Shown: positions 1-64,000 of the stretch, piece after piece
How the letters are laid out: every line of letters starts with the position of its first letter
How positions within the stretch are numbered: position 1 is the first letter of the stretch
Assembly: GCA_964585655.1 (NCBI GenBank)
Contig: CAZPER010000001.1
Span: forward strand, 11,729 to 75,728
Length of the DNA stretch: 64,000 nucleotides
Direction: 5' to 3'
From: an uncultured Gemmatimonadaceae bacterium
Lineage (GTDB): Bacteria; Gemmatimonadota; Gemmatimonadetes; Gemmatimonadales; GWC2-71-9
Position numbers and translations under genes: made by a program
The notes under the pieces: generated by a model
Databases searched by the model: none
What the model was told of the DNA's origin: nothing
The model's input: the letters and a program-made list of their open reading frames with translations, nothing else

Positions 1-930
1 GGGAAGGCGCGGCCCGCCTGGTTCGGCAACGAAGCCGTGTTCTTCACCTATCCGGTCACCGATGCCGCCGCCCAGGGACTGCAGCGGCTCGAGACCGAGG
101 CATTCCGGCGCGCGCTGACCCGGCCGGGGATGTCGGTCTGCTGGGCCTCCCGGGCGCTCGCGCTCCGGGAGGAACGCGCCGCCCGGATCGGCCCGGAGGC
201 GATCGGCTACGAACGGGGCAACGACCTCAATGAAGGACTCGCCACCTGGGTGCAGTGGCATGCCACCGACGCGCCGCTTGATTCGCTGATCCCGACCGCG
301 GGCTTCGGGCCCGGGGACGTCCGGCTCCGCGCCTACGCCGTGGGACCTGCCCAGGCAGCGCTGCTCGAGCGCTACCTCCCGGGATGGCCCGATTCCCTGC
401 TGGCGGACAGCGCCCTGACCGTGGACCGGCTGCTGGGCCGGGCCCTCGAGACCCGCAGTTGCCGGGCCGACTTCAGCCGGCGGGAGCGGGACTCGGTCGC
501 GGCGCTTGCCGGCCGGGAGGCCGCCGCGATCACCGGTGAGCGGGCGGCGGCGCGCCAGGCGTTCCTCGCGCGGACCGGCTGGACGCTCACCATCACGCTC
601 CCCCACGCCCAGCCGCTCTGGCCCGAGCGATTCGACCCGTGGAATCTCACGCCGCTCGCCGACGGCGAGGCACTGCACCTGCGGCACCTCAAGCTGAACG
701 GGGACCGGGGCCGGATGGAGGTGCTCGACCGCGCGGCGCTGACCCGGCCGGCCGGGGCGCACCCGCTCTTCAACGGCCTCCGGGAGGTGGTCGTCACCGG
801 GTTGCGGGACCGGCCCTCCATCGTGACCCGGGGAGACACGCTCGTGGTGCAGGCGCCGGGTGTCACCGGATCCTTCACGGGGCTGGTGCTGGAGGAAACG
901 GGGACGGCGGTGACGCTTCGGCCGCGGTGA
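1..930 (+). CDS. hypothetical protein, 5' end probably outside the window
   Basis: ORF 37..930 stays open in frame back to nt 1. Amino-acid composition is ordinary, unlike the Arg/Pro/Gly-rich overlapping frames. No family recognised. Confidence 0.45.
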   Translation, partial: GKARPAWFGNEAVFFTYPVTDAAAQGLQRLETEAFRRALTRPGMSVCWASRALALREERAARIGPEAIGYERGNDLNEGLATWVQWHATDAPLDSLIPTAGFGPGDVRLRAYAVGPAQAALLERYLPGWPDSLLADSALTVDRLLGRALETRSCRADFSRRERDSVAALAGREAAAITGERAAARQAFLARTGWTLTITLPHAQPLWPERFDPWNLTPLADGEALHLRHLKLNGDRGRMEVLDRAALTRPAGAHPLFNGLREVVVTGLRDRPSIVTRGDTLVVQAPGVTGSFTGLVLEETGTAVTLRPR

Positions 931-982
931 CCGCCCCCGGGGCGTCTAGTCCTCCCCCCGGGCGCGCGGTACCTTCCCCGGC

Positions 983-1810
983 ATGCGCGTCTACATCTCG
1001 GTGGACATGGAAGGGATCGCGGGGGTGGTCCACGAGGACCAGACCAATCCGGTGGACCCCCGCTGCGCCGGCGAATACGCCAGGTTCCGCCGGGTCATGA
1101 CCCAGGAGGCCAACGCCGCCATCGAGGGGGCGTTCGCCGGCGGGGCGCGGGAGGTGCTGGTCAACGACAGTCACTGGACCATGCGGAATCTGCTCGCCGA
1201 AGAGCTGGATCCGCGGGCGGAACTGCTCTCCGGCGGCCCCAAGACCTGGTCCATGATGGAGGGCATCGAGCGGGGGTGGGACTGCTGCGCCTGCATCGGC
1301 TACCATGCGCGGGCCGGCACCGCCAATGCCATCCTGGATCACACCTACACCAGCGCCATCCATGACGTCCGGCTCAACGGGGCCGCCATCGGCGAGTTGG
1401 GACTCAACGCGGCGCTGGCCGGATGCTTCGGCGTCCCAGTGGTGCTCGTTTCCGGGGATCAGGCCCTCGCCGCGGAGTGCCATGCGCTGCTGGGCGACCA
1501 GGTCCGCACCGTGGTGGTGAAGGAGGCGGTGAGCCGCCACGCCGCCCGGAGCGTGGCGCCGGAGGTGGCGCGGCTCCGCATCCGCGACGCCATGCGGGAC
1601 GCCGTGGCGCGGGCCAGCCCCTCTCGGCCATTCGTCCCCGCCTCGCCGGTCACCCTGGAGGTGGACTGGAGCCTCACGGTCCAGGCGGACCACGCGGCGA
1701 TGGCGCCCGGGTTTGTGCGCAGCGGGCCGCGCACCGTAACCTTCCGGCACGCGGACTATCGCGAGGCCTTCCGCGCCTTCCGGACGATGTTCAATCTCGC
1801 GGCGGGATAG
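983..1810 (+). CDS. M55-family D-aminopeptidase (DppA-like)
   Basis: N-terminus MRVYISVDMEGIAGV and later NDSHW, HARAG and SGD segments match the peptidase M55 pattern as I recall it. 275 aa is the typical length. Confidence 0.8.
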   Translation: MRVYISVDMEGIAGVVHEDQTNPVDPRCAGEYARFRRVMTQEANAAIEGAFAGGAREVLVNDSHWTMRNLLAEELDPRAELLSGGPKTWSMMEGIERGWDCCACIGYHARAGTANAILDHTYTSAIHDVRLNGAAIGELGLNAALAGCFGVPVVLVSGDQALAAECHALLGDQVRTVVVKEAVSRHAARSVAPEVARLRIRDAMRDAVARASPSRPFVPASPVTLEVDWSLTVQADHAAMAPGFVRSGPRTVTFRHADYREAFRAFRTMFNLAAG

Positions 1811-1880
1811 CGATCGGCCGTCGCCGGTTGCCCCGCGCCCCACTGCACCCCACGATCCACACCACTCGCCTGGAGGCGGG

Positions 1881-4800
1881 ATGCTCGCCCTGACCGTGCT
1901 GACGGCCTGGTCCACGCTCACCGCGCTGCCGGACACCACAAAGAAGAAGACCGACAGCCTGCCCCTCGCCACCACCCGCAGCATCGAGTTCGAGACCAGC
2001 GAGGGCACCTGGCTTTCCCTCGACCTGTCGCCCGACGGGCAAACCATCGCCTTCGAGCTGCTGGGGGACATCTACACCCTGCCGGCGGCCGGCGGGCGCG
2101 CCACCCCTATCTCCCAGGGTCCGGCCTTCGACTCCCAGCCGCGCTGGTCACCCGACGGGACCCGGCTGGTCTTCCTGAGCGACCGGAGCGGAGGAGAAAA
2201 CGTCTGGACCATGAAGCCGGACGGCTCCGGCGCCACCCAGGTGAGCAAGGGGGACAACGATCTCTTCGCCTCCCCCGAGTGGACGCCCGACGGCGACTAC
2301 CTCGTCGTGTCGAAGACCAACGCCCCCCTCGGCAGCAACTACCAGCTCTGGCTCTACCACCGCGACGGCGGCCCGGGCGTGAGCCTCACCAAGGACGACA
2401 AGGGCCAGCGGGTGCTGGGCACCGGTCGCGGCACCACGATCAACAGCCTCGGCGCGGCCTTCGGGAAGGATGGCCGGTATCTCTGGTACGCCCGGAAGCG
2501 GGGTGGCTTCGGCTACAACATCGACATCACCCAGTGGCAGCTGGCCATCTTCGACCGGCAGACCGGGCAGATCTTCCCCCAGACCGACGTCTACGGCAGC
2601 GCCATGCGCCCGGCGCTCTCCCCCGACGGCCGCTGGCTGGTGTACGCGGTGCGCCACGACGCGGAGACTGGCCTCCGCCTGCGGGACCTCGAGAGCGGCG
2701 ACGAGCGCTGGCTCAAGTACCCGGTCCAGCGGGACGACCAGGAGTCGCGGTTCACCCGCGACCTCATGCCTGGCTCGGCGTTCACTCCGGACAGCCGGGC
2801 GTTCGTCACGACCTGGGGCGGCCGCATCTGGCGGGTGGAGCTGGCGGGTGGGGCGGTCACGGAGATCCCCTTCACCACGTCCGTCCGCCTTGACCTCGGG
2901 CCGCTGGTGCGGTTCGAGACCCCGGTGGACACCGGCGACATCCTGCTGCGTCAGATCCGGGACGCGGAGCTCTCCCCCGACGGCACTCGCCTGGTGTTCA
3001 GTGCCCTCGACCGGCTGTACCTCCTGCAGCTGCCAAACGGAAAGCCGCGCCGCCTGACCAGTGACACCGTCCTGGAGCAGCAGCCGCGCTGGTCCCCGGA
3101 TGGCAAGCAGATCGCCTACGTGACCTGGGGAATCGGCGGCGGGGCAATCCAGGTGGTGAGCGCGGATGGCCGGGGCAAGCCCGCCCGGCTCACCCCCGGG
3201 CCCGCCTTCTACCAGTATCCCGCCTGGTCCCCGGATGGCAGCCGCATCGTGGCGCTTCGCGGCCCGCGCGAGGCGCGGATTTCCGAGAGCTTCGGACCGG
3301 GGTACGAGCTGGTCTGGCTGCCGGCGAAGGGCGGTGCGGTCCAGCGCGTGGCACCGGTGAACCCTGGAGGGCGGCCGCACTTTTCCCGCAGCCCCGACCG
3401 GATCTACCTGTACGACCCCGGAGAGGGACTGCTCTCGATGCGGTTCGACGGCACCGACCGCCGAGCCCACCTCAAGGTCACCGGCTTCACGGTCAACGCC
3501 CCCGCGGCGGAGCCCAACGCCGCGGACGAAATCCTCATCGCCCCCGACTCTACCCGGGCGCTGGCGCTGGCCAACAACTACATCTACCTGGTGAACCTGC
3601 CGCTCACGGGGCAGCAACCACTGGTCCTGAATGTGGCGGACCCCGCCGCCGCAGTCTTCCCCGCCAGGCGGCTGACCCGGACCGGCGGCGATTTCATCGG
3701 ATGGGCGGCAGACGGCAAGAGCGTCACCTGGTCTCTGGGGCGCAGCTTCTTTCGCTGGGAACTGGCGCGCGCCGACTCCCTGGCCCGCGCCAAGACCTCC
3801 GCCGACTCCGCCCGCGCCGATTCGGTGAAGCAGGCCGGCCCCACGCCCGACTCCGTCTTCAAGGCCCGGGTGGACAGCCTGGCCAAGGCCCCGGCCTACG
3901 AGGCCACCCGGCTCGATGTCGCGGTCACGGTGCCCCGGGACGTGCCGCGCGGCACCGTGGCGCTGACCGGCGCCCGCGTGATCAGCATGAAGGGGGACGA
4001 GATCCTCGAGCCAGGCACCATCGTCATCACCGACAATCGGATCACCTGCGTGGCATCCACCTGCGCTATCCCGGCCGGCGCCAAGGTGATCGACCTGGCC
4101 GGGAAGACGGTGATGCCCGGCCTCGTGGATATCCACGCCCACCCGTGGCCGGCCTGGGGGGTGCACCAGCCCCAGGTCTGGAAGTACCTCGCCAACCTCG
4201 CGTGGGGAGTGACTACCACCCGCGATCCCCAGACGTCCACCACCGACGTGCTCACCTACGCGGACCGGGTCGAGGCGGGCGGGCTGCTGGGCCCCCGGAT
4301 CTACCACACCGGCCCCGGCGTGTTCGGGCCCTTCATCGAGGAACCGTTCGCCTCGCTGGACGAGGTGCGCAACGCCCTGCGCCGCTACAGCGACTTCTAC
4401 CGCACCAATACGATCAAGCAGTACATGGCCGGCAACCGCAAGCAGCGGCAGTGGGTCATCATGGCGGCGAAGGAGCAGGGGCTGATGCCGACGATCGAGG
4501 GCGGCCTCGACTTCAAGATGAACCTCACCGCCGCCATGGACGGCTACCCCGGCCACGAGCACAGCCTGCCGATCATGCCGCTCTACCGCGACGCGATCGA
4601 ACTCTACGCCCGCTCCGGCATCGTCTACACCCCCACCCTGCTGGTCTCCTACGGCGGGCCATTCAGCGAGAACTGGTTCTACGAACGCCATGACATCCAC
4701 GACATGCCCAAGGTGCGGCGCTTCATCCCCCATGCGGAGATCGATGCCCGCGCCGAGCGGAGGCCCTGGTTCCGTGACAACCAGTATGTCTTCGCCCGGA

Positions 4801-5234
4801 TTGCAGACGGGGCGCGCCGGATCGTGGAGGCCGGCGGCAAGGTCGGGCTGGGTGGCCACGGCCAGCTGGATGGCCTCGGCGACCACTGGGAGCTCTGGGC
4901 CCTGGCTGCCGGGGGCATGAAGCCGCACGACGTGCTCCGCGCCGGCACCATCTTCGGCGCCGAGGCGATCGGCATGGCCCGGGACCTGGGCAGCCTCGAG
5001 CCGGGCAAGCTCGCCGACCTGATCGTACTCGACGGCAATCCCCTGGCCGATATCCAGCTGACCAACTCCATCCGATACGTGATGAAGAATGGCCGGCTGT
5101 ACGACGGGGACACCCTCGACGAGGTGTACCCACGGGTGCGGCCGCTGGACGCCCAGTGGTGGTGGAACCGCGACGCCGGGGATGTCGGCGCCGCCCCCTC
5201 GAGCCGGGGCGACGACTTCCCGACGGGGCCATGA
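1881..5234 (+). CDS. PD40/TolB-like beta-propeller fused to a metal-dependent amidohydrolase domain
   Basis: Repeated W(S/T)PDG(x)xL/I(V)F/Y propeller motifs occur across the first ~600 aa. The C-terminal region carries VMPGLVDIHAHPW (HxH metal site) and other amidohydrolase-like segments. GGAGG lies 6 nt upstream of the ATG. Confidence 0.85.
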   Translation: MLALTVLTAWSTLTALPDTTKKKTDSLPLATTRSIEFETSEGTWLSLDLSPDGQTIAFELLGDIYTLPAAGGRATPISQGPAFDSQPRWSPDGTRLVFLSDRSGGENVWTMKPDGSGATQVSKGDNDLFASPEWTPDGDYLVVSKTNAPLGSNYQLWLYHRDGGPGVSLTKDDKGQRVLGTGRGTTINSLGAAFGKDGRYLWYARKRGGFGYNIDITQWQLAIFDRQTGQIFPQTDVYGSAMRPALSPDGRWLVYAVRHDAETGLRLRDLESGDERWLKYPVQRDDQESRFTRDLMPGSAFTPDSRAFVTTWGGRIWRVELAGGAVTEIPFTTSVRLDLGPLVRFETPVDTGDILLRQIRDAELSPDGTRLVFSALDRLYLLQLPNGKPRRLTSDTVLEQQPRWSPDGKQIAYVTWGIGGGAIQVVSADGRGKPARLTPGPAFYQYPAWSPDGSRIVALRGPREARISESFGPGYELVWLPAKGGAVQRVAPVNPGGRPHFSRSPDRIYLYDPGEGLLSMRFDGTDRRAHLKVTGFTVNAPAAEPNAADEILIAPDSTRALALANNYIYLVNLPLTGQQPLVLNVADPAAAVFPARRLTRTGGDFIGWAADGKSVTWSLGRSFFRWELARADSLARAKTSADSARADSVKQAGPTPDSVFKARVDSLAKAPAYEATRLDVAVTVPRDVPRGTVALTGARVISMKGDEILEPGTIVITDNRITCVASTCAIPAGAKVIDLAGKTVMPGLVDIHAHPWPAWGVHQPQVWKYLANLAWGVTTTRDPQTSTTDVLTYADRVEAGGLLGPRIYHTGPGVFGPFIEEPFASLDEVRNALRRYSDFYRTNTIKQYMAGNRKQRQWVIMAAKEQGLMPTIEGGLDFKMNLTAAMDGYPGHEHSLPIMPLYRDAIELYARSGIVYTPTLLVSYGGPFSENWFYERHDIHDMPKVRRFIPHAEIDARAERRPWFRDNQYVFARIADGARRIVEAGGKVGLGGHGQLDGLGDHWELWALAAGGMKPHDVLRAGTIFGAEAIGMARDLGSLEPGKLADLIVLDGNPLADIQLTNSIRYVMKNGRLYDGDTLDEVYPRVRPLDAQWWWNRDAGDVGAAPSSRGDDFPTGP

Positions 5235-6859
5235 CGCTCCGGCTGGCGCTCTGGGCCACGGTCTGGGCCTCGGCGCTCAGCGCCCAGGCCCCGATCCGCG
5301 GGGCCCTGGGGCGCGCGGAGTTCGCCTTTCAGCAGGCCCGCTACTGGGACGACCAGCTCCGGCTCGCGGAGAATCTCGGCATCGCGACGCCCCCGACGGG
5401 CACGCCCCCGTCCGCCGTACGAGACAGTTTCCAGGTGGCCATCTCCCGCTTCCACCACGAGCTGAGCCGGGTCCGCGCCGCGAGCCTCTCCGCGGAAGAC
5501 CACCGCGCGGTGGATGTCATGCGGCGTGCCCTGAACCGGCGCCCGGCGGAGGACCTCCAGACAGACCGGGAGCCCGCCTGCGACCCCGGTGCGCAGGGCA
5601 CCCTCGCGCTGGTTGCGCTCACGGAAGCCACCATGGCCTGTTACGGAGCGGCCCAGGAACGGATCGTGGTGGGGGAGGACACCCTGGACCGGCTGACCAT
5701 CCTCGGTCGCCTGGCCCGGATCGAGGACCCTTCCCGCCGCCGCGAGCTCTTCCTGGCCCTGGCACCCATCTGGCGCAGCGTCAATAGCGACAATGAACCC
5801 GGCAGCCCCTATCGCCGGCTGTTGCGCCTCAGGCGGGATTCGTGGCGGGTGGGCCGATCCCCGCTCGAACAGAAGGGCGCGACGTTCGGGCTCTCCGCCG
5901 CGCGGCTGGAACGATGGCTCGAGCAAGGGCTGGAGGCCTGGCGGCAGGGATTGCCGGACACGCTGCTCGAGCCCTGGGACTGGTACCACTGGACCGGGGG
6001 CGCCAGCCGGGCGCTCGGTCCGCGGATCCCCACCGTGGACGACCTCCTCCGCATCGACCAGGACTACTTCCGGCAACTGGGCGCCGACCCGGAGCGGCTG
6101 GGCATCCGCCACGACCTGGCGCCCCGGGCCGGCAAGTACGCGGTGGCCTACACGGACTTCGGGGCCCGCGCGCGCCGGGACAGCGCCGGCCGCCTGTCGC
6201 CCACCGAGCCATGGGTCTTCGCGACCTACCGGACCGGCGGACTCGACAACCTGGCCGAACTGCTGCACGAGACCGGCCATGCCATCCACCTTGTCGCGAT
6301 CGACACCCGCCCCGCCTTCCTCGACTGGCCCGACGACGACACCTTCACTGAAGCGCTCGCGGAACTCCCCGCGCTCGAGCTGTATGAGCCGGCCTGGCAG
6401 CAGCGATTCCTCGGCGACAGCGTGCCGGCGGACGCCGGTCTGCGGGCCCGCTATGCCGGGGTGGTGCTCGACCTCGCCTGGGCGCTCTTCGACCTCAGGG
6501 TGCACCGCGCCCCCGAGGCCGACCCCAACGCCATCTGGACCGCGATCACGAGCAACTACCTGCGCATCGCGCCCCATCCCGAGTGGTCCTGGTGGGCCAT
6601 GCGTGGACAACTGGTGGATGCTCCCGGGTACATCATGAACTACGCCCTCGGCGCCTTCATCACGGCCGACCTGCGCGCCCGGGTCCGGGAGCTCCGAGGG
6701 GCCTCCGCCTGGTACGAACCGGACACCTACGGCTGGCTGTCGGATCGACTCTATCGCTTCGGGCTGGAGCGGGCCTCGCGCCGCGTGCTGGAGGACTTCC
6801 TGGGCCGCCCGCTCCGGCCCGATGCGATGCTGCACGATCTCGGCCGACTCACCCGATGA
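5231..6859 (+). CDS. secreted HExxH zinc metallopeptidase (gluzincin, M2/M3-like)
   Basis: Start re-picked at an ATG that overlaps the upstream stop (ATGA at 5231-5234), giving the signal peptide MTLRLALWATVWASALSAQA. LLHETGHAIH is followed ~25 aa later by TEALAEL, the HExxH plus downstream Glu arrangement. Confidence 0.7.
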   Translation: MTLRLALWATVWASALSAQAPIRGALGRAEFAFQQARYWDDQLRLAENLGIATPPTGTPPSAVRDSFQVAISRFHHELSRVRAASLSAEDHRAVDVMRRALNRRPAEDLQTDREPACDPGAQGTLALVALTEATMACYGAAQERIVVGEDTLDRLTILGRLARIEDPSRRRELFLALAPIWRSVNSDNEPGSPYRRLLRLRRDSWRVGRSPLEQKGATFGLSAARLERWLEQGLEAWRQGLPDTLLEPWDWYHWTGGASRALGPRIPTVDDLLRIDQDYFRQLGADPERLGIRHDLAPRAGKYAVAYTDFGARARRDSAGRLSPTEPWVFATYRTGGLDNLAELLHETGHAIHLVAIDTRPAFLDWPDDDTFTEALAELPALELYEPAWQQRFLGDSVPADAGLRARYAGVVLDLAWALFDLRVHRAPEADPNAIWTAITSNYLRIAPHPEWSWWAMRGQLVDAPGYIMNYALGAFITADLRARVRELRGASAWYEPDTYGWLSDRLYRFGLERASRRVLEDFLGRPLRPDAMLHDLGRLTR

Positions 6860-7524
6860 TTCGCACCCCACTCTCCGCGGCCGACGCCGCGGACCGGGCA
6901 CAGTACCTCTCCCTCTTCGTGCGGGTGCTGATCTTCGGCATGCCAGTGGTCATGGTGGGAGAATCGCTGGCGTGGGCCCGGGGCTGGTTCAATGGCTGGG
7001 TGCTCCTGCTGCTCTTCCTCCTCAACATCCCCCTGCTCTTCCTGGCAACCGGATTCCTGTACGGGATGATGGAACGCGCCGCGGAAGGCTTCGCGCAAAC
7101 CGTGCTCGGGAGCGGGAACCTCAAGCCCGATCCGGCCCATTCGGGCTGCGAGTCGCTGGTGGCCCGCGGACTGTACCGCGAAGGGGCGTACGCCTTTGCG
7201 GCGCACCTCGCCAGCCACCCGGAGGACAACCTGGCGCGGGTCAAGCTGGCGGAGATTCACCGGGCCCATCTCGGGGAGCCCGAGGCCGCCGAGCGGCTGC
7301 TCCTCGAGGTCAGGCGGCACCAGCCTTCCCCGCGCGAGGAAGTGCTGGTGGCCAACCTGCTGATCGAGTTGTATCGGGGGACGGGACAGCGGGGACGCCT
7401 GATGATGGAGCTGGCGCGGTTCGCGGACCGGTACCGGGGCACGCGCCCGGGGACCGAAGCCGCCCGCACGCTCCGCGAAATGAAGGCGGAGCTGGACCGC
7501 GAATCAGGGCGAGAAGAGGGGTAG
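6856..7524 (+). CDS. membrane protein with C-terminal TPR-like helical repeats
   Basis: ATGA overlap with the upstream stop (6856-6859). Two or three hydrophobic helices (LIFGMPVVMVG, WVLLLLFLLNIPLLFLATGFLYGMM) precede an Ala/Leu/Glu/Arg-rich repeat region. Confidence 0.5.
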   Translation: MIRTPLSAADAADRAQYLSLFVRVLIFGMPVVMVGESLAWARGWFNGWVLLLLFLLNIPLLFLATGFLYGMMERAAEGFAQTVLGSGNLKPDPAHSGCESLVARGLYREGAYAFAAHLASHPEDNLARVKLAEIHRAHLGEPEAAERLLLEVRRHQPSPREEVLVANLLIELYRGTGQRGRLMMELARFADRYRGTRPGTEAARTLREMKAELDRESGREEG

Positions 7525-8664
7525 CGTCGGCGTCGGCGTCAGCGAGCCCTGGCGGGTGGCATTGCCGAACTGGCCCAGAATGTTGCGGCCCCAGCAGTAG
7601 ATCCGGTTCGCGGTGGTACTGGCACAGGTGTGATTGCCCGCCGCCGCCACGTGGGTAAAGCGGAATCCGCCGCTCACCTGCACCGGCACCGTCGTCGGCT
7701 GGACGCCCTCGTTCCCCAGCTTGCCGTAGACGCTCGAGCCCCAGCACCAGATATCCCCGGCCGCCGTGATGGCGCAGGAGTGGTCCCGCCCCACCGTCAG
7801 GCTGACGTACCGCCTTCCCCCATACACTGGCACCGGCAGCACCGCCGCCTCCGAGGAGGAGGGCCCGGCGCCAAGCTCGGCTGTGAAGTCGGTCCCCCAG
7901 CACCACGCCTCGCCATGCTGGACCAGGCCGCAGGTGTGGTAGTTCCCGGTGTCGAGCAGGTCGAAACGGTGCCCGCCCCCCACCGCTCTCGGCGTCAGGG
8001 ATCCGACGGTATCGCCGGTGCCGAGCTGGCCCAGGAAGTTGGCGCCCCAGCACCACGCCTCCCCCTCCGCGGTGCGGGCGCAGGTGTGGAGCCCGCCCGC
8101 GGCGATCCGGCTGAAGCGGTGGGGAGTGCGCACCGCGGTCGGCGCGGGACGGGGGAGCGTGTCGCCCAGGCCGAGCTGCCCCCACTCCCCCTGCCCCCAG
8201 CACCAGGCGGCGCCTGACAGATCGAGGGCGCAGGTGTGGGAATCGCCGGCGCTGATGCTCTTGAACCGGTGGCCCCCGCTCACCGGGAGGGGATTTGGCT
8301 CCCGCCCGGAATAGTGGCCGATGCCGAGCACGCCGATGAAGTTGGTGCCCCAGCACCAGGCGTGGTCGTCGCGGTCGAGACCGCAGGCGTGGAAGTCACC
8401 GGCGGAGAGGGCCGTGAGGGTAAGGGGGACGCTCAGCGGTTGGGGGGTGAGGCGGCTGGTGGTATCCCCGTTGCCGAGCTGGCCGGTGAGCCCCGCGCCC
8501 CAGCACCAGCCCTGCTGCAGGGTATCCACGGCGCAGGTGTAGTCGCCCGCCGCCGCAAGCAGGACCGGGGTGGCGCTGGCCCCGGACGGGCCGGTGCCGT
8601 CGCCACAGCCGCTCCCGCCGGCGGTCAGCGCGGCGAGCAGCAGGATCCTGCCGGCACGCGGCAC
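7504..8664 (-). CDS. RCC1-repeat (beta-propeller) lipoprotein
   Basis: Lipobox LLLAALTAGGSGC. About seven repeats follow the pattern HTCA/G...G.AWCWG.N..GQLG.G. Confidence 0.8.
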   Translation of the reverse strand: MPRAGRILLLAALTAGGSGCGDGTGPSGASATPVLLAAAGDYTCAVDTLQQGWCWGAGLTGQLGNGDTTSRLTPQPLSVPLTLTALSAGDFHACGLDRDDHAWCWGTNFIGVLGIGHYSGREPNPLPVSGGHRFKSISAGDSHTCALDLSGAAWCWGQGEWGQLGLGDTLPRPAPTAVRTPHRFSRIAAGGLHTCARTAEGEAWCWGANFLGQLGTGDTVGSLTPRAVGGGHRFDLLDTGNYHTCGLVQHGEAWCWGTDFTAELGAGPSSSEAAVLPVPVYGGRRYVSLTVGRDHSCAITAAGDIWCWGSSVYGKLGNEGVQPTTVPVQVSGGFRFTHVAAAGNHTCASTTANRIYCWGRNILGQFGNATRQGSLTPTPTLPLFSP

Positions 8665-8666
8665 CC

Positions 8667-9512
8667 TCAGGCTCGGCGCAAGGTGAACACCCCGATCTCC
8701 GGCGGGCAGCGGAAGCGTGCCCGGATCCCGCTCGTCCCCAGCCCCCGGTTCACGTACAGCGGTGCGAAGCTGTCGCGGTACCAGCCGGCGATGAATCGGC
8801 CGCTGGCCGGCGGAGTGATGGCGGGCAGGAGTGGTGGTCGAATCTGGCCTCCGTGCGTGTGCCCGGCAAGAGCGAGAAAGGGCCGCGGCAGGGGGCGGTT
8901 ATTGAGCACGTCGGCGTAGCCGGGGGCGTGAAACGCCCAGAGAACGGGGTCGCCCTCGGGGACGTTCCGGATTGCGCGCTCCGGGTCCGGCAGCCCCGCC
9001 CGGGGATCGTCGAGGCCGACGATCGTCAGCCGACCGCTCCCGCGTTCCACCCTGAGGCTTTCGTTGAGCAGTAGCAAGGCCCCGCCACGGGAGGCGGCCT
9101 GGGCCAGCGCCATCGGCGTGACGCCGCTCTGGTGTTCCCAGTTGCCGAATGTCACCACGGTGGCGAGCCGGCCGCGACAGCCCTCCAGCCAGCGGCTGGC
9201 CTCCGGCAGCTGGTCTGGATGTTCCACCACATCCCCGGTGATCACGACGAGGTCGGGCGCGAGCTCCGCCATCAGCTCCATCGAGCGCCGGGCGGGGGCA
9301 TGAAGGCCATCGTACAGGTGCAGGTCGGTCAGGTGGGCGATGGTCAGCCCGTCCAGGTCCGGCGACAGCCCGGGCACCGCCACATCGAAACGATCGAGCC
9401 GGATGCGCGCCGGAGCCCAGGCGAAGGCATCCACGCAGGTCCCTGCCGTGCCGGCGACGACACCACCGGCCGCCAGCAGGAACCCGCGCCGGGAGAGAGG
9501 ACGAACGGTCAT
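8667..9512 (-). CDS. Tat-exported calcineurin-like metallophosphoesterase
   Basis: Twin-arginine leader SRRGFLLAAGGVVAG. Phosphoesterase motifs DLHL, TGDVV, GNWE and GHTHGGQ are present. Confidence 0.85.
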   Translation of the reverse strand: MTVRPLSRRGFLLAAGGVVAGTAGTCVDAFAWAPARIRLDRFDVAVPGLSPDLDGLTIAHLTDLHLYDGLHAPARRSMELMAELAPDLVVITGDVVEHPDQLPEASRWLEGCRGRLATVVTFGNWEHQSGVTPMALAQAASRGGALLLLNESLRVERGSGRLTIVGLDDPRAGLPDPERAIRNVPEGDPVLWAFHAPGYADVLNNRPLPRPFLALAGHTHGGQIRPPLLPAITPPASGRFIAGWYRDSFAPLYVNRGLGTSGIRARFRCPPEIGVFTLRRA

Positions 9513-9535
9513 GCGCGGTGTAGCTTCCTCACTCG

Positions 9536-10039
9536 ATGAACCTCTTCGTCCGCCTGTTCCTGGTCCTGCTCCGCGCGCGGCGCTATCGGCCTGGGGAGTT
9601 CCCCCCCTTTGCGGAGGCGCGGCTCGGCTGGCGCGTCCTGCCGAACGATCTCGACCTCAACCTGCACATGAACAACGCCCGCTACCTGAGCCTCATGGAC
9701 CTCGGGCGGGTGGACCTGCTCAGCCGGTACGGCCTGCTGCGCCTCGCCTTCCGGGCCCACTGGCTTCCGGTCCTTGGCGCCGTCACGATCCGCTTCTTCC
9801 GCCCGCTCCGGCCCTGGCAGCGGTACGACCTGGTCACCCGCGTGGCCGGCTGGGATGAGAAGTGGTTCTACCTGGAGCAGCGATTCGAGTCGGAGGGAAA
9901 GCTCGTCGCCCGGGCGATGGTAAAGGCCCTGGTGCGCGGCCCGGATGGAAGCGTCCCGACCGGGACCCTCCTGGCGCAGCTGGGCATTGCCGAAGCCTCC
10001 CCGCCACTCCCTCCCGAGATCGCGCACCTGCCGGCCTAG
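9536..10039 (+). CDS. hotdog-fold acyl-CoA thioesterase-like protein
   Basis: 167 aa. The segment VLPNDLDLNLHMNNARYLSLMDLGRVDL is typical of the thioesterase-like superfamily. Confidence 0.6.
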   Translation: MNLFVRLFLVLLRARRYRPGEFPPFAEARLGWRVLPNDLDLNLHMNNARYLSLMDLGRVDLLSRYGLLRLAFRAHWLPVLGAVTIRFFRPLRPWQRYDLVTRVAGWDEKWFYLEQRFESEGKLVARAMVKALVRGPDGSVPTGTLLAQLGIAEASPPLPPEIAHLPA

Positions 10040-10058
10040 GCGGGCCCCGCCGCCGACC

Positions 10059-11180
10059 TCAGGCCCCCGGCTGCGGGCGGAGGTCCGGATAGACCGTGGC
10101 CACTGGGAGGTCCGACCCGGTCAGCTCCCGAGCACTCCAGGCCAGTATGCGCTGCCGCACCTCCTCCGGCACGTCGAGGTGCCGGTCGGCGGAGCCCCGG
10201 ACGAACAACTCGGCATTGGTCTGGAGAATGTGCGGGGGGTGCATCTCGAAGTTGTCCTGGTGCTGCTGCATGTACTTGAAGCTGCACTTCTCCACCACCC
10301 GGGCCAGTTCGGCCTCGGAGAGCGGGGCGACGCCGAGGAAGTCCGCGACCTGCCGGGCCACGCCGCCGAGGTCCTGCTTCATGTGCTCGAAATAGACGAA
10401 GAGCACGTTGCCGTCCCGCCGGGACCGGGCCCACCACCCCTTCACATGGTCGGGCCAGGTGCCCCACCACATCAGCTCGGGCGACCGGTACCACTCCTCG
10501 AACGCGGCCATCCCCGGCGCCATGGCGCCCACGTTGGTCACCACGAAGTCGATGCAGCTCGCGAAGCAGGATACCGGGTGCCGCGCCACATAGATGTACC
10601 GCGCATCCGGGCGGCTGGGGCAGAGCTGCGCCGGCAGGTGGGTCTTGAGGATCCGGCTGGGCCGCTCGCGCCCAAGCAGCGGGGCCTCGTCCAGCGGCAC
10701 GCTTTTCCGGCCCTCGAGCCATGGCGCCACCGCGTACATCGCGGTGCCGGAAGCCACGAGCGTACCCTCCCCCCGGTGCAGCACCTCGTAGACCACGTGC
10801 TGCATCCACGTGGTGCCGCATTTCATCTGCGTCACCACGAACACGTCCTCCGGCCGCGGCTGGTAGCCCTCGGCCCGGGCAAAGCTCTCCGGGCTGCAGC
10901 TTCCGTGTGGCGCGGCGACGCCCTTGTAGAGGAAGGCCACCCGGCGGAAGTCCAGCTTGGCGAGGCGGGCGTTGAGCCAGAGGAGTGGGGACAGCAGGCG
11001 GGCATGGCGCCGGAGGCGGGACTTGAAGGCCGCCCGTTCCGCCGGCGGCAGGCCGTAGTAGCGGAGCCCGACGGTCTGCTCATCCTCCCACTTGAGCACC
11101 ATCCCGAGATAGATCCCGAACCCCACGTATAGCGCGAACAGCACAGCGAGCAGCGTGATGATCCACCAGACAAGCGACAT
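10059..11180 (-). CDS. membrane-anchored PAPS-dependent sulfotransferase (Sulfotransfer_1-like)
   Basis: N-terminal TM helix WWIITLLAVLFALYVGFGIYLGMV. It carries a 5'-PSB-like loop TQMKCGTTWMQH and a 3'-PB-like motif YIYVARHPVSCF. Confidence 0.75.
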   Translation of the reverse strand: MSLVWWIITLLAVLFALYVGFGIYLGMVLKWEDEQTVGLRYYGLPPAERAAFKSRLRRHARLLSPLLWLNARLAKLDFRRVAFLYKGVAAPHGSCSPESFARAEGYQPRPEDVFVVTQMKCGTTWMQHVVYEVLHRGEGTLVASGTAMYAVAPWLEGRKSVPLDEAPLLGRERPSRILKTHLPAQLCPSRPDARYIYVARHPVSCFASCIDFVVTNVGAMAPGMAAFEEWYRSPELMWWGTWPDHVKGWWARSRRDGNVLFVYFEHMKQDLGGVARQVADFLGVAPLSEAELARVVEKCSFKYMQQHQDNFEMHPPHILQTNAELFVRGSADRHLDVPEEVRQRILAWSARELTGSDLPVATVYPDLRPQPGA

Positions 11181-11216
11181 CGTGCGGGATCTCCGGGAGG
11201 ATGGGGGCGGTGGCGA

Positions 11217-11552
11217 TCAGCGGGCGGGCGCGGGTTCCACGCGCACCACGTCCACGATCTCGCCCACCATGCAGGTGCTCATGAGATCGGCGCGCTTCTT
11301 GAGGATCAGGGTCGCGGCGCGACCGTCCACCAGCACCTCTGCGGGCGCCTGGTCGGGCCGCAGTTCGTACCCCTTCCCGTCCTCTCCGGCAAACCGCCAG
11401 CAGTTCATCCCCACCTGCGACTTGCTCACCGTCCCGGACACCCGGAACTCATCCGCCGCCAGAGCCTGCACCGTGCCCCCCTTGGGCGCGCAGGCCAGCA
11501 GCAGCGTCACGCAGACCGCCACCCCACCCAGCGCCAGCAAACGTCTGATCAT
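11217..11552 (-). CDS. small lipoprotein (two conserved Cys, DUF5818-like pattern)
   Basis: Lipobox LLLAC. Mature part is ~90 aa with the pattern G..C W.F....G..Y.L ... STCMVGEIVDV. Confidence 0.55.
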   Translation of the reverse strand: MIRRLLALGGVAVCVTLLLACAPKGGTVQALAADEFRVSGTVSKSQVGMNCWRFAGEDGKGYELRPDQAPAEVLVDGRAATLILKKRADLMSTCMVGEIVDVVRVEPAPAR

Positions 11553-11804
11553 CCTGCCCTCCCACCGCAGGTCGTGGTCGCCATCCGGACCGGCGGAGTC
11601 TATCCGATCCGGGTCAGAACCGCCAACGCCGCCGGCAGCAGCCAGACCGCCGGGCCGAGCCCGGACCAGGGTTCCCGGCTTGCCGGATGGGAGGCTCCGC
11701 GCCCGGTGGCCCCAAGGGGACAGACCACCAGCATGACCGCGGCCAGCAGGGGCAGGACCAGGGTAGTGCCGGTCACGGCTCGGCCGCCGCCGGGGGCGCA
11801 GCGA

Positions 11805-13277
11805 TCATGGGATGGTCCCTGCGGGAAGGGTGGCAACGGCTGCCCCGGCGCGGCGCTCGGCAAGCCGCCATTCGCGAGGATCGGAGGACAGGGGGCCGCC
11901 AAAGCGCTCGCGCAGGGTGTTGTGCAACTCCCGCCGTTGCCACTCCGGCAGCGACGGCAGGGCCGCCACCAGGGCCGGGACCGCATCGGCGCCCAGCTTG
12001 CCATGATAGTACACGTCGAAGGACCGGACCGAACTGGCTCGCCGGAGGTTTGTCTCTACGATGACCCGCTCGGGATTCACGGCGTTGAGGGTGAAGAGCC
12101 AGGCCCCCCACGCAAGCAGCGTCCCGCGCGCGAACGGCGCCGGGTGTCCCCGGAGCACCGTGGCCACGAACCAGAGCGCCGTCACCGCCAGCCCGCCCAT
12201 GAACGCGGAGGCGAAGAACCGGTCCTCAGTGAGCCCGTACTCCGCCTGGTACAGCGCCATCCGGTGCGCGGCCGAGGCCATGATCGCCAGCACCAGGACC
12301 ACCTGGATCCCCGCCAGGCTCCGGAACACCTGGGCGGCCCGCCGCGACTCCGCATCGAGACGCGCGGAAAGAAGCAACAGGAGGGGCAGCACCAGCGTCG
12401 CCACCATCACCAGCTGGAAGAATCCCTCGCGCGCGTACTCCGCCAGGGTGACTCCGGCCGTCCGCTCCACCCAGGCGGCGCCGCCGAACAGGTACGGGAG
12501 CTGGAAGGCGATGAACGCGGCGAACAGCAGGTCCACCAGCCCCAGCGTCACCGCAACCTCGACCGGACCCAGCCCGCCCGCGCGCGCCGGGCCGGGCGCC
12601 AGGATCCAGCGTCCGGCCTGGGGCAGCGCCCCATGCAGGATCGCAGCCCCCACCCAGGCCGTTGCCAGGGTAATCACCACATGCTCGGCCACGCGCTCGG
12701 GATTGAGGCGGAGGGTATCGGTCAGAAAGTCCCCGAAGACCGGGTCGGCGGAGCCAAGCAGCAGCCCGAAGACCAGCAGCACCGGCGCGGCCAGTAGGAC
12801 TCCGCGAACGTAGGGGGCGACGCGGCTGATCCGGCTCACCTCCCCCGGGCGTCGCTGCTCGTCGAGGATGGTGGCGAACCCCCCCGCCGCAAGCCGCCCG
12901 CCCAGGGCAATGAATGCCCGCACCAACCGCACCACGGTGAGATCCAGCAGCGCCCGCGCCGCCGCCGGCTCGGCCGCGAGCGGCAGGAGCGCGACCACCA
13001 CGACCAGCCCCATCGTGTTCAGCAACAGCAGCGTCTCGTTGGCGCGCCACGCCCAGACCAGCGCGAGCGCCACCGCAGCCAGCAGCAAGTTCCGCTCGAG
13101 CCGAGGCAGGGGCAGCTGCTCGGCCCGGCGATAGCGGACCCAGCAGGCCGCGACCGCGCCGACCCAGAGCGCGACGTTGAGCCCTGGCTCATTCCCCCGG
13201 AACAGCACATTACCCAGCAGGCCGAGGAGGATCACCGGCGCGAAGAGGGAGGGGTGCTCCCGGGTGTCGGTGGTCAT
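11805..13277 (-). CDS. polytopic inner-membrane protein (DUF4153/DUF4173-like)
   Basis: At least 10 hydrophobic helices. Start moved to an ATG that overlaps the uppS stop (ATGA at 13274-13277) instead of the longer track ORF. Confidence 0.6.
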
Positions 13278-13987
13278 GCGCCCTCCTGGGCTTGCAGCCG
13301 GCCGAAGCGCCGGTTCCGCTGGCGGTACTCCCCCATCGCGGCGGCGAGGTCCGCCGTCCCGAAGTCGGGCCAGCAGCGCTCGGTGAAGCAGAGTTCCGCG
13401 TAGGCGCACTCCCAGAGGAGGAAGTCGCTCAGGCGCCGCTCCCCCCCGGTCCGCACCAGGAGGTCCACGTCCGGCACCGGGCGGCGGTCATGGCCGGCCT
13501 GCCCCAGGAAGGCGGCGAACCGCTCCCGGGTCAGCGAGGGCTGGGCGCCGGCCCGCCGGGCCGCGTGCACGATCTGGTCCCGGGCAGAGTAGTCGAGGGC
13601 GATGCGGAGCCGGAGGCTGCGGCCGCCCCGGGTCGCCCGCTCCGCCACCGCGATCGCCGAGCGGACCGGCAGGGGCAAGCGGTCGCGACGGCCAATCACC
13701 GTCAGCTCCACCCCCGCCTCCGCGCCCTCGGTGGCGGTCCCCCGGAGGTATTCGGCGAAGAGCCGCATGAGCTCCTCGACTTCCGCGGCCGGCCGCTGCC
13801 AGTTGTCCGAGGAGAAGGCGTACAGGGTGAGGACGCCGATGCCGTGGGCGGGGGCGGCCCGGACGATCTCCCGCACCCGGGCGGCCCCGGCGCGGTGCCC
13901 CTCCGTCCGGGGCGCGCCGCGGCGCTCGGCCCAGCGGCCGTTGCCGTCCATGATGATGCCCAGGTGCAGCGAAGTACTTTGTTCCAT
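13274..13987 (-). CDS. uppS: undecaprenyl-diphosphate synthase (cis-prenyltransferase)
   Basis: Signature [13 protein letters not shown], then FSSDNWQRP and [19 protein letters not shown] lies 9 nt upstream of the ATG. Confidence 0.9.
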
Positions 13988-14000
13988 AAAGTCAGGCTCC

Positions 14001-14030
14001 GAAAAAGCGGGCGACCCTGCGGGTCGCCCG
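14001..14030 (-). terminator. rho-independent terminator after the HTH regulator gene
   Basis: On the minus strand, CGGGCGACCC-GCA-GGGTCGCCCG forms a 10-bp stem and is followed directly by CTTTTTC. Confidence 0.6.
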
Positions 14031-14049
14031 GGTGAGGCGGGGCTGGCCC

Positions 14050-14418
14050 CTAGCCGCGGGCCATCCGGATCAGTGCTTCCATGTGGTCGAGGTACCGCTC
14101 CAGGGCGCGGCGGCCGGCGGCGGTGAGCCGGTAGTCGGTGCGCGGCACCCGGCCGTCGAAGCCCTTGCGGCAGGCGATGTAGCCGGCGTCCTCGAGCTGC
14201 CGGGGGTGGCGGCTGGGGTTGCGGCGGCTGGTTTTGGGGGCGGCCTGGAGTTGGCTGAAGGTCGGCGCGTCGTTCGCCCCCGGCGGGCTACCGTGGGCCG
14301 CCCGCAGCCGCTTGTGAATGAGTTTGTCCAGCGCGGGCGCGGCGCGGCCGCCCGCCTCGCCTTTGAGGGGCGCCGGCCCGCCCGGGCCGGCACGCCGTGC
14401 CGCGTTCGACTTAGCCAC
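14050..14418 (-). CDS. winged-helix transcriptional regulator (HTH_34-like)
   Basis: LDKLIH...RLR...FSQLQ...[44 protein letters not shown] matches the short HTH_34 family layout. GTG start overlaps the upstream stop by 8 nt (GTGGCTAA). Confidence 0.6.
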
Positions 14419-15028
14419 CGTGCCTCCGCGCAATCCAGATGCCGAACCCGATGTGCAGCCCGCCGAATCCCGTGGCCAGCAGGGCGTTGCCCGCCGCTGC
14501 GGGGAGCAGCAGCGCGGCGGCGCCAAGGGCGAGGAAGCAGCCCCCCATGACGGGGACGACCCGCACCGAGAGCGCGCCGCCGGTGGTGACCGCCGCGCCG
14601 TAGCAGAGCAGCCAGGTGGCCGGGAGCAGCGTGGTGTTCCCGGCCCGGTAGAGCGCCAGGGTGAGGAGCGCCCCGGCCAGGATCGGGGGCGTATAGGCGA
14701 GGACGAAGCGGCGCCCGGGGCGGCTGGTGAGCGGGGTATCCCCGGCGCTGGCCTTGCGCACCATGGCGATCACCCCGATGGCGAAGGCCAGCCACCCCTC
14801 CCCGACCCAGACCAGCAGCCAGCGCTCCACCGACGGCTGCTGGGCCGCGAGCCAGGCGGCGACCAGGGCCGTGACCCCCATCCCCACCCCGCCCCACCCC
14901 GGCACCCCGGTGAAGGCCCCCGCCCGTTCCATGGTGTCCCGGATGAATGCGAGGTTCTCCCGGGCGCGGTCTTCCAGCGGGGTCTCATCGGCCGGGGACC
15001 GGGGGGCAAGGGGACGGGGGCGAGCCAT
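14411..15028 (-). CDS. integral membrane protein of unknown function (operon partner of the HTH regulator)
   Basis: Five or six hydrophobic helices. The start is ambiguous between ATG at 15028 and TTG at 15079. The ATG is chosen because the TTG lies inside a conserved non-coding-looking motif. Confidence 0.55.
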   Translation of the reverse strand: MARPRPLAPRSPADETPLEDRARENLAFIRDTMERAGAFTGVPGWGGVGMGVTALVAAWLAAQQPSVERWLLVWVGEGWLAFAIGVIAMVRKASAGDTPLTSRPGRRFVLAYTPPILAGALLTLALYRAGNTTLLPATWLLCYGAAVTTGGALSVRVVPVMGGCFLALGAAALLLPAAAGNALLATGFGGLHIGFGIWIARRHGG

Positions 15029-15091
15029 GGCCACAGAATAGGGGCGGGCCCGCCTTTCGTCAAGTACTTTGTTTAGCAAAGTTACAGGGCC

Positions 15092-15124
15092 GGAAAGCGG
15101 GCCGCCCCCTCAGGGGGACGGCCC
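15092..15124 (-). terminator. GC hairpin terminator after the giant lipoprotein gene
   Basis: On the minus strand, GGGCCG(T)CCCCC-TGA-GGGGGCGGCCC forms 11 bp with one bulge and is followed by GCTTTCC. Confidence 0.5.
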
Positions 15125-15134
15125 GGCCCCCGCC

Positions 15135-18100
15135 CTACTGGACGGTCACGAGGCGGATGCCATTGCCCGTCACCGTCAGGAACCCGGGGATCGCGGCCGT
15201 GAACGTACTCGTCCCCGCCGCCACCGGCCGCATCGCCACCCCGCCCTGTGCCGGCCCGTTGGTGGGCGTGTAGTAGATGTTCCCCGTGGCGGCGATCACC
15301 GCCGTCTTCGGCGTGCCGGCACCCACACTGTCCACCAGGGTCGCGGCCGCGGGCGTGGTGCTGGTGAAGGTGACCACCGGCGCCGCCGGCGCCCCCGCCC
15401 GCACCGTCTGGACCCGGACCAGGGCGGTGTTCTGGACGTTCGGCAGGCCGATCTGCGCATAGAAGTTCACGTCGGGGCCGCCCGCGGTGTAGGCGCCGCT
15501 GCCCAATCCCTGGATCTCCACCGCCGGCCGGTCCACCGACACCCCGACGGTGCCGTTGGTGAAGCCGGAGGCCACCGCGGTGATTGTGACCGTGGTCGTG
15601 CTGCTGATCCCCTCCAGCCCTGCCGCGGTGAAGCTGAAGCCGGTCTGGCCGTTGGCCAGGACAATCTGGATCGATCCGCTCCCCGGCGTCGTGGCATTCG
15701 GCGCCAGCAGGAGGATGGTGCTGTCGGAGGAGGTCAGCGTCACCGTCACCCCGCCATGCTGGCTGGCGCCGAGGTTGCCGAATCCGCCCTCCTGCAGGCC
15801 GCTCCCGATCGTCGGGTAGTTGGTGCTCAGGCTGATGCTCGGCTGGATGACGTTCACCGTCCGGGCACCGCTGTTGATGGCCGGAGTGAAGCCGGGCATG
15901 CTGACCGAGATGATCGTCGAACCGACGAGGAGCGGCCGGAACGCCACCCCGCCGCCCGCCGTTCCGCTCGGGTAGGTGTAGTAGACGTTCACCGGGACCC
16001 GCGCGGTGCCGCTGGCGGCCCCGCCGCTCGCGGCCGAGAGGCTGTCCAGCACGGTGCCCACCGCGGCGGTCCCGCTGGTGAAGGTGGCCGTCAGGGTGCC
16101 GCTGGCACCGCCCCGGCGATTCTGGACCCGGGCGAGGTTGAAGTTGCCCCCGCCAAGCACGCCGATCTGGGCGTAGAAGTTCGCGTCGTTGTCGAAGGGC
16201 GTCATCTGCCCCGGGAGGCCCTGGATCTCGACCCCGGGCGTCACGGTGCGGACCAGGACGCTCTCCGGCGCGAAGCGGGGCTCGGATATCACCACCCAGG
16301 TGCTGTCCAACACCCCCTCGAGCGCCTGATAGTAGACGGTGACGCCCGTCTGGCCGTTGGCCAGGTTCCGGGTGAAGGACGGGACGCCCGGGCCGGCCGG
16401 GAGGGTGTCCACCAGGACCACGGCGGGGTTGCGGGTGGTAACCGTCACCGCCGCGCCACCATGTTGGCTGGCAGACAGGGAGCCGAACCCGGACTCCTGC
16501 AGCCCGCTCCCGATGAGGGGATAGTTCACCCCGATACTCGTGGTCGGCTGGGTGACCGCGATGCCGCGGCTGGAGGTGCCCATCGTGGCGTACCCCACCG
16601 CGCTCACCCGGACGGTGTCGTTGCCGGCGACCAGCGGCCGGAAGTGCACGCCGCCGGTGGCCGGACCGCTCGGCGGGGTGTAATAGAGGCTGCCGGTGGT
16701 GTCGATGGTCACCGTGACGGTATCCGCGCCGCCGGTGCCCAGGGTGACGCTGTCGGCCAGGATGCCGGCTCCGCCGGGCAGGCTCGCGAACGTGACCGGG
16801 AGCGGCGCCGGCGCGCCGCCCCGGAGGTTCTGCACCCGGGCCAGGGCAGTGAACTGGCCGTTCGCCACCCCGACCTGCGCGTAGAGGTTGTTGACGCCGG
16901 TGAGCGTGGTGGTGGTGGTCGGAAGTCCCTGCAGCTCCACCGCCGGCTGCACCGCCGTGACCAGCACCGAGTCGGACGCGAAGCGGGGCTCGCTCACCCG
17001 GATGTAGCCCGACAGGAACTGGGAGAATTCCTTCACCTGCACGTAGTAGGTCACACCGGTCTGGCCGTTCGGCAGTGGCTTCACGATGGAATCGTACCCG
17101 GGGCCGTTCGGCAGGGTGTCGATGACGAACACCGTCGGATCGAGCGAGCGAATGGTCACCGAGGCGCCACCGTGCTGGCTGGCCCCGAGGCTGACGAAGC
17201 CGGCTTCCTGCAAGCCGACCCCGATCTGGGGGAAGTTGATCGAGATCGAGGTGACCGGCTGGGTGACGGTGATGCCCCTGGTGGCGTTGGCCAGCGTGAG
17301 GAAGCTCGGCGCCGTGGCCGACACCGAATCGGTGCCCTGCCCCGCCGGCTTGAAGCTGATGCCACCGGTCGCCGGGCCGGACGGGGGCGTGTAGTACACC
17401 CCCGACCCGATCACGGCCTGGGCGGTCTGCGCCCCTGCCGGGGTGGCGCTGTCGATCACGACGCCGACGGCCGTGCCGCCCTGGATCGAGAACGTCACCG
17501 GGATGGGCGCGACTCCGGGCCGGTGATTCTGCACCCGGGCCAACCCGGTGAGCTGGCCATTCGGCACCCCGACCTGTGCGTAGATGTTGCTCACCGTGGA
17601 CAGCGTCGTGGTCGTGGTCGGAAGGCCCTGCAGCTCGATGCCGGAGGCGACCACGGTCACGGTGTCGGGCACCGGGGCGAACCCGGGGGCCGAGGCCGTC
17701 ACCACCGCGGGGCCACCCACTCCCTCCAGGCCGTGCACGTAATAGGTGAAGCTGGTGCTCAGCGGCGGGACGGGGACCGTCAGGCTCCCAACTCCCGGGG
17801 TGCCCAGCGCGGTCGAGAGCCGGAGGAGCGACGAATCCGAACTGGTCAGCGTGACGGTCAGGCCGCCATGGTTGCTCGCCGCGAGGAAGACATTGCCGCT
17901 CTCCACCAGCCCGTTCCCGACCTCCGGATAGTTGGTGCTGGCCGTGATGGCCGGGGCCGGACTCACGGTCACCAGCAGGCTGTCCGCCTGCAGGTTGGGC
18001 GCCGTCGCCACCAGGTATGTCGAGCAGGTCAGGCCGGCCGACCCGCCATAGCTCACCGTCGAGGTGGTGCTCACCTGGCCGGTGATGATCGTGACCGGCG

Positions 18101-20450
18101 AGGTCGCGGCGACACAGGCGGGATCCCGCGGCGTGAGGGTCACCGCGATGCCGGGGGCCGGCGCGGCGGTGGCGGCGCCATTGCTCTCGAAGTTGACGGT
18201 GATCGGGCTGCCGAAGCTCGCGTTGATGTTCAGCCCCGTCTGCACCACGTTCAGCGAGGCGGCGGTGGTGGCGGAGGTCACGCCGTCCACGTAGCTCGGA
18301 TTGCTCACCGTGATCGTCGCGGTGCCGGGCAGCACGCCTGAGAGGGTGGCATTGGCCGACTGGCTCCCGGCCGGGATGTTCACCGTCGGCGTCAGCACCC
18401 CAACCAGCGAGGTGTTGCTGCTGCTCACGGCGAAGGTCACGCCGCCTGCCGGCGCGGGGGCCGGCAGCACGATCGGCAGCGACTGGGTCTGGCCGTACGG
18501 CACCGCCAGGGTCGGCGGCACCGAGACATTGCGGTTCTGCACGTCCACGGTGAGCGACCCGGCGGTATAGCCGGACGCCGTGCCATCCAGCGTGCCGCTG
18601 CCGACCGACACCCCCGTGACCACCACGCTATCCTGGGTGCCGCCCTGCGGGATCAGAACGCTGGCCGGCGCGACGGTGAAGAGGCCGGGGGCGCTGCTGG
18701 CGAGCGCCACCACGGTGCCGCCGACCGGCGCCGGCGTGTTGAGGGTCACCCGCACCTTGGAGGTGAGGCCCACGCCCACCCCGGGAATGCCCATGAAGCT
18801 GAGCTGGATCGTGGGCTGGCCGAAGAACGTGGTCGCGCTGAAGCTGGTCTGCGCGCCCGCGGCGGTGACCGTCGCCGTCGGCGTGGCCTGGCTGCCGCCC
18901 AGCGTCCAGCTGCCCTGGACCCGGCCCTGGGCGTCGCTGGTGTCGGTCGGGGGCGCGATCGTGCCATCGGTGGCGGTCCAGACCGCTGGAATGCCCGGTA
19001 CCACGTTGGCGAAGGTGTCCCGCACCTCGGCGACCAGTGGCTGCGCCAGCGTGCGGCCGGCGGAGTCGGCCTGCGAGTCCCCCGAGATCCGCACCAGGGT
19101 GGCCACCGCCGTCGGGATCCCGGTCGCGTTGAAGGTGACGGCGGGTAGCCCGGTCACGGTGGCGGTCACGGAATTGGCGCCGATGATCTGCCCCAGCCGC
19201 CAGCTGCCGACGGTCGCGAGGCCCGAGCCGTTGGTCACGGCGGTGGCGCCGGTGACCGAGCCATTGCCGCTCGCCACGGCAAAGGTGACCGTGACCCCCG
19301 CGAGCGGCGCGTTCGCCGAATCCCGTACCAGCACCGCGGGGGCCGCCCCGACCAGCTGGTTCACGATGGCCGACTGACTGGTGGCCGACGCGGCGGTCAC
19401 CGACGCCGGACCGCCGGGCCCGCCGCCCACCACATCCAGGGTGAACAGGAGCGGGGAACCGGTGAGCCCGGCGGCCGTCACCGAGACATTCGCCGGTCCG
19501 GCGGTGCTGCCCGCGGTGACCACCGCCTGGGCGAATCCGTTGGCGTCGGTGACCCCGCTCGCCGGGGCGATCGTGGTACCGGCCGGGGGAGCGACCAGCG
19601 CGAAATTGACCGTGAACCCGGCGCTGTAGGGGTTGTTCAGCGCGTCGCGGACCTGGACCACGAGCGGCTGGGAGGCCTGGCCGGTGCCCACCTGCTGGCT
19701 GTCACCCGACACCTCCACCAGCGTGGCGGCGGCCGGGGCGATCACGATCGGCGCCGTGCGGGTGAGGTCATTGGGGGTGAGCGCGGTGAGGATGACCCCG
19801 CCCGTGGCGCCGGGCAGGGCGCGCACCCAGGCGCTGTCGAGCCCCCGCGGGATGGTCCGGACCACCAGCGTATCCGACGAGGTGATCCCCACCGGGACCC
19901 CCGGCACCACCGCCCCACCCTGCCACACCACCGCGAACGCCAGCACGCTGTCCCCCGCCGGCACGCTCCCGCTGGTCAGGAACAGCTGCACGCTGTCCGC
20001 GGCGCTCCCCGGCCCGACGTAAGTCGGGTCGAGCGGCGGAGTCGGCGTCGTCTGGCCCGAGGCGGCGGTGACCACCGCACGCACCGAGTAGTACACCACG
20101 CCGCCCCCCCGCGCCTCCGCATACAGGTAGAACTGTTCCGGCGAGGTGGTGAGCGAGACCTGGATGGGGACGATGAGCGAGTCGTTGCGGGCGGCGAAGC
20201 GGGCGGCCGGGATCAGCTGCGAGAAGGCGACGCTGGAATCGCTGGTGCGGCGCAGTTCGACGAGGACCGTATCTACCGGGATGGGAATCGCGCCCCCGGC
20301 CCGCAGCAGCCCGGTGACGTCCATGCTCCCCTGCACCACCGGCCCCGGCCCGACCGCGGAATCGGTGGAGCAGGTCGTGAGCAGCAGCGCGCCCAGGAAT
20401 GCGCGGACGGCGCGGACCAGCGCGGCACGGCGGACCGGGAGCAGGGGCAC
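15135..20450 (-). CDS. giant (1772 aa) surface lipoprotein with Ig-like (Big_1-type SGDSQ) domains and four novel tandem repeats
   Basis: GTG at 20450 gives the lipoprotein leader VPLLPVRRAALVRAVRAFLGALLLTTCS. It also avoids a 74-nt overlap with the kinase gene. The sequence is Thr/Val/Gly/Ala-rich and beta-type. Three L..(V/I)SGDSQ...QPLV..V.D modules are followed by repeats. Confidence 0.8.
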   Translation of the reverse strand: MPLLPVRRAALVRAVRAFLGALLLTTCSTDSAVGPGPVVQGSMDVTGLLRAGGAIPIPVDTVLVELRRTSDSSVAFSQLIPAARFAARNDSLIVPIQVSLTTSPEQFYLYAEARGGGVVYYSVRAVVTAASGQTTPTPPLDPTYVGPGSAADSVQLFLTSGSVPAGDSVLAFAVVWQGGAVVPGVPVGITSSDTLVVRTIPRGLDSAWVRALPGATGGVILTALTPNDLTRTAPIVIAPAAATLVEVSGDSQQVGTGQASQPLVVQVRDALNNPYSAGFTVNFALVAPPAGTTIAPASGVTDANGFAQAVVTAGSTAGPANVSVTAAGLTGSPLLFTLDVVGGGPGGPASVTAASATSQSAIVNQLVGAAPAVLVRDSANAPLAGVTVTFAVASGNGSVTGATAVTNGSGLATVGSWRLGQIIGANSVTATVTGLPAVTFNATGIPTAVATLVRISGDSQADSAGRTLAQPLVAEVRDTFANVVPGIPAVWTATDGTIAPPTDTSDAQGRVQGSWTLGGSQATPTATVTAAGAQTSFSATTFFGQPTIQLSFMGIPGVGVGLTSKVRVTLNTPAPVGGTVVALASSAPGLFTVAPASVLIPQGGTQDSVVVTGVSVGSGTLDGTASGYTAGSLTVDVQNRNVSVPPTLAVPYGQTQSLPIVLPAPAPAGGVTFAVSSSNTSLVGVLTPTVNIPAGSQSANATLSGVLPGTATITVSNPSYVDGVTSATTAASLNVVQTGLNINASFGSPITVNFESNGAATAAPAPGIAVTLTPRDPACVAATSPVTIITGQVSTTSTVSYGGSAGLTCSTYLVATAPNLQADSLLVTVSPAPAITASTNYPEVGNGLVESGNVFLAASNHGGLTVTLTSSDSSLLRLSTALGTPGVGSLTVPVPPLSTSFTYYVHGLEGVGGPAVVTASAPGFAPVPDTVTVVASGIELQGLPTTTTTLSTVSNIYAQVGVPNGQLTGLARVQNHRPGVAPIPVTFSIQGGTAVGVVIDSATPAGAQTAQAVIGSGVYYTPPSGPATGGISFKPAGQGTDSVSATAPSFLTLANATRGITVTQPVTSISINFPQIGVGLQEAGFVSLGASQHGGASVTIRSLDPTVFVIDTLPNGPGYDSIVKPLPNGQTGVTYYVQVKEFSQFLSGYIRVSEPRFASDSVLVTAVQPAVELQGLPTTTTTLTGVNNLYAQVGVANGQFTALARVQNLRGGAPAPLPVTFASLPGGAGILADSVTLGTGGADTVTVTIDTTGSLYYTPPSGPATGGVHFRPLVAGNDTVRVSAVGYATMGTSSRGIAVTQPTTSIGVNYPLIGSGLQESGFGSLSASQHGGAAVTVTTRNPAVVLVDTLPAGPGVPSFTRNLANGQTGVTVYYQALEGVLDSTWVVISEPRFAPESVLVRTVTPGVEIQGLPGQMTPFDNDANFYAQIGVLGGGNFNLARVQNRRGGASGTLTATFTSGTAAVGTVLDSLSAASGGAASGTARVPVNVYYTYPSGTAGGGVAFRPLLVGSTIISVSMPGFTPAINSGARTVNVIQPSISLSTNYPTIGSGLQEGGFGNLGASQHGGVTVTLTSSDSTILLLAPNATTPGSGSIQIVLANGQTGFSFTAAGLEGISSTTTVTITAVASGFTNGTVGVSVDRPAVEIQGLGSGAYTAGGPDVNFYAQIGLPNVQNTALVRVQTVRAGAPAAPVVTFTSTTPAAATLVDSVGAGTPKTAVIAATGNIYYTPTNGPAQGGVAMRPVAAGTSTFTAAIPGFLTVTGNGIRLVTVQ
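15138..17948 (-). repeat. four tandem ~699-nt (233-aa) bipartite coding repeats inside the giant gene
   Basis: Module A reads N(Y/F)P.IG.GLQE.GF..L.ASQHGG..VT. Module B reads VE(L/I)QGLP..........YAQ(V/I)G......ARVQN.R.G.....VTF....YYTPPSGPA.GG..F.P. DNA echoes are visible, for example at 16911-16945 versus 17601-17640. Confidence 0.75.
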
Positions 20451-20481
20451 GGGGCTCTTTGGAGTAGAGGGAGACAACTCC

Positions 20482-20510
20482 AACCTAGAGACGCACTTGT
20501 GGGGTGTCAA
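20482..20510 (-). promoter_or_regulatory. candidate sigma70-type promoter for the giant lipoprotein gene, embedded in the kinase 3' end
   Basis: On the minus strand: TTGACA (20510-20505), a 17-nt spacer, then TAGGTT (20487-20482, which includes the kinase TAG stop). It lies ~30 nt upstream of the GTG at 20450. Confidence 0.3.
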
Positions 20511-21831
20511 ACGGGCGGCCGGTGTGGGCTGGAAGCCACAGCCGTGCGCGCGCGCCACGGTCGCCCGGCCGGTTCTCCAGCGTCAGGCTTCCCCCATGAC
20601 CCTCCGCGATCTGCCGGGAGAGCGCCAGACCGATGCCCGACCCGCCGGGCTTCGTAGTAAAGAACGGCACGAACAGGTTGGTTGTCTCACCGATGCCGGG
20701 GCCGTCGTCGTCCACCTCGAGCGCCAGCCCCTGGCCGGCGAGCCGCCACCGGATCCGGACGCCGCCGCCGGAGTCGAGGGCGGCATCCACGGCATTCTGC
20801 ACCAGGTTGATCAGGAGCTGGTCGAGCTGATCGCCGTCGGCGGAGAGGGTCACCTCGGGCCCCGGCTCCACCTCCACCGGCAGCCGCCGTTCGAGCCCCG
20901 TGACGCGCCGCACCCATTCCGCCACCACCACCGGGCGGGGGACCGGCCGCGGCAGCCGCGCCAGCCGGGCGTAGGCGGCCAGGAACCGCCCCAGCGCGTC
21001 GGCGCGCTGCCCGATGATGTCGAGGCCCTGGCGCAGGTCCGCCTCGCTGTCCGGCGTCCGCGGCCCCCGGTCGAGGAGCGCCCTGAGGCTGCCGGCCAGG
21101 GAGCGGATCGGCGCCAGCGAATTGTTGATCTCGTGTGACAGCACCCGGATGAGGCGCTGCCACGCCTGGCGCTCCTCGACCTGCAGGGTGCGGCTCACGT
21201 CGGTGAGCAGCACCAGCTGGTGGGGGCGCCCATCCTGGCGGAAGCGGCTGCGCCGGAGCTCCCACCGCCCTGCCCCCGCCCCGGGGCGGTCCATGACCCG
21301 GGGGGACTCCCCCGCCAGGCACTCGGTCAGGCCCAGCGCCTCCGCCGAACGGCCCAGGAGCCGCTCCGGAGGCTGTCCCAGCAGCCGCTCGCCCCCGCGG
21401 TTGACCAGTCGCAGCACCGCCTCATCGTCGAAGGCGAACACCGCGGCGTCGATCTCGTTGAGCACTGCCCGCACCAGCGCCGTCGCCTCCAGCATGCCGA
21501 GCCGCTGGACCCGCAGCATCTCGGCCAGCTGGTTCGCTTCGAGGTACACGAGTCCGAGGGAATCATCCCGGGCGTCGGCGCCGCGGGCCCGGAGGGAGTA
21601 GTCCCCTTCGCGGAGCGCGCCGAGCACGTTGGAGAGGGTCTGCAGCGGGCGCGCCACCCGCTCGTGCAGGGAGAGGAGCCCCGCGCCGAGCCCGGCGGCG
21701 ATGAACAGGGTGGCGGTCCATTGCAGCCGGGGGGTGAAGTCCCCGCGCCAGAGCAGCACCAGCGCGATGACGACCGCCGGGAGCGCCGCCATCACCGCGA
21801 CCAGCAGCACCCGCCGGGGATGGTTCCGCAT
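20485..21831 (-). CDS. sensor histidine kinase (TM-HAMP-PAS-HisKA-HATPase, NtrY/AtoS-like)
   Basis: Two N-terminal TM helices. H-box LSHEINNSLAPI, N-box LINLVQNAVDA and G-boxes DDGPGI, GGSGIGL are present. Confidence 0.85.
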   Translation of the reverse strand: MRNHPRRVLLVAVMAALPAVVIALVLLWRGDFTPRLQWTATLFIAAGLGAGLLSLHERVARPLQTLSNVLGALREGDYSLRARGADARDDSLGLVYLEANQLAEMLRVQRLGMLEATALVRAVLNEIDAAVFAFDDEAVLRLVNRGGERLLGQPPERLLGRSAEALGLTECLAGESPRVMDRPGAGAGRWELRRSRFRQDGRPHQLVLLTDVSRTLQVEERQAWQRLIRVLSHEINNSLAPIRSLAGSLRALLDRGPRTPDSEADLRQGLDIIGQRADALGRFLAAYARLARLPRPVPRPVVVAEWVRRVTGLERRLPVEVEPGPEVTLSADGDQLDQLLINLVQNAVDAALDSGGGVRIRWRLAGQGLALEVDDDGPGIGETTNLFVPFFTTKPGGSGIGLALSRQIAEGHGGSLTLENRPGDRGARARLWLPAHTGRPFDTPQVRL

Positions 21832-21840
21832 CGCCGCGGG

Positions 21841-23208
21841 CTAGAGTCCGTACCGCTCGAGGCGCCGGTACATGGCGGAGCGGCTCAGCCCCAGGGCCCG
21901 CGCCGCCTCGGTGACGTTTCCCCCCGCGCGCGCCAGGGCCTTCTGGATCAGGACCTTCTCCACCTCTTCGAGGGTGAGCTGGTCCAGCCGGCCGGCGGCG
22001 TCGGAGGGAGGTGCCAGCGCGAGGTCGCTGGCGCGGATCTCGGTGCCATCCACCAGGAGCACCGCGCGTTCGATGGTGTGATCCAGTTCCCGCACGTTGC
22101 CGGGCCAGGGCGCCTTGAGCAGCAGCTCCATCGCCTCGGGACGGAAGCCGGTGAGCGGCTTCCGGTAGCGGGTGCCGTGCCGGTGCAGGAACTGCGCGGC
22201 CAGGCGCGGGATGTCCTCCCGCCGGTCGCGCAGCGGCGGGATCAGGATCTCCACGGTGTTCAGGCGGTACAGGAGGTCCTCACGGAACCGGCCGGTCTGC
22301 ACCTCGGCGCGCGGATCGACGTTGGTGGCGGAGAGCACCCGCACGTCCACCTTCCGCGTCTTGGACGAGCCCACCCGCTCGAGCTCCCCGGTGTTGAGCA
22401 CCCGGAGCAGGCGGGCCTGCTGCGACGGCGTGATGTTCGCGATTTCGTCGAGGAAAAGCGTCCCCCGGTCCGCCAGCTCGAACCGCCCGATCCGGTCGGT
22501 CTTCGCATCGGTGAACGCGCCCTTCAGGTGCCCGAACAGCTCGCTCTCGAACACCCCTTCGGACAACCCGCCGACGTTGACCGTGATCATCGGGCGGACG
22601 GAACGGGCGCTCGCGGCGTGGAGCCAGCGGGCGGCCACTTCCTTTCCCACGCCGTGCTCCCCGAGGATGAGCGCGTTCGCGTCCGAGGGCCCGACCCGTT
22701 CCATCAGTCGCGCCACCTGCCGCATCGCAGGCGATTCCGCAACCAGATCCGGCAATCCCTCCCGCCGGAGGCTCTGGTTCTCACTCTCCAAGCGCTGGCT
22801 CTGCCGCAGGGCCCGGCCCAGCTCCACCTGGACCCGGAGCAGCGCCACCAGCCGGGTGTTGTCCCAGGGCTTTTCCAGGTAGTCCCGTGCGCCCCGGCGC
22901 ATCGCCTCCACCGCACCCTCAACGCTGCCATAGGCCGTCATGACGACCACCGGCAGGGACGCGTCGAGCAGCTGGATCCGGGTGAGCAGGTCGAACCCCT
23001 CCATCCCCGACGTGGTGTCCCGGGTGTAGTTGAGGTCCATGAGCAGGACGTCGTAATCGCTCCGCTCCAGGGCGGCGAGGACGCCGCCCGGGCTCCCCGT
23101 GGTCTCCACCGCGAAGCCCTCCCCCTTGAGCAGCAGGCGGAGCGCCTGCAGCACATCGGGCTGGTCGTCGGCGATGAGGATGACGGGGACCCCGGCGGGG
23201 ATGGGCAT
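21841..23208 (-). CDS. sigma54-dependent response regulator (REC-AAA+-Fis HTH, NtrC family)
   Basis: REC domain (LIADDQ, DVLLMDLN). Walker A is GEHGVGKE, followed by ESELFGHLKGAFTDA, TLFLDEI and RVLSATN. C-terminal HTH is NVTEAARALGLSRSAMYRRL. Confidence 0.9.
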   Translation of the reverse strand: MPIPAGVPVILIADDQPDVLQALRLLLKGEGFAVETTGSPGGVLAALERSDYDVLLMDLNYTRDTTSGMEGFDLLTRIQLLDASLPVVVMTAYGSVEGAVEAMRRGARDYLEKPWDNTRLVALLRVQVELGRALRQSQRLESENQSLRREGLPDLVAESPAMRQVARLMERVGPSDANALILGEHGVGKEVAARWLHAASARSVRPMITVNVGGLSEGVFESELFGHLKGAFTDAKTDRIGRFELADRGTLFLDEIANITPSQQARLLRVLNTGELERVGSSKTRKVDVRVLSATNVDPRAEVQTGRFREDLLYRLNTVEILIPPLRDRREDIPRLAAQFLHRHGTRYRKPLTGFRPEAMELLLKAPWPGNVRELDHTIERAVLLVDGTEIRASDLALAPPSDAAGRLDQLTLEEVEKVLIQKALARAGGNVTEAARALGLSRSAMYRRLERYGL

Positions 23209-23212
23209 GGTC

Positions 23213-24184
23213 TCAGTTCGGCTCCAGCAGCCAGCGCACCAGGTTGAGGGCCAGCGTCGCGTTCCCTTCGGCGCCCTGGGCGTTCATGCCGACCGGCGCC
23301 CGGTTGGGGCCGGCGAGCTGGGCCGTGAACATCGCGGCTTCGCCGAACACGGCGATTCGCCCGCGCCCGTAGCGTCGCACCGCACCCTGGGCCAGTCCAC
23401 CCGCCGGCGCCCGCCGGGTCTGCGCGCTGAACTGCCAGGCGGTATCCGGGAAGAGACTGACAGTCCCCTCGGGGAGTATCAGCAGGGGAGCCGCCTCGGG
23501 CGGGGCCCGCAGCGCCTGCCCGGTGAAGCTCCGGACCTGCTCCACCCGGTCCTCGCCCGACCGCCCGCGGGTGACGGGATGGTCCGCGAGGGTCCCCGCC
23601 CCCCGGGTGAACGGAGCCAGGTCCGCGCCGGAGGTGTCGAGGGCGAACCCGCCGAGCAGCTCGAATCCGAAGGCGCGGCCGAGGCTCGCCGCGGCCTCGC
23701 CGAAAGGCATGTGGTCGGCAATGATCAGGAGGGCCCCGCCCCGCTCCACCCATGACCGTACCGCGTGCACCTCAGCCTCGGTGAACGCCGGCAGGATTGG
23801 ACGGATCCACGTGGTCGCGTTCTCCGGCGCCACGGCGTTGGCCACGACCAGGAGACCGAAGGGGGCGAGGCCGGCGGAGTCGAACGGAAGTCGTGACGGC
23901 ACCACCCGGTAGCCGTCCCGTTCGAGCAGCGTGGCGAAGGGGCCGAAGCGGCCGGCGATGGTGTGGAAGTTCCGGTGTGCCTCGTCCACGGCCACGACCG
24001 GGCCTCGGCCGTGCGGGTGGGTCGTCGCCGGAATGACGGGGCGGAACGCCGTGTCCGCCACCTGCTGCGCCGCGAGCGGCACCGCGGCGAGCAACCCCGC
24101 CAGCAGCAGCGCGTCAGGCCGCGGCCGCGCCGTCCACCAGCCAGCCGTCCTTGAGGCGGATAATGCGGTGGCCGTAGCGGGCAT
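23213..24184 (-). CDS. secreted DUF4350-like protein (GATase-1-like fold); start uncertain
   Basis: Signal-like LLLAGLLAAVPLAAQQ, then VAVDEAHRNFH, LLVVANAV and ALLIIADHMPFGE. The listed ATG overlaps the upstream ATPase gene by 71 nt, so a later non-ATG start is possible. Confidence 0.5.
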   Translation of the reverse strand: MPATATALSASRTAGWWTARPRPDALLLAGLLAAVPLAAQQVADTAFRPVIPATTHPHGRGPVVAVDEAHRNFHTIAGRFGPFATLLERDGYRVVPSRLPFDSAGLAPFGLLVVANAVAPENATTWIRPILPAFTEAEVHAVRSWVERGGALLIIADHMPFGEAAASLGRAFGFELLGGFALDTSGADLAPFTRGAGTLADHPVTRGRSGEDRVEQVRSFTGQALRAPPEAAPLLILPEGTVSLFPDTAWQFSAQTRRAPAGGLAQGAVRRYGRGRIAVFGEAAMFTAQLAGPNRAPVGMNAQGAEGNATLALNLVRWLLEPN

Positions 24185-24791
24185 TCTCCTCCGAATGGGT
24201 GACCTGGACAATCGTGGTGCCCTGCTGGTTGAGCCGACGGAAGAGTTCCATGATCTCCCGGCCCTGCTCCGAGTGCAAGTTGCCGGTGGGTTCGTCGGCC
24301 AGGAGGAGCGTCGGACTCGAGATCACCGCCCGGGCCACCGCCACCAGCTGCTGCTGCCCGCCGGAGAGCTGGCGGGGGTAGAGATCCTTCTTGCCCACGA
24401 TCTGGAACCGGTCCAGGGTATCGGCCACCAGCGCCGAGCGCTCCCCGGCCTTCATGTCCCGGTAGCCGAGCGGGACGTCGAGATTCTCGGCCACGGTCAG
24501 GTCGTCGAGCAGGTGGTATTGCTGGAAGACGAAGCCGATCCGGCTCCGCGACAGCGCGAACCGTTCCTTCTGCTTGAGCGTGTGGACCGGCTGGCCGTCG
24601 AGCCAGTACTCCCCGCGGAACTCGGCGTCGAGCATCCCCAGGATGGCGAGGAGCGTGGACTTCCCCGCTCCCGAGGGGCCCATCACGGTCACGAACTCAC
24701 CCTTCGGGATCTCCAGCCCGATCCGCCGCAGCAGCCAGATGGGGCTGGGCCGGGTATCCACCGACTTCTCGACGTTGACCAGACGGATCAC
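24114..24791 (-). CDS. ABC transporter ATP-binding protein (MacB/LolD-type)
   Basis: Walker A GPSGAGKSTLL, Q-loop, signature LSGGQQQ, Walker B LLLADEPTGNL and H-loop VTH. Confidence 0.9.
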   Translation of the reverse strand: MIRLVNVEKSVDTRPSPIWLLRRIGLEIPKGEFVTVMGPSGAGKSTLLAILGMLDAEFRGEYWLDGQPVHTLKQKERFALSRSRIGFVFQQYHLLDDLTVAENLDVPLGYRDMKAGERSALVADTLDRFQIVGKKDLYPRQLSGGQQQLVAVARAVISSPTLLLADEPTGNLHSEQGREIMELFRRLNQQGTTIVQVTHSEENARYGHRIIRLKDGWLVDGAAAA

Positions 24792-24824
24792 GGCACAGGC
24801 CTCAGTGGGGGAGAGGGGCGCAAT

Positions 24825-27290
24825 CTACTCGGCCCGGAGCGCAGTCATCGGGTGCACCCGCCCGGCGCGGAAGGCGGGGATGGCGCTCGCCAGCAGGGTG
24901 ACGGCCGCCAGCACAAGGGCCGTACCCGTCAGCGCCACCGGGTCGAGCGGCGACACCTCATAGAGGAAACCGTGTATCAGCCGTCCGGCCACCAGCGCCA
25001 GCAGGAGGCCGATCCCGATCCCCGTCGCGGCCAGCCGCAACCCGTCGCCCAGCACCAGCCGGAGCACACCACCTGACGTCGCGCCGAGCGCCAGCCGGAT
25101 GCCCAGCTCGCGGGTGCGCTGCGCGACGGCATATGTGACCACGCCGTAGAGGCCCACCACCGACAGCGCCAGCGCCAGAATGCCGAGCGTGCCCGCGAGG
25201 GTAGTGGCGATCCGGGAGAAGAGCAGCGCCCGGCCCGCCAGCAGCTCGTCCATGGTCCGGCTGTCGGCGATCGGAAGGTCAGGGTCCAGGTCGGCGAGGG
25301 TGGCGCGGACGGCGGCGAGCGCACCCCTGGGATGCCCATCGGTCCGCACCACCAGCGTGGCCGCCCCCGCATCATCCTGCGCCAGCGGCAGGTAAAGGTA
25401 GGAGCGCGGTCCCTCCGAGATCAGCCGGTACTTCGCGTCGGCGGCGACACCGATGACGCTCACGGCGGGCCCGGTGAGGTCGCCGAACCGCAGGACCTTG
25501 CCGACCGCCGATTGCCCCGGCCAGAGCCGGGTGGCCAGCACCCGGCTGACCACGGCCACAGGGAGGCTGCCGACGGTGTCCCCGGGGCCAAAGTCGCGGC
25601 CCTCGAGGAGGGGCGTCCCCAAGGTGGAGAAGTAGTTGTCCCCGGCGAAGGTCCACCCGGCCGGTTCGCCGGGCCGCTCCGGCGTCGGTGCCTCACCCCC
25701 TTCGGCGACGATCGTTCCGCCGTTGGAGGTGAACTCCATGGGCAGCCCCTGGGCGACGGTCGCGGAGGACACCCCCGGGATCACCGCGAGGCGGGACACG
25801 GCCTCGCGGTACAGCGCGCGGCTGCGGGCGGCGTCGTACCCGGTCAGCCCGGGCGCGATACTCACCAGCAGCACATTCCGCGGGTCGTAGCCGAGCGAGG
25901 CGTCCTGCATGGCGCGGAGGCTCCGGGTGACCAGGGCGGCGCCCGTCAGGAGCAGGCACGCCAGCGCCAGCTGCGCGACCACCAGCCCGTCCCGCAGCCG
26001 GGAGCGGCTGACGCCGCGCCAGCCCACGGAGTCGTGGCGCAGCGCGCCGGCGATGCCCGGCGCGGTCGCCTGCAGCGCGGGGGCCAGGCCAAAGGCCAGG
26101 GTGGTGCCCAGCGTGACGAGCGCAGTGAACCCGATGACGCGCTGGTCCAGCACGAAGGCGAAGGTGAAGGGGATGTCCGTCGGCAGGGTCAGGAGCCCGG
26201 AGAGCCCGGCGGTGAGCCACGATCCCACCAGGAGCCCGAGCGTCCCGCCACCGAGCGCGAGCAGCAGGCTCTCCCCGAGGAGCTGTCGCACCAGCCGGCC
26301 ACGGCCAGCACCGAGCGCCACCCGCACGGCGATCTCGCGGCGGCGTGCCAGGGCGCGCGAGAGCAGCAGGTTCGCCACGTTGGCGCAGGCGATCAGCAGC
26401 ACCAGCCCCGCCACGGCCAGGAAGAGCCGGAGGGCCAGGGTGAACTCGCCAGCGAGGTCCGGCTCCGGCCGGACCGATCGCTCCGGCAGCAGCACCGCCT
26501 CACGCCCGGCGTAGTCGGCGGCATGGTCCGCGGCGAGGCGCCTGCCGATCAGGCCCACTGCCGCCTGGGCACCGCTGAGCGTGGCGCCGTCCGCCAGCCG
26601 GGCCACGAGACGAACGCTCGCCTCCCCCTGCGCATCCAGGGCGCCGCGCTCCGGGTGCAGCACCGCGTGGGCGCCGCTCGGCACCCAGAGGGTGGGGCTG
26701 AACCCCACATAGTACGGTGTCATGAAGTCTGCTGACGCGACACCCACGACGGTGAACTCCCGGCGGTTGAGCCGCACCGTCCGGCCCAGGATCGCGGCGT
26801 CCCCGTGGAACCGCGTCCTCCAGAGCGCATGACTCAGCACCACGGCGGGCGTCGCCCCCGCGCTGTCCTCCGCGGCCGCGAAACCACGGCCCAGCGCCAT
26901 CGGGGCCCGGAGCAGCGCGAAGTAGTTGGCGCTCACCATCTCCCCCCAGACCCGCACCGCCGGCGCTCCTTCGTCGGCGAGGCCCACCGCAACCGGCATG
27001 ACCCCGGCCACTCCCGACAACACCTCGGTGGTCCCGGCGCGGAAGTCGTCGAGCTCGCTCCAGGCGTAGTCCTCGTGCTCGCCGCCATCCGCGGTCCGGC
27101 CGTAGATGAGCGTCAACCGGTCCGACTCGGGATAGGGCAGCGCCCGCCAGAGCAGCGTGTTGCCGATGCTGTACACCGCGCTGGTGACGCCGATGCCGAG
27201 CGCGAGGGTGATCACCGCCGCCAGCGCGACGCCGGGGATCCGGGTCCAGGCCCGAAGGGCCAGCCGAAGGTCCTGCAGCATTCCGGACAT
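24825..27290 (-). CDS. duplicated FtsX/MacB-type permease, ADOP-like (copy 3)
   Basis: Start re-picked at MSGMLQDLRLALRAWTRIPGVALAAVITLALGIG with AAGGAG 6 nt upstream. It has two MacB_PCD plus FtsX halves. 821 aa. Confidence 0.85.
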   Translation of the reverse strand: MSGMLQDLRLALRAWTRIPGVALAAVITLALGIGVTSAVYSIGNTLLWRALPYPESDRLTLIYGRTADGGEHEDYAWSELDDFRAGTTEVLSGVAGVMPVAVGLADEGAPAVRVWGEMVSANYFALLRAPMALGRGFAAAEDSAGATPAVVLSHALWRTRFHGDAAILGRTVRLNRREFTVVGVASADFMTPYYVGFSPTLWVPSGAHAVLHPERGALDAQGEASVRLVARLADGATLSGAQAAVGLIGRRLAADHAADYAGREAVLLPERSVRPEPDLAGEFTLALRLFLAVAGLVLLIACANVANLLLSRALARRREIAVRVALGAGRGRLVRQLLGESLLLALGGGTLGLLVGSWLTAGLSGLLTLPTDIPFTFAFVLDQRVIGFTALVTLGTTLAFGLAPALQATAPGIAGALRHDSVGWRGVSRSRLRDGLVVAQLALACLLLTGAALVTRSLRAMQDASLGYDPRNVLLVSIAPGLTGYDAARSRALYREAVSRLAVIPGVSSATVAQGLPMEFTSNGGTIVAEGGEAPTPERPGEPAGWTFAGDNYFSTLGTPLLEGRDFGPGDTVGSLPVAVVSRVLATRLWPGQSAVGKVLRFGDLTGPAVSVIGVAADAKYRLISEGPRSYLYLPLAQDDAGAATLVVRTDGHPRGALAAVRATLADLDPDLPIADSRTMDELLAGRALLFSRIATTLAGTLGILALALSVVGLYGVVTYAVAQRTRELGIRLALGATSGGVLRLVLGDGLRLAATGIGIGLLLALVAGRLIHGFLYEVSPLDPVALTGTALVLAAVTLLASAIPAFRAGRVHPMTALRAE

Positions 27291-27316
27291 GGAGGCTCCT
27301 TGCCGGGGGGTCGGGG

Positions 27317-29764
27317 TCAGTCGGACCGGAGCGCGGTGACCGGATCCACCCGCGCGGCGCGACGCGCCGGGATGGAGCTCGCGAGCAGCGCCGCGACCAG
27401 CACCGTACCCGCCCCGAGGGCCAGGGCAAGCGGATCCCACGCCGGCACGTTGTACAGCAGGCTCGCCAGCGCCCGCCCCGCCGCCAGCGCCCCCGCGACC
27501 CCGAGCGCGGCGCCCAGCAGGGTGAGCCGCAGCCCGTCGCCCACCACCAGCCGCATCAGTCCGCGCGGCTCGGCCCCGAGCGCAAGGCGGATACCGAGTT
27601 CATGCGTCCGCCCGCGCACCGCGTAGGCCAGGACGCTGTAGAGGCCCAGCCCGGCGAGCAGCAGGGCGACCGCGCCGTACAGCCCGAACAGGGTGGCGCC
27701 GACGCGGAACCCCTGATAGTGAGGCTCAACGACCTCCTGCAGCGTCTGCACCTCGACGAAGGGGAGCTCCGGCACGGCGGTCTGCAGGATGGGCCGGATC
27801 GCGGCGGCCACGGTCGCGGCCTCGCCGCGGGTGCGGAGGAAGAGCGTGATGTGCCTGGTGTCCGCGCCGGGGGGCTGGAGCGGCAGGTAATAGAGGGCCT
27901 GCTCCTCCTCCCGGGGGCTGTAGCGGACCCCATTCTCCACGATACCGATGATCTCGGCGCAGCCGGTGGCGCGCGCCACCATCAGGCACTGCCCCAGCGG
28001 ATCCCGGTCGCCGAAGATCCGGCGGGCCATGACCTCCCCGATCAGCGCCACCGCCGGCTCCTCCCGACGGTCCTGGTCGGTGAACCCGCGGCCGCGAAGG
28101 ATCGTGAGGCCCATCGTCTGGAAGTAGTCGGCGGTGACGCGCTGGATGTATGGCCCGCCGCTCGAGAGCCGGGGCAGCGAGTCCATCCCCGCCACCCGGA
28201 GGCTGGTCGCCATGCTCCACCCGAACGGTTCCCCGTAGGTAAGCGCGGCGGACTCGACCCCCGGGTGCGCCCGCGCCGCCTCCACCATCGCGTCAAAGGC
28301 GCGCCCGGTGGCCGGACCGTCGAAGCCTGCACCGGCGGGATCCACGTTCACCATGAGGACGCGGGAGGCGTCGTACCCGATATCAATGGCCAGCATGTTG
28401 CGCAGGCTGCGGACAAAGAGCCCGGCCCCGATCACCAGCATCACGCTGAGCGCGACCTGGGCCACGACCAGCCCCGCCCGGAGCCGCGAGCGCCGGAAGC
28501 CGCTGCCGCGGCCCCCTTCCTTGAGCACCGGCGTGAGGTCGGCACGGGTGACCTGCAGCGCGGGGACGAGACTCGAGATGAGCGCGGCCACGAGTGTCGC
28601 CCCGAGCGCGATCGCGAAGACCCGGCCATCGGTGCTGAACCGTTCCGCCAGCGCCGCCGGCAGGACGTACCCCCGCAGGGCGCCTCCACCCCAGACCGCG
28701 ACCAGCATGCCGAGGGCCCCGGCGAGCGCCGAGGTCATCACCCCTTCGAGGAAGAGCTGCCGCACCAGCCGCCCCTGCCCCGCGCCGAGCGCCTTGCGGA
28801 TCGCCAGCTCCCGGGCCCGGGTGAGGCCCCGCGCCAGCAGCAGGTTGGCCACGTTCGCGCTGGCGATCAGCAGCACCACCACCGACATCGCCGCCAGCCA
28901 CCGCGCGAGGGACGCCCGGTCGGCGAAGTCGGGCCCGGCCGCCTCCAGCACCGGCCCGAACTTCACTTCCCGGAATCCCTGGCGTTCGGTGGAGTCGGCC
29001 CGTCCGGCGAGGATGAGCGACGTCGCCTCCGCTTCCGCCTGCTCGGGGGCCACCCCCGGCGCCAGCCGCGCCAGGATCGCGACGAAGTACCAGCCGCGAT
29101 CGGTGCGGTACCCGTCCCCCGGCCCCATCTGGCGTGCCACGGTCGTGAACGGCACCCACAGATCCGGGGGGTTGTACTCGCCGCCGTCGAAGCCCGCCGG
29201 GGCCACTCCGACCACCGTGAAGGACTGGTCGTCCAGCGCGAGGCTCCGCCCCACGATCGTGGAGTCGGCGCCGAACCGGGTGCGCCACAGCCGCTCGCTC
29301 AGGACTGCCGCCGGCACCCCCGCGTCAGGCCCATCGTCCGCCGGCCCCAGCAGGCGCCCGAGCAGCGGCGTGGTGCCCAGCAGGGTGAAGTAGTCCCCGG
29401 TCGCCCCCGACAGCGAGACCGCCGTCGCCTCCGCGCCCCGGCCCAGGGATGCGCCGCCAAAGTACTGCGCCGCCACCGCCGTGAGCCCCCGGGCCTGCTG
29501 CAGGTCGGTGAAGTCGGGGTAGCTCACCACCGAATTGGTGTAGTCGCCGAACTGCGGACTGGTGAAGTGGAAGTACGTGCGCACCACCCGCTCCGGCGCC
29601 ACCACCCCCGCCGGCTGCCGGAACAACAGCGCGTCCAGGACGCTGGTCAGTGCGGTCACCGCCCCGATGCCGAGCGCCAGGGTGAGGGCGGCGGTGGCGG
29701 TGAAGCCCCGGGAGCGGAGCACCGCGCGGGAGGCATGCGCCAGATCCTGCCACAGGGCACGCAT
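27317..29764 (-). CDS. duplicated FtsX/MacB-type permease, ADOP-like (copy 2)
   Basis: N-terminus MRALWQDLAHASRAVLRSRGFTATAALTLALGIG. GAGGAG Shine-Dalgarno sequence. 815 aa. Paralogous to its neighbours. Confidence 0.85.
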   Translation of the reverse strand: MRALWQDLAHASRAVLRSRGFTATAALTLALGIGAVTALTSVLDALLFRQPAGVVAPERVVRTYFHFTSPQFGDYTNSVVSYPDFTDLQQARGLTAVAAQYFGGASLGRGAEATAVSLSGATGDYFTLLGTTPLLGRLLGPADDGPDAGVPAAVLSERLWRTRFGADSTIVGRSLALDDQSFTVVGVAPAGFDGGEYNPPDLWVPFTTVARQMGPGDGYRTDRGWYFVAILARLAPGVAPEQAEAEATSLILAGRADSTERQGFREVKFGPVLEAAGPDFADRASLARWLAAMSVVVLLIASANVANLLLARGLTRARELAIRKALGAGQGRLVRQLFLEGVMTSALAGALGMLVAVWGGGALRGYVLPAALAERFSTDGRVFAIALGATLVAALISSLVPALQVTRADLTPVLKEGGRGSGFRRSRLRAGLVVAQVALSVMLVIGAGLFVRSLRNMLAIDIGYDASRVLMVNVDPAGAGFDGPATGRAFDAMVEAARAHPGVESAALTYGEPFGWSMATSLRVAGMDSLPRLSSGGPYIQRVTADYFQTMGLTILRGRGFTDQDRREEPAVALIGEVMARRIFGDRDPLGQCLMVARATGCAEIIGIVENGVRYSPREEEQALYYLPLQPPGADTRHITLFLRTRGEAATVAAAIRPILQTAVPELPFVEVQTLQEVVEPHYQGFRVGATLFGLYGAVALLLAGLGLYSVLAYAVRGRTHELGIRLALGAEPRGLMRLVVGDGLRLTLLGAALGVAGALAAGRALASLLYNVPAWDPLALALGAGTVLVAALLASSIPARRAARVDPVTALRSD

Positions 29765-29837
29765 CAGGTACTCCTCGGGTCGTGGACGTGATGGCGCCGC
29801 GCCGTGCCGGCTGCGCCGTGATGAGCCTGCCGCAGGG

Positions 29838-32273
29838 TCAATCCTCCCGCAGGACCACGGCGGGGTCCACGCGGGTGGCCCGGCGGGCGGGGAGCCAGGT
29901 GGCGAAGGCGGTGACCGCCAGCAGCAGCGACGTGATGCCGGCGTAGGTCAGGATGTCGGTGCCTCGCACCCCGAACAGCATCGTGGTGAGGAGCCGCGAG
30001 AGCCCGAGGGCCGCCAGCAGGCCGATCCCCACGCCCAGCACCACCAGCCGCATCCCCTGCCCCAGCACGAGGCCGAGCAGGTCGCGGGCGCTGGCGCCAA
30101 GCGCGAGGCGCACCCCGAGTTCCCGGGTGCGCTGGGTCACGGTGTAGGCCATGACGCCGTACAGCCCGATGGCGGCGAGCAGGGCGGCCAGCCCCGAGAA
30201 GAGCGTCAGCAGGACCATCGAGAACCGCCGCGGTCCCGTCGTGCCCTCGATCAGCGTCTCGAGGCTGTTGGGATTCGCCACCGGAAGGTTGCGGTCCACC
30301 GTGCCGATGGCCGCCTTCACCGCGGGCAGCGCGGCGAGCGGATCGCCTTCGGTGCGCACCGCGACCGCCAGGAACGGGATGGGCGCCTGCGCGATCGGGA
30401 AGTAGAGCTGCACCCGCCGCCCCCCATCGAGGCCCTCGTGCATGGTGTGTCCCACCACGCCGACCACCTCGATCCAGGCGATGGCGCTGTCCCCCGGATT
30501 GTTGAATGTGATCCGCTTCCCGACGGGATCCTCGTTTGGCCAGTAGCGCTGCACCATCTCCTCGTCCACCACGACGACCCGCGGTCCGCCGGCCCGGTCC
30601 TCGGGGGTCAGACCGCGACCCTGGCGCAACGGGATCTCGAGCGCCTCGAAGAACCCGGGCGTCACCAGCCGGATGTCTCCCCAGGGGCCCGGCGTGTTGG
30701 CCGGCGCCTGGTAGCCCTCGACCGTGAAGCTGCCGGTGGACCAGTTGCCGCCGAAGGGGAGCACCGACGTGCCCCCGACCGCGGTGACACCGGGCACCGC
30801 CGCGATCGCGGCGGTCGCCCGCTCGAAGAACGCGACCCGCACCGTGTCGTTGGGGTAGCTCGCGGCCGGGAGCGCCACGTTGAAGGTGAGGACCCGCTCG
30901 GGATTGAATCCGGGATCCACCCCGAGCAGCCGGGCAAAGCTCCGGACCAGCAGCCCGGCGCCGACCAGCAGGGTGAGCGCCAGCGCCACCGTTGCCACCA
31001 CCAGCCCGCGCCGGAGGGTCAGGCCGCCCCGGTCGCCCGCGGCGCCGCGGGCGCCATCCTTCATCGTCTCCGCCACGCTGGTGCGCGCCACCCGGAGCGC
31101 GGGCACCAGGCCGAACACGAGGCCGGTGAGCAGCGAGATCCCGAGCGCGAAGCCGAGCACCCGCGCATCCAGCACCAGCGCGGGACTCGGCGTGACCGCG
31201 CCGCTGTTGAGCGAAAGCAGGGCCGGCACCCCCCACACGGCGAGGAGCACGCCGAGGGCGCCCCCGGCCAGGGCCAGCACCAGGCTCTCGACCAGCAGCT
31301 GCCGGAGCAGCGCGCCCGGCGAGGCGCCGAGCGCCACCCGCACCGCGATCTCCCGCCCGCGCCCGGCGGCCCGGGCCAGCTGCAGGTTGGCGACGTTGGC
31401 GCACGCGATCAGCAGCACCGCCGTCACCGCGCCCAGCAGCACGTAGAGCGCCCGCCGGCTGCCCCCGTTGGCCTCTTCGGGGAGGCTCGTCAGGTGCAGG
31501 TCCCAGGTGGGCGCGTACTGATCGGGGAAATCGGCCTTGAGGCGGGTGGCCAGGGCGTGCATCTCCCCCCGCGCCTGCTCCACCGTGACCCCGTCCTGGA
31601 GTCGCGCCGCAAAGTTGAGGAACTCGTTGGTCCTGGCGTTGTCGCTGAACTGGTCGGGCCGGAAGACCAGCGGGGTCCAGAGCTCCGCCCGGCGGGCCCA
31701 GAAGCCCCGGAAGCTCTCCGGCATGACGCCGATGATTTCATACGCCTGCCCGTCCAGCTGAAGCGACCGCCCAATGGCGTTGCGGTCGCCGGCGAAGAGC
31801 CGCTGCCAGAGCCCATGCCCCAGCACCACCACACGCTCCCGGCCGGCGACCGCGTCATCCGGCAGCAGCCCGCGCCCGACCAGTGCCGGGACACCGAAGG
31901 TCCTGAAGTAGTCGCCGGTGACGCGGAGCCCGCCCAGCCGCTCGGGATCCCCCTCACCGGTGAGGTTCGGGGCCCAGCCCTGTTCGACGGCGGCGGAGCT
32001 GAAGAGCTGCTGCTGCGAGGAATAGTCGCGGAACCCCGGCACCGACACCGGGGCTTCCATGTTGTTGAGCGAGGGGTAGAAGTGCTCGACGGTGACCAGC
32101 CGGTCCGGCGCCTCGTACGGCAGCGGCCGGAGCAGCACCGCGTTGATCACGGAGAAGATCGCGGTGGTCGCCCCGATCCCGAGCCCGAGGGTGAGGATCG
32201 CGACCGCGGCGAACCCCGGACTCTTCCGCAGGGTACGCAGCGCGTACCCCACGTCCTGCCGCAGGGCGCCCAC
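29838..32273 (-). CDS. duplicated FtsX/MacB-type permease, ADOP-like (copy 1)
   Basis: N-terminus MGALRQDVGYALRTLRKSPGFAAVAILTLGLGIGATTAIFS is the hallmark ADOP leader. 811 aa. Confidence 0.85.
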   Translation of the reverse strand: MGALRQDVGYALRTLRKSPGFAAVAILTLGLGIGATTAIFSVINAVLLRPLPYEAPDRLVTVEHFYPSLNNMEAPVSVPGFRDYSSQQQLFSSAAVEQGWAPNLTGEGDPERLGGLRVTGDYFRTFGVPALVGRGLLPDDAVAGRERVVVLGHGLWQRLFAGDRNAIGRSLQLDGQAYEIIGVMPESFRGFWARRAELWTPLVFRPDQFSDNARTNEFLNFAARLQDGVTVEQARGEMHALATRLKADFPDQYAPTWDLHLTSLPEEANGGSRRALYVLLGAVTAVLLIACANVANLQLARAAGRGREIAVRVALGASPGALLRQLLVESLVLALAGGALGVLLAVWGVPALLSLNSGAVTPSPALVLDARVLGFALGISLLTGLVFGLVPALRVARTSVAETMKDGARGAAGDRGGLTLRRGLVVATVALALTLLVGAGLLVRSFARLLGVDPGFNPERVLTFNVALPAASYPNDTVRVAFFERATAAIAAVPGVTAVGGTSVLPFGGNWSTGSFTVEGYQAPANTPGPWGDIRLVTPGFFEALEIPLRQGRGLTPEDRAGGPRVVVVDEEMVQRYWPNEDPVGKRITFNNPGDSAIAWIEVVGVVGHTMHEGLDGGRRVQLYFPIAQAPIPFLAVAVRTEGDPLAALPAVKAAIGTVDRNLPVANPNSLETLIEGTTGPRRFSMVLLTLFSGLAALLAAIGLYGVMAYTVTQRTRELGVRLALGASARDLLGLVLGQGMRLVVLGVGIGLLAALGLSRLLTTMLFGVRGTDILTYAGITSLLLAVTAFATWLPARRATRVDPAVVLRED

Positions 32274-32275
32274 GC

Positions 32276-32986
<711 letters not shown>

Positions 32987-33062
32987 GTCCGCTCCGTGAA
33001 TGCGTTGGTTGGTGCCTCCGGCACCCACGGCCGACCGGCCGGGGCGCGCCCCCTGCGCCCCG

Positions 33063-34307
33063 CTACTGCAACCGCACCCGCTCCACGCCGTCCCACCGGG
33101 ACATGTCGGAGAGGATCACCACGTCCCCGGCGTCCAGCCCGCGAAGAATTTCGATCGCGTTCACCGAACTGCGCCCCAGTTCCACCCGCACCCGCTCCGC
33201 CTCGCTGGTTCCGGGGAGCACCCGGAAGATCCCCACCGTGCTGTTGGCCTGGCCGTAGGCCGGCCGCCCCACGTGGAGCACCTTGTCCAGGCGTTCAATT
33301 TCGATGGTGCCGTCCACGCTCAGGTCCGGGCGCGCCCCGCGGGGCAGCGCCCCTTCGAGGGTCACGTCCACCGCGACGGTGGCGTTCTGGCTGGCCGGGT
33401 CGATGCGGACGACCCGCCCGGTGACGATGCCGTTCCGGGTGTCGATCCGCGCCACCTGGCCCAGCGCCACGTCCTTGGCCATCGTCTCGGGAATCCGCAG
33501 TACCGCCTTGAGCCGCTCCGGCTGGACTACCTTGGCGAGGGTGGCGCCGGAGATGGCCCACTGCCCCACTTCGAGCGGCAACTCCTGCAGCACCCCGTCC
33601 GCGCCGGCCCGCACCACCATGGACGTGACCATGGTCCGCTGGAAGTCCGCCACCGCCTTGAAGCGCTGGACCTGGAGCTCCTGGACCTCGAGCTGGCCGC
33701 CGATGTTCTCGGTGTAGATCTGCAGCCGCTGCTGCTCCACGCTGAGCCGTTCGGTCAGTTCCTCGGCCCGGTCACGGGAACGGGCGTACTCCGAGGTGGA
33801 AATGAGGTTCTGGTCGGCCAGGGCGGAATCGGCCGCGGCCTTCCGCAGCGCCTCGCGATACTCCGACCGGACCGTCGCCACGACTCCGGCCTGGTTGAGC
33901 CGCTGGGTCTCGAGGGTGGTCCGGAGGGAGACCAGCTGGGCCTGGGCGTCCGTCAGCTGCCGCTCCGCCTGCAGCCGCTGGATCTCCACGTCCGGATTGC
34001 TGAGCTCGAGCAGCACCGTTCCCGCGGTCACGCGCTCCCCCGGCTGCACCAGCTTCCGCTCCACCCGGCCCGGCGTCACCGCGGACACCCAGCGGATCTG
34101 CTCCGGCACCAGGGAGCCCGGCCCACGGACCTCGCGCACCATCGGGCCGAGACGGACGGTGTCAGTCCAGAGGGTGCCACGATCCACGCCCGGCGCCGCC
34201 GGCTTGAGCCGGGCCAGTCCGACCGTCACGCTGACGACAGCGAGCAGTCCGGCGCCGATCAGGACGTAGCGCCGGTGATTCGGGCGGCGCTCGCGGGGGA
34301 TGTCCAC
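33063..34307 (-). CDS. HlyD/MacA-family periplasmic adaptor
   Basis: GTG start gives VDIPRERRPNHRRYVLIGAGLLAVVSV (TM anchor). A lipoyl-like segment (GRVERKLVQPGERVTAGTVLLELSNPD), a coiled coil and beta-barrel segments follow. Confidence 0.8.
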   Translation of the reverse strand: MDIPRERRPNHRRYVLIGAGLLAVVSVTVGLARLKPAAPGVDRGTLWTDTVRLGPMVREVRGPGSLVPEQIRWVSAVTPGRVERKLVQPGERVTAGTVLLELSNPDVEIQRLQAERQLTDAQAQLVSLRTTLETQRLNQAGVVATVRSEYREALRKAAADSALADQNLISTSEYARSRDRAEELTERLSVEQQRLQIYTENIGGQLEVQELQVQRFKAVADFQRTMVTSMVVRAGADGVLQELPLEVGQWAISGATLAKVVQPERLKAVLRIPETMAKDVALGQVARIDTRNGIVTGRVVRIDPASQNATVAVDVTLEGALPRGARPDLSVDGTIEIERLDKVLHVGRPAYGQANSTVGIFRVLPGTSEAERVRVELGRSSVNAIEILRGLDAGDVVILSDMSRWDGVERVRLQ

Positions 34308-34684
34308 GCGGATACCTTGGCTCAGATGAAAGGAATGGCGACTGACGTCCGTGAGGACGCTACGCGGTCGGGTAAGGGAAGTTGCATGCCGCGCTCGAGC
34401 CCCGCCCCCAAACCGCAAACGGCTTTCAAGGAATGACTTAGCGCGGGGCTTCGGGCCGCCGACTCGTACCCCTGTTCGGCCGTGGGATTTTCCGTCCCAC
34501 AACCGGACACCGTCCGCTGAGGGAATCGGGGCGTGTGCCCGCCTCGGCTTACGTCGTCCCCTGCCCCAGAGTACCTTGGGCCGACCGTGCGGCCCGCCGG
34601 CGCCGCCCCGCTTCCCAAGACCTTGCCCCCGTCCACCCTCGCGCCCCGGATCTCCCGGCCGCGACTCAACAGCTCTGGAGCTCC

Positions 34685-35761
34685 ATGTCGCGGCCAACCA
34701 CGCGCCTGCTCCTGCCGCTCCTGCTCTTCGGCTGTGCCCACTCCGATCCCTTCCCCTCCGGGAATCCGGGCGACAACGGTCCCTTCAACGGACCACCACC
34801 CCAGTTGCTGACCCTGCACCTCGGGCTTGACCGCACCCCGGCCTGGTCGCCCGATGGGTCCCGGCTGCTCTATTCCTTCAACCAGGTGGACCTGCCCGAC
34901 CAGGACGCCTGCCTGGGAGTCCTGCCCGCGGCCGGCGGCACTCGGCTGCTCGAGCGCTGCCGCCTCGACGACACCTCCAATGAGCTGGTCGAGGTCCGCG
35001 AGTGGCCGGCCCTGAGTCCGACGGGTCAACTCGCCTGGGTGGAGCAGGAAAACCTGGTGGGTGTCCGGGTCCCGACCGCCGGCGCCATCCGGGTCGGGAC
35101 CCTCTCCCAGCTCGACCCGGGCATCGTGGTGCGATCCCTTCCCTACACCCCGCCCGGCGGGTCCCTGCATCTGACCGCGACCCACCTCGCATGGTTGGGA
35201 ACCGATTCCCTGGTCTATGTCGGCGCCGACTTCCTGGTCACCCGGGCCTGCAACGGGTGCAAGCTGGACACGCTCATCGTCGGGCGGGAAGTGATCATCC
35301 TCGACGCCGCGACCTCTCCGGCGACCACGTCGGTCGTCCCCGGCACCTCCGGTGCGACGGCCGTCGCCCCCGCGGATGCCCCGGGATCCATCGTCTACAC
35401 CCTTCCCGGGGATGGCATCATCTACCGCCGCCAGCTCGCCACCGGCGTGGTGGATACGCTCTGGGACTTCAGCACCAGCGGCATCGCGCGCGACCCGGCG
35501 CTGCAAGGCAATCGCCTCGCGGCGGTCGTCGGGGGCGCCGTGACCTTCGGAGTGGACCCGCTGCTCGGCCCGGTGCAGCAGGATGCGGGGGGGCCGCTCT
35601 ACGTGGTCAACCTCGCCGACAGCACGGTGACCGCGGTGAGCCCGGGAGACCATTTCGCACGGCATCCCGTCTTCCGCCCGCAGGAGCAGACGATCGTTGC
35701 GGAGGCGGTGGATACCCTGCCGCCGTTCGACCCCAACCTCTACCTCTATCTGGTCCCGTGA
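34685..35761 (+). CDS. lipoprotein, TolB/PD40-propeller-like (paralog 1)
   Basis: Lipobox LLLFGCAHSDPF and PAWSPDGSRLLYSF. It shares YRR.LATGVVDTL.DF with the next gene. Confidence 0.65.
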   Translation: MSRPTTRLLLPLLLFGCAHSDPFPSGNPGDNGPFNGPPPQLLTLHLGLDRTPAWSPDGSRLLYSFNQVDLPDQDACLGVLPAAGGTRLLERCRLDDTSNELVEVREWPALSPTGQLAWVEQENLVGVRVPTAGAIRVGTLSQLDPGIVVRSLPYTPPGGSLHLTATHLAWLGTDSLVYVGADFLVTRACNGCKLDTLIVGREVIILDAATSPATTSVVPGTSGATAVAPADAPGSIVYTLPGDGIIYRRQLATGVVDTLWDFSTSGIARDPALQGNRLAAVVGGAVTFGVDPLLGPVQQDAGGPLYVVNLADSTVTAVSPGDHFARHPVFRPQEQTIVAEAVDTLPPFDPNLYLYLVP

Positions 35762-36855
35762 TGCGGCACGGCTGGATGCTGCCGCTGCTCCTGCTCGGCT
35801 GCGCCCACAGTGAGCCCTTCGGCGACCCGGTTCCCGGGAGTGGCGGTCCGCGCGCCGGAGGTCCACCGGTGCGGCTGACCTACAACATCGGGCAGGATGG
35901 TACCGCCGCCTGGTCGGCGGATGGCGCCTTCATCTACTACTCCGCCCAGGATTCCTTCTCGAGCGACAAGGACCGTTGCGTCGTGCGGATGCCTGCCGGT
36001 GGCGGGAGCCTGGTCCCGCTGGCCTGCCCCGAGCCCCCCACGGCCAATGGCCTGACCGAGATCTTCGATCAGCCGGCCCCGGGCGCCGGCCGCGTTGCCT
36101 ACGCCTCCTCGGAACTCGGCGTGGACGAGCACGCGCCCTTCCGCCACGCGATCTGGCTGGTGGCGGACCAGCCGTTCGCGGCACCCGCCCTGGCCCTGGC
36201 CTTTCCGTACTTCACCCCCGGCGGAGCCTCGCACGACGCGCCGATCTACCTCCAGTGGCTCACCCCCGGCACGCTGGTCTTCATCGGCGCGGAGAATGGC
36301 TGCTGCCGCAAGGACACGATGCGATTCGGCGAGCAGATCGTGCTCCTGGACGTGAGCGGGCCCACGCCCGTCCGCAGCTTCGTCCCGAACACGACCCGGG
36401 CGAGCGCGGTCCAGGCCGCCGCGGATGGCTCGGCACTCCACTACACCATCGCGGGAGACAGCCGGGTCTACCGCCGGGTGCTCGCCACCGGAGTGGTGGA
36501 CACGCTGCATGACTTCGGCGCCGGGCGGGTGGCCCGCGACCCGCAGGTCGTCGGCGCCAGGCTCTACGCCATCGTGGATGGCCACGACGGTTTCACCGAC
36601 CTGCCGCCCTTCTACGGCGTGCAGATCGACTACGGCGGACGGCTCGTCCGCGTGGATCTCCCCGGTGGCGGGGAGACGGACATCGGGGACCCGCTGCACC
36701 TGTTCAAGCGGCCGCGACTCTCGCCCGACGGCAGTCGCCTGGTGGTGGAGGCCTACCCCATGTCGAGCACCGAGTTGCTGGACTCCACCGGGACGGTGGT
36801 GGCGGTGGACACCACGGTGGCCCGGTGGGCCGATCTCTGGCTGATGGAGGAATAG
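35761..36855 (+). CDS. lipoprotein, TolB/PD40-propeller-like (paralog 2)
   Basis: The ATG shares one nt with the upstream TGA (TGATG). Lipobox LLLLGCAHSEPF and RLSPDGSRLVVEA. Clear paralogy to 34685..35761. Confidence 0.65.
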   Translation: MRHGWMLPLLLLGCAHSEPFGDPVPGSGGPRAGGPPVRLTYNIGQDGTAAWSADGAFIYYSAQDSFSSDKDRCVVRMPAGGGSLVPLACPEPPTANGLTEIFDQPAPGAGRVAYASSELGVDEHAPFRHAIWLVADQPFAAPALALAFPYFTPGGASHDAPIYLQWLTPGTLVFIGAENGCCRKDTMRFGEQIVLLDVSGPTPVRSFVPNTTRASAVQAAADGSALHYTIAGDSRVYRRVLATGVVDTLHDFGAGRVARDPQVVGARLYAIVDGHDGFTDLPPFYGVQIDYGGRLVRVDLPGGGETDIGDPLHLFKRPRLSPDGSRLVVEAYPMSSTELLDSTGTVVAVDTTVARWADLWLMEE

Positions 36856-36857
36856 GC

Positions 36858-39629
36858 GTGCGGCGATCGATCGCAGGAATCGCGGTGCTCGTCCTCGGGG
36901 CCCTTCCCCTCGGGGCCCAGTCGGTGGGCGTGGTCACCGGCGTGGTCCGGGAGAGTGGCCCGGGTGGCCAACCCCTGGTTGGCGCCCGGGTCAGCGTCGA
37001 CAACGGCCGTTTCGTCACCGTCACCGACCCGCGCGGCGTCTACCGGGTCCGGGAACTCGTGGCCGGCTGGCACGCAATCCGGGTCGCCGCGATCGGCTAC
37101 CGGCCGCAGAGCCGCGACAGCGTCCTGATCCGGGCAGGGCAGACCACGCCGCTCGATTTTGCGCTGCAGGCCGACCCCGTCGGGCTGGAGCCGCTCGAGG
37201 TCATCGCCGAACGGGTTGACTCCGTGCTCGATCCGCTGGCCATCCAGGACCAGCAACGCTTCACCGCGGAGGACATCCGCCGCCTGCCGGTCTCCAGCGT
37301 GGAGGAGGCGATCGCCCTCTCCAGCGGCGCCGTCGGGGAGAGCTACCGCGGCGGCCGGCTCGGCCAGCAGGCCTTCATCCTCGACGGCCTCGGCCTCAAG
37401 AACCAGCTCGACGCCTCGACCGGCACCCTCGGCGTCCGGCTCCCGCCCGACATGCTCGCCGAGGCATCGCTCATTACCAACGGTTTCTCCGCCCGCTACG
37501 GGCAGGCCGTCTCCGCCCTGGTCAACCTCGCCACGCGCGACGGCGGAGAGCGATGGAGCGGACGGGCCGCCTACGAGACCGACCGTCCGATGGGGGAGAA
37601 TGACGATTTCGGGCTGGACCGGTTCGTGCTTGGCGCGGACGGCCCCCTCCCCGCCGGGATCCGGCTGCTCGCCGTGGCGGATCTCTCCGGCCGCCTCGAC
37701 GCCGACCCGGTGAACGCCCCCCGCGCCACCAATCCACGTGACCCCCGGAGCGACGGCTCCCGCATGCTGCCGCACAACAGCGCCGAGCAGGCCGACCTCG
37801 CGGCCAAGCTCACGATCCCGCTCGGCGCGCGGCAGACCCTGCGGCTGCTGGGCCTCCGCTCGGTGGACCAGCGGCTGCTGTACGACCAGGCGTACAAGTA
37901 CGACCAGGACCTGGCGCCGGTGCGGCGCACCACCGGCTACCTGGTGAATGGTCACCTGCAGCGGACCTTCCCCGGCCCCGACATCACCACCGACCTGCGG
38001 GTGGGGTACTTCGACCGCGAGTTCCTGCGCGGCACCGCCACCGAGGACCCTGATTACCGCTTCGGCGCCTTCACCGGCAAGTCGATCGGCATCCTGGGCG
38101 AGGACATCGCCCGCCGGCTCGATACCGTGGCCGCCAACACCCCGCTGCCCGGGCTCATCGCCCCGATCTGGAGCGATCGCACCCCTTGGGGGGTCCCCGC
38201 CTTCTTCCTGGGCCGGGCCTCGCGGGGTGGGCTCTCCTGGAACCAATTCCGCGAGTGGCGCACCCGCCTCGACGCCAGCATCCCCGCGGGAGGCAACACC
38301 GACCTCTACTTCGGTGGCGAGTACTCCGCCCAGCACGTCCGCACCTTCCAGAGGATCCAGGGCTACCTCCCCGTGGGCGATTCGGTGCCGGCCACCTCCG
38401 TGTCCGACTTCACCCCCTGGGCCGGATCGCTCTACGCCGAGGTGCAGGGCCGGTCCAACGACCTGGCCCTGACCGTGGGGATGCGCTACGACCAGTTCAG
38501 CGGCCGCGACGACCTGCCGGGCAAGGCAGCGAAGACCCAGCGGGCGCTCTCCCCGAGACTTGCGGTCAGCACCGTCCTCAAGGGTGCGACCTTCGTCGCC
38601 AGTTTCGGCAAGTTCCGGCAGGCACCGGACTACCAGTACCTGGTGGATGCCGCCTTCGACGATACCACCCGGACCGGCCGCTTCCGCGCCGGCAACCCGG
38701 ACCTGGGATTCGAGGAGTCCACCCAGTACGAATTCAGCCTCCGGATCCGGCCCACGCCGCTCACCTCGGCCCGGGCCAACCTCTACATCCGCCGCCTCGA
38801 TGGCCTGGTGGCATCGGTGCCGCTCAGCACCAACCCCGATTCCAGCATCTTCGGGAATGTGGACGCGGGGTCCGTGAAGGGCATCGAGTTCCTGGTCGAG
38901 CGGGAGTTTGCCCGTGGCTGGGGGGCGCGGGTGAGCTATGCGCTGCAGGAGGCCACTGCCAACTCCTCGGATGCGTTCTTCATCCGGCGCGGCTTCGAGA
39001 TCGATCCCGTCACCGGCGACACGACCTTCCCGGCGAAGGTCGAATTCCCGCTCGACTTCGACCGCCGCCACTCGCTCACCGCGATCGTCACCGGGACCAC
39101 TTCGCCACGACTCGGCCCCATGCTGCTCGGCGTCCGGCCGCTGGCGGAGTTCGAGGCCACCGCGATCTTCCGGTATGCCTCCGGCCTGCCATTCTCCCGC
39201 ACCAACACCGCGGGCGATTCCATCATCGGCCTGCCCAACGATGGCCGGCTGCCGTCAACCTCCGTGCTCGACGTCCTGCTGCGCCGGCCCCTCCGTTTCG
39301 GCGCCGTCGGCGGCAGCATCTACCTTGACGTGCGGAACATCCTGAATCGCCGGAATGTCATCGCCGTCCGCCGAGACACCGGGAAGATCCAGCTCACCGA
39401 AGCGAAGATGCAGGAGCTGGCTGACTCGGCCTACCAGGCCAACCCGTCCCCCATTCCGTACGAGTCTCCCCGGTACCGCGGCTGGGCGGACCTGGACAAC
39501 AACGGGTACGTGGAGGGAGCGGCGGAACTGCAGCCGCTCTTCCTCGCCGCCGCCCGCGACTTCTTCCAGCCGATCTTCTACTACGGCGCCCCCAGGCTGG
39601 TCCGGATCGGGATGGAGTTCACCTTCTGA
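36858..39629 (+). CDS. TonB-dependent receptor with N-terminal carboxypeptidase-regulatory-like domain
   Basis: GTG start 2 nt after the upstream stop, with leader VRRSIAGIAVLVLGALPLGAQS. CarboxypepD_reg-like segment GVVRE...G.RV.V......TD..G.Y.V..L..G. Plug region present. C-terminal RIGMEFTF ends in Phe. Confidence 0.8.
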   Translation: MRRSIAGIAVLVLGALPLGAQSVGVVTGVVRESGPGGQPLVGARVSVDNGRFVTVTDPRGVYRVRELVAGWHAIRVAAIGYRPQSRDSVLIRAGQTTPLDFALQADPVGLEPLEVIAERVDSVLDPLAIQDQQRFTAEDIRRLPVSSVEEAIALSSGAVGESYRGGRLGQQAFILDGLGLKNQLDASTGTLGVRLPPDMLAEASLITNGFSARYGQAVSALVNLATRDGGERWSGRAAYETDRPMGENDDFGLDRFVLGADGPLPAGIRLLAVADLSGRLDADPVNAPRATNPRDPRSDGSRMLPHNSAEQADLAAKLTIPLGARQTLRLLGLRSVDQRLLYDQAYKYDQDLAPVRRTTGYLVNGHLQRTFPGPDITTDLRVGYFDREFLRGTATEDPDYRFGAFTGKSIGILGEDIARRLDTVAANTPLPGLIAPIWSDRTPWGVPAFFLGRASRGGLSWNQFREWRTRLDASIPAGGNTDLYFGGEYSAQHVRTFQRIQGYLPVGDSVPATSVSDFTPWAGSLYAEVQGRSNDLALTVGMRYDQFSGRDDLPGKAAKTQRALSPRLAVSTVLKGATFVASFGKFRQAPDYQYLVDAAFDDTTRTGRFRAGNPDLGFEESTQYEFSLRIRPTPLTSARANLYIRRLDGLVASVPLSTNPDSSIFGNVDAGSVKGIEFLVEREFARGWGARVSYALQEATANSSDAFFIRRGFEIDPVTGDTTFPAKVEFPLDFDRRHSLTAIVTGTTSPRLGPMLLGVRPLAEFEATAIFRYASGLPFSRTNTAGDSIIGLPNDGRLPSTSVLDVLLRRPLRFGAVGGSIYLDVRNILNRRNVIAVRRDTGKIQLTEAKMQELADSAYQANPSPIPYESPRYRGWADLDNNGYVEGAAELQPLFLAAARDFFQPIFYYGAPRLVRIGMEFTF

Positions 39630-39635
39630 CGCAGA

Positions 39636-39662
39636 ACGGGGCGGCCACCCCGGCCGCCCCGT
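39636..39662. terminator. bidirectional GC hairpin between convergent genes
   Basis: ACGGGGCGGCC-ACCCC-GGCCGCCCCGT forms an 11-bp perfect stem. It lies between the receptor stop (39629) and the minus-strand stop (39662). There is no clear T-tract. Confidence 0.45.
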
Positions 39663-39886
39663 CAGTCGCCCCCACCACCATCGCCACCGCCGTCCCCGCC
39701 ACCGCCACCGTCACAGTCACTGCCGCCGTCCCCGTTGTCGCAATTCGTGTCGTTGTCCGGGCCGCTCGAAGCGGCCCCGCCGTCCGTCCCGCCGCCATCC
39801 GAACGGCGGCCGGTCTGCCGGCGGCGGCTGGAAGCGACCGCCGCGAGCGCGAGGACAATCAACAGAACCGCGAAGACGAGGGCCAT
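39662..39886 (-). CDS. possible 74-aa single-TM protein with Gly/Asp/Cys-rich acidic tail
   Basis: The ATG shares one nt with the upstream TGA. MALVFAVLLIVLALAAVA is followed by SSRRRQTGRR and then DGGG/GGD low complexity with 2 Cys. Many T-ending codons, atypical for this genome, lower the confidence. Confidence 0.3.
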   Translation of the reverse strand: MALVFAVLLIVLALAAVASSRRRQTGRRSDGGGTDGGAASSGPDNDTNCDNGDGGSDCDGGGGGDGGGDGGGGD

Positions 39887-40230
39887 CAGAACCAGGAACA
39901 CTCCCACTTGGTCGCCGGCTCGTAGCTGCAGTGCACCGGCAGCGGGTTGGTGTAATTGAAGGTGAGCTTGAAGGTCGCGCCGAGCCGCTGGTATTCGAAG
40001 CTGCTGCCGTTGGAGAGCCGAGGCAACCCGGCGAGATACTCCGGCACCATCTCCTCGAGGCTCATGGGATAGACGCCGCGGGCGCTGCGATACCCTTCCA
40101 TGGTCTGCACGATGGCGTTGCCGGCACGCATCCCGGCCGCGGCATTGGGGCCCTGTCCCGGGGTCGGCAGCGGCCCGAAATAGAACCACGCCCCCGCGGC
40201 GAGCGCGGCGAGGAACAGCACCAATTTCAT
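39886..40230 (-). CDS. small secreted/anchored protein of unknown function
   Basis: GGGAGG Shine-Dalgarno 7 nt upstream of the ATG. Leader MKLVLFLAALAAGAWFYFG. Codon use is normal. The C-terminus is CSYEPATKWECSWF. Confidence 0.6.
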   Translation of the reverse strand: MKLVLFLAALAAGAWFYFGPLPTPGQGPNAAAGMRAGNAIVQTMEGYRSARGVYPMSLEEMVPEYLAGLPRLSNGSSFEYQRLGATFKLTFNYTNPLPVHCSYEPATKWECSWF

Positions 40231-40364
40231 GTCAGCCTCCCGGGATTCGGACAGCGTGAACACTATAGGGAAAGCAAGTCGAGTGCCGGGGAGGACTCCG
40301 AGCCCGGCCCTCCCCGGTGCCGCCGCCGGCGACGGAGCTATCCCCCACTCCTGCCGTGGCTTAG

Positions 40365-40386
40365 GGCAGGCGCCATGGCGCCTGCC
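40365..40386. promoter_or_regulatory. 22-bp perfect palindrome upstream of the DUF1499 gene
   Basis: GGCAGGCGCCATGGCGCCTGCC is its own reverse complement. It ends 18 nt before the ATG at 40405. Confidence 0.4.
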
Positions 40387-40404
40387 GGGGGCTATCTTGT
40401 TTCG

Positions 40405-40857
40405 ATGCGGCTCCGCCTGCCCTTCCTCCCTCTGCTGCTCCTTGCGGCCTGCACTGGGTCCCCCATGTCACCGACTCCACCGTCCGAAGCCGAGTTCCGC
40501 CGCCTGCTCGCGCTGGGAAGCGGCCGGAACGTCGCGGCGACCAGCGATACCGCGAGCGACCCTCGTCTCCGGACCCGCCTGCTTGCCGGCCCGGTCGCGG
40601 CCGCGCGGGCACGCCTGCTCGAGAGTGTGAAGGACCTCCCCCGCTGGCGCATCGTGGACTCGAGCGGCACCGTTGTCTGGCTCAGCCGCACGACGCGGAT
40701 CTTCCGCTTCGTGGATGACATCCATCTCCTCCTCGAGGCGCGCGGGGACTCCGTCGCGGTGCACGCCCGGAGCGCCTCCCGGGTCGGCAAGGGGGACCTG
40801 GGCCAGAACCGCCGCAACCTGGCGGAACTCTGGGCCGCGCTTCCCGCGGGGAAGTGA
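40405..40857 (+). CDS. DUF1499-like lipoprotein
   Basis: Lipobox LLLAAC. RIFRFVDDIHLLL, ARSASRVGKGDLGQNRRN and L..L are typical of DUF1499. An alternative ATG at 40375 lies at the palindrome centre. Confidence 0.65.
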   Translation: MRLRLPFLPLLLLAACTGSPMSPTPPSEAEFRRLLALGSGRNVAATSDTASDPRLRTRLLAGPVAAARARLLESVKDLPRWRIVDSSGTVVWLSRTTRIFRFVDDIHLLLEARGDSVAVHARSASRVGKGDLGQNRRNLAELWAALPAGK

Positions 40858-40940
40858 CGGGCAGGCCGCGCTTGCGCTGACCCGCCACGTGTCCAAGGTT
40901 GCCCTGCGCGGCCACCAGGCCGCTTGTCGTGTTCGGCCAT

Positions 40941-40956
40941 TGTGAATACTCTCACA
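40941..40956. promoter_or_regulatory. CRP/FNR-family type binding-site candidate upstream of cydA
   Basis: Perfect TGTGA-ATACTC-TCACA. Its centre is 31 nt upstream of the cydA ATG, within a locally AT-richer stretch. Confidence 0.45.
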
Positions 40957-40979
40957 CGCCCAGATTCCACGGAACCTGC

Positions 40980-42326
40980 ATGTCCGACCTGCTGGCCGCC
41001 CGCACCCAGATGGCGCTCTCCCTCGGCTTCCACATCCTGTTTGCCGTGGTCGGCATCGGGATGCCGCTGCTGATGGTGGCGGCGGAGCGGCGCTGGCTCT
41101 CGCGGAAGGACCCGCTCGATCTCGAGCTCGCCAAGCGCTGGTCCAAGGGCACCGCGATCCTGTTCGCGGTGGGCGCGGTCTCCGGCACGGTCCTGTCGTT
41201 CGAGCTGGGCCTGCTCTGGCCCGGGTTCATGGAAATGGCGGGCCCGCTCATTGGCATGCCCTTCTCCCTCGAGGGCTTCGCCTTCTTCACCGAGGCCATC
41301 TTCCTCGGCATCTATCTCTATGGCTGGGACCGGATTCCCCCGAGGGCGCACCTCATGGCCGGGGTGCTGGTGGCGCTGAGCGGCGTCCTGTCCGGGATCT
41401 TCGTAGTGATCGCCAACGCGTGGATGAACACCCCGACCGGCTTCGACCTGGTGGATGGTGTCCCGGTCAACATCGATCCGATCCGCGCCCTGCTCAACCC
41501 CGCGGCCTTCCAGCAGACGCTGCACATGACCCTTGCCGCCTACGCCGCGACCGGATTCGCCGTGGCGGGGATCCATGCCTTCCTCCTGCTGCGCGACCCG
41601 CTCAACGCCTTTCACCGCCGCGCGCTCACCCTCGGCATCCTGATCGGCGCGCCCGCGGCCCTGCTCCAGCCTCTGTCCGGCGATATCAGCGCCCGCAACG
41701 TGGCGCAGTACCAGCCGGCCAAGCTTGCGGCCATGGAGGCGCTGTTCGAGACCCAGGCTGGCGCCCCGCTGCTCCTCGGCGGCTGGCCAGACATGGAGAC
41801 GCGCACGGTGCGCTGGGGGATCGAGCTCCCGTACGGGCTCTCGCTCCTGGCACACCATGATCCGAAGGCCGTGGTGACCGGGCTGGACCAGATTCCCCGG
41901 GACGAGTGGCCCAACGTCCCGATCGTCCATGTGGCCTTCCAGGTGATGGTCGGGATCGGCACGGTGATGGCCGCGGTGGCCGCGTGGGCACTCTGGCTCC
42001 TGGTCCGGCGCCGTGACCCCGCTGACCGCCGCCCGCTCCTGATCGCGCTCGCGGCCTGCGCCCCGCTCGGCTTCGTGGCCATCGAAGCCGGCTGGACGGT
42101 GACCGAGGTGGGCCGCCAGCCGTGGATCATCCACGGCGTCCTCCGCACCAGCGAGGCCGTGACCCCGATGCCCGGGCTGACCTACACGCTGCTGGGCTTC
42201 ACCCTGCTCTACCTCTTCCTGGGGGTGGTGGTGGCCTGGCTGCTCTATTCCCAGATCATCCGCAGCCCCAGGCACCAGGAGTGGAACCGGGTGTACACCC
42301 CCACGGTGGGGGCCCCCCATGCCTGA
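40980..42326 (+). CDS. cydA: cytochrome bd ubiquinol oxidase subunit I
   Basis: The N-terminus MSDLLAARTQMALSLGFHILFAVVGIGMPLL aligns with the CydA start. A Q-loop region and nine TM-like helices are present. GRQPWIIHGVLRT is the conserved motif. Confidence 0.9.
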   Translation: MSDLLAARTQMALSLGFHILFAVVGIGMPLLMVAAERRWLSRKDPLDLELAKRWSKGTAILFAVGAVSGTVLSFELGLLWPGFMEMAGPLIGMPFSLEGFAFFTEAIFLGIYLYGWDRIPPRAHLMAGVLVALSGVLSGIFVVIANAWMNTPTGFDLVDGVPVNIDPIRALLNPAAFQQTLHMTLAAYAATGFAVAGIHAFLLLRDPLNAFHRRALTLGILIGAPAALLQPLSGDISARNVAQYQPAKLAAMEALFETQAGAPLLLGGWPDMETRTVRWGIELPYGLSLLAHHDPKAVVTGLDQIPRDEWPNVPIVHVAFQVMVGIGTVMAAVAAWALWLLVRRRDPADRRPLLIALAACAPLGFVAIEAGWTVTEVGRQPWIIHGVLRTSEAVTPMPGLTYTLLGFTLLYLFLGVVVAWLLYSQIIRSPRHQEWNRVYTPTVGAPHA

Positions 42327-43329
42327 GCTCGGTGCCGCGGAACTGCTGGCCGGGGCCATCGTGGTCTCGCTCAACGCCTACGTGCTGCTCGCGGGCGCCG
42401 ATTTCGGCGGCGGCGTGTGGGACCTCCTGGCCACCGGCCCCCGCCGGGCCCGCCAGCGGGAGCTCATCGCCCACGCGATCGGTCCCGTATGGGAGGCCAA
42501 TCACGTCTGGCTGATCCTCGTGGTGGTGCTCCTCTTCACCTGCTTCCCCGCGGTGTTCAGTCGCCTCGCCATCGCGCTCCACATCCCCCTCACGCTGGTG
42601 CTCGTCGGCATCGTGCTCCGGGGCTCGGCCTTCACCTTCCGGAGCTATGGGGGCGAGGACGCGCCGAGCCAGCGCCGGTGGGGGCGGGTGTTCGCCATCG
42701 CGAGCCTGGTGACGCCGCTGGTGCTGGGGATCTGTGTCGGGGCCATCGCGGCGGGCCGGGTGGTGCCCCCGAGCGGCGCGGGGTTCGCCGCCGACTACCT
42801 GCATCCCTGGGTCTCGCCATTCACGGTCAGCGTGGGAGTGTTCACCCTCGCGCTCTTCGCGTTCATCGCGGCGGTCTACCTCACAATGGAAAGCGCCGAC
42901 GCCGAGGTCCGGGAGGATTTCCGGCGGCGCGCGCTCTGGGCCGGGGCGGCCGTCTTCGCGGCGGCGCTGACCACCCTCCTCCTCGCCTGGGAGGCGGCGC
43001 CGCTGGTGTGGCACGGCCTGATCACCAGCCGACGGGCGCTGCCGCTGCAACTCCTGACCGGGATCGCCGCGACCCTCGCCCTCTGGGCGCTCTGGCGCCG
43101 CCGCTTCCCGCTGGCGCGCGCCGCCGCCGCCGCGCAGGTCACGTTCATCCTCTGGGGCTGGGCCCTGGCGCAGTTTCCGTGGCTGCTGCCGCCCACCCTG
43201 GATATCCGCGGCGCCGCGGCGCCCGCGATCACCCTCAAGCTCACGCTGGGGGCGCTGGGCCTCGGTGCACTGGTCCTCTTCCCCTCCCTCTACTACCTCT
43301 TCCGCGTCTTCAAGAGCCGGCCACACTGA
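42319..43329 (+). CDS. cydB: cytochrome bd ubiquinol oxidase subunit II
   Basis: 8-nt overlap with cydA (ATGCCTGA). YVLLAGADFGGGVWDL and WEANHVWLI are typical CydB motifs. Confidence 0.85.
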   Translation: MPELGAAELLAGAIVVSLNAYVLLAGADFGGGVWDLLATGPRRARQRELIAHAIGPVWEANHVWLILVVVLLFTCFPAVFSRLAIALHIPLTLVLVGIVLRGSAFTFRSYGGEDAPSQRRWGRVFAIASLVTPLVLGICVGAIAAGRVVPPSGAGFAADYLHPWVSPFTVSVGVFTLALFAFIAAVYLTMESADAEVREDFRRRALWAGAAVFAAALTTLLLAWEAAPLVWHGLITSRRALPLQLLTGIAATLALWALWRRRFPLARAAAAAQVTFILWGWALAQFPWLLPPTLDIRGAAAPAITLKLTLGALGLGALVLFPSLYYLFRVFKSRPH

Positions 43330-43334
43330 TGCAA

Positions 43335-43368
43335 CAGGGCCCCCCGGCCGCGAGGCCGGGGGGCCCTG
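43335..43368. terminator. bidirectional hairpin between cydB and the POT transporter
   Basis: ACAGGGCCCCCCGGCC-GCGA-GGCCGGGGGGCCCTGT forms a 15-bp stem with a GNRA-type loop between convergent stops. Confidence 0.55.
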
Positions 43369-43398
43369 TCGTCGGGGGCGCGATCCGCCGGGTTCGCG

Positions 43399-44910
43399 CT
43401 ACTTGACCCCGTGCATGAGCTTGTTCACCAGCGGTGCGGCCACGAACAGCACCAGCCCGGCGCCGATCAGCGCCCAGAAGCCGAAGGTGTAGCCGCTCAG
43501 GGCCGACGCCGTCGTCATGCCTCCCTCGCCGCTCACCGCACTGGCAAAGATGCCGGACAGGTTGTTGCCGATGCCGATCGACACGAACCACCCACCCATG
43601 GCCAGGCCGCCCAGGCGTGAGGGCGCCAGCTTGGTGACCATCGAGAGGCCGATGGGGGACAGGCACAGCTCCCCGACCGACTGGATCACGTAGACCGCCA
43701 CCAGGGTCCAGAACGGGATCTTGCCGTCCACGCTCACCAGCTTCGACAGCGCGAACATGAGCAGCAGGAACGCCAGGCCGTTGAAGAGCAGCCCCAGTCC
43801 GAACTTGCGGGAAATGGACGGGTTGGCGTTCCAGGCGGCCGCCATCTTCACCCAGATCCACGCCATCACCGGCGCCAGGCTGATGACCGCGATCGAGTTG
43901 ACGCTCTGGAACCAGGCGGTCGGGAAGATGAATCCGCCCAGGTCCCGGTTGACGATCTGGTCGGCCAGGAAGGTGAAGGAGCTGCCGGCCTGCTCGAAGA
44001 ACATCCAGAAGAGGATGTTGAAGACGAAGATGATCATCATGGCGATCACCCGGTCCCGGGCGACCTTCCCCTCACGGATGGCCTCCACCATCAGCAGGAA
44101 TACCAGCACCACGAAGAGTGCCGACAGGACATACTGGAGGATCGTGCCACCCACGGCGAGCAGCGTGTAGATGATCGGGATCACCACCAGCGTCCCCAGG
44201 GCCACGACCAGGACCCGGTGACGGCCCATGGCCTCCGGCTCCGGGGCTCCGATGCCCTTGAGCTGGGCCCGCCCGAAGTAGAACCACACCAGGCTGATGA
44301 GCATCCCCACCCCGGCGGCGATGAACACGTAGTGGTAGGCGGGGGTCTCGGCCGTCCCGAAGACCGTGCTGGCGAGCCAGCCGGTCAGCAGCGGCGCCAG
44401 GAATGCCCCACAGTTGATGCCCATGTAGAAGATCGTGAAGCCGCTGTCCCGGCGTTCGTCCGACACCGCATACAGCCGGCCGACGAGGGTCGAGATGATT
44501 GGCTTGAACATCCCGTTGCCACAGACGATCGTGGCCAGGCCGAGCTTGAATAGCCTGGGATCGGGGACGGCAATCAGGAACAGGCCCGCCGCCATGAATA
44601 CCGCCCCCACCAGGATGGAGCGCTGGTGGCCCAGGTACTTGTCGGCGACGTAGCCACCCAGGATCGCCGCCGCGTACACCAGCGCGAGGTACGAGCCGTA
44701 GGTCAGGTTGGCATCGGCTTGCCCGCTCGCGGCTCCACCGTGGAACTGCGCGACGATGTAGAGCACCAGCGCCCAGCGGATGCCGTAGAAGGCGAACCGC
44801 TCCCAGAACTCGGACATGAACAGCATCCAGAGCGGTCCCGGATGACCCAGGACCTGCCGGAACTCGGGAATGGCGGCCTCGGCCCGGGACGAACCCCCTT
44901 CATTGCTCAT
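43399..44910 (-). CDS. proton-dependent oligopeptide transporter (POT/PTR2 family)
   Basis: Start at MSNEGGSS with GGAG upstream. FWERFAFYGIRWALVLY (ExxERFxYYG-type motif) and FYMGINCGAF are present. 12-14 TM helices. Confidence 0.9.
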   Translation of the reverse strand: MSNEGGSSRAEAAIPEFRQVLGHPGPLWMLFMSEFWERFAFYGIRWALVLYIVAQFHGGAASGQADANLTYGSYLALVYAAAILGGYVADKYLGHQRSILVGAVFMAAGLFLIAVPDPRLFKLGLATIVCGNGMFKPIISTLVGRLYAVSDERRDSGFTIFYMGINCGAFLAPLLTGWLASTVFGTAETPAYHYVFIAAGVGMLISLVWFYFGRAQLKGIGAPEPEAMGRHRVLVVALGTLVVIPIIYTLLAVGGTILQYVLSALFVVLVFLLMVEAIREGKVARDRVIAMMIIFVFNILFWMFFEQAGSSFTFLADQIVNRDLGGFIFPTAWFQSVNSIAVISLAPVMAWIWVKMAAAWNANPSISRKFGLGLLFNGLAFLLLMFALSKLVSVDGKIPFWTLVAVYVIQSVGELCLSPIGLSMVTKLAPSRLGGLAMGGWFVSIGIGNNLSGIFASAVSGEGGMTTASALSGYTFGFWALIGAGLVLFVAAPLVNKLMHGVK

Positions 44911-44930
44911 GCGTGTGCTCCGGTCTCGGT

Positions 44931-45995
44931 TTACTTGCCGTGTTTCTGCAGGATGTCCGCCAGCACCACCCGATCGATCTTGCCATCCATCCGCACCCGT
45001 ACGTCGTAATTCTCCCAGTACATGAAGTCCCGGAGCGCCGCGAGAAACACCGGGGTGGCGCTTCCCTGGGACTTCGGGAGCCACTTCTCCGCCTGCCCCG
45101 CCGGCTCCCGGAGGAGGATCGGCTCCAGCTGCCGGATGATCTCGGGGGACAGCGCCACCAGGTCCGCCGGCTCGCTGGGGAAGAAATGCACCCGGTGGAG
45201 CGCCAGCAGCCGCTCCAGCTCGGCGATCGGTTCGGCCGCATCGTACACGCGGAGGTCCACGAAGCGGTCGTTGGCGCCGAGATAGCCTCCGTGCGTCCGC
45301 ACCACCAGCAGCGCGGCGGACTGCATCCCCCGCTTGTCGCCGCCCCCCGCCTGGCCGGCGCGCAGGGCCGCCATGAGGCGGTCGGCGAGCCCACCCCGGC
45401 TGGATTGAAAGGTGCGCGCCATGTTCAGGACCGTCCGGTCCGAGACCATGATGTTGGCCTGCACCGCGAAGCCGTGGCCCACGATCACGGCACCCTTCCC
45501 ACCCACGATTTCGCACATCCCCGGCTGCGCGGTCTCGACGGTGCCGGCCCGGGGCGCCCCGCCGCACCCCACCCGTCCCCCGGCCCAGTCAAAGGTGCGC
45601 TCCCCCGTGAAGCTGGCGGCACCGCCCCGCGCATCCACCATGCCGACCTGCCGGTCGCCCAGCATGGTGTCGGTGCGCATCACGATCCGGAGCGCCTCCT
45701 CGGCGGAGGCGCCCATTGCCATGAGCTCGAGCCCCCGCTCGCCGTACGCCGTGTTGGCCAGGCTCTGGGTGGCCACCGCGCCGACGCCCGCCACCGCCCA
45801 GGGCACGATGCCACCCACATTGGGAAACTTGGACTGTACCGCCACGCCGAGATCTCCCGTGACCGAATCCCAGGCGACGATGCTGTAGGTATGGGCGAGC
45901 TTCTGGAAATGGGCGGGCGGGACGAGCGGCTGCTGGGCGACGACGGGAACGGACAGGACCAGGGGGAACAGGAGCCGCGCGGCCGTCGAGCGCAT
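44931..45995 (-). CDS. DUF1028-family (Ntn-hydrolase-like) secreted protein
   Basis: A signal peptide is followed by HTYSIVAWDSVTGDLGVAVQSKF, the DUF1028 signature. An extra C-terminal domain is present. Confidence 0.75.
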   Translation of the reverse strand: MRSTAARLLFPLVLSVPVVAQQPLVPPAHFQKLAHTYSIVAWDSVTGDLGVAVQSKFPNVGGIVPWAVAGVGAVATQSLANTAYGERGLELMAMGASAEEALRIVMRTDTMLGDRQVGMVDARGGAASFTGERTFDWAGGRVGCGGAPRAGTVETAQPGMCEIVGGKGAVIVGHGFAVQANIMVSDRTVLNMARTFQSSRGGLADRLMAALRAGQAGGGDKRGMQSAALLVVRTHGGYLGANDRFVDLRVYDAAEPIAELERLLALHRVHFFPSEPADLVALSPEIIRQLEPILLREPAGQAEKWLPKSQGSATPVFLAALRDFMYWENYDVRVRMDGKIDRVVLADILQKHGK

Positions 45996-45996
45996 C

Positions 45997-46563
45997 TTAG
46001 TCCTTTTTCATCTTCTTCTTGAGGTGTTCCAGCTGGGCGTCCACCACCTGATCCATCTGCCGCTGCTGCATCTGGCTCTTGAGGATCTCGCCTTCGAGGT
46101 CGGTTTCCGGACGCACGCCGCCGGCGGCTTCGATATCCCGCCAGGCCCCCTCCTGCGCCGCGGTGCGCCCCGGGTCTGTGCCCTGGCGCGCGCCCCGGTA
46201 CTCGGTGCCAAGCTGCTCCAGGTCGCGCTCGGCGAGCTGCAGCTCCTCCCGCTGGGCGGTCATCTTTTTCTCGAGCACCGCGATCCGCTCCCGGTGCCGG
46301 GTCACGAACTGTTCGGCGATCGTCACCGTTTCCGGGTCCGGGACCTGGGCCGCGAGCCGGCCACGGCGTTCCGCGTCCTCCAGCTGCCGCTGTTCGAGTG
46401 CGAGCGCGCGCTCGGTCTTCTCCAGCGCCTCGCGCATCACGCCGACCGCCACCCGGGTTTCGAGCAGGGCCGCGTGCAGCGCGGCGGTCCGGGCGCGCGG
46501 GTCGCCCGGAGGAGTATGGTCGGCGAGGAGCTTCTCGAGCCGGGCCTTGAGCCCTTCGAACAC
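45997..46563 (-). CDS. coiled-coil protein of unknown function
   Basis: Glu/Arg/Leu/Gln heptad-like sequence with a lysine-rich C-terminus. The stop lies 1 nt before the DUF1028 start. Confidence 0.5.
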   Translation of the reverse strand: MFEGLKARLEKLLADHTPPGDPRARTAALHAALLETRVAVGVMREALEKTERALALEQRQLEDAERRGRLAAQVPDPETVTIAEQFVTRHRERIAVLEKKMTAQREELQLAERDLEQLGTEYRGARQGTDPGRTAAQEGAWRDIEAAGGVRPETDLEGEILKSQMQQRQMDQVVDAQLEHLKKKMKKD

Positions 46564-46651
46564 GGGGGGATCATCCAGAGCGCGGGAGTGGCCGAATGGT
46601 ACGGGCCGCCCCGGGGGGCGTCAAGGAACCGGGAGCGTTACTTTTCGGGCC

Positions 46652-47134
46652 ATGCGCCACTACCTCCTCCTTGGCCTGCTCCTCCCCCTCGCCGGTTGCG
46701 GCGCCCCCCGCTCGGGCGGCGCCTGCGGCCTGACCGCGATCGCGGGCGCCACGATGCTGCTGGAGGAATTCGGCACCCCCGGCCAGACCCTCTCCGCGCC
46801 ACCCGCCACCCTCCCCCCGCGGCTCGTGGCCCGGGTGGCGGCGGGGCCCGCCTTCGGGGCGGTGGTCGGACGCACCGAGGACAGCGGCTGGGTCATCGGG
46901 GTGGAGGGGAGCATCCCGGCACCCATCCGGCCTGCCTTCGGGGTGCTGATCCTGGATCGCGCCGGCACCGCCCGCGGCGTGATGATCTACGAATCCGTGC
47001 CCATCCGGGGCGCCCCCGAGATCGGCCGGCTGAGCGTCGACACCCTGATGCTCCCGTTGCTCGGGATTCAGCTGGACCCCGCCCGGTACGAGGATCCCAA
47101 CTGCCCCTTCTTTCCCGATTCCCTGCTGCCATGA
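46652..47134 (+). CDS. lipoprotein of unknown function
   Basis: Lipobox LLLPLAGC. 160 aa. Its stop overlaps the next start (ATGA). Confidence 0.55.
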   Translation: MRHYLLLGLLLPLAGCGAPRSGGACGLTAIAGATMLLEEFGTPGQTLSAPPATLPPRLVARVAAGPAFGAVVGRTEDSGWVIGVEGSIPAPIRPAFGVLILDRAGTARGVMIYESVPIRGAPEIGRLSVDTLMLPLLGIQLDPARYEDPNCPFFPDSLLP

Positions 47135-47919
47135 ACGCGCCACGCGTCGGGATCACCGGCAACGTGCGCACATTCTCCGGGGCGGACCGGACCGGCGTCA
47201 ACGCCGCCTATGTCCGCGCCGTGCTCCGCGCCGGTGGGATCCCCCTGATTCTTTCCCCGCTCATCGACCCGGCCCATACCGCCAGGCTGCTCGAGGCGAT
47301 CGATGGCCTGGTCCTGAGTGGCGGGGAGGATGTGGACCCCGCGCACTACGGCCATGCGCCGCATCCGGGGCTCGGCAGCGTGGACCCCTCGCGCGATGCG
47401 AGCGAACTGGCCCTCTTCCGCGAGGCCCGGGCCCGTGGGTTGCCGGTGCTGGCCATCTGTCGCGGGATCCAGCTGGTCAACGTGGCGCTAGGGGGGACCC
47501 TCTGGCAGGACATCCCGAGCGAGCGCCCCGGAGCGATCCCGCACGCCCAGGGCGCGGACCGGGATCAGCGCACCCATCCGGTGGAGCTGACCCCGGGGTC
47601 CCGGCTGGCGCTCGCGCTCGGCACCACGCGCTGCGACGTGAACAGCTTCCATCATCAGTCGATCCGGGATCTGGCCCCGGGCCTGCTGGTGACCGGCGTG
47701 GCGCCGGACGGAGAGATCGAAGGGGTGGAGTCTGCCCCGGAGGATGCCTGGCTGCTGGCGGTGCAATGGCATCCGGAGGAGTTTCACCATCACGGTGCCG
47801 CCCCCGACCATGGACTCTTCGAGGCCCTCCTCGAGGAGCTTCGCGGCCGGGCGGCGGGGACGGGCCCGGCTACTGCGAATAGCCGGACGGAAAGAGGACC
47901 CGCTCGCTCAGTTCGTTGA
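47131..47919 (+). CDS. class-I glutamine amidotransferase / gamma-glutamyl hydrolase (peptidase C26, PuuD-like)
   Basis: GGEDVDP, nucleophile elbow ICRGIQLVNVALGG, and HHQS followed by VQWHPE. Confidence 0.8.
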   Translation: MNAPRVGITGNVRTFSGADRTGVNAAYVRAVLRAGGIPLILSPLIDPAHTARLLEAIDGLVLSGGEDVDPAHYGHAPHPGLGSVDPSRDASELALFREARARGLPVLAICRGIQLVNVALGGTLWQDIPSERPGAIPHAQGADRDQRTHPVELTPGSRLALALGTTRCDVNSFHHQSIRDLAPGLLVTGVAPDGEIEGVESAPEDAWLLAVQWHPEEFHHHGAAPDHGLFEALLEELRGRAAGTGPATANSRTERGPARSVR

Positions 47920-48550
47920 GCGCGAGACGGAGCGCCGGGTAGCGCTCGGCCGCCGTTTCCAGGACGCCGTCGAGGCAGTACCGGTCGGCGGCCTCGTGAT
48001 CCGACGCCATCGCGAACCCCCGGCGGCCCAGCGCGTCGTAGTAGCCGAGGTCGGGCCCGGCGCGGCGCAGCCGGCGCGCTTCGATGTACTGCGGGAACAG
48101 CCCGGCCAGCCAGAGGGCGTAGTTGCCGAGATGCAGCATCACCCGGAACCGGCGATCGCCCTGGGTGGATTCCAGGTCCGCGAGGATGTCCACCAGGTAG
48201 CGATGGCAGTGATCGTCGTTCCAGTCTACCCGGACCGCGCGGTCCCGCTGACCGAACTCGAGCAGGAGCGCCGCGAGGTAGTCCGCGACCTCCCGCTGCT
48301 CTACCCCGGAGCGCACCAGCGCCTGCCGGACCATCACGTACAGGAACAGCACCTCGCTGGGCGCGAGCAGGGTGCGGACCGCGAGCAACCGCTCGGCCAG
48401 CTCCTCCTGGTCCAGCAGCGCGTCGGGCCCTTCGGTCTCCAGCCGTCGCTCCAGCATCCCCCTCCGCGTCGCCGAACCCTGGCTGAGCAGCAGGACGACG
48501 AGGTCGAGATCACGGGCGGTCAGTCTGCCGCGCACGTTCGCGAGAATCAT
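47870..48550 (-). CDS. hypothetical protein
   Basis: Only the last 226 aa of track ORF 47870..49534 have protein-like composition (MILANVRGRLTARDLDLVVLLL...). No family recognised. Confidence 0.45.
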   Translation of the reverse strand: MILANVRGRLTARDLDLVVLLLSQGSATRRGMLERRLETEGPDALLDQEELAERLLAVRTLLAPSEVLFLYVMVRQALVRSGVEQREVADYLAALLLEFGQRDRAVRVDWNDDHCHRYLVDILADLESTQGDRRFRVMLHLGNYALWLAGLFPQYIEARRLRRAGPDLGYYDALGRRGFAMASDHEAADRYCLDGVLETAAERYPALRLALNELSERVLFPSGYSQ

Positions 48551-50438
48551 GAACGCTCCCCCTGGTGGTGAAGTCCCGCCTTCCCCGGCCACGGCCCCGC
48601 CGGATGCCCTCGGCCGGGCCCTGGCGTTCGCCCGCGCCATCACGGGCACCCTCCGTCCTCCGTCGGTCATCGATCGCTTGCTGCAGGAATTGAAAGCAAC
48701 CTTCGCGCCGCGCGCCATCCTGGCGGTGACGGTGGACGAGCAGGGACTGGTCGAGAGTGCTAATGCCGTCCCCCATCCCGTGCTCGACACCCTGCTCCGG
48801 GAGGTCCTGCAGACGGGGACGCCCGGCTCCCGGGTCCTGGACACGCAGGTCGCGCTCATGGAACCGCTCGCCGGACGGCGACGCCTTATCGGCGCCATCG
48901 GGCTGCTGCTGGATCGCGATCCGGGCGAGGAAGGACGGCGGACCCTGACGGCGCTCGCCGCCATCACGTCGGTGGCACTGGAGGGCGCCCGGCTGGTGGA
49001 GAGCGCCGACCAGCGGCACCAGACCTGGGAGGAGGCGACCGACACCATCAGCCTCGCCCTCTGCGTCGTGGACCGGTTCGGCCAGGTGGAGCGCGCCAAC
49101 CGCGCCTTCTCCGAACTCGTGGCCGCGCCGCCCACCGGTGTCATCGGCCGCAGCTGGAGCGAACTGGTCCCGGCCCCCTGGCAGCCGACGCTGGCGGAGG
49201 CGCTGGCCAACCCCGGACCCGCGGAGCGGCTGATGCACCTCGGCCCCCGCACCATCGCCGCGACGACCTTTCGCGCCACGGCCAGCGGCCGCGCCGTGCT
49301 GCTGCTCGAGGACCAGACCGAGCGCCGCCTGCTGCAGGACCGGCTGCTGCAGGCCGAGAAGCTCTCGGCCATCGGCCAGCTCATCGCCGGGGTGGCCCAC
49401 GACCTCAACAACCCGCTCACCTCGGTGGTGGGATTCGCGGACTTCCTCGCCGAATCCGCGGACGCTCCGCCGCGCATCCGCGAGCCGCTCCGGGTGATCC
49501 AGCAGGAGGCGGAGCGCGCATCCAAGATCGTCAAGAACCTGCTGAGCTTCGCGCGGCGGCAGGAAACCCGGCAGCTGGCGTCGCTGCAGCCGGTGCTGGA
49601 GGCGACGATCGGGCTGTTCCGGAATCACCTCGACGCCGACCGGGTGACGCTCGAACTGGAAATCGGCCCGGACCTGCCGGACCTCGACCTCAATCCCAAC
49701 CAGATCCAGCAGGTCTTCGTCAACCTGATCCAGAACGCGGCCCACGCGATTGCCGTGGCGGGCCGGCCAGGCACCATCCGGGTCACCGCGCGCCGCTGGA
49801 TGGAAGGCGCGGCGGTGGAGATCCGGGATGACGGCTGCGGCATGGATGCGGAGACCCTGGGGCGGATCTTCGAGCCGTTCTTCACCACCAAGCCCCCCGG
49901 TCAGGGGACGGGCTTGGGACTCTCGATCAGCCAGGGGATCGTGAAGGAGCATGGGGGCCGGATCACCACCACCTCCACGGCGGGGACCGGGTCCTGCTTC
50001 ACCGTCGAGCTGCCGGGCCCGGTTGGCGCCGCGCGGGAGCCGGCCGCCGCCCCGGTGGGATCGAGCAACCGGCCGCTCCGGGTGCTGGTGGTGGATGACG
50101 AGCAGCACATCCTGCACTACATGCGTGCCACGCTCGAAGCCTGGGGCCACGAGGTCGCCACCGTGAGCGACGGCGACGCCGCCCTGGAGCGGGCCACCAC
50201 CGAGCGCTTCGACCTGATCCTCTCCGACCTGCGCATGCCCCGGGCCGGCGGACGGGAGTTCTACGAGGCCCTGACCCGGCGCGCCCCTGACGTGGCCCGC
50301 CGGGTGGCCTTCAGTACCGGCGACACCGTCCGGGGAGACACGCTCCGGTTCCTCGAGGCGCAGGGCCGCCCGATTCTCCAGAAGCCCTTCAGCCTGGCCG
50401 AACTCCGCGCCCTGCTCCGCGAGGCGGCGCAGGGATGA
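48549..50438 (+). CDS. hybrid sensor histidine kinase (GAF/PAS-HisKA-HATPase-REC), cytoplasmic
   Basis: H-box IAGVAHDLNNPLTSV, N-box NLIQNAAHA, and DDGCGM, GTGLGLS. C-terminal receiver has VLVVDDE and DLILSDLRMP. Confidence 0.85.
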   Translation: MNAPPGGEVPPSPATAPPDALGRALAFARAITGTLRPPSVIDRLLQELKATFAPRAILAVTVDEQGLVESANAVPHPVLDTLLREVLQTGTPGSRVLDTQVALMEPLAGRRRLIGAIGLLLDRDPGEEGRRTLTALAAITSVALEGARLVESADQRHQTWEEATDTISLALCVVDRFGQVERANRAFSELVAAPPTGVIGRSWSELVPAPWQPTLAEALANPGPAERLMHLGPRTIAATTFRATASGRAVLLLEDQTERRLLQDRLLQAEKLSAIGQLIAGVAHDLNNPLTSVVGFADFLAESADAPPRIREPLRVIQQEAERASKIVKNLLSFARRQETRQLASLQPVLEATIGLFRNHLDADRVTLELEIGPDLPDLDLNPNQIQQVFVNLIQNAAHAIAVAGRPGTIRVTARRWMEGAAVEIRDDGCGMDAETLGRIFEPFFTTKPPGQGTGLGLSISQGIVKEHGGRITTTSTAGTGSCFTVELPGPVGAAREPAAAPVGSSNRPLRVLVVDDEQHILHYMRATLEAWGHEVATVSDGDAALERATTERFDLILSDLRMPRAGGREFYEALTRRAPDVARRVAFSTGDTVRGDTLRFLEAQGRPILQKPFSLAELRALLREAAQG

Positions 50439-51505
50439 GCGAGGTTGCGGTCCTGCACCTCGCCCGCGGCCGGGAATGGCGCGGCGGGGAGCGTCAGGTG
50501 TGCCTGCTCGCCACCGCCCAGCGCGCGTGCGGTGCGGTGCGCCCGATGCTCCTGACCCGCGCGGGCTCCTCCCTGGCCCGCGCCGCCTCCGCCCGCGCCG
50601 TCACCTGCGTCGAGGCGCCGTGGACACTCCCGCTCGACCCCCGCGCGCTGCTCTGCGCGGCACGAGCCGTGGCGCGGCTCCGGCGGGAAGCCGCCGCGCC
50701 CCTGCTCCTTCACGCCCACGACAGTCACGCGCTCCAGCTGGGCCTCGTCCTCGCCTGGTGGACCGGCGCTCCGCTCGTCGCCACCAGGAGGAGCGATACC
50801 ATGCCGGGCCGGCTCTGGCGCCTGCCGCGCAGGGTGATCGGTCTCTCCCGATCCGTCACCGAACGCCTTGCGGCCTCGGGGGTGGCGCTCGACCGGATCG
50901 TCCAGGTGCCTTCGGCGGTGGACTGTGCCACGCTGGTGGCGCTCCGTCGCGCGCCGGCCGACGACCCGCGGCCGCTCCTGGTCGCCGCCGGTGCCCTGAC
51001 ACAGGAGAAAGGGCACCGGACCCTGATCGATGCGTTTGCGACGATCGCATCACGCCTGCCCGGCGTGCACCTGGTGATCGCGGGCGCGGGACCCGAGCGG
51101 GCCGCCCTGGAGTCCCGCATCGCCGCGCATGGGCTCGCTGGCCGCATCGAACTCCCCGGGGAGGTAGAGGAAGTCGCGTCGCGCATCGCCGGCGCCACGA
51201 TCCTGGTCCAACCTTCGCTCCGCGAGGCGCTTGGAACGGCGGTCCTCGAGGCAATGGCAGTTGGGGTGCCGGTGATTGCGTCCGCCACCGGCGGGCTGGC
51301 GGAGCTCCTCGCCGATGATCACGGCGTCCTGGTGCCACCCGGAGACGCACCCGCGCTGGCGGCGGCACTGGAGTCCCTGCTGGGTGACCCGGCGCGACGC
51401 GCGTGGCTCGCGGGACGGGGGCTCGAGCGGGTGCGGGGGTTCGACGTCGCGAGAGTGGCCGCCGCGGTGGCGGGGGTGTATCGTTCCGCCCTGACCGAGC
51501 CCTGA
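50435..51505 (+). CDS. glycosyltransferase family 4 (GT-B)
   Basis: ATGA overlap with the kinase stop. PSLREALGTAVLEAMAVGVPVIASATGGLAELL is the GT4 E-x7-E region. Confidence 0.85.
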   Translation: MSEVAVLHLARGREWRGGERQVCLLATAQRACGAVRPMLLTRAGSSLARAASARAVTCVEAPWTLPLDPRALLCAARAVARLRREAAAPLLLHAHDSHALQLGLVLAWWTGAPLVATRRSDTMPGRLWRLPRRVIGLSRSVTERLAASGVALDRIVQVPSAVDCATLVALRRAPADDPRPLLVAAGALTQEKGHRTLIDAFATIASRLPGVHLVIAGAGPERAALESRIAAHGLAGRIELPGEVEEVASRIAGATILVQPSLREALGTAVLEAMAVGVPVIASATGGLAELLADDHGVLVPPGDAPALAAALESLLGDPARRAWLAGRGLERVRGFDVARVAAAVAGVYRSALTEP

Positions 51506-51510
51506 GGCCC

Positions 51511-52311
51511 ATGCTCTACCTCTGCATCCCCAGCCACAACGAAGCCCAGACCGTGGGCCTGCTGTTGTGGAAGATCCGGAAGACCCTCCAGGCCAGCACC
51601 CGCGAGTACGAGATCCTGGTCGCGGATGATGGCTCGACCGATGCGACCGCCGAGATCCTCGAGCCCTACACCAAGGCGCTGCCGCTGACCGTGGTCCGCC
51701 ACGGCGAGCGGCACGGCTATGCCCGGTCGCTGGAAGAACTGCTGCGGCTGGCCGTGGAGCGGACCGACCGCCCCAAGCGGGACGCGGCGATCATCATGCA
51801 CGCCGACTTTGCCCACGGCCCGGAATACCTCCCCGAGATTGCCCGGCGGCTCGAGGGGGGAGCTGACGTCGTGGTGACGCAGGCCACACTCCAGGGCGAG
51901 CCCCGCCGCGCGGCACGGCTCCTGCGAAGGTACGCCAAATGGCTGCTTCGCGGGGTCAAAGTGTCCGGCGTACGAGACATTGTGTCCGGATATCTGGCAA
52001 TCAGGCTGGTCAGTCTGCGCAACGCGATCCGCGCGCAGGAGGGCCCGCTGCTCACCGCGGAGGGCTGGGCCGCCAACGCCGAGTTGCTGGGACGGGTGGC
52101 CCAGCAGGCGCGGCGGGTGGAGACCATGGACGTGGTCGAACGACTCGACCTCCGCTCCCGCGACAGCCGGGTGGACCCGGGGCCGGTGGCGAGGGGGTTG
52201 GGGCGGGTGGGGGGGCGGCTGCGGATCTCGGGACGGCCACGGGTGGAGAACCGGCGCGGAGGTCCTGCGCCCCCCGCCGATGAACCGGAGCTGGAGGAAG
52301 CAACCAAATGA
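51511..52311 (+). CDS. glycosyltransferase family 2 (Dpm1/polyprenyl-phosphate GT-like)
   Basis: MLYLCIPSHNEAQTV, VADDGSTDAT and DAAIIMHADF (DxD-like). Confidence 0.8.
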   Translation: MLYLCIPSHNEAQTVGLLLWKIRKTLQASTREYEILVADDGSTDATAEILEPYTKALPLTVVRHGERHGYARSLEELLRLAVERTDRPKRDAAIIMHADFAHGPEYLPEIARRLEGGADVVVTQATLQGEPRRAARLLRRYAKWLLRGVKVSGVRDIVSGYLAIRLVSLRNAIRAQEGPLLTAEGWAANAELLGRVAQQARRVETMDVVERLDLRSRDSRVDPGPVARGLGRVGGRLRISGRPRVENRRGGPAPPADEPELEEATK

Positions 52312-53075
52312 AGATCCTGATCGCGGGCATCGCGGCCGCCCTGTCCGTTGCCGCGCGCCCCGCTCCCATACCCGCCCCGGCCCCCGGGCCGGCCCCCGCG
52401 GCCACCTATCCCTTCGGCGTCGGGGAGCGGTTCCAGTACTCCGCCAAGCTGGGGTTCCTCAGGCTGGGGACGGCCTGGATGTCGGTGAACGGCATTGACA
52501 GCGTGCGCGGCCACGAGTCGTTCGTCTTCGAGTTCGGGCTGGAGGCCTCCGCACCGTTCTACAAGGCGAAGAACGTCCTGCGCTCCTGGACCGGCACCGA
52601 GGACCTGATCTCCCGCCGCTTCCGGCAGGACCTTGTCGAGAACGGGAAGCCACGCCCCCGGTACTACGAGATCTTCCCCGACTCCCAGACCTTCGACCAG
52701 GAACAGCGGCCGGGGGCCAAGCCCTCCGTGGCCCAGCCCCTGGACGACGCCGCGTTCTTCTATTTCCTGCGGACGCTCTCGCTGGAGGTGGGCAAGAGCT
52801 ACCAGTACGATCGCTACTTCCGGAAGGAGCTCAATCCGGTCACCATCAAGGTGGTGAAGCGGGAAAAGATGGAACTGCCGGACGGCAGCAAGGTGCAGTG
52901 CCTCATCCTCAACCCGGTGGTCGGGGACGATGGTGTGTTCGCGCCCCGCGCCGAGGCCCAGCTCTGGATTACCGACGATGCCCGGCGCATCCCGGTGCAG
53001 ATCCGCTCCAAGCTTCCTTTCGGCACGGTGACTCTCCGACTGGAAGAGGTCACGCCCGCCCCGGCAGCTCCGTGA
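52308..53075 (+). CDS. DUF3108-like secreted beta-barrel protein
   Basis: ATGA overlap and a signal peptide. F.VGERF.Y....GFL.LG ends with G.V.L.L, as in DUF3108. Confidence 0.65.
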   Translation: MKILIAGIAAALSVAARPAPIPAPAPGPAPAATYPFGVGERFQYSAKLGFLRLGTAWMSVNGIDSVRGHESFVFEFGLEASAPFYKAKNVLRSWTGTEDLISRRFRQDLVENGKPRPRYYEIFPDSQTFDQEQRPGAKPSVAQPLDDAAFFYFLRTLSLEVGKSYQYDRYFRKELNPVTIKVVKREKMELPDGSKVQCLILNPVVGDDGVFAPRAEAQLWITDDARRIPVQIRSKLPFGTVTLRLEEVTPAPAAP

Positions 53076-54034
53076 CCGATTACCGCGAGCCTGACCTCTC
53101 GCGCCTCAAGACCGTCCCGATCGGCGCCCGGCCCAGCAAGGTGGACCGGGCGCTGCTCGCGACGCCCCCCGGCGACGATCGCTCCTTCGCCGCCTTCCTC
53201 GCCAGCCTGCCCCATGTGCTCGCCGCCGACCAGTTCCGCCGCGTGGCCGCCGCCGTCGCGGCGGCGGCCAGGGGCCGCCGGGGAGTGGTCCTGCTGCTGG
53301 GGGGTCACGTCATCAAAGTGGGGCTCGGCCCGCTGGTTGCGGAGTGGGCGCGGCTCGGTATCGTGACCCACGTCGCCCTGAACGGCGCCGCCGCCATCCA
53401 CGACTACGAACTCGCCGCCTTCGGCGGCACCAGTGAAGAGGTGGAACAGGGATTGGCTGACGGCACCTTCGGCATGGCCGCCGAGACCGGCGCGGAGATG
53501 AATGCCGCGATTCTGGCCGCCCACCGGGCCGATCGGGGCCTGGGGGAAGGGTTGGCTGCCGCCCTGGCGGCGCGGCGATCCTTGCCGGGCGAGTCGGGGT
53601 CCATCCTCCTCGCCTGTCACCGGCACGGCGTGCCGGTGACGGTGCATGCCGCGATCGGGGCCGAGATCACGCACCAGCATCCGTCGGCCGACGGTGCCGC
53701 CATCGGCGCCACCAGCCACCGCGACTTCCGCCGGCTTGCCGGGTCACTGCCCGCGCTGCACGATGGGGGGGTGGTCCTCAACCTGGGGAGCGCGGTGGTG
53801 TTGCCCGAGGTGTTCCTCAAGGCGCTGACCATTGCGCGGAACCTCGGGGAGGGCCGGCCCACCGGCTTCCTCGCCGCCGATTTCGACATGATCCGGCACT
53901 ACCGGCCGCGGATGAACGTGGTGGAGCGACCGACCAGGGAGGGTGGCACCGGCATCCTGCTCACCGGACACCACGAACTGATGATCCCGCTGCTGGCGTG
54001 GGCCGTCCGGGAGGCGCTGGAGGCAGTCCCCTGA
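53072..54034 (+). CDS. hypothetical protein (Rossmann-like, faint deoxyhypusine-synthase-like layout)
   Basis: GTGA overlap with the upstream stop. VVLLLGGHVIKVGLGPLV, THVALNGAAAIHD and NLGSAVVLPEVF are present. The family assignment is only a weak impression. Confidence 0.5.
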   Translation: MTDYREPDLSRLKTVPIGARPSKVDRALLATPPGDDRSFAAFLASLPHVLAADQFRRVAAAVAAAARGRRGVVLLLGGHVIKVGLGPLVAEWARLGIVTHVALNGAAAIHDYELAAFGGTSEEVEQGLADGTFGMAAETGAEMNAAILAAHRADRGLGEGLAAALAARRSLPGESGSILLACHRHGVPVTVHAAIGAEITHQHPSADGAAIGATSHRDFRRLAGSLPALHDGGVVLNLGSAVVLPEVFLKALTIARNLGEGRPTGFLAADFDMIRHYRPRMNVVERPTREGGTGILLTGHHELMIPLLAWAVREALEAVP

Positions 54035-54116
54035 CCGGAGGGGAGCACCCGCACACACGGGCGGGCGGGGATCGCGTGGACCCGCCGCCCGCCGCTGTGC
54101 CAGGACTCCGGATGCC

Positions 54117-54338
54117 TCAGAAGCTCGAGGAGGGCTTCCCGGAGATGGTGTCTTTCACCTTGTCCGCGGTGCCTGGGGCCACCACCCGCAGGACCAGGTA
54201 GACCAGGAACCCGAGGAAAGCGAGCCAGAGCAGCTTGCCGAAGATTCCAATGACGATGCCAAAAAGGCCGAAGACGAGGTGCAGGGCGAACCAGGCCACC
54301 ACGGCCAGGACGGCGAACCCGATCAGGTTCCGGAACAT
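54117..54338 (-). CDS. small (73 aa) two-TM membrane protein
   Basis: Strong GGAGGA Shine-Dalgarno 7 nt upstream of the ATG. Two clear hydrophobic helices. Confidence 0.6.
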   Translation of the reverse strand: MFRNLIGFAVLAVVAWFALHLVFGLFGIVIGIFGKLLWLAFLGFLVYLVLRVVAPGTADKVKDTISGKPSSSF

Positions 54339-54413
54339 GCTATTTTCCTCCAGCGGAAGTCGGACACGGCGGCCCTTACGGGTGACGTTTCAGAAAGTTT
54401 CGCCCACGGAATC

Positions 54414-55517
54414 GTGACTCAAGTCCATGATGTGATCGTGGTTGGCGGTGGCCCGGTGGGCACGGCCTGCGCCCGGGAGTTCGCCAGCGCGGGCCGAAAG
54501 GTACTGCTCCTCGAGCGCGGTGGCGACGCGGGGGAGGGCTGGCGTGCGGCGGCCGGGATGCTGTCGGCCCAGGCCGGCTCCCACGGCGAGGATCCGCTCT
54601 TCGAACTAGGCATGGCCGGCCGCGAGCTCTACGCGGAACTGGCGCCGGCGCTCAAGGAGAATACGGGTCTCGACATCGGATTGTGGCAGGAGGGGATCGC
54701 CCGGCTGGCGGTGGACGACGCCGACGCCACCTACCTCCGCACCCAGGTGGCGTGGCAGCGGCAACAGGGCCATACCTGCGACTGGTTCGACGCCGCCGAG
54801 GTGAAGGCCCGGTGGCCCTGGCTCGGCCCCAGCCATGGGGCCCTGTGGGCACCGCGGGACGCGGCCCTCCACCCGGGGCGGCTGGTGGAGGCACTCCGGG
54901 CGGATGCGGTCCGGTGCGGAGTGAAGATCGTGCACGACACCGTGACCGCAGTCGAGCGGCGCGGCGACCGGGTCACGGGGGTAAGGGGCCGGGACGGTTA
55001 CGTCGGCGCCGATGTCGTCATCGCCGCCGGGCCGTGGTCCCGGCTCATCGACGGGCTGCCCCGGCCGCTCTCGGTGGAACCGATCCGCGGACAGATGGCG
55101 GCCCTGGCCTGGCCCGAGGGCGTTCCCCCGGCCATCATCCTCGGCCGCGGCAGCTACATCGTGGCCCGGGATGGAGAGGCGGTCATCGGCAGCACGATGG
55201 AGCATGCCGGGTACTCCACCGAAGTCTCCTCCGCGGGCCTGGCCGAGATCTTTACCGGAGCGAGTGCCCTCTGCCCCGCCCTCGCGGCCGGCGAGGTGCG
55301 CCGCACCTGGGCCGGCCTGCGCCCGATGACCCCCGATGGGCTTCCCATCCTGGGCCCGGAACCTCGCCTGGCGGGGCTCTGGTACGCTGCGGGCCACGGA
55401 CGGAACGGCATCCTGCTCGCGGCGATCACCGCGGTGGTGTTGCACCGCCTGCTCGACGGCGAGAACGACATCGAGCACCTGACGGCCCTCCGACCCGAGC
55501 GCTTCTGGTCCTGGTAG
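54414..55517 (+). CDS. FAD-dependent glycine/D-amino-acid oxidase (DAO family, ThiO-like)
   Basis: GTG start placed just before the dinucleotide fold DVIVVGGGPVGTACAREFA. The GHGRNGI motif lies near the C-terminus. Confidence 0.75.
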   Translation: MTQVHDVIVVGGGPVGTACAREFASAGRKVLLLERGGDAGEGWRAAAGMLSAQAGSHGEDPLFELGMAGRELYAELAPALKENTGLDIGLWQEGIARLAVDDADATYLRTQVAWQRQQGHTCDWFDAAEVKARWPWLGPSHGALWAPRDAALHPGRLVEALRADAVRCGVKIVHDTVTAVERRGDRVTGVRGRDGYVGADVVIAAGPWSRLIDGLPRPLSVEPIRGQMAALAWPEGVPPAIILGRGSYIVARDGEAVIGSTMEHAGYSTEVSSAGLAEIFTGASALCPALAAGEVRRTWAGLRPMTPDGLPILGPEPRLAGLWYAAGHGRNGILLAAITAVVLHRLLDGENDIEHLTALRPERFWSW

Positions 55518-55541
55518 GCAACGACGACGACGCCTCCCCCC

Positions 55542-55568
55542 GACGAGCCCGCGCACCGCGCGGGCTCG
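55542..55568 (+). terminator. rho-independent terminator after the oxidase gene
   Basis: ACGAGCCCGCG(C)-ACC-(G)CGCGGGCTCGT forms an 11-12-bp stem and is followed by TTCGCGTT. Confidence 0.5.
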
Positions 55569-55748
55569 TTCGCGTTCAGGCGGGCTTAGTTGCGGATCGG
55601 CCAACTGCCGGGCGCCCGAGGCCTTCGCCATCCCCGGAAAACATCCGCGGAGGAATGAGCGGCGTACGAGGAGCACTGGCGGGGATGTACCCCCGCCGCT
55701 GCAGGCGGGCCGGGCTGGTCCGCTCCACATCTGCCCAGGAGTCTCCTC

Positions 55749-56477
55749 ATGTTTCGCTGGCGCGCGCTCACGCGCTCCCACGGGCTCGCCGCCCTGCTGG
55801 CCCTCGCGACCGCCGCCGGTGGTGCCGCGGTGCTGGCGGGATCCGACCACCAGGACATGCCGCTGGTCGAGCTCAACCCCCGCATGGACCTGACAGACGT
55901 TTACGCCTTTCCCGGCTCCGCCCCGGGCCGGCTCGTGCTGGTGATGAACACCAGCGGGTTCCTCTCCCCGGCCCAGACGGCGGCCGCGGCCTTCGACCCG
56001 AACATCCTCTACCAGTTCAAGGTGGACAACGACGGGGACGCGCTCGAGGACCGGGTGATCCAGGTCAGCTTCGAAGGAAAGGGCACCAACCAGCGGGTGG
56101 TGGTCCGCGGCCCGGACGCGCCGGTGGTCAGCGGGGCCATGATGAACGTGGTGAACCAGAATGCCCCGACCCTGCGCGGCAACTTTAACACCGCGTTCGG
56201 CTCCGCCAACGGCATCCAGGCGTTCGCCGGCCCCCGGGACGACTCCTTCTTCCTCGACCTCGAGGCCGCCTTCTGCATCCTGCCCGACCGGCGTCCCGCC
56301 ACCGGCGCACTCTCCCAGCCCTGTGCCCTGCCGAGCGTCGGCTTCCGGGCCCCGGGCTCGGCCATCAACTACATCGCCGGATTCAATGTGCTCTCGATCG
56401 TCGTCGAGCTGCCCTCGTCCCTGCTCGAGGCCGGCGCACCCGGCAAGCTCGGCATCTGGGGCACCCTGAGCCGCTGA
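55749..56477 (+). CDS. DUF4331-like secreted protein (N-terminal half of the domain)
   Basis: AGGAG Shine-Dalgarno and a signal peptide. SDHQDMP...DLTDVYAF and YQFKVDNDGDALED match the DUF4331 N-terminal pattern. Confidence 0.65.
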   Translation: MFRWRALTRSHGLAALLALATAAGGAAVLAGSDHQDMPLVELNPRMDLTDVYAFPGSAPGRLVLVMNTSGFLSPAQTAAAAFDPNILYQFKVDNDGDALEDRVIQVSFEGKGTNQRVVVRGPDAPVVSGAMMNVVNQNAPTLRGNFNTAFGSANGIQAFAGPRDDSFFLDLEAAFCILPDRRPATGALSQPCALPSVGFRAPGSAINYIAGFNVLSIVVELPSSLLEAGAPGKLGIWGTLSR

Positions 56478-56501
56478 CCTCCACCACAGAGACCATACAC
56501 G

Positions 56502-57062
56502 ATGCGCACCCCCATGATCCTGCTCGGCCTGGCGCTCGGCGCGGCCGCGTGCAGCAACGATGACGGCGCCGGAACCGGCCCCGGCAAGACCACGACCTAC
56601 AACCAGGTGCAGCGCCTGGGCAACCCGCTGATCAGCGAAGTCCTGCTGGACAAGCGGAGCCACCCGACCCATGGCTCCATCGGGCCGGACCAGGATGGGG
56701 CCCTCATCGGGCCGGAGCTCTTCGCCCACCTGGTGATCGGCTCGCCCACGACCATCGCGGGCCGGGACACCGCCTACGTCAACATCCTCGCCAGCGTCCT
56801 CCTGCCCGACATGCTGATCGTGCAGACGGACAAGGACCCGGCGACGGCCAGCTGGCTCAACTGGGTGGGCGTGCCCCCGCTCGCCAACGGCTGGGGCGGC
56901 CGCAAGCTCCAGGATGACGTGGTGGACCTGGCCCTGCTGGCCGTCTTCGGCGACCCCTTCGGCGCCGACCCGGGCAACACCACCCCGAGCCTGATCACCG
57001 ACAACGTGGGGAGCGACAGCCCGTTCCTCGCCACGTTCCCGTACCTCGCGCCGCCGAACTGA
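56502..57062 (+). CDS. DUF4331-like lipoprotein (C-terminal half of the domain)
   Basis: Its own lipobox, LALGAAAC. RLGNPLISEVL, LLPDMLIV, NGWGGRKLQDDVVDLAL and FPYLAPP match the DUF4331 C-terminal pattern. Confidence 0.6.
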   Translation: MRTPMILLGLALGAAACSNDDGAGTGPGKTTTYNQVQRLGNPLISEVLLDKRSHPTHGSIGPDQDGALIGPELFAHLVIGSPTTIAGRDTAYVNILASVLLPDMLIVQTDKDPATASWLNWVGVPPLANGWGGRKLQDDVVDLALLAVFGDPFGADPGNTTPSLITDNVGSDSPFLATFPYLAPPN

Positions 57063-57133
57063 CGGCGCCGGCCGGCGGTCCGGTGGCTGTCGCACCGGGC
57101 CGTCGCGCCGTTCACGGTCCCTGGAGTCCCCTG

Positions 57134-58318
57134 ATGAGTATGTGGCGGCTTCTCCCCCTGGTCCTGCTTCCGGCTACCGGCTGCGGGCGTGCGGTCGCGC
57201 CGGCGCCGCTCGCCATGACGACGGCATCCGTTCGCGACGCCGACATCCGGTTCTACGAGACCCGCGCGGCGCGTGACCCCTACGGCGCGCGGGACCGGGC
57301 CATGCTCGCGGCGCTGTACCTCGAACGGGGCCGTGCGACCGGTGCCGAGGCAGACCTGGCGGCGGCGGAACGGCTGGCGCGGGCCAGTACCACGACCAGG
57401 CGGGCGCACAACGAGGCCGCGGCCTCGGTCCTCGCGGGGACGCTGGGGGCCCAGCACCGATTCGCCGAGGCGTACACGATCATGGCCGCCGTCTTCGCCC
57501 GCGATTCGGGGGACGCGGTGGTCCGCGCCACGCTGGGGGAGATCGCGCTCGAGTTGGGCCGGTACGAGGAAGCGGACCGGCTCTTCGGGCCCCTGCGCCT
57601 CGTGGCGCTGGCCCCCGCCGTCGGGCCCCGTTACGCCCGCTGGCTCGAGTTGCGCGGCGAGTCCGGGGCGGCGCGGCGGCTGCTCGAGGAGCTGCGAGCC
57701 ACGCAGGCGGGCGAGTTTCGGGTTTCCCCGGAGCAGCTGGCCTGGTACGACCTGCGCCTCGGCGACCTCGCGGCGCGCCACGGGCGGCCCGATCTGGCCG
57801 AGGCGGCGTACCAGCGCGGACTCACCGTCGCGCCGGGCGACCCGCGGCTGCTGGCCGCCCGCGGCCGGCTGGCGCTCGAACGGGGGGCCACCGCGGAGGC
57901 CCGCCGCCTGGGCGAGGAGGCGCTCGCCCTGCGCTACGACCCTGCCGTGCTGATGCTCCTCGCGGAAGTGGCGGAGCAGGAGGGAGACAGCGCCCGCCGG
58001 GCCGACTACGTGGCCGCGGTGGAGCTGGCGGTCCTCGGCACGGCGAGCGGTTTCCATCGGGCGGCCGCGCTATTCCTGCTGGATCGCGGCATCCGGGTCG
58101 CCGAGATCCGGGACCGGGCCCTGGCGGACCTCGAGACCCGTCGGGACGTGCAGGGCTACGATCTGGCGGCGTGGGCGGCCTACAAGGCGGGGGACCTCCG
58201 TGCCGCGGTACCACTCGCCCGGGCCGCGACCGCGCGAAACGTTGGCGACACGGGACTTGAACGCCGGGCGGCGACCATCGCGCAGGCCGATGGCGGCAAT
58301 GCCCGGGTGACGCCGTGA
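57134..58318 (+). CDS. TPR-repeat lipoprotein
   Basis: Lipobox LLPATGC. Multiple Ala/Leu/Arg-rich TPR-like hairpins follow. Confidence 0.65.
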   Translation: MSMWRLLPLVLLPATGCGRAVAPAPLAMTTASVRDADIRFYETRAARDPYGARDRAMLAALYLERGRATGAEADLAAAERLARASTTTRRAHNEAAASVLAGTLGAQHRFAEAYTIMAAVFARDSGDAVVRATLGEIALELGRYEEADRLFGPLRLVALAPAVGPRYARWLELRGESGAARRLLEELRATQAGEFRVSPEQLAWYDLRLGDLAARHGRPDLAEAAYQRGLTVAPGDPRLLAARGRLALERGATAEARRLGEEALALRYDPAVLMLLAEVAEQEGDSARRADYVAAVELAVLGTASGFHRAAALFLLDRGIRVAEIRDRALADLETRRDVQGYDLAAWAAYKAGDLRAAVPLARAATARNVGDTGLERRAATIAQADGGNARVTP

Positions 58319-58758
58319 CTCCTGGTCGGCTGCTTCTCGGGCTGGTGCTGGCGGTGCATCCGCTGCATTCCACGCACACCGAGCTCCGGGAGGAGCGAGG
58401 CGGGGGTGTCACCCTCACGGTGCGCGCCTTCACTGACGACCTGCACGTGGCGGTGCGCGCGGCCGAAGGGGGCGTCGGAGACTCGGCGCTGGCCCGGTAC
58501 GTCCGTCGGACGCTCCGGCTCACCGGGGCCGCCGGCCAGCCGGTGCCGCTCGAATGGCACGGGGTGCGGGCCGATGGTAACGTGACGTACCTTTCACTCA
58601 CCGGCCTCCTTCGGGGCGGACTCCGCGGGGCCCAGGTCCAGCAGGTCATGTTGATGGAGCGCTTTTCCGACCAGGTGAACGTGGTGCAGGTCCGGACACC
58701 TGGCGGCGCCACGAGCCTGCTCTTCCTCCCGGGCCAGGGGCCGAAGGTCCTCCCGTGA
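58315..58758 (+). CDS. DUF6702-like small secreted protein
   Basis: GTGA overlap with the upstream stop. HPLHSTHTEL...LTVRAFTDDLHVAV matches the HP.H.S.TE...R.F.DDL pattern. Confidence 0.5.
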   Translation: MTPGRLLLGLVLAVHPLHSTHTELREERGGGVTLTVRAFTDDLHVAVRAAEGGVGDSALARYVRRTLRLTGAAGQPVPLEWHGVRADGNVTYLSLTGLLRGGLRGAQVQQVMLMERFSDQVNVVQVRTPGGATSLLFLPGQGPKVLP

Positions 58759-58874
58759 CCCGTGACGGTGCACTCTGGCCTTGTGTCCCGTTCGCAGGGC
58801 GGACTAGACTGATGCATCCTGGCGCCGACTCCGTCTCCCTCGCTCCCCCCGGGACCCGCACGCTTCCACGGCCG

Positions 58875-59471
58875 ATGACCGATTCCTCCACCACGCCCCG
58901 GGACGCCGACCTGGTGCTCCGCATGGCTCGCGGCGACGAAGCGGCGCTCGGGACGCTGTACGATCGCTTCGGCGGCGTCCTGTACGCCGTGGCGTTCCGG
59001 GTGCTGGGCGAGAAGGCGGACGCCGAGGAAGTGGTGTTCGAGGCGTTTGCGCAGGCGTGGCGGGATGCCGGGCGGTTCGACCCGGCGCGCGGCTCGGCGG
59101 CCGCGTGGCTCACGATGATGGCCCGGAGCCGGGCACTCGACCTGGTGCGCTCGCAATCCCGGCGGGCCCGGATCACGGACACCGCGGCGCGGGAGGACAG
59201 CAGCACCGCCCCGGCGATGAGCGGCGGCTTCACCGCCCCAGGCTCCGCGCTGGAAGAGGACGAACGGCGCCGCGCGGTGCGCCAGGCGCTCGAGGGCCTG
59301 GCACCGCCGCAACGGCAGGCGATCGAACTGGCGTACTACGAGGGGTTGTCCCAGTCCGAGATTGCCGCACGGCTGCAGGAGCCGCTCGGCACCATCAAGA
59401 CCAGGATGCGGCTCGGGATGCAGAAGCTCCGCGATGCACTCCGACCGTACTATTTCGAGGGGGCAGTGTGA
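58875..59471 (+). CDS. ECF (group 4) sigma-70 factor, SigK-like
   Basis: Region 2 (LYDRFGGVLYAVAFRVLG, AEEVVFEAFAQAW) and region 4 (LAYYEGLSQSEIAARLQEPLGTIKTRMRLG). Confidence 0.85.
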   Translation: MTDSSTTPRDADLVLRMARGDEAALGTLYDRFGGVLYAVAFRVLGEKADAEEVVFEAFAQAWRDAGRFDPARGSAAAWLTMMARSRALDLVRSQSRRARITDTAAREDSSTAPAMSGGFTAPGSALEEDERRRAVRQALEGLAPPQRQAIELAYYEGLSQSEIAARLQEPLGTIKTRMRLGMQKLRDALRPYYFEGAV

Positions 59472-60259
59472 GCGGCGCCGGTCAGGATCCCAGGGAACTC
59501 GCTGCGGCCTACAGCCTCGGCGCCCTCGACCCGGAGGAGACTCGGGCCTTCGAGGCGGCGCTCGCCGGCTCCCCGGAGCTGCAGCGGGAGGTCGCCGAAT
59601 ACCGGGAGGTCGGCGCGCTGCTCGCGCAGGGGGCACCGGCACCGGGCGCCGGGTTGCCGGCCGCGCTCCGGGCCCGGGTGTTGGCGCAGGCGGCGGCATC
59701 GAAGCAAGCGCGCGTCAGGCCCCGCGCGCCGGGGCTCCTGTGGCTGGCACTGGCCGCTTCGCTCCTGGCGCTCGGCGCGACCTCCGTGCTCTGGTTCCGT
59801 ACCCGCGAGGGGCTGGCGGAGCGGGATCGCGCCATCGCCGCGCTGCGCGACAGCCTGGCGGCCCGCGAGCAGTTGCTGGCATACCGGGAGGCCGAGATCA
59901 ACGCCATCCTCGACCCGAACGTCACGCTGACCCTGATGGGAGAGGCGGACTCCCCCAAGCCCACGGTGCAGCTGTTCTGGAACCGGAAGACCAACCGGAT
60001 GCTGGTGCACGCCTTCCAGCTCGCGCCGGCGGCGAGCCGCCGCGCCTACCAGCTCTGGTTCATTCCGAAGCACGGCGCACCGATTCCCTCGATCACCTTC
60101 AACACCGAGGCATCCGGACACGGGCTGGTCCCGGAGGTGAAGGTGCCCGCCGGCATGGAGCTGGCGGCCGCCGCGATCACCGAGGAGCCGGAAGGGGGAA
60201 GCCCCCAGCCGACCACCCCGGTGCTGCTGGTCGCCAGCTTCACCGCGGCGGGGTCCTGA
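59468..60259 (+). CDS. anti-sigma factor (RskA-like, single TM)
   Basis: GTGA overlap with the sigma gene. The N-terminal anti-sigma helix is LAAAYSLGALDPEE. A central TM (LLWLALAASLLALGA) is present. C-terminal YQLWFIP...AITEEPEGGSPQPT. Confidence 0.75.
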   Translation: MSGAGQDPRELAAAYSLGALDPEETRAFEAALAGSPELQREVAEYREVGALLAQGAPAPGAGLPAALRARVLAQAAASKQARVRPRAPGLLWLALAASLLALGATSVLWFRTREGLAERDRAIAALRDSLAAREQLLAYREAEINAILDPNVTLTLMGEADSPKPTVQLFWNRKTNRMLVHAFQLAPAASRRAYQLWFIPKHGAPIPSITFNTEASGHGLVPEVKVPAGMELAAAAITEEPEGGSPQPTTPVLLVASFTAAGS

Positions 60260-60264
60260 GCGGC

Positions 60265-61074
60265 ATGCGCCTGCTGCTCGCCGCGGCGCTGCTGGCCGCT
60301 CCGCTGGGAGCCCAGGTTCCGGCCGACCTCCAGCGGGAACGGGATGAGTTCGCCCGCTGGCTGAGCACCGATCCCACGTCTCCCTACGCTGCCCTCGGGT
60401 TGCACCCGGTGGGGAGCGGGATGAGCATCGGCGCCGAGCCAGCGGACATCCCCATGCCCGGCGTGGCGCGCGGGATCATCACCGAGGAGCGGGGCGTGGT
60501 GGTGCTGACCACCGCCGGCACACGGCGCGTGCTGCCGCGGGAGCGGGTGGTGCCGCTCGGCGCGGAGTACCGGCTGTTCGTTTCGGGGGCGCCGGGACGC
60601 GCCGTGGTGGTGGCGTTCGGGGCGGTGCGCCAGCCGAAGCAGCCGGTGTTCTACGGGTACGAGGCGGGGGTGCGGCTCAGCGCCACCCTCGAGGCGCCGG
60701 AACGCCGGGGCCGATTTCGCACCCTTGGGCTCGACGGCGCGGAGACCGACGCGACGGAGGCGGGCTTCGTGACCCTCACGCTGCCCACCGCGCGCCCACG
60801 CCTCCGGGTCTACCGGGTCGGCGCTGCGGACGACGAGGAAGCGCCGCTCCTCATCTTCTTCCGGGACTCCACCAACGCCCGAGGGACATACCCGGCGGGG
60901 CGGTTCGTGGAGCTCATTCCCGCAGCGAGCGGTCGCTACCTGGTGGACTTCAACCGGGCCAGGAATCCGTACTGCGCCTACAGCAGCATCTTCCCCTGCC
61001 CCGCCCCGTGGCCCGGCAACGCCGTGGCGGCGGCGATCCCCGCGGGGGAGCGCTACCCGGCCACCGCGCCCTAG
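60265..61074 (+). CDS. DUF1684-family secreted protein
   Basis: A signal peptide is followed by F.D.TN....YPAGRFVEL...DFNRARNPYCAYSSIFPCPAPWPGN, the DUF1684 signature. Confidence 0.8.
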   Translation: MRLLLAAALLAAPLGAQVPADLQRERDEFARWLSTDPTSPYAALGLHPVGSGMSIGAEPADIPMPGVARGIITEERGVVVLTTAGTRRVLPRERVVPLGAEYRLFVSGAPGRAVVVAFGAVRQPKQPVFYGYEAGVRLSATLEAPERRGRFRTLGLDGAETDATEAGFVTLTLPTARPRLRVYRVGAADDEEAPLLIFFRDSTNARGTYPAGRFVELIPAASGRYLVDFNRARNPYCAYSSIFPCPAPWPGNAVAAAIPAGERYPATAP

Positions 61075-61107
61075 CGCGACGGGGGCCGGCGTCGCCTGAT
61101 TTCCTCC

Positions 61108-62283
61108 ATGCTTGCCATCCTGCTCTCCCTGCTGACCCCCACGGACGTTGCCGGCCCCTGGCGGGCCGCGCTCGACCTCGCGGGAGGACCGCTCGAGTTC
61201 GGGCTCACCCTCGAAGGCAGCGGCCCCACCCTTTCCGGACGTCTCTGCAACGCCACCACCTGCGAATCCTTCTCCGCGGTGCGCTGGGAGGGGGACAGCC
61301 TGGTGCTCGAACTGGGCGACTATGCGGCGTCCATCGCCGTGGTGGTCCGCGGGGATTCGCTGGTCGGCCGGTACCACAACGTCGGGCGCCGGGGTCCGCG
61401 CACCATCCCCCTCCGTGCCGCCCGGGGCGCGTGGGCTGGCGTGGCCGCAACTCCCGCCCTGCTGGGCCGGTGGGACGCCTGGTTCCTGAGCGGCTTCGAA
61501 CAGACTCCCCGGATCCTCGAGTTCCGGAACGGGCCGCTCGGACTCGAGGGGACGGTCATCTCGAACTCCGGAGACTACGGCCTCTTCGCGGGGTGGATGC
61601 GTGGGGACAGCCTGGTCCTGGGGCACTTCGACGGGTCATTCGTCTATCGCCTGAGCGCACGGCTCGATGGCGACACCCTCCGCGGCACTTTCCACGCCGG
61701 GCTCCGGACTCAGACGGCGTTCGTGGCGACGCGGGCTACGGGGCGGCCGCATCTGACGCCACCCACGGCCGTCACCCGGGCGGACACCGCCGCTCCGCTC
61801 CAGCTCGCCTTCACCGATCTCGAGGGGCACACCGTCTCCCTCGCCGATCCACAGTTCCGCGGCAAGGTGGTCCTGGTGGACCTCTTTGGCACCTGGTGTC
61901 CCACCTGTCACGATGCGGCGCCCACGCTGGTGGCGCTCGACCGGGAGTTCCGGGATCGGGGGCTCGCGGTGGTGGGGGTGGCGTTCGAGGTGACGGGCGA
62001 CAGCGCGCAGGACGCGCCGCTGGTCCGCCGCTACCGCGACAAGTTCGGCATCACCTTTCCCCTGCTGCTCGGCGGTGTGGCCGAGGCGGAGGTGGTGAGC
62101 GCGGCCATTCCACAGCTGGACGGGTTCACCGCCTACCCTACCACCCTGTTCGTGGGTCGCGATGGCAGGGTGCGGCGCATTCATGCCGGCTTCTATGGGC
62201 CGGCCACGGGGCCCGCCCATGGGGCGATCGTGGCGGAGTTCCGGCGGGAGGTGGAGCGGCTGCTGGCGGAGCCGGGGCAGTAG
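61108..62283 (+). CDS. TlpA/redoxin-type thiol-disulfide oxidoreductase with duplicated N-terminal module
   Basis: VVLVDLFGTWCPTCHDAAP is the CxxC active site. The N-terminal ~200 aa contain two related modules (GDSLVLELGDYAASIAVVVRGDSLVGRYH and GDSLVLGHFDGSFVYRLSARLDGDTLRGTFH). Confidence 0.8.
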   Translation: MLAILLSLLTPTDVAGPWRAALDLAGGPLEFGLTLEGSGPTLSGRLCNATTCESFSAVRWEGDSLVLELGDYAASIAVVVRGDSLVGRYHNVGRRGPRTIPLRAARGAWAGVAATPALLGRWDAWFLSGFEQTPRILEFRNGPLGLEGTVISNSGDYGLFAGWMRGDSLVLGHFDGSFVYRLSARLDGDTLRGTFHAGLRTQTAFVATRATGRPHLTPPTAVTRADTAAPLQLAFTDLEGHTVSLADPQFRGKVVLVDLFGTWCPTCHDAAPTLVALDREFRDRGLAVVGVAFEVTGDSAQDAPLVRRYRDKFGITFPLLLGGVAEAEVVSAAIPQLDGFTAYPTTLFVGRDGRVRRIHAGFYGPATGPAHGAIVAEFRREVERLLAEPGQ

Positions 62284-62309
62284 AGGCAGGGGCGGAGGTC
62301 CGGTCGCCC

Positions 62310-62843
62310 CTACGACGGGCTCCGCAACATCAGGGCAGGTACAGTGGCATCCCGATCCACCTTCAGCCCGATCCATTCACCCCGGATGGCGTGGGTCGGC
62401 ACCCCGCAGAGCAGCCAGTACCAGCCGGCCTGATCGGCCACGAAGGTGGTCAGATCGCGCTGACCGGGCTTGAGCCCCACCAGCACCGCGCGGCTGAGGG
62501 CGTTCTCCAGCGCCGGGCGTCCTCCCTCCTGAGGGAGCTTCTCCCGCTCCGCCATCACCACCAGGCTGTGGGACTGGACGCTGTCCCGGTTGACCCAGGT
62601 CCACTTCACCGTCCAGTTGAGCGGCACCACCAGCTGGGCCATGCCGTGGTGCAGGCCGTTCAACGTTGCGATCCCCCCGGGCCCGCCGGCCTCGGCCTGG
62701 AGCGTGAGGCTGACGGTCCGGCCCGCGGTGTCCACGACGATCCAGTCGGGAAGTCCCTGGGCGGCCATCCCCCCCGGCCACAGCAGGGCCAGCAGCACTG
62801 CAATCAGCCTGCGACGCACCGGCACTCCCGGGTGGACGGTCAT
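62310..62843 (-). CDS. cupredoxin (sulfocyanin-like) with non-canonical axial ligand position
   Basis: Signal peptide present. The candidate upstream His lies in SHSLVV. The C-terminal loop CGVPTHAIRGEW has C-x4-H-x4-E spacing where sulfocyanins have C-x4-H-x4-M. Confidence 0.6.
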   Translation of the reverse strand: MTVHPGVPVRRRLIAVLLALLWPGGMAAQGLPDWIVVDTAGRTVSLTLQAEAGGPGGIATLNGLHHGMAQLVVPLNWTVKWTWVNRDSVQSHSLVVMAEREKLPQEGGRPALENALSRAVLVGLKPGQRDLTTFVADQAGWYWLLCGVPTHAIRGEWIGLKVDRDATVPALMLRSPS

Positions 62844-62912
62844 GGCGCTTTACTCGGTCCGACGGTAATGTATGCGCTCCTCCATGTCTGCCCCATCCCC
62901 CGGAGTCCCCTG

Positions 62913-64000
62913 ATGGCCGGCCTGCTCGACCGTGAACGGATCATTGCCCAGCCCGGGTTCAACCGCTGGCTGGTGCCGCCGGCGGCCCTGGCGATCCACC
63001 TCTCGATCGGGATGGCGTACGGCTTCAGCGTCTTCTGGCTGCCGCTCAGCAAGGCCATCGGGGTCAACCAGCCGGTCCCCTGCGGGCCGGAGGTCGGATT
63101 CTTCGCGCAGCTGGTGACGACGACCTGCGACTGGAAGATCAGCATGCTGGGGTGGATGTACAGCCTGTTCTTCTTCTTCCTCGGCAGTTCGGCGGCGATC
63201 TTCGGCGGCTGGCTCGAGAAGGTGGGGCCGCGGCGGGCCGGGGTGGTGGCGGCCTTCTGCTGGGGCGGCGGGTTCTTCATCTCCGCGCTTGGCATCAAGA
63301 CCCACCAGCTCTGGCTCATGTGGCTCGGCTCCGGGGTCATCGGCGGCTGCGGCCTCGGCCTGGGATACATCTCGCCGGTCTCCACCCTCATCAAGTGGTT
63401 CCCCGACCGGCGCGGCATGGCCACCGGCATGGCCATCATGGGATTCGGTGGCGGGGCGCTGATCGGCTCGCCGCTGGCGGACATGCTCATGAAGCGGTTC
63501 GCGAGCGCCACCTCGGTGGGCGCCTTCGAGACCTTCCTGACGATGGGCTCCCTCTATTTCGTGGCGATGCTGCTCGGCGCCTTCGGGTACCGCATCCCCC
63601 GGACCGACTGGAAGCCGGCGGGGTGGGTCCCCAAGGTCCAGGCCAACGCCATGGTGACGCGGGGCCACGTCCACGTCCGCAATGCCTGGCGGACCCGGCA
63701 GTTCTGGCTGCTCTGGGCGGTCCTCTGCCTCAACGTCAGTGCCGGGATCGGGGTGATCGGGATGGCCTCGCCGATGATCCAGGAGGTCTTTGGCGGGAAG
63801 CTGATCGGGGTGGCCGGCGGCCTGGCCGACCTCACCACTGACCAGAAGGCGCAGGTGGCCACGATCGGGGCCGCCTTCGCGGCGCTGCTCAGCTTCTTCA
63901 ACATCATGGGCCGGTTCTTCTGGGCCTCGCTCTCCGACTGGCTGGGACGCAAGCGGACCTACGCCATCTTCTTCCTGCTGGGCACCATCCTCTACGCCTC
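62913..64000 (+). CDS. MFS transporter, oxalate/formate antiporter (OFA) family, 3' end outside the window
   Basis: This ORF is not in the track because it has no stop within the window. My own translation gives MAGLLDRERIIAQPGFNRWLVPPAALAIHLSIGMAYGFSVFWLPL ... GLGYISPVSTLIKWFPDRRGMATGMAIMGFGGGALIGSPL. GGAG lies 8 nt upstream. Confidence 0.85.
   Translation, partial: MAGLLDRERIIAQPGFNRWLVPPAALAIHLSIGMAYGFSVFWLPLSKAIGVNQPVPCGPEVGFFAQLVTTTCDWKISMLGWMYSLFFFFLGSSAAIFGGWLEKVGPRRAGVVAAFCWGGGFFISALGIKTHQLWLMWLGSGVIGGCGLGLGYISPVSTLIKWFPDRRGMATGMAIMGFGGGALIGSPLADMLMKRFASATSVGAFETFLTMGSLYFVAMLLGAFGYRIPRTDWKPAGWVPKVQANAMVTRGHVHVRNAWRTRQFWLLWAVLCLNVSAGIGVIGMASPMIQEVFGGKLIGVAGGLADLTTDQKAQVATIGAAFAALLSFFNIMGRFFWASLSDWLGRKRTYAIFFLLGTILYA

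Follow-up and report, generated by a model that had tools for sequence, protein, structure and literature searches.

A tandem array of alternating Ig-like A and B modules at the C-terminal end of a giant predicted lipoprotein of Gemmatimonadota

The locus and the gene carrying the repeats

The repeats lie in a giant gene on the reverse strand of the window (the whole 64,000-nucleotide stretch of DNA that was analysed, from an uncultured Gemmatimonadaceae bacterium). The coding sequence extends over 15135..20450, with a likely GTG start at 20450 that gives a protein of 1771 aa. The mechanically called open reading frame is longer (15135..20558, reverse strand, 1807 aa) and its 5' part overlaps the upstream kinase gene; the residue numbers of all modules and domains given below follow this 1807-aa frame. 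The giant ORF is a real gene, as seen from its GC3 of 0.93 versus 0.62 in an antisense ORF of 1090 aa (15069-18341). Its orthologues are 1673-1855 aa long and have the N-terminus VPLLP...LLLTTC in common. The predicted lipoprotein signal peptide (20370..20450, reverse strand) ends in a lipobox-like L-T-T-C, read from the sequence, and a hydrophobic stretch with L(L/V)(T/S)TC or AGSC is kept in 12 orthologues. Threonine is unusual at position -1 of a lipobox, and the giant protein is probably lipidated.

Upstream, on the same strand, Pfam identified a two-component pair (20485..23208) consisting of an NtrC-type sigma-54 activator (21841-23208) and a PAS histidine kinase (20485-21831), the gaps along the pair and the giant gene being 9 nt and 34 nt. 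We regard this predicted pair as genomic context of the giant gene and claim no functional tie. A search for sigma-54 promoters (TGGCAC-N5-TTGC, allowing 2 mismatches) gave no candidate in front of the giant gene, and the matches in the whole window were at chance level (58 found versus 60 expected). The synteny with the two-component system was conserved at 24 of the 44 related loci; in Gemmatimonadales the giant gene adjoins uppS and the two-component system, and a Latescibacterota locus (L038) had no gene context in common with the window. An Rfam scan of the window gave no match.

The signal peptide is followed by a region without a named domain (19728..20369, reverse strand, aa 64-277), which had no Pfam or PDB match and was unrelated to A or B in profile-profile comparison. 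Next come three Big_1/invasin-D3-type Ig-like domains (18819..19727, reverse strand, aa 278-580), recovered in the Pfam scan as Big_1 in three stretches (E = 7e-16) and as Invasin_D3 (E = 4e-9), with an hhalign probability of 98% between Big1a and Big1c. They coincide with the three 'SGDSQ' modules that the earlier note had assigned to the Big_1 type. Between them and the array lie three degenerate A/B-like beta-sandwich domains (17934..18818, reverse strand), designated X1 (aa 581-676), X2 (aa 677-770) and X3 (aa 771-875). The hhalign probabilities were 97.2% for X1 with A, 96.7% for X2 with A and 78% for X3 with B, and the A HMM matched this region at E = 2e-7 and 5e-7. Pfam, NCBIfam and PDB sequence searches with the array and the N-terminal 812 aa returned nothing beyond Big_1.

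Four A-B units and the age of their duplication

The last 932 residues of the 1,771-residue lipoprotein were made up of four A-B units (window 15138-17933), all read from the reverse strand. Unit 1 (17238..17933, aa 876-1107) comprised A1 (17649-17933, aa 876-970) and B1 (17238-17648, aa 971-1107). Unit 2 (16527..17237, aa 1108-1344), the one that was modelled, comprised A2 (16950-17237, aa 1108-1203) and B2 (16527-16949, aa 1204-1344), and unit 3 (15822..16526, aa 1345-1579) comprised A3 (16242-16526, aa 1345-1439) and B3 (15822-16241, aa 1440-1579). Unit 4 (15138..15821, aa 1580-1807), of the terminal 'cap' subtype, comprised A4 (15531-15821, aa 1580-1676) and B4 (15138-15530, aa 1677-1807); the protein ends in ...VTVQ, and the stop codon occupies 15135-15137. 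The motif N[YF]P.[IV]G.GL occurred exactly four times in the giant ORF, with A starting at aa 876, 1108, 1345 and 1580, as did [IV]E[LI]QGL, with B motif starts at aa 974, 1207, 1443 and 1680. The four tandem bipartite repeats described previously were thereby borne out, and the proposed period of about 699 nt and length of about 930 aa agreed with the measured 696, 711 and 705 nt and 932 aa. The related region is longer than had been claimed, as aa 581-875 adds the three degenerate domains. The family HMMs hit every copy, in the pattern ABABABAB, with E-values of 1e-25 to 1e-35, well past what chance would give.

The copies were 40-48% identical to one another in protein and 53-59% in DNA over aligned codons. 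A nucleotide repeat search recovered islands of 60-81% identity at spacings of 696-714 nt; TRF reported no long-period repeat at its period limit of 500 nt, which is below the ~700-nt period. The 'TTTTT' stretch was indeed found only in copies 1-2, but its description as a linker did not hold, since it is located inside the N-terminal part of module B, where the AF2 models place a short strand on three of the five threonines (unit 2 residues 108-110; B residues 12-14). For internal units, the family consensus has a T-rich segment in this part of B.

The duplication is old, each unit pairing with its counterpart of the same number in eight orthologues. In seven of them (L001-L007) the best match of each unit was the unit at the same position (56-96% identity), and in the eighth (L008) this applied to three of the four units. 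The array is under purifying selection, with dN/dS values of 0.14 and 0.17 between close orthologues at dS 0.23-0.29. The dN/dS between copies, whose calculation had been suggested, was 0.67-0.90, but these values are uninformative, since dS (0.7-0.86, probably saturated) is compressed by the 93% GC3; the orthologue values were therefore used instead. The earlier view of an old duplication under selection, and not of recent slippage, was thus upheld by the same-position pairing and the orthologue dN/dS. That the repeat arose by recent slippage or in assembly, or belongs to a spurious ORF, has a vanishingly small probability: the general tendency of sequence with 72% GC to contain long spurious ORFs, and nothing more, speaks for it, and it is refuted by the GC3 contrast with the antisense strand, the divergence of the copies in DNA, the same four units in the same order in independent MAGs, and the dN/dS of 0.14-0.17.

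Sequence relations and fold of modules A and B

No Pfam or NCBIfam family matched aa 876-1807, and the PDB sequence search with the array gave no match, its sole 'hit' (E = 0.9) being to a CarboxypepD_reg-type domain of carboxypeptidase gp180. When 45 family units were scanned against Pfam at E ≤ 10, only a weak partial CarboxypepD_reg signal appeared, in 14 of them. Membership in CarboxypepD_reg (PF13620) was rejected for the window unit, which scored 11.7 bits (E = 0.34) against a gathering threshold of 32.3 bits; some relatives reached 34-35 bits as a sum over weak stretches in several B modules, single stretches rarely passing the threshold alone. The likeness of B to this transthyretin-like beta-sandwich is local, involving its last three strands ('GG..F.pl..Gt..v.a..pGF'), and the match spans ~50 of the 135 residues of B. 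Transthyretin-like structures were absent from the Foldseek top 50 for B alone. Big_1 (PF02369) was likewise rejected for A and B, with no Pfam match in aa 876-1807 and hhalign probabilities of 0.1-2.7% between the A and B profiles and the protein's own Big_1 domains. Aligned with each other, A and B reached 95.8% (E = 7e-9), and by this profile comparison they are remote homologues. The modules thus remain the unrecognised domain pair of the earlier note, and a confident match of both to Big_2, Big_3 or FN3 was looked for and not found.

Module A has ~95 aa and module B ~135 aa. Fourteen alignment columns were invariant or at least 90% conserved, nine of them Gly, and R139 was nearly invariant in the family; judging from the alignment, the conserved positions look structural rather than binding-site-like. 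The AF2 models of A-B (unit 2; pLDDT 95.1, pTM 0.89) and of B alone (pLDDT 92.0) were all-beta, and as modelled both modules are ordinary Ig-like beta-sandwiches and not a new fold. Foldseek with A-B gave 113 PDB matches at E ≤ 1e-3, and all 50 of the 50 listed were Ig-like or tandem Ig-like, including S-layer SbsB/SbsC; the top match was SbsB (E about 4e-6, TMq 0.30, rmsd 8.5 Å). The search with B alone returned Calx-beta, MG, CARDB and V-set domains, the best neighbours having E = 6e-4 to 4e-3, TM 0.40-0.52 and 5-17% identity. Over both queries the neighbours also included RbmA, PrgB Ig domains, C3/TEP1 MG domains, Calx-beta, CARDB and the stalk domain of the fibrillar adhesin CLIPPER. Calx-beta (NCX CBD1/CBD2), C3 MG, CARDB and the CLIPPER stalk (9ifr) are, like B, Greek-key Ig-like sandwiches. 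The structure search recommended beforehand thus gave generic Ig-like neighbours only (TM ≤ 0.52), and because the similarities are weak (TM ≤ 0.52 for B, TMq ~0.3 for A-B) they were taken to indicate fold class only, with no functional transfer. A CLIPPER-type isopeptide bond in A/B was rejected, as the unit sequences contain no conserved Lys.

These data bear on the idea that A and B bind a ligand such as polysaccharide or metal multivalently instead of forming an inert stalk. The Gemmatimonadales subfamily has conserved aromatic/polar motifs (SQHGG in A; FYAQVG and YYTPPSGPA in B), the neighbours of B include Ca2+-binding Calx-beta and metal-binding CARDB, and the near-invariance of R139 would also suit a binding role. 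However, YYTP and HGG are not conserved throughout the family, Gly makes up most of the conserved core and the Foldseek similarities are weak, and we consider a ligand-binding function very unlikely.

The wider dyad family and the probable place of the array in the cell envelope

The family comprised 2,364 representative clusters at 50% identity. Judged by these searches, the A-B unit defines a large family that is named in no domain database; a literature search for it found nothing specific, and those homologues that carried any name at source were mostly labelled 'hypothetical protein'. Building a family HMM, as had been proposed, recovered homologues with 3-16 units per array, 4-5 being commonest among 136 representatives. 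The alternation of A and B is strict across the family: it was seen in 80 of 83 homologues, the other three being matched by module A only, and the adjacent-domain transitions in the 136 representatives were 643 AB, 519 BA, 5 AA and no BB. The array formed the C-terminal end in 113 of the 136, which finish exactly with the last B, without a T9SS sorting domain. When last units were compared across proteins, 63% of their best matches were again last units (24% expected), which sets the last unit apart as a cap subtype. The members belong to Gemmatimonadota and also to Latescibacterota and Krumholzibacteriota, where they carry a T9SS sorting domain; the genome scan used a 4-unit alignment and is biased towards close Gemmatimonadales. 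The partner domains in relatives (Big_1, DUF11, PKD, Big_5, CarboxypepD_reg, MG4, FG-GAP, right-handed beta-helix) were all extracellular and mostly stalk-type beta-sandwiches, and no enzyme domains were found among them.

In about 30 relatives the entire protein is a signal peptide followed by (AB)5 and a ~97-aa Por_Secre_tail/FlgD_ig-type domain; carriers of the T9SS sorting domain include P0011, P0018, L035 and L038. Because these ~30 relatives contain nothing else, the array alone would be their whole mature surface protein. This composition would suit a self-assembling S-layer-like coat, in which the dyads of neighbouring molecules form a lattice and the terminal unit attaches or makes contacts. 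The narrow copy number of 4-5 and the appearance of SbsB as the top A-B match, with SbsC also present, point the same way. Against this, the SbsB/SbsC matches are generic Ig-like ones, and in the giant protein ~800 more residues belong to other domains and the N-terminus bears a lipid-anchor signal. We know of no S-layer tied to the A-B family and hold a coat of this kind to be decidedly improbable.

In the giant protein the N-terminal lipobox is the only targeting signal, and no outer-membrane translocation or T9SS domain was found with Pfam and NCBIfam. The protein could thus be a periplasmic or envelope-spanning structural lipoprotein that is not surface-exposed and uses the rod as a spacer or scaffold. 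Its gene belongs to the conserved core of Gemmatimonadales, is syntenic and single-copy-like, and lies beside uppS and the two-component system; a housekeeping envelope role therefore fits better than that of a fast-evolving adhesin. Such a location is nevertheless quite unlikely, as T9SS sorting domains, which send cargo to the cell surface, accompany the arrays of Latescibacterota and Krumholzibacteriota, and ~16 Ig-like domains in extended form, at roughly 4 nm per domain, would far exceed the width of the periplasm.

The explanation that we consider probable is that the array is a non-catalytic, rigid rod of dyad repeats, resembling a stalk or adhesin, that forms the distal part of an envelope protein exported by Sec and probably anchored by lipid. 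The giant protein would be built entirely of beta-sandwich domains, in a chain of about 16 that includes three Big_1 domains, then the three degenerate A/B-like domains and then four dyads. Each dyad would consist of a remotely homologous Ig-like A and B packed in a fixed orientation, and the array most probably serves as a rod comparable to a fibrillar-adhesin stalk, with the A/B alternation keeping adjacent domains strongly dissimilar and the specialised final dyad forming the free tip. The modelled interface is that of A with B within one dyad (unit 2); the geometry from B to the next A, and with it the rigidity of the rod, is putative. The conserved signal peptide/lipobox and the (AB)5 relatives bearing T9SS domains argue for an extracytoplasmic location, and the giant protein may be surface-exposed. 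The polarity of the array relative to the cell is not fixed, because the T9SS-type relatives would anchor it C-terminally. An adhesive role or a ligand of the array is conceivable by analogy, and 'adhesin' is meant as an analogy only, because Pfam, NCBIfam and PDB sequence searches with the whole protein found no known adhesive domain or ligand site.

Another view, which we find rather unlikely, is that the dyad array with its cap is a self-sufficient surface module of Gemmatimonadota, Latescibacterota and Krumholzibacteriota with a function of its own, for instance coat self-association or an undescribed C-terminal attachment/export determinant, and not a passive stalk. If true, it would explain the near-constant extreme C-terminal position in otherwise unrelated extracellular proteins.

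What is new here is a gap in domain annotation and not a mechanism; the array has the fold and architecture common to ordinary stalks of surface proteins. The dyad is present in at least 2,364 clusters at 50% identity, most of them from uncultured members of Gemmatimonadota and related phyla. With A and B defined as two families, or the dyad as one, roughly 230 residues of each unit would gain an annotation, and the giant proteins would be flagged as envelope or surface proteins. Surface-protein genetics hardly exists for Gemmatimonadota, and the strict A/B alternation, the distinct terminal unit and the sigma-54 two-component neighbour in Gemmatimonadales are leads on the envelope biology of this phylum.

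The probable envelope stalk can be compared with known systems. T9SS cargo carries a C-terminal sorting domain (Por_Secre_tail, PF18962), as do the ~30 (AB)5 relatives; the giant protein has no Por_Secre_tail or CHU_C and ends in module B. In staphylococcal SasG/Aap, G5 and E modules, both flat triple-stranded sheets, alternate strictly in tandem to form a long rod of dissimilar neighbours; the analogy is one of architecture only, without a match in sequence or structure, and the folds are unrelated, A and B being Ig-like sandwiches. Fibrillar adhesins have been defined by tandem stalk domains, at least one known adhesive domain, and attachment to and exposure on the surface (Monzon et al. 2021, PMC8286594). 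The giant protein has the tandem stalk, with eight A/B, three A/B-like and three Big_1 domains, and no known adhesive domain was found in it; as regards attachment, it shows a conserved signal peptide with a lipobox-like Cys. Fibrillar-adhesin stalks such as the Big_1 arrays of invasin/intimin also contain many tandem Ig-like domains and are exported and anchored (PMC8286594), and the giant protein itself carries three true Big_1 domains. Unlike in invasin/intimin, the repeating unit is a two-domain dyad, A and B lie outside Pfam with no detectable sequence relation to Big_1, and the anchor is an N-terminal lipobox instead of an inverse-autotransporter barrel.

Tandem A-B units and the coding frame of the giant gene

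The two motifs described in the earlier note, which mark modules A and B, were each found exactly four times and in register in the giant protein (minus-strand ORF 15135..20558, 1807 aa on translation). The four-fold tandem repeat was confirmed, the coordinates originally proposed being off by no more than 15 nt. Numbered from the N-terminus, the units comprise aa 876-1107 (unit 1, 17238-17933), 1108-1344 (unit 2, 16527-17237), 1345-1579 (unit 3, 15822-16526) and 1580-1807 (unit 4, 15138-15821), all on the minus strand, with periods of 696, 711 and 705 nt. The copies share 40-48% identity in protein and 53-59% in DNA, with DNA islands of 60-81% identity recurring each 696-714 nt. Profile-profile comparison additionally indicated three degenerate domains directly upstream of unit 1 (aa 581-875, 17934-18818, minus), two A-like at aa 581-770 (97%) and one B-like at aa 771-875 (78%), so that the A/B superfamily region (aa 581-1807) contains 11 domains, not 8, and extends beyond the stretch first described.

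GC content is approximately 72% across the whole window, and the GC3 of the giant-gene ORF (0.93) resembles that of the adjacent genes. An antisense ORF of 1090 aa (15069-18341, plus) overlaps the giant gene; its GC3 of 0.62, versus 0.93 in the true frame, marks it as a high-GC shadow, not a gene. The mechanical GTG start at 20558 falls within the gene for the upstream histidine kinase, at its 3' end (stop at 20485-20487). The real start is likely the GTG at 20450, which is preceded by AAAGAG and opens the peptide VPLLPVRRAALVRAVRAFLGALLLTTC|STDS; this start is favoured by the lipobox and by the conserved N-terminus, as orthologues keep the peptide, including its hydrophobic stretch and cysteine. 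The N-terminus reads as a lipoprotein signal peptide, and the protein is presumably lipidated.

An unnamed domain family with an old four-fold duplication

In line with the earlier description of A-B as an unrecognised pair, Pfam and NCBIfam gave zero matches over aa 876-1807; the only matches of the giant protein were Big_1 and Invasin_D3 at aa ~278-580. When 45 diverse family units were scanned individually at E<=10, one weak signal recurred, CarboxypepD_reg, in the last ~50 residues of B (14 of 45 units). It scored 11.7 bits in the window unit against a gathering score of 32.3, and its summed score rose just above threshold in a few relatives (34-35 bits). The unit profile had no match among PDB sequences, the best (E 0.9) being a carboxypeptidase regulatory domain. 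Profile-profile comparison showed remote homology between A and B (probability 95.8%, E 7e-9, A 26-97 with B 48-125), and neither module had detectable kinship with the Big_1 domains at aa ~278-580 (probability below 3%). Glycine occupies 9 of the 14 invariant or near-invariant columns, a pattern that would be expected of a scaffold domain.

In seven orthologous loci from GTDB species representatives (L001-L007), the best match of every window unit was the unit at the same position (56-96% identity), whereas the best paralogue within the protein was only 43-48% identical; the four-fold duplication is thus older than the split between these species. In the case of L008, the same held for units 1, 3 and 4, and window unit 2 matched L008 unit 3 (51-58% identity). 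The array dN/dS was 0.14 and 0.17 against the two closest orthologues, with unsaturated dS (0.23-0.29). Together with the same-position matches, these values support the proposed old duplication under selection. The suggested dN/dS between copies was also run and was uninformative because dS is compressed by extreme GC3. Recent slippage or an artefact as the source of the repeats was excluded.

A word-indexed search returned 83 homologous clusters, with named sources in Gemmatimonadota, Longimicrobiales and Acidobacteriota MAG proteins; most names given were 'hypothetical protein'. HMMs for A and B revealed alternating (AB)n, with n from 1 to 6 and most commonly 4-5, in all but three clusters (P0078, P0082 and P0083, module A only). 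When all 1.84 billion representatives were scanned with HMMER, 2,364 proteins passed E<=1e-3, of which 829 reached E<=1e-30. Over 136 of the best representatives, transitions between neighbouring domains numbered AB 643, BA 519, AA 5 and BB 0; the unit of duplication is the dyad, not the single domain. Arrays in this set hold 3-16 units and reach the very C-terminus in 113 proteins. Two architectures dominate. The Gemmatimonadota type carries a variable N-terminal part (a lipoprotein signal and domains such as Big_1 or DUF11; PKD, Big_5, CarboxypepD_reg, MG4, FG-GAP or beta-helix in larger relatives) followed by C-terminal (AB)n. In the ~1265-aa type, present in Latescibacterota and Krumholzibacteriota genomes, a signal peptide is followed by (AB)5 and then by a T9SS sorting domain of ~97 aa. 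Neither an enzyme nor a known adhesive domain was found beside the array in the domain architectures of the family. What is new is an unnamed, widespread domain family; its fold and architecture are very familiar. Four proteins of 3483-4452 aa (P0084, P0085, P0086 and P0091) are almost only a signal peptide and 13-16 dyads, versus the usual 4-5.

Predicted fold, terminal units and possible role

AlphaFold2 with a 45-sequence alignment modelled unit 2 as two all-beta domains (mean pLDDT 95.1, pTM 0.89), and this pTM indicates a defined predicted A-B orientation; B alone gave pLDDT 92.0 and pTM 0.85. Foldseek against the PDB returned 113 matches for A-B at E<=1e-3, with TMq of only ~0.3. The best 50 of these were all Ig-like or tandem Ig-like proteins, including S-layer SbsB/SbsC, protein 4.2, CEP192/ASH-domain ciliary proteins, RbmA, PrgB Ig domains, C3/TEP1 MG domains and glycosidase Ig domains. 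The best matches for B alone were Calx-beta CBD1/2, C3 MG domains, a CLIPPER stalk domain from a fibrillar adhesin, CARDB and antibody V domains (E 6e-4 or weaker, TM <=0.52). The predicted fold class is therefore an ordinary Ig-like sandwich, with no close solved relative of A-B or B found by Foldseek in the PDB.

The TTTTT segment, previously taken for a linker, lies inside module B and is the internal-unit form of a T-rich segment; in both models, three of the five threonines form a short strand. In last units, the T-rich 'TTTLSp' that opens B gives way to 'tAGaAD', and no trailing linker follows. Between distant proteins (<=55% identity), last units had another last unit as best match in 63% of cases (24% expected), and first units showed almost no positional preference (27.5% versus 24% expected). 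Window unit 4 belongs to this distinct, positionally conserved cap subtype, as do the last units of the related loci L010, L012, L014, L019 and others.

On balance, we read the array as a non-catalytic rod in which rigid two-domain Ig-like dyads would be joined in series, forming the distal portion of an all-beta envelope protein that is exported and probably lipid-anchored. Alternation of two distantly related domains would give each domain dissimilar neighbours. In tandem-repeat proteins, dissimilar neighbours are considered a safeguard against misfolding between domains. The G5-E repeats of SasG, which likewise alternate modules, offer an analogy. Measured against fibrillar adhesins and their stalks as defined in PMC8286594, the array would be analogous to a stalk; membership of that class fails at one of its defining traits, as the window protein has no detected adhesive domain. 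An S-layer-like coat, to which the array forming the whole mature protein in some relatives would correspond, seems rather unlikely, and multivalent ligand binding by the modules is quite improbable.

Genomic setting

The giant gene follows an immediately upstream pair encoding an NtrC-type sigma-54 activator (response regulator, 21841-23208, minus) and a PAS histidine kinase (20485-21831, minus), the genes being spaced 9 and 34 nt apart, and co-transcription of the three is plausible. No sigma-54 promoter consensus was found upstream of the giant gene. The conserved order is MacB-like permease, DUF4350, regulator, kinase, giant gene, small membrane protein, uppS and DUF4153. In 24 of 44 related Gemmatimonadota loci, down to ~35% unit identity, the giant gene is likewise preceded by the kinase and the regulator, and the regulator is very conserved (72-98% identity). 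This core-gene-like synteny, and the lipobox as the only targeting signal, would also suit a periplasmic scaffold, which we consider unlikely beside the putatively surface-exposed rod.

Directly downstream, a predicted multi-pass membrane protein of 222 aa (14411-15079, minus) has no Pfam match and is syntenic in many relatives. Two ORFs overlapping it (14070-14897, minus; 14318-15076, plus) are probably spurious given their poor GC3. The DUF4153 ORF (11805-13409, minus) and the end of uppS (13274-13987) share ~135 nt (13274-13409), and the true start of DUF4153 is probably further downstream. At the Latescibacterota locus L038 (chromosome CP070677) the context differs. There, a gene for a C25-family peptidase that carries a T9SS sorting domain (15194-17527, minus) lies ~3.5 kb from the gene for (AB)5 plus sorting domain, in keeping with an active T9SS in this organism; the remaining context bears no relation to the window.
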